Part shown: piece after piece, positions 1 to 14,957 of the stretch
Layout of the letters: every line of letters starts with the position of its first letter
Numbering within the stretch: position 1 is the first letter of the stretch
Assembly: GCA_038858525.1 (NCBI GenBank)
Contig: JAWCFL010000016.1
Coordinates: forward strand, 1 to 14,957
Direction: 5' to 3'
Source of the DNA: Candidatus Jordarchaeales archaeon
GTDB lineage: Archaea > Asgardarchaeota > Jordiarchaeia > Jordiarchaeales > Freyrarchaeaceae
Length of the DNA stretch: 14,957 nucleotides
Made by a program: the position numbers and the translations under genes
Notes under the pieces: generated by a model
What the model was told of the DNA's origin: nothing
The model's database searches: none
Seen by the model: the letters and a program-made list of their open reading frames with translations, nothing else

Positions 1-247
1 CCTCTCTAAATCCTCCTTCTGTTTCTGGTCATGGGGGGAACTCTGGTATAAATCACGGCTTTTTGGGCGTGTCTGTTTTAGCGATGCCCATCAAACGCTC
101 AACTTCACTTTCAGGTATCCTCCTCCTACCACCAACAGTCCTAACAACTCTGATCTTCCCCTGTTTATCCCATTTTCTAGGCGTATTTGGATGAATGCCT
201 GATCTCTCGCAGGCTTCGCTGAGCGTCAACAACCTCTCAATCATCAT
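1..247 (-). pseudogene. tnpA: IS607-family serine transposase TnpA, frameshifted, runs off the left edge
   Basis: ORF 53..247 is a MerR-like winged HTH typical of the IS607 TnpA N-terminus (LLTLSEACERSGIHPNTPRKWDKQGKIRVVRTVGGRRRIPESEV). Manual reading of minus strand 64..1 recovers the serine-recombinase catalytic start in two shifted frames: AVIYTRV (gcc gtg att tat acc aga gtt), then HDQKQKEDLER (cat gac cag aaa cag aag gag gat tta gag agg). Each break needs one extra base in a homopolymer (A5 at 60-64, C6 at 33-38 on minus). Confidence 0.85.
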
Positions 248-250
248 ACA

Positions 251-280
251 AAAATGTTAAGAAGTGTTATATAAAGTTAT
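251..280 (-). repeat. Three imperfect 10-bp tandem units sharing TAAC (ATAACTTTAT / ATAACACTTC / TTAACATTTT); also contains a TTTATATA TATA-like box
   Basis: Read directly: plus-strand 251-260, 261-270 and 271-280 each have GTTA at the same register. IS607 ends are known to carry short direct repeats bound by TnpA. Confidence 0.55.
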
Positions 281-1138
281 CTATTCAGGAACTGCTGCAA
301 ACCCATACCTGTTCTGAAGGTTTTTTGCCGCGGCCGCCATTACAACGGCTCCAGCATACTCGTTAGGTGGCGCCGCCCTTGAAGTATCTATTACGGGCTT
401 CGGCAGGTTCAAGTATAATGCTCCATAAGACTTTCCTGAGCCGAGATGTATAAGCGTCCTATAAATCAAATTTCCCGATATTCCATCTGGTGCTACTATT
501 ACGTTTCTTTTATCCGTTACAGCGTCCTCTATCAGTATCTGGTAGTGTTCAGCGTCATAGCCGCCATCTTTGAGGCGAGCAACAACTTCTCCGGCGTCCC
601 TTATAGTCCCGTTGACTTTCGGGCTTCTGCCTAGATCGCTCAGGCGGCCACCGGAGATGATCGCTATTCTAGGGACCAGATTGATCTTTTTAAGGAAGTC
701 TGCCGCCCCCATGGCGAGTGAAACTTTTTCTTCAACGCCTTCTCCTTCATCTATGCCTACGGGGGCGAACATGAACTGGTGTCCGGTTGCGTCCTCCAGA
801 AGGGCAACCCTCAACACCTTCGCGACGTTAAATGCATCCTTCACATGCTTCAGGAAGGTTGAGGAACCAAGCCCCCCTCGAACCACTCCGTCTACGTCCC
901 CCGACACAAGGAGCTCCAACAGTTTCCTTTCAGGTTCCTCGGAGGGAGAAAAAGGCGCGCCTTTTATTTTTCCTTCAAGCTCCGGCCTTCCGACGAGGAC
1001 TACTTCAGCTTTGCCCAACACTTGCTTGACTCCGGAGACCACTCTACTGGCATTATTGAGGTCTCCTACACCTACACCCACCTTCACCCGTCTCTTAGAC
1101 GCTACCTGAAGAAGTGAAGGGTATATCAAAGGAATCAC
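281..1138 (-). CDS. mtxX: MtxX / methanogenesis marker protein 4-like protein (phosphotransacylase-like fold)
   Basis: 285 aa with family-typical segments VVRGGL, RVALLEDATGHQFMFAPVGIDEG, SGGRLSDLGRS, APDGISGNLIYRTL and IDTSRA. GTGA overlap with the M42 stop. Alternative start is TTG at 1129 behind GGTGA. Confidence 0.8.
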   Translation of the reverse strand: MIPLIYPSLLQVASKRRVKVGVGVGDLNNASRVVSGVKQVLGKAEVVLVGRPELEGKIKGAPFSPSEEPERKLLELLVSGDVDGVVRGGLGSSTFLKHVKDAFNVAKVLRVALLEDATGHQFMFAPVGIDEGEGVEEKVSLAMGAADFLKKINLVPRIAIISGGRLSDLGRSPKVNGTIRDAGEVVARLKDGGYDAEHYQILIEDAVTDKRNVIVAPDGISGNLIYRTLIHLGSGKSYGALYLNLPKPVIDTSRAAPPNEYAGAVVMAAAAKNLQNRYGFAAVPE

Positions 1139-2211
1139 CTTCGCGGCGCCAGTTTTTCATGTGCTCTTTCGAGCGTTAGTTTCAGGAGCTTCACGGCATT
1201 TTCGACGTCTTTAAGGTTTAGCACTTCTACTGGTGTGTGTATGTAGCGTGTCGGAACTGAGAGGACTGCTGCGGGAACGCCTTCCCTTGCCAGAGCGATT
1301 TCCGTTGCGTCCGTTGTGCCTCCCTCGAACACGTCCAGCTGGTAGGGTATCCCGTTTCTCTCCGCCGTCTCTATGAGGAGGCTTCTGGGGAGCGGGTGGG
1401 ATATGAGCCCTCCGCCGAGACTTTCGCGTCTACCATCAGCTATGGTGATCGCCGGTCCCTTTCCCAGCTTGACTGGTGCTTTCCTTTCATCGATTCCCGG
1501 GTAGTCTCCTGCTGCTGCGACGTCTACCGCGATACCCATGTCCGGGTCTACGGCGAACGTTGAGGTACGTGCCCCCCTGAGTCCAACTTCCTCCATTACT
1601 GACGCCACGCCGTAGACCGTGACCTCTGGATCAACGCTTTTCATGACCTCTGCGAGCACGAGGCAGCCCACCCTGTCGTCGAAAGCCTTTCCGCAGACGA
1701 AGCCGTTCTTAAGCTCCACAAGGTCACCGACCCAAGTTATCGGGCACCCCGTCCTGACACCCCATGACTCCGCCTCCTCTCTGCTTGTGGCACCTATGTC
1801 AATGAACATGTCCTCTCTTTCAACAGGCTTCTTGCGCTTTTCCTCCGGAAGCAGGTGGGGTGGCGTTGACCCTATAACTCCAGGTATGGTTTCCTTTTCC
1901 GTGTGAACGAGAACCCGCTGACTCAGAACTGTCTGGTCTAGGAACCCTCCAAGATAAGAGAACCTTATGAATCCCTCCTTCTCTATGTATTTGACTAGCA
2001 TGCCTATCTCGTCCATGTGTGCCGCCACCATGACCCTTCCGCTTCCTTTACCACCCTTCTTAACGCAGATCAAGTTGCCCAGCCTATCCTCTCTTACCTC
2101 GTCCACGTAATCCTTGAGTTCTTCCCTCATTAACCTCCTCACGTCCTCCTCATATCCTGATGGGGCACAAGCCTCAACAAGCCTCTTTAAGAGCTCCTTC
2201 ACCAAAATCAC
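1135..2211 (-). CDS. M42 family metallo-aminopeptidase (TET-like)
   Basis: Motifs APSGYE, AAHMDEIG, KAFDDRVG, EEVGLRGA, VDV, GGTTDA and RYIHTP. The true start is probably GTG at 2202, 5 nt after GAGGTGA. Confidence 0.93.
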   Translation of the reverse strand: MILVKELLKRLVEACAPSGYEEDVRRLMREELKDYVDEVREDRLGNLICVKKGGKGSGRVMVAAHMDEIGMLVKYIEKEGFIRFSYLGGFLDQTVLSQRVLVHTEKETIPGVIGSTPPHLLPEEKRKKPVEREDMFIDIGATSREEAESWGVRTGCPITWVGDLVELKNGFVCGKAFDDRVGCLVLAEVMKSVDPEVTVYGVASVMEEVGLRGARTSTFAVDPDMGIAVDVAAAGDYPGIDERKAPVKLGKGPAITIADGRRESLGGGLISHPLPRSLLIETAERNGIPYQLDVFEGGTTDATEIALAREGVPAAVLSVPTRYIHTPVEVLNLKDVENAVKLLKLTLERAHEKLAPRR

Positions 2212-2247
2212 CTCACGAGTTTACCACCAAACTGAGAAGGCCGCATC

Positions 2248-2266
2248 TTTTAAAGTGTTCTTCTTT
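2248..2266 (-). promoter_or_regulatory. Candidate archaeal promoter (TTTAAAA at 2254-2248 with purine-rich upstream segment) for the M42-mtxX pair
   Basis: Minus strand reads AAAGAAGAACAC-TTTAAAA, 40-45 nt upstream of the M42 start. Confidence 0.45.
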
Positions 2267-2279
2267 AGTAAGAAGCTTT

Positions 2280-2849
2280 CTAGTAACGAATGGTGGCGAA
2301 GGCGAGGTTTCCAAGGAAGAAAGAGATTAGAACGCTTAAAGTTATAAGCGGCATTAGGGGCGGAGAGAACTTCCTCCAGGAAAACCCATCAACTCCCTCC
2401 TTCCTTAACTCTCCCCTATTCCTGAAAAATCCTATTTTTGCTTTTTTTCTGATCCAGTAAGTGGCGGCTGCGGCTAGAGTTAGTGCTCCCAGCATAATGA
2501 ACAGGTTTGTTATTAGCGCTATGGGGAAAAAGTGAAGAGGGAGACGGCTGCGCCCCACAGGAGTAAGGAGGCAAGCCACGATGATCGCCTTGCAGTCAGC
2601 TCCCCCCAGAACTCTCATCCCGTGTAGTAGGTACGCGAGGAGCAGGGCTGAAGCCAAGCTTACAGTAACCTCCTCGACTTGGAATACTCCTTGCTCCACC
2701 ATTATGGGTGTTGTGGCAACTCCCACTAGGACAGGTGGAATCCATACTTTGTTAGGCACCCTCCTCGTTTTTACGTCGAAGTATGACGCACATGAAAGAG
2801 TTAAGAGGGCTATGGCAAGGGGGACGAGCTGAAAGGAAGAAACGTTCAA
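2280..2849 (-). CDS. A24 family prepilin/preflagellin peptidase (PibD/FlaK-like)
   Basis: Multi-TM 189 aa. First catalytic Asp in YFDVKTRRVPN, second in GGADCK, and a C-terminal W..FSPPLMPLIT motif. TTG start with GAGAGGGG RBS, 17 bp after the gltX stop. Confidence 0.85.
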   Translation of the reverse strand: MNVSSFQLVPLAIALLTLSCASYFDVKTRRVPNKVWIPPVLVGVATTPIMVEQGVFQVEEVTVSLASALLLAYLLHGMRVLGGADCKAIIVACLLTPVGRSRLPLHFFPIALITNLFIMLGALTLAAAATYWIRKKAKIGFFRNRGELRKEGVDGFSWRKFSPPLMPLITLSVLISFFLGNLAFATIRY

Positions 2850-2866
2850 CGAGAACGGCCCCTCTC

Positions 2867-4603
2867 TCAGTTGTGGGTGAAGAACAGGATTACTTCGGGC
2901 TCCACGGAGTCCACTCTGCAGAACCCGTACCTCTCAAACTGGACAAGCTTGTTCCTGGTGAGTTTACGGCAGTCCGGCTCGCTAAGCCCCTCGACGATCT
3001 CCCCATCCGGCTTGACAACTTTAACTTTCAAGCACCCCTCGGAGGGAACCCAATGTATTATTGGGGCTCTGCACGCCCTGGCATCACTCACGCTCAAGCT
3101 GTGGAACACCCCAACTACGCCCTTCTCACGTTTCTCCTCGACCTTAAAGTTTAACAGGTCTTTGAGCCTGAAGACGTCTCCCTCACTCATTTTCGCCACA
3201 TCTCTCTCATCCACATAGACCTCAGCACATCCATCTTTGACGTCGACCTCAACGGTTCTTGTACCCCTCTCCGGAAAGTCTGGATGAAGTGGCGGGTGCG
3301 CCACAAGCTTCCCAACGGGCACCTCCTCAACCAGCAGCTTAACGGGCTTCTCCACGAAGAAGTACCTATCAGCCTCAGGGTCAATCATCCTCCTATTGAC
3401 GGCATAGAGGCTCTCAGGACTGTACTCCACGTCGATCAAGCTCAACCCCAAGCTCAGTATAGATGCCCTTAATGCCTCTGGCTTTATCCCCCTCCTCTGG
3501 AGGGACTGCAGGCTCCATGTTCGCGGGTCACTCCACCCCATATAAACTCCTTTCTCTATGTTTTTACGTGCCTCCGTCTTGCTGAGCTTCAACCCCTTAA
3601 ATGTGATTATGCCGTAATGTATGAACTCAACTTCGGGCCACCCATAAATCTTCCACACGAACCTTTCAATGGCATCCTCCTTAACCAGGTCTTTACCTCT
3701 CAATATGTGGGTTATGCCAAGCAGGTGGTCGTCTATCGCCCACGAAAACTCAAGCAACGGCCAGACACGATACTTGGAGCCCACACGGGGGTGTTCCCTC
3801 TCAGAGATCCTCATTATGACATGGTCTCTCAGGGCAGGGTCAGCTTGATCCATGCCTGTCTTAAGCCTCACAACTGCATCCCCTTCCCCGTAAACCCCCT
3901 CCAGCATTCCCTCCCACCTTTCAAGGTTCTCCTCGACTGAGGAGTCCCTATGGGGGCAAGCTTTCATCTTCTCCTTGAAGTTCCTCCTCCACTCTTCTCG
4001 CTCACACGTACAAACATAAGCGTAACCCTTCCCGATCAAGTCCTCACAATACTCGTAAAAAATTGGAACTCTATCCGACTTGTAAAACTCCCCATGCCAC
4101 CTTACTCCAAGCCAATGTAACCCCTCAATTATGAGGTCGTATGCTTCAGGCACCACGTGCTTCTCTCCCCCACCTATCGTGTCGTCGAACACTAGAAGCA
4201 GCTCGCCCCCGTACCGCTTAACGTACTCGTCATTCAAGATAGCCATCCTGGCGTTTCCTATATGGAGGGGGCCTGAAGGGTAAGGAGCGAGTCTCATGAC
4301 AACCTTATCGTAATTCTCAACGTTTGGAAGCGGAGGTAGTTCCTTCCTCTCCTCCCCCCTCCTTTCCTCCAGAGTTTCCGGAGAAAGTTCCTCCAGCATC
4401 CTCCTCTGAGCATCTAGAGACATGGCGTTGACTTCCTCAACGACTCTAGTCACAGCTTCGAGGACCTCTTTCGCCCTCTGCCTTAACTCCGGGACTTCAG
4501 AGAGAATCTTTCCCATGACTGCCTTAGCGTTAGCCTTCCCACCGTACTTAACCGCGTTGGCGAGGACGTGTTTTAGAAGCTTCCTTCTCAACTCGTCCTC
4601 CAA
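2867..4603 (-). CDS. gltX: Glutamyl-tRNA synthetase, archaeal type
   Basis: 578 aa. Archaeal N-terminal domain (LANAVKYGGKA), MRLAPYPSGPLHIGNAR (HIGH-like), DDT, CxC...CxH Zn motif, ITHILRGKD, LSKT (KMSKS-like), GWSDPR, and C-terminal QFERYGFCRVD. Confidence 0.97.
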   Translation of the reverse strand: MEDELRRKLLKHVLANAVKYGGKANAKAVMGKILSEVPELRQRAKEVLEAVTRVVEEVNAMSLDAQRRMLEELSPETLEERRGEERKELPPLPNVENYDKVVMRLAPYPSGPLHIGNARMAILNDEYVKRYGGELLLVFDDTIGGGEKHVVPEAYDLIIEGLHWLGVRWHGEFYKSDRVPIFYEYCEDLIGKGYAYVCTCEREEWRRNFKEKMKACPHRDSSVEENLERWEGMLEGVYGEGDAVVRLKTGMDQADPALRDHVIMRISEREHPRVGSKYRVWPLLEFSWAIDDHLLGITHILRGKDLVKEDAIERFVWKIYGWPEVEFIHYGIITFKGLKLSKTEARKNIEKGVYMGWSDPRTWSLQSLQRRGIKPEALRASILSLGLSLIDVEYSPESLYAVNRRMIDPEADRYFFVEKPVKLLVEEVPVGKLVAHPPLHPDFPERGTRTVEVDVKDGCAEVYVDERDVAKMSEGDVFRLKDLLNFKVEEKREKGVVGVFHSLSVSDARACRAPIIHWVPSEGCLKVKVVKPDGEIVEGLSEPDCRKLTRNKLVQFERYGFCRVDSVEPEVILFFTHN

Positions 4604-4627
4604 GAACGAACCCCCAAAACTTAACTA

Positions 4628-4640
4628 CTTGAACTTCAAG
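4628..4640. promoter_or_regulatory. Palindrome CTTGAA-C-TTCAAG in the divergent gltX/HAD intergenic region; candidate operator
   Basis: Perfect 6-bp inverted repeat lying between a TTTTAT TATA-like box (minus, about 4647-4642) and the gltX start. Confidence 0.35.
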
Positions 4641-4699
4641 AATAAAACTAAAAGACACCTTAAAAATCCCTTCCTTCAAGGGAAGGCGGAGGGCGCGCG

Positions 4700-5347
4700 A
4701 TGAAAGTGAAAGCAGTGATATTCGACCTTGACGGTACGCTCATAAACACGAAGGAAAGGTTCTTCAAAGTATTCAACGAAACACTGGAACACCTGTCTCT
4801 CCCCCCGATCACCAAGGGAAAATTTGAGGAGCTTTACTCTAGGGCGTCACTTGACGAGGCAATACCGGAAAATGCGAGAAAAAATTTCTGGAAGAGGTTC
4901 CTGGTGAGATACGGCCAAGTCAGCTCAGACGAAGATGGCCCTATACTTGGAGTCAGGGAAACCCTAAAAGAGCTCAAGGACAGAGGGCTCATAATATGCG
5001 TGGTTACTGGTAGAGCATGCAACGCTCACAGCGTTTGGAACGAGCTCGAAAAGCACGGCTTAGCGGAATACGTTGACATCGTGTCGGCGAAAAACCCAAG
5101 TGTAAAAGACCACTACCTAAAGGAAGAAGAGATTCTTAGAGTACTGGAAAAGACAGGTGTGAAGCCCGACGATTGCATCGTTGTTGGAGACTTCCTGGCC
5201 GACATAGAGACAGGAAAAAAGATAGGCGCATTCACCATAGCTGTCTTAAGCGGCGGGGTCAGAAGAGAAATACTGGAGTCAGCTGAACCAGACATGATAC
5301 TGGAAAGCGTCCGGGAAATACCAAGGATAATAGACATGCATAAGTAA
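4700..5347 (+). CDS. HAD-superfamily hydrolase (phosphoglycolate phosphatase-like, C1 cap)
   Basis: Motif I FDLDGTL, motif II VVTG, motif III Lys region and motif IV VGDFLADIETG. RBS GGAGGG at 4687-4692. Confidence 0.92.
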   Translation: MKVKAVIFDLDGTLINTKERFFKVFNETLEHLSLPPITKGKFEELYSRASLDEAIPENARKNFWKRFLVRYGQVSSDEDGPILGVRETLKELKDRGLIICVVTGRACNAHSVWNELEKHGLAEYVDIVSAKNPSVKDHYLKEEEILRVLEKTGVKPDDCIVVGDFLADIETGKKIGAFTIAVLSGGVRREILESAEPDMILESVREIPRIIDMHK

Positions 5348-5381
5348 ACTATGCGGACCTTTATTTTGTATCCCGTTAACT

Positions 5382-6191
5382 TTAATGCGCCTCTTCCAGT
5401 CTCCGCTTGCTTCTGACGAGTCCATCTAGAGAGTGGACTTCCAGCACCATCGGGACTCCCTGCGACTTCATGTGAGGTATGAGCGCGTCGAAGTCTATTT
5501 TTCCCTTCCCGATCTCTAAGTGCTGGTCGTCTGTTCCGTCGTTGTCGTGGACGTGAAAGGCGATCAGCTTCTCACTTATGGAGGAAATAAAGTCGATGTG
5601 CTTCTCGGCGGTTAGCCCCCACGTGTTAGCGTGTCCCACATCATACACTACGCCGACACCTTCATCCATTCCATCCATGAACAAGGCGAACTCCTGAGGA
5701 GTAACCAAAATGTTTCTTTTCTTCGCCTTTTCCTTGTTCTCCAAACCCAAGACGACGCCTAACTCTGAAGCGTAATCAGCCAGTCTAGCGACACACCTTT
5801 TAGACCTTTCCCACGCTCTACTGAAAAGCTTAGAGGGATAATCACTCGAAAAACCACCACAGTGGAGCGTCAAGTAAAGCGCATTAAGCCTGCTTGCCAA
5901 CTCAACACTTCTCTTAACCGCCTTCATGGAAGACCTATAAGCGTAATCGTTAAGGCTGGCAAGGTTTACATCTATGTAGGGTGCGTGAAGAGACAGCTTC
6001 AAAGACATGGATTCAACTAACTCCTCGAGTTCTCTTAGATTTTCCTCTGAAACCTTGGCCGGGTTGAAGAGCGGCTCTTCACACTTAACCTCAACCACTA
6101 TAAACCTATTTTCAGCGAAAAAAGCCAGAATCTCCTCTAGACTTCTCTCAAAGCCGACAAAAGTTGCTCCACCAATAATACTCCTAGTCAA
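5382..6191 (-). CDS. Sugar phosphate isomerase/epimerase / AP endonuclease 2-like TIM-barrel metalloprotein
   Basis: LHAPY, TLHCG, LEN, DVGHA, HVHDNDG..DQHL..G.G.IDF and VLEV metal-ligand pattern. TTG start. Confidence 0.85.
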   Translation of the reverse strand: MTRSIIGGATFVGFERSLEEILAFFAENRFIVVEVKCEEPLFNPAKVSEENLRELEELVESMSLKLSLHAPYIDVNLASLNDYAYRSSMKAVKRSVELASRLNALYLTLHCGGFSSDYPSKLFSRAWERSKRCVARLADYASELGVVLGLENKEKAKKRNILVTPQEFALFMDGMDEGVGVVYDVGHANTWGLTAEKHIDFISSISEKLIAFHVHDNDGTDDQHLEIGKGKIDFDALIPHMKSQGVPMVLEVHSLDGLVRSKRRLEEAH

Positions 6192-6405
6192 TGCTCAACA
6201 CCACCCAAGGTAACTAATGACACGTCAAGACAGTCATTCCTCCTAAAAGTTTTCCGTATTTTTCAATAACCGTTAAAAACCAACTTCGGCACGCCGTAAA
6301 ACGGAGGAATATCTCCAGAAAATGTATTTAAATTATGAAAGACTTCTCAGCGAAACATTCATATTCTTCGCCTATTTTAGAGTTAGTTAAGTAATTTTTT
6401 AGAGG

Positions 6406-6795
6406 GTGAAAGTTTTGTCTAAGAAATGGCGTGAAGAACTAGAAAAAATTCTTAAGGAAATGGAGGCCGCTGATCCCGACATTGAAGCATCAGCTATAGT
6501 TAGGACTGATGGTCTCGTCATGGCTTCAGCGCTCCCAAAAAGTGCTGATGAGGGTTTGATTGCCGCTATGAGTGCTGCCATACTCAACATTGGTTCTAGG
6601 GCTCTGAGTGAGCTCGCGAAGGGTGAGCTCGAAAAAATAATAGTAAGCGGAGACAAGGGAGACATAACCATTATGGGAGTAGGGAAAGAAGCTGTCCTCT
6701 CAGCCATAACGAAGCCGGGAGCGAACATAGGGCTGTTACTAGTGGAGATGGCAAGGGCGAGAGAAAAAGTAGAATCGGTACTCAAGGCGATGTAG
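6406..6795 (+). CDS. Roadblock/LC7 domain protein (MglB-like)
   Basis: DIEASAIVRTDGLVMAS, IAAMSAAILNIG, GELEKIIVSGDKG and NIGLLLVEM match the roadblock pattern. The likely start is TTG at 6415, 5 nt after GGTGA. Confidence 0.92.
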   Translation: MKVLSKKWREELEKILKEMEAADPDIEASAIVRTDGLVMASALPKSADEGLIAAMSAAILNIGSRALSELAKGELEKIIVSGDKGDITIMGVGKEAVLSAITKPGANIGLLLVEMARAREKVESVLKAM

Positions 6796-6808
6796 CTTCT
6801 GGAAGCTA
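6793..6808. terminator. Perfect palindrome TAGCTTC-TG-GAAGCTA spanning both convergent stop codons; candidate bidirectional 3'-end element
   Basis: Read directly: the plus-strand TAG (6793-95) and minus-strand TAG (6808-06) form the outer base pairs. Function is inferred. Confidence 0.4.
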
Positions 6809-7777
6809 GGATGCCTCTCTGATTACTTCACGTATCATTCTCTGCGTCTCATGAGGGGGAGGAGTGGTATTTATCATGTAAGTTCTCGTTCGCCTGAAAA
6901 GCTCTAGGAAGAACCTGTTTCTAACCTTGTTTTTCCTTTCGTCCTTCTGGAGAAGATGAGGGTTCAGGTAGTCGTGCTTAACAATGTAGTCAAGTGCCTC
7001 CTCCGGTGTGAGTTCCCTGACCACTTGCGGGTCATTTCGGTCCCTTTTTAAGAGTATCATTACGTCTAACGTCGTCATCGGGAGAAACCTGTGTTCTCCC
7101 ATAAACCACCTTAAGTTCACCACAGCCCTGCCGTAGGCGTCAAGCTTCTCTTCCTCTATCAACTCCTTGATTTCAGGGAATATGTTCACTATGTCGTTCC
7201 TCACGTAGATCTCCTTCTCACTCGCATAGGCCACAGCGTCATCCCCATAGAACCTCACAAAGAACCAGTCGTCGCTCACCAGCCTGGCCCCATCAACCTT
7301 CATTAGGCCGAACGTATGCGTGGTTTTCCCCGTGCCGCTAGGCGCAACTATGCCTACTCCCTTACCCCACTTGCCCATGTTTAAAGCTGCTCCATGAACG
7401 CTGTAGACGGCGTGTACGTCCTCGAGGATATCCCCAACTATGCTCAGCGCGGTGCTTTTCAGCTTGCCGTAGTAGTCCACGTTGAACATGAAGCATGTCC
7501 TACCCTGAGGCTGGTAGAGTATCGTGTCCTTAGGGTATGCCGGGTCGAAGAAGTAGAATACTCTCCCATGGCTTCTGATGTCCTCGTCACTCACAAAGAA
7601 GTTCCGCTCAAAAATATCGATAACCTCCCTGACATCAGTAACGAGTTTAAGGACAGCCCCGTAAATTTTAGCCTTCCTCTTATACTTTAGCCTCTTAGCT
7701 CTCTCAAGCCGCTCCAAAATCTCATCTTCTTCATCAGGAGAGATAAGTTTAACTTGGTACTCCAAGTTCACCACCAA
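6806..7777 (-). CDS. HPr kinase/PEPCK-like P-loop protein of unknown substrate
   Basis: SVHGAAL, Walker A APSGTGKTT and the LVSDDW acidic pair are the HprK/PEPCK-class signature. The N-terminal domain is unassigned. All plausible starts are TTG or GTG. Confidence 0.75.
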   Translation of the reverse strand: MVVNLEYQVKLISPDEEDEILERLERAKRLKYKRKAKIYGAVLKLVTDVREVIDIFERNFFVSDEDIRSHGRVFYFFDPAYPKDTILYQPQGRTCFMFNVDYYGKLKSTALSIVGDILEDVHAVYSVHGAALNMGKWGKGVGIVAPSGTGKTTHTFGLMKVDGARLVSDDWFFVRFYGDDAVAYASEKEIYVRNDIVNIFPEIKELIEEEKLDAYGRAVVNLRWFMGEHRFLPMTTLDVMILLKRDRNDPQVVRELTPEEALDYIVKHDYLNPHLLQKDERKNKVRNRFFLELFRRTRTYMINTTPPPHETQRMIREVIREAS

Positions 7778-7825
7778 CCATTTAGAACACGTTTTCGAAC
7801 CTTCTCAGGTTTTTCATTAATGATT

Positions 7826-7862
7826 TCAGCCTTCAAAAAGCGCCGATCAGCCTTACAAAAAG
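7826..7862. repeat. Direct repeat TCAGCCTT(A)CAAAAAG x2, 21-bp period
   Basis: 7826-7840 TCAGCCTTCAAAAAG and 7847-7862 TCAGCCTTACAAAAAG. Confidence 0.7.
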
Positions 7863-7893
7863 AAGTTTTCAACCCTTTAACTTTCACATCCTC

Positions 7894-7905
7894 GATATAA
7901 ACCTT
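7894..7905 (-). promoter_or_regulatory. Archaeal BRE/TATA-like promoter AAGGTTTATATC for the HprK-like gene
   Basis: Close match to the TTTATA consensus, about 120 nt upstream of the ORF start, implying a leader of roughly 90-95 nt. Confidence 0.5.
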
Positions 7906-7942
7906 GTCTAAAAATTATAACATAAGGAAGAATGTGGCCGCG

Positions 7943-8758
7943 TCAGGATGTGAATATGCGCTTCGCCGCCGCCTGCACCCGCCTGTTAAGCCGGCTTCTT
8001 GTCGGGAGGCTGTACTCTGGAGCCAGCCACCTTATGACGTCTAAGTAGCTTCTGGATGGCGGCTCTACGGTTTTCAAGTTAGGCGAAACCTTGAGCTCCC
8101 ATGGCACGTCCTTCTTCACATCTTCAACAGACACACCGGGGTAGATAGCGTCAAGATACATTTCCTTTGTTTTTTCGTCGAACCTGAAAATCCCCCTAAG
8201 CGTGACTACAGCTGAGGGCCCTGACCCCGGGGGGAACCCCGCCCTGTACCTCGAGTCGCCCCCCTCGATGTATCCGGGAGTGCTAAAGTAGTCGAGCTTT
8301 TTCACAAAGCGCCCCCCCACAAGCGTTATCACTGTCCTCTTCGCATAGCCTGCAAACTCTGGGGCTCCACCGCACCCGGTAATTCTCGCCTCTTGGTTCG
8401 CGTAGCCCTTAACGACCGTGGAGTTTATGTTGCCATACCTGTCTACTTGAGCTGCTCCCAGAACCGCTAAGTCTACCAGTCCCCGGTTAAGAATGACTGT
8501 GTTCACATCGAAGAGGTCGCAGAAGTAGCTAAACCCTCTAACCGCTGTCGGGTCTCCGACGCTAAAGAGCGCCTTCGTCGGAACTATGTCAACGATGCCC
8601 GCCTCAGTGAGCAGGACGCAGTTAGGTGCATGCGTCAGCTTTGCTGCTAGGCACGCGATCATGGGCAACCCCTGCCCCATCACTACTACTTCGCCATCCC
8701 TAATTTCCCTGGCAATGCAAACCATCATCAGCTCGTGGTAAGTGTAAATTCCACTCAC
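7943..8758 (-). CDS. Family I CoA-transferase beta subunit (GctB-like)
   Basis: AREIRDGEVVVMGQGLP, catalytic Glu in LLTEAG, LGAAQVDRYGNIN, GCGGA, and RFDEKTKEMYLDAIYPGV. GTGA overlap with the alpha-subunit stop. Confidence 0.92.
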   Translation of the reverse strand: MSGIYTYHELMMVCIAREIRDGEVVVMGQGLPMIACLAAKLTHAPNCVLLTEAGIVDIVPTKALFSVGDPTAVRGFSYFCDLFDVNTVILNRGLVDLAVLGAAQVDRYGNINSTVVKGYANQEARITGCGGAPEFAGYAKRTVITLVGGRFVKKLDYFSTPGYIEGGDSRYRAGFPPGSGPSAVVTLRGIFRFDEKTKEMYLDAIYPGVSVEDVKKDVPWELKVSPNLKTVEPPSRSYLDVIRWLAPEYSLPTRSRLNRRVQAAAKRIFTS

Positions 8759-9798
8759 CTGACCACCATCCCCAACTCCCCTAGGAGCGACTCAAACTCG
8801 TCCCAAGTGACGTCAAGAGTGCTGCAGTAACCCCTACTCCAGTAGCTCTCTGAAGGAACCCCAAAGTTCACCGAGTCGCTCATGCGAGTCTTCGCTCTAA
8901 GCCTCTGAAGCGTCCTGAAGCCAAACCTTTCAACGTACTTTTTAATGTACTCTTGCCTTGACTCAACCCCGTAAACCCACTCATCCATGAAGTTCTTCAG
9001 CGTGTTACCGTCCGCATCAGAAATGTAGAATATCCCTCTAAACATCTCGTCTTCTCCATAGTATCCAATGACGGCGTTCGGATGCGCTCCCCACGGTTCC
9101 TCGACTACCGCGTCAACCTTAAACCCTGGAACAACCGTATAATTGGGAGTTCTCTTGATCACGTTGCTGTCAACTATCTCCTCGGCTGAGACGATAACCT
9201 TTTTAGAGGCGAAGCAAACCCACTTGGCGCAGGCTGCGGAGCCCCAAAGCTGAGCGTTACCCTGTTCGTCCACCCTCTGAACGTGAACTATGGCGACGTC
9301 TGGGTTAACGGGAGGAACAACGAGGACTTTCTCTCCCGTGAAGGGGCACTCAACCTCCCCAAATTTTTCTTTCCCTAGGAACGAACGCACCTTGTAAATG
9401 TCCGTCCACTTCACTCCGTTCAGGACTGGCATGAAAGGGTAGCCCATAGCGCCAGCCTTAAACCTCGCGAGAAGAGTGAAGTTAGTGTAATCCTCCACTT
9501 CAACCCTGCCCTCCTTTAAAGCCCTGTCAAGTTCCGTCGGAAGACCGAAAGCTCTATGAGTATAACTCGTAACAACTCGCCTAACACATCCCCCAGCCAG
9601 AAGCAAGTCCACCTCGTCTATAGCGGACAGAAGCCAAAAGGTCAAGTTCCGCTTCTTCTGCCTGATAATCTCATGTATCAAGGCATAAGGTATTGCGTGA
9701 AGGAAATTCCCCGAAGCCAGCTCCTGTCCATCACCAATAAACCGTTTGACAGCTTCGCGTGCATCCATCACCTTATCGTAAACCTCCCCTTCAACCAT
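8755..9798 (-). CDS. Family I CoA-transferase alpha subunit (GctA-like)
   Basis: EAVKRFIGDG, IHEIIRQKKRNL, RFKAGAMGYPF, CPFTGEKVLVVPPVNPDVAIVHVQRVDEQGN, SAEEIV and VDAVVEEPWGAHP. It carries a C-terminal tail of about 30 aa beyond the NFG motif. Confidence 0.93.
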   Translation of the reverse strand: MVEGEVYDKVMDAREAVKRFIGDGQELASGNFLHAIPYALIHEIIRQKKRNLTFWLLSAIDEVDLLLAGGCVRRVVTSYTHRAFGLPTELDRALKEGRVEVEDYTNFTLLARFKAGAMGYPFMPVLNGVKWTDIYKVRSFLGKEKFGEVECPFTGEKVLVVPPVNPDVAIVHVQRVDEQGNAQLWGSAACAKWVCFASKKVIVSAEEIVDSNVIKRTPNYTVVPGFKVDAVVEEPWGAHPNAVIGYYGEDEMFRGIFYISDADGNTLKNFMDEWVYGVESRQEYIKKYVERFGFRTLQRLRAKTRMSDSVNFGVPSESYWSRGYCSTLDVTWDEFESLLGELGMVVR

Positions 9799-9847
9799 CC
9801 GTAAACACCACTCAAAAAATCCTTTAACGAGATAAACCTATAGAAAC

Positions 9848-10234
9848 ATGAAAATACTAAAAAGCTTTTTTACTTCCAGCGCATCCGTCTGGATGGTGGT
9901 TGCTGTTTTGAGCGATTACATCTATGGTCTGTGTTTCGTTGATTCCGTCGAAGTTGAAGCCTTTTCAGCTGGCTCTGTTAGGCTGAAAATTCGAGGAGCG
10001 TGGCCAACTCCGGCTTGGAAATTTGATCATGAAGAACTGGAATTTTCAGGAGGAAGAGTCACAATTAAACTGGTAGGCAAAGTGGGGAAAGGCACCGTTG
10101 CCCCGTCAGTCATGGCCCCCTTCGAGCACGTTGTGGAAGTTAAGGGCCTAGAAGCAACAGAGTACATCATAGAAGTCGCTGAGAGAGGAGGACGCGTAGT
10201 GCAGGTATTCGTTAAGCGTGAGGAGCACGATTAG
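9848..10234 (+). CDS. Small beta-rich hypothetical protein (possible Ig-like/PrcB_C-like fold); start may be ATG 9893
   Basis: Fills the gap between divergent genes with coding-like composition. The G.WPTP.W ... PSV..PFE..V.V.GL....Y.I.V pattern resembles small beta-sandwich domains, judged by eye only. Confidence 0.65.
   Translation: MKILKSFFTSSASVWMVVAVLSDYIYGLCFVDSVEVEAFSAGSVRLKIRGAWPTPAWKFDHEELEFSGGRVTIKLVGKVGKGTVAPSVMAPFEHVVEVKGLEATEYIIEVAERGGRVVQVFVKREEHD
9859..9870. promoter_or_regulatory. Perfect 12-bp palindrome AAAAAGCTTTTT; candidate shared BRE/TATA core for both directions
   Basis: Read directly. It lies 22 nt before ATG 9893 (plus) and 60 nt before the CoA-transferase ATG 9798 (minus). 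Confidence 0.45.
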
Positions 10235-10568
10235 CGCCTAACCTTTACTGGCTTTACAGGTTTTCGTTTCTCCTTTCCAGTTAACATTAGCCTACAAGTG
10301 ATTCCGCCGCCAACAGCAAGAACGGCGTACCGAACGCTGAATTAGTCACCTCTCGCATAAAGCAAGAAGCATAACAACCGTGTCATATCCTCATACAATA
10401 CTTCTTCAGAAATTAAAAGTCCCTTCCCCTCAATTCTAACCTCTTACACGTTTCACAATAAGATTTTCCGCTATTCTAAGGAATGTAACTTAATGCCGCT
10501 TACCAAGCAACCAATATCTTAATATTCCTTTTTCATTATATTACTCTGTTTGGAGAGTGTTGGAAAAA

Positions 10569-10592
10569 GGGTGGGGAACGAGGGAAGGTGGG
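10569..10592 (+). other. Canonical G-quadruplex motif GGG-T-GGGG-AACGA-GGG-AAGGT-GGG upstream of fadD
   Basis: Four G3+ tracts with loops of 1, 5 and 5 nt, read directly. Folding in vivo is not shown. Confidence 0.5.
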
Positions 10593-12336
10593 CATATTGT
10601 CGGAGGTTAAATTGTCCAATACGTTCTACGAGGTTAAAATGTTCTATGACAAAGATAGTCCATGGGTTAAGCCTGAGCGCCCTTGGAGTAAGTGGTATGG
10701 GAAAAATTACCGTATTAAGTGGTATAATCGGCCGGAAGGCGAAGTGGTGAGTATTCCCAGAACAGTGGAGTACCCAGAGATTCCCATACATGTTTTTGGT
10801 CGTGAGGCTGCTGAGAACTTTCCAAATAACGTCGCCATATACTACGTTCCAGAGGAGCGAAAGTACACTTACCGTGAGCTAATGTATTGGAGCGACAGGA
10901 TCGCTGCTGGGTTAAGCGACCTAGGTGTAGGAAAGGGCGACGCTGTTGGCGTCTACATGGCGAATTGCCCCGAGTTCGTCTTCTCCCTTTATGGGATCAC
11001 GCAGACGGGAGCGGCGGTAATCCCGATAAACCCGTTGCTGAAAGCCCCAGACATCGTGCATATAGCTAAGGACAGCGGTATACTTAAGGCTGTGATATGC
11101 ACGTCCGAGATATACCCTGAGGTTGAAAAGGCAAGGGATGAAGTGGGGATTGACGAAGTAATAGTGGTAGGCGAAGCTAAGCAGGGAACGATAAGCTACA
11201 AGGAGTTCGTCGAGAAGTACCCGCCTAAGCCTCCAGACATTGAAATAAAACCTAAAGAGGACCTATGCGCCCTAATGTATACCGGTGGAACCACAGGGCT
11301 ACCTAAAGGCGTAATGCTAACCCACTATAATATCGTTGTAAACGTTCTTCAGTCATACCTTGCAAATACCGGCAACCGTACGGCTGAGGTACTTGGCAAA
11401 GGCGTCATAGCGGCTGTTCTGCCTATGTGCCACGTTTTCGGCTTCACAATGGTTCAGGGCTACATATTTGCCAAGAGCATGATGATAATGTACCGTGGCT
11501 TCGACCCGGAGCTGGTCATGAAACACATAGAGCAGTATAAGTGTACCACTTTCATAGGAATACCGTTAATGTATCACGTAATGATAAACCATCCAAGCTT
11601 TGGAAAGTACGACTTGTCTTCCTTGTCTCTTTCTGTTTCGGGTGCAGACTCGCTGCCAGCCCACCTTTCGGAGAAATGGAAAGAAAAAGTCGGAGAACGC
11701 GTCGGTCAAGGATATGGGCTTTCGGAGGCAAGCCCCGTCACACATAGTCAGCCTGTTTGGCTCCCAAAAATAAGTGACAGCATAGGCATACCTATACTTG
11801 ACACTGATGCGAAAGTAGTAGACCCGGATACAGGAGACGAATTGCCACCGGGGCAAGTCGGTGAGCTGGTCGTCAAAGGACCGCAGGTTATGAAAGGATA
11901 CTGGAAGCAGCCCGAGAAGACCAAGGAGGTTCTCAGCGAGGATGGTTGGCTCAGGACGGGGGACTTGGCGCGAATGGACGAAAACGGCTACTTTTACATC
12001 GTGGGAAGAACTAAGGACATGATAAAGTACAAGGGTTACAAGGTAATGCCTGAGGACGTGGAAAGAGAGCTCTACAAGCACCCCGCAGTTCTCGAGTGCG
12101 CCGTAATAGGCGTGCCAGACCCACAGGTTGGCGAAACAATAAAGGCATTCATCGTCCTACGGCCAGAGTACAGAGGAAAGGTGAGCGAGGAGGACATTAT
12201 AAAGTGGGCTAAGGAAAACATGGCGGGCTACAAGTGGCCGAGAAAAGTTGAGTTCGTGACGCAGATCCCACGCACACCAGTAGGAAAACTCTTCAGAAGA
12301 AAACTCAGAGAACTAGAAGCACAAAAAGCAGGATAG
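10588..12336 (+). CDS. fadD: Long-chain-fatty-acid--CoA ligase (FadD-like ANL adenylating enzyme); true start probably ATG 10639 or TTG 10612
   Basis: YTGGTTGLPKGVMLTH P-loop, GQGYGLSEASP, GELVVKGPQVMKGYW, GWLRTGDLARMDENGYFYIVGRTKDMI and the C-terminal catalytic Lys in TPVGK. Confidence 0.93.
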   Translation: MGILSEVKLSNTFYEVKMFYDKDSPWVKPERPWSKWYGKNYRIKWYNRPEGEVVSIPRTVEYPEIPIHVFGREAAENFPNNVAIYYVPEERKYTYRELMYWSDRIAAGLSDLGVGKGDAVGVYMANCPEFVFSLYGITQTGAAVIPINPLLKAPDIVHIAKDSGILKAVICTSEIYPEVEKARDEVGIDEVIVVGEAKQGTISYKEFVEKYPPKPPDIEIKPKEDLCALMYTGGTTGLPKGVMLTHYNIVVNVLQSYLANTGNRTAEVLGKGVIAAVLPMCHVFGFTMVQGYIFAKSMMIMYRGFDPELVMKHIEQYKCTTFIGIPLMYHVMINHPSFGKYDLSSLSLSVSGADSLPAHLSEKWKEKVGERVGQGYGLSEASPVTHSQPVWLPKISDSIGIPILDTDAKVVDPDTGDELPPGQVGELVVKGPQVMKGYWKQPEKTKEVLSEDGWLRTGDLARMDENGYFYIVGRTKDMIKYKGYKVMPEDVERELYKHPAVLECAVIGVPDPQVGETIKAFIVLRPEYRGKVSEEDIIKWAKENMAGYKWPRKVEFVTQIPRTPVGKLFRRKLRELEAQKAG

Positions 12337-12384
12337 GCAGCTTCACGCCCTAACATTATTTTTCCTCCACTTCAGAGCTGCCTA
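12334..12384 (+). terminator. 9-bp inverted repeat TAGGCAGCT / AGCTGCCTA starting at the fadD stop; T-rich tracts follow
   Basis: Arms at 12334-12342 and 12376-12384 with a 33-nt loop. Terminator role is inferred. Confidence 0.35.
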
Positions 12385-12494
12385 ACTTCTGTTAAATCTA
12401 ATCCTCTAAAATTGTTGCTCAAGTGAATCGTGTCTTTAATTGGAAACTATGCTTTTCGCTTGCGTGTCTTGTTTTTGTTTGTCTCATCAACCTA

Positions 12495-12510
12495 CTTCAG
12501 AGCCCTGAAG
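12495..12510 (-). terminator. Hairpin CTTCAG-GGCT-CTGAAG directly after the CDF double stop TAG TAG
   Basis: Perfect 6-bp stem with a 4-nt loop, read directly. Confidence 0.35.
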
Positions 12511-12513
12511 CTA

Positions 12514-13971
12514 CTACCTTTTTTTGGGGTATGGTTCCACGTCTATTATTATGTTCTCAACTGATGGGAGGTTACGGATGATGTAGTCCTTCAGCTCGGA
12601 GGAAATCTCGTATGCTTCCCCTAGAGGCATAGAGCCGTCCACGTAAATGGTGATATATATGTTTGACTCTCCGTCGTAGTTTTTAACTTCAACTTCGTAT
12701 TTTGGGAACTTCACACTGAATGACTCCACGGCCTCCCTAACTTTTCCGACGAGCTCCTCGCTAACCACGCTTTCACTAGACTTGACAACATCTTCTTCAA
12801 GCGCCTCAAGGTGTACGTTCACTTCCTCCACGTTTGGTATCTCACTCTTCACGATCTCTTCGAACCTGTTTGCGTGCTCACTTGCATCTTCAACGCTAAC
12901 GTCAGATGGAACTTCCAAGTGCACATCGATATGAAGTCTATCGTTAATGCTTCTAACCGTTAATCCATGAATGCTGAACCCCTCCTCTACAGCAAGGTCT
13001 CTTATACGGTCGATCATGCGCCTCGGAGACCTGTGTGGGTCAGTGTCTATCACCACGTCAGCCCCTGGAAGCAGTTTCAGAATCTTTTTCTCCACCTCTG
13101 AAGCAACTCTGCTGGCTCTCGCCAGCGACAGTGAGGGGTCTAGGAGAATAGTCACGTCGACGAAGTATTTGTTACCGGATCGCCTAACCCTAACTCTCTC
13201 ACACTCCCTAACACCCCTAACCGTATAGATCACCTTTTTCAGCTGATCTGCGACGCCCTTTGGAGCCCTGTCAAGCAATACTTCCACAGCACTCCTGCTA
13301 ATCTTCAGGCTTGCACGCATTACAAGTCCTGCGACCACCATCGCTGCAACAGCGTCGCCAAAGCCGATCACTTCCACGCCCCATAACTGAGAGAGACGGG
13401 TGAGCGATAAGCCAATCAGCACTATGGCGGAGGACCATATGTCCGTGGCAAAGTTGAGGGCGCCCGCCTCAAACACTTGGCTCCCATAAATCTCAGCTGT
13501 CCTCGAAAGAAGTCGAGAAAAAACGTAACTCACAACCATGGAAACCACCATAACCAGAAAAGCCCAGACGTTGACCTCCACACTCACATCCTTGAAGAAA
13601 AGGCGCTGGACAGCCTCATAGAAAATCCACACGGAAGTGGACATAAGCAGTAGCGACACGAGAAAAGCTGAAAAGTTCTCCACTTTACCTCTGCCATAAT
13701 GATATTCGTAGTCGGCGGGACGATTTGCAACCCTAACAGTCAAGAAGATCACAAGCATTGCCACTAAGTCCAGTATGGAGTCGAGCGCTCCAGAAATGAG
13801 GCTAAGGCTCTGCGTAAATAATCCTACCCCAAGCTTCATCAGGGTCAGAGACGTGACGGCGACCACAGAAAGAACTGAAACCGTCTTCTGGCTCAGCCTA
13901 GAGAAAAAGTATAAATCACCTTCACCCATCCGCATCCGCCACTTAATTCCAGCAACATCAAATACTTGCAC
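12514..13971 (-). CDS. Cation diffusion facilitator (FieF/YiiP-like) with three tandem C-terminal ZT_dimer domains
   Basis: Six-TM CDF core (SLSLISGALDSILD, YGRGKVE, NFATD) followed by three domains ending VVIDTDP, VNVHLEA and IIIDVEP. The start may be ATG 13935 or 13929. Confidence 0.92.
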   Translation of the reverse strand: MQVFDVAGIKWRMRMGEGDLYFFSRLSQKTVSVLSVVAVTSLTLMKLGVGLFTQSLSLISGALDSILDLVAMLVIFLTVRVANRPADYEYHYGRGKVENFSAFLVSLLLMSTSVWIFYEAVQRLFFKDVSVEVNVWAFLVMVVSMVVSYVFSRLLSRTAEIYGSQVFEAGALNFATDIWSSAIVLIGLSLTRLSQLWGVEVIGFGDAVAAMVVAGLVMRASLKISRSAVEVLLDRAPKGVADQLKKVIYTVRGVRECERVRVRRSGNKYFVDVTILLDPSLSLARASRVASEVEKKILKLLPGADVVIDTDPHRSPRRMIDRIRDLAVEEGFSIHGLTVRSINDRLHIDVHLEVPSDVSVEDASEHANRFEEIVKSEIPNVEEVNVHLEALEEDVVKSSESVVSEELVGKVREAVESFSVKFPKYEVEVKNYDGESNIYITIYVDGSMPLGEAYEISSELKDYIIRNLPSVENIIIDVEPYPKKR

Positions 13972-14023
13972 TTATCATTCTTTAAAAAACTAACCACCAG
14001 AAAACCGCCTTTTTATTTAAGTC

Positions 14024-14037
14024 AAACTAGTTAGTTT
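14024..14037. promoter_or_regulatory. Palindrome AAACTA-GT-TAGTTT just upstream of a TTAAATAA TATA-like box (minus, 14020-14013) for the CDF gene; candidate operator
   Basis: Perfect 6-bp inverted repeat, read directly. Regulatory role is inferred. Confidence 0.35.
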
Positions 14038-14957
14038 CAGCGTCTCTGGATTTCTCCGATCTCCTCCAGCACCTTTGAAGCAACCCAACGTACATCCCAA
14101 TTTTCATCTCTCAATGCCTTAACGAGTTGATCTATTGCTTTTGCGTCCCCGATTTTTCCTAGTGCTTCTGCCGCCGCCCTGCGTACTCCCTCACTCTTAT
14201 CCCTCAACGCTGCTGCAAGAAGCTCTATTGCTTTTGCGTCCCCGATTTTTCCTAGTGCTTCTGCCGCCGCCCTGCGTACTCCCTCACTCTTATCCCTCAA
14301 CGCTGCTGCAAGCGGCTCAACAACCATCGCGTCCCCAGTATTCCCCAGCGCCAGAGCCGCCGCTCTACGCACACTTTCATTCCTATCATTTAGCGCTGCC
14401 ATTAATGGCCTAATTACTCTCACATCTCTGATCTTCCCTAGTGCTTCTGCCACTGCTCTTCGTACATCCCAGTTTTCATCGTTCAGCGCCATTACTAGTG
14501 GCTCGACTGCTCGTACATCACCGATCATTCCCAAAGCTTCCGCCGCTGCCCTACGAACATCCCAATTCTCACTCCGTAGCATCGCGGTGAGTGGACCAAC
14601 AGCCCTTGTATCCCTAATCATTCCCAGCGCCAAAGCAGCGGCCATACGAACATTCTCATTTTCATCCCGTAGTGTTGCTATGAGCGGCTCAACCGCCCTC
14701 GCGTCTCTTATCTCTCCCAGCGCTAGGGCTGCCGCCCTTCTCACGCTATCACTTTCATCCCGTAGTGTTGCTATGAGCGGCTCAACCGCCCTCGCGTCTC
14801 TTATCTCTCCCAGCGCTAGGGCTGCCGCCTTCCTCACCTCCCAGTTTTCATCTTTTAATGCAGCGGAGAGCGATTCAGTAGCTTGTGCATTCCCGATCAT
14901 TCCTAACGCTAAAGCTGCGGCTACGCGTACATCCTGGTTTTCGTCTCGTAGTAGTTC
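14037..14957 (-). CDS. HEAT-like (PBS lyase / alphaRep-type) 31-aa repeat protein, 5'-partial
   Basis: Repeats of L.D.(N/S)..VR.AAA.ALG.I.D..AV..L. The frame is open from the window edge ([19 protein letters not shown] precedes the called Met at 14900), so the real start lies outside the window. Confidence 0.93.
14131..14312. repeat. Exact DNA duplication, 93-bp period (14131-14219 = 14224-14312)
   Basis: 89 identical bases on manual comparison. Confidence 0.9.
14660..14829. repeat. Exact DNA duplication, 93-bp period (14660-14736 = 14753-14829)
   Basis: 77 identical bases on manual comparison. Confidence 0.9.

Follow-up and report, generated by a model that had tools for sequence, protein, structure and literature searches.

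What does MtxX (methanogenesis marker protein 4, Mmp4) do in an archaeon in which no Mcr was found? The question is raised by an open reading frame at positions 281 to 1138 (minus strand) of the window, the whole 14,957-nt stretch of DNA analysed here, which comes from a genome of Jordarchaeia (Asgard) that is 92.7% complete (G000).

Identity and genomic neighbourhood of mtxX

The identity of the product was examined by HMM search, and its assignment to MtxX in the original prediction was upheld. The protein matched TIGR03270 (Mmp4/MtxX) with 220.3 bits (cut-off 190), while the Pta and Ptb models gave 17–30 bits against cut-offs of 282–413 (the top one 29.7 against 310), ruling out a canonical Pta or Ptb. 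The nearest solved structure by sequence is 9NZY, an MtxX (E 4e-39), which was also the top fold match (Z 29.1, rmsd 2.4, 233 aligned) of the predicted model (pLDDT 95). Ptb and Pta (both at Z ~25.6), the PTA domain of MaeB, PlsX and PdxA followed in the ranking, and the model also agrees with the proposed phosphotransacylase-like fold.

All ten cleft residues of 9NZY (R54, R74, R128, R134, N185, F188, R189, D213, S215, R216) are kept, the counterparts in the protein analysed here being R87, R110, R165, R171, N223, Y226, R227, D251, S253 and R254. The cleft of MtxX is basic with a hydrophobic patch and suits an acidic and hydrophobic ligand (PMC12978539). Two residues, H231 (Leu193 in 9NZY) and E260 (Gly222 in 9NZY), are clade-specific, being invariant in 72 Asgard-side rows and rare elsewhere. 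Among the PTA active-site residues, Ser253 and Arg254 are kept, and Glu260 aligns, in a sequence alignment only, to the catalytic Asp, which methanogen MtxX lacks (PMC12978539). The protein therefore resembles methanogen MtxX/Mmp4 (TIGR03270; m15 of Borrel/Adam; 9NZY, PMC12978539) in family score, fold, Arg-rich cleft and DTSR motif, but differs from it in His231 and Glu260, in a host without detected Mcr and in having no mtxAH, uppS or mmp2 neighbour. With Pta, Ptb and PlsX it shares the fold (Z 22–26), the active-site Ser and Arg and, by sequence alignment, an acid at the base position; it is, however, shorter, carries extra cleft arginines, scores far under every cut-off of these families and was found with no acyl kinase partner.

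The gene preceding mtxX encodes an M42 aminopeptidase (1135–2211, minus strand), and the two had been taken as translationally coupled through a GTGA overlap. The overlap of the M42 stop with a GTG start is present in the sequence (1135–1138), and starting from GTG 1138 the protein has 285 aa. Public gene calls, however, start three codons downstream, at TTG 1129 (282 aa), and the overlap lies inside an AGGTGA Shine–Dalgarno-like motif (1135–1140, minus strand) that precedes this TTG by 5 nt. Either codon may thus be the true start, and the overlap may be the ribosome-binding site of mtxX rather than its start. A promoter and terminator scan gave results at chance level.

Conservation of the M42 linkage was surveyed, and the overlap proved not to be conserved. 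In all Jordarchaeia loci examined, and in L045/L046 of one other Asgard lineage, mtxX follows an M42 gene, which was seen in this position nowhere else. The gap is −4 nt in three genomes of the host genus and in L045/L046, 11–12 nt in two close relatives and 34–71 nt in the sister family. In most relatives a different gene lies upstream of mtxX, one for an Rce1-like protease in probable Lokiarchaeia and others in Atabeyarchaeia and Baldrarchaeia. Because of this variable spacing and these differing neighbours we reject M42 as a functional partner and read the link as lineage synteny. In Jordarchaeia, M42 and mtxX belong to a run that continues with genes for an A24 prepilin-type peptidase (2280–2849, minus strand) and glutamyl-tRNA synthetase, gltX (2867–4603, minus strand); since gltX is found close to mtxX in 37 of the loci retrieved, the run is taken as an old housekeeping neighbourhood.

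On the linkage to M42 the original prediction had built a role in peptide and amino-acid fermentation, MtxX acting as an acyl-CoA:phosphate transacylase on peptide-breakdown products. The PTA fold with Ser253, Arg254 and the aligned Glu260, the M42 gene next to mtxX in the loci named above and the failure to find a canonical Pta in the host genome are in line with this role. However, a search of five genomes with MtxX, of which three are single-contig, found no acetate/butyrate kinase (PF00871), and a Ptb-Buk pair was rejected on this ground, while the host genome carries five His-bearing ADP-forming acyl-CoA synthetase alpha subunits. In addition, M. jannaschii has MtxX and yet lacks PTA activity, and butyrate was not bound in MtxX crystals (PMC12978539). 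Because no such kinase was found, a fermentative role for MtxX is unlikely, and in the form coupled to M42 it appears highly improbable. What stands of the proposal is that MtxX works on acyl-CoA or acyl-phosphate rather than in methyl transfer, which is the best-supported chemistry; the tie to fermentation through M42 is unsupported.

Several other features of the window were noted. Downstream of mtxX lies the start of an IS607/IS605-like element (small HTH protein, resolvase fragment and TnpB; window 92–247, minus strand, and L037/L038/L039), placed between mtxX and the ABC transporter gene that directly follows mtxX in relatives; TnpB-type genes are also found 3' of mtxX in Atabeyarchaeia (L041/L042). 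A 323-aa P-loop protein with weak HprK/PEPCK similarity and no Pfam match (6806–7777, minus strand) is encoded convergently with a Roadblock/LC7 gene (6406–6795), and a 128-aa frame at 9848–10234 (plus strand) has no Pfam match. A HEAT/PBS-lyase-like protein with about nine near-identical 31-residue repeats (14037–14957, minus strand) runs past the window end.

Methanogen-type genes of the host and distribution of MtxX

The claim that mtxX stands here outside any methanogenesis context was only partly borne out. No mcr or mtr genes occur in the window, as originally stated. McrA was found neither in the host genome nor in 150 other Asgard genomes (151 in total), McrB was not found in the five Asgard genomes searched, host included, and MtrE was not found in the host genome. 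The same genome, however, encodes an MtrA–MtrH fusion (C12:34818–36347, L071), away from mtxX and of the kind described in PMC11291895, together with three further MtrH, a canonical HdrB (433 bits), and both ComD and Mmp16 above cut-off, Mmp16 being CoM synthase (PMC12068725). Mmp2 (contig C26) scored 361.5 bits, slightly under its cut-off of 365, and an MSMEG_0568-type radical SAM gene is found on contig C4 (356 bits, cut-off 304). Ftr was not found in the host genome, though it is present in congeners. Genes for Mmp2, the radical SAM enzyme and the other module partners considered below were not found near mtxX in this genome.

As to the 2-oxosuberate pathway (AksA, AksDE, AksF), the host encodes several LeuA/LeuB-family paralogues, one of them beside hdrB, and none passed an Aks cut-off. 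A LeuB/AksF-family dehydrogenase gene, passing no family cut-off, is convergent with the canonical hdrB (C39:7795–9874, L081). An Mmp11-like protein of the host is an HTH fusion below cut-off (C3:36451–37575, L060), conserved in Jordarchaeia, and its gene lies near an apparent methanopterin biosynthesis cluster (pterin-binding, DUF1464 and GHMP kinase-like proteins).

The MtrA–MtrH fusion and the three additional MtrH would suit a role of MtxX in assisting corrinoid methyl transfer, as the mtxXAH operon of Methanosarcina suggests. On the other side, the MtxX-bearing single-contig genome G210 lacks MtrA and MtrH, mtxX of the host is unlinked to such genes (adjacent mtxA and mtxH are absent and the fusion is on C12), and MtxX, according to its predicted fold and PMC12978539, does not have a methyltransferase fold. 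We consider this role very improbable.

Hosts of this type have been described before. Marker genes without Mcr are also a property of mcr-less archaea with methanogenesis remnants (m15–m17 in JdFR-21; PMC9635834), and Freyarchaeia, likewise without Mcr, share HdrABC, CoM genes and an MtrAH fusion with the host (PMC11291895). The passages of these two papers that were searched assign no function to MtxX, which PMC9635834 states could not be inferred, and they do not contain the alternation described below. MtxX in mcr-less archaea had also been published (PMC12978539; PMC9635834), so that the original surprise at MtxX beyond methanogens, though Mcr was indeed not found in the host, was overstated. 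NCBI annotation already names MtxX in these Asgard lineages. The host mtxX is ordinary for its lineage, and both the family and the host type were already known.

MtxX was detected in 76 of 251 Asgard genomes and was distributed cleanly by family, with 53 of 55 genomes in family f9. Families f1 and f2 are Jordarchaeia, f13 Atabeyarchaeia and f15 Baldrarchaeia by named hits, and f9 and f23 are probably Lokiarchaeia. At two loci of f23 (L104, L105), MtxX is enlarged to about 396 aa, falls under the TIGR03270 cut-off and is encoded beside a ribosomal protein operon. In a quick, midpoint-rooted tree, Asgard MtxX grouped with that of probable Thermoproteota, apart from euryarchaeal methanogens (SH-aLRT 95), and MtxX of Syntrophus nested among Methanocellales. 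The tree fits vertical inheritance but, being quick and midpoint-rooted, gives neither a donor nor a direction or order of events.

Operon partners of MtxX and alternation with a GNAT

Outside the host lineage, the recurring partners of MtxX across distant lineages are Mmp11 (TiaS-kinase-like, related to the tRNA enzyme TiaS), Mmp2 (PurM/ThiL/SelD-like) and a radical SAM enzyme. The gene orders are mtxX-mmp11-rSAM in L265, with all three above cut-off, mmp11-rSAM-mtxX in L123, mmp11-mtxX-mmp2 in L135 and L141, and mtxX-mmp11-mmp2 in L003; mtxX is also joined to mmp11, mmp2 and/or the MSMEG_0568-family radical SAM gene in L148 and L195. In Syntrophus and other probable bacteria (L113–L118), nested among Methanocellales, mmp11-mtxX forms a two-gene unit next to an ABC exporter gene. 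Mmp11 was rejected as a universal partner: most Asgard families with MtxX gave no Mmp11 match, and the host copy is the HTH fusion below cut-off. DUF1464 was likewise rejected as a kinase partner, being present in families f4, f8, f12 and f18 without MtxX and absent from f10 and f15, and is distinct from Mmp12 (PMC9635834 supplement). In a lineage near Methanosarcinaceae, a proC-like gene lies directly upstream of mtxX (L179, L182, L192, L197).

Co-occurrence was profiled over 151 Asgard genomes, the module being defined as HdrB over its cut-off together with Mmp2 and the MSMEG_0568-type radical SAM enzyme; searches for GNAT and ACD relied on single proteins as queries and on fixed thresholds. 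These three proteins gave nearly identical family profiles and occurred together in 97 of the 151 genomes, and canonical HdrB was present in 43 of 44 MtxX-bearing genomes. The H4MPT control Ftr behaved otherwise, being present in four families largely without the module and absent from one with it, and a link to the H4MPT pathway was rejected on this basis.

A GNAT acyltransferase gene adjoining that of the radical SAM enzyme was first noticed in three families, and three more families without MtxX were then tested for the GNAT. It was detected in 26 of 27, 1 of 1, 19 of 19, 3 of 4, 4 of 4 and 1 of 1 genomes of these six families, five of which lack MtxX, and in none of the six families with MtxX only; a profile search of the host genome gave no orthologue. 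In the loci examined, the GNAT and radical SAM genes are neighbours or form a fusion. A fusion in one frame of 541–581 aa occurs in part of family f12 (L231/L244 of G030; G079; G115), and in family f7 (L242, L225–L232) an aldehyde dehydrogenase gene follows the radical SAM–GNAT pair.

Within the 97 module genomes, 41 carried MtxX only, 52 GNAT only, two both and two neither, though these counts overstate the alternation, since related genomes are not independent and it reflects few events rather than 97. Among the 54 genomes outside the module, MtxX was found in one and GNAT in none; the exception, 80% complete, has HdrB and a partial mmp2 beside mtxX. On a tree of the radical SAM enzyme the MtxX and GNAT states need two to three switches, a single GNAT clade being rejected (p-AU 0.003). 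The near-exclusive alternation of MtxX with a GNAT inside one Asgard gene set is the new observation of this analysis.

On contig C4 of the host (77071–79517, L212), the radical SAM gene is followed by a gene for an acyl-CoA synthetase alpha subunit (ACD-alpha) with the phospho-His loop deleted. Such a His-loop-less ACD-alpha, in which about 20 residues holding the phospho-His are missing, is encoded beside the radical SAM gene, or close to it, in five MtxX-bearing Asgard families, which are most of the MtxX lineages, and was found in no GNAT family. A complex prediction of MtxX with this protein scored 0.00, which counts neither for nor against an interaction. ComD was patchy among HdrB-positive Asgard genomes. 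At cut-off, neither M. jannaschii nor M. acetivorans, both of which make CoB, gave a match to the radical SAM family, and Synechococcus, which has no canonical HdrB, gave one; the module is for these reasons not a feature of all CoB makers, nor of CoB makers only.

A possible role in synthesis of a coenzyme-B-like thiol

Coenzyme B is an acyl-threonine-phosphate thiol. GNATs move acyl groups from acyl-CoA, usually onto amines; TiaS-type domains use ATP to phosphorylate a carbonyl oxygen before amine attack; and PTA-fold enzymes exchange acyl groups with acyl-phosphate. Older biochemistry from the White laboratory is said to have pointed to an acyl-phosphate intermediate in formation of the CoB amide. 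Against this background, MtxX together with a partner forming acyl-phosphate could do in two steps the one-step job of the GNAT, attaching the acyl chain to an amine, for example threonine. The partner would be the His-loop-less ACD-alpha in the host genome and the TiaS-type Mmp11 in methanogens and Syntrophus. An ACD-alpha of this form might still bind acyl-CoA and produce acyl-phosphate, but could not pass the phosphate on. Which of the two proteins forms the acyl-phosphate and which the amide may be in either order; Glu260 at the position of the PTA catalytic Asp, and His231 in the cleft, suggest that Asgard MtxX may run the CoA/phosphate exchange, with ACD-alpha making the amide. That MtxX is an acyl transferase in this module, whatever the product, we hold to be probable.

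The module comprises Mmp2 (a ThiL/PurM-type kinase), an acyl-activating partner and the MSMEG_0568-type radical SAM enzyme. It goes together with canonical HdrABC, and its product would most likely be the second thiol of HdrABC, coenzyme B or a close analogue. This product is suggested because the module follows a CoB-CoM-type HdrB and because the late steps of CoB synthesis have no assigned enzymes (PMC12068725). The published MtxX cleft would also accommodate a ligand of this type (PMC12978539). With less assurance, Mmp2 might add the phosphate, the radical SAM enzyme might provide one possible route of sulfur insertion, and the product might be CoB-like. As a biosynthetic acyl(-phosphate) transferase, MtxX would then probably make a coenzyme-B-like thiol for HdrABC, a reading that we favour tentatively and place somewhat short of an even chance. 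Its wider form, in which MtxX carries out the missing acyl-phosphate/amide step of CoB synthesis, three routes (MtxX with Mmp11, MtxX with His-less ACD-alpha, and GNAT) are interchangeable, and most anaerobic Asgard make CoB or a close analogue for HdrABC without methanogenesis, is more doubtful.

Several observations count against the favoured reading. The alternation amounts to two or three independent events, and two genomes carry both MtxX and GNAT. The radical SAM enzyme was not detected at cut-off in the two model methanogens, ComD is patchy and the majority of Asgard MtxX families gave no match to Mmp11; no clear AksA or AksF orthologue could be assigned, and no partner gene is near the host mtxX. 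Furthermore, the perfect complement of GNAT is not MtxX but the His-less ACD-alpha, which could be the whole replacement.

If ACD-alpha alone replaced GNAT, MtxX would be a PTA-fold protein with a ligand-binding or regulatory function, comparable to the PTA domain of MaeB, or else a remnant serving some other purpose. ACD-alpha and GNAT are never found together, and each lies at or close to the same gene, whereas MtxX co-occurs with GNAT in two genomes and is absent from the mmp2 locus in a third representative of their genus; the lack of the PTA catalytic Asp in methanogen MtxX (PMC12978539) points the same way. Families without the GNAT, however, encode MtxX with an invariant Arg/Ser cleft in practically all their genomes (as in f9 above), mtxX shares operons with module genes elsewhere, and the Asgard protein has Glu at the catalytic-base position. 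We consider this alternative decidedly unlikely.

Alternatively, MtxX could be the acyl transferase of the Mmp2/radical SAM/Mmp11 module with a product other than the Hdr thiol, for instance a Nit1C-type metabolite, another small sulfur-containing molecule, or a modified protein or RNA. The radical SAM and AIR-synthase-like families are known to make up, with a GNAT, the bacterial Nit1C cluster (MSMEG_0568 radical SAM, sll0787 AIR-synthase-like protein and GNAT), and TIGR04043 and TIGR04049 were matched here; the radical SAM family matches in Synechococcus and not in M. jannaschii, and Mmp11 is related to TiaS. The host shares with Nit1C the radical SAM family and a related AIR-synthase-like protein, but its genes are scattered (C4 and C26) with no nitrilase link, MtxX and His-less ACD-alpha take the place of GNAT, and the Asgard GNAT does not match the Nit1C GNAT model. 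Against such a product, the module tracks canonical HdrB tightly in Asgard, and not Ftr, and both MtxX and Mmp2 are methanogen markers. We regard a product outside Hdr metabolism as unlikely, but as deserving weight beside the coenzyme-B-like thiol.

The present case again shows that Mmp4 is not diagnostic of methanogenesis. If the coenzyme-B-like role is correct, the alternation with GNAT would give a concrete, testable function to a possibly essential methanogen protein that has a solved structure and no known ligand, and would name enzymes for the unassigned last steps of CoB synthesis. Such enzymes are required if Mcr is to be rebuilt in other hosts, and they are a possible target against livestock methane. 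For the Asgard archaea themselves, the HdrABC substrate of Freyarchaeia and Atabeyarchaeia is given as unidentified in PMC11291895, and the role proposed here for MtxX, if true, would identify this "unidentified heterodisulfide".
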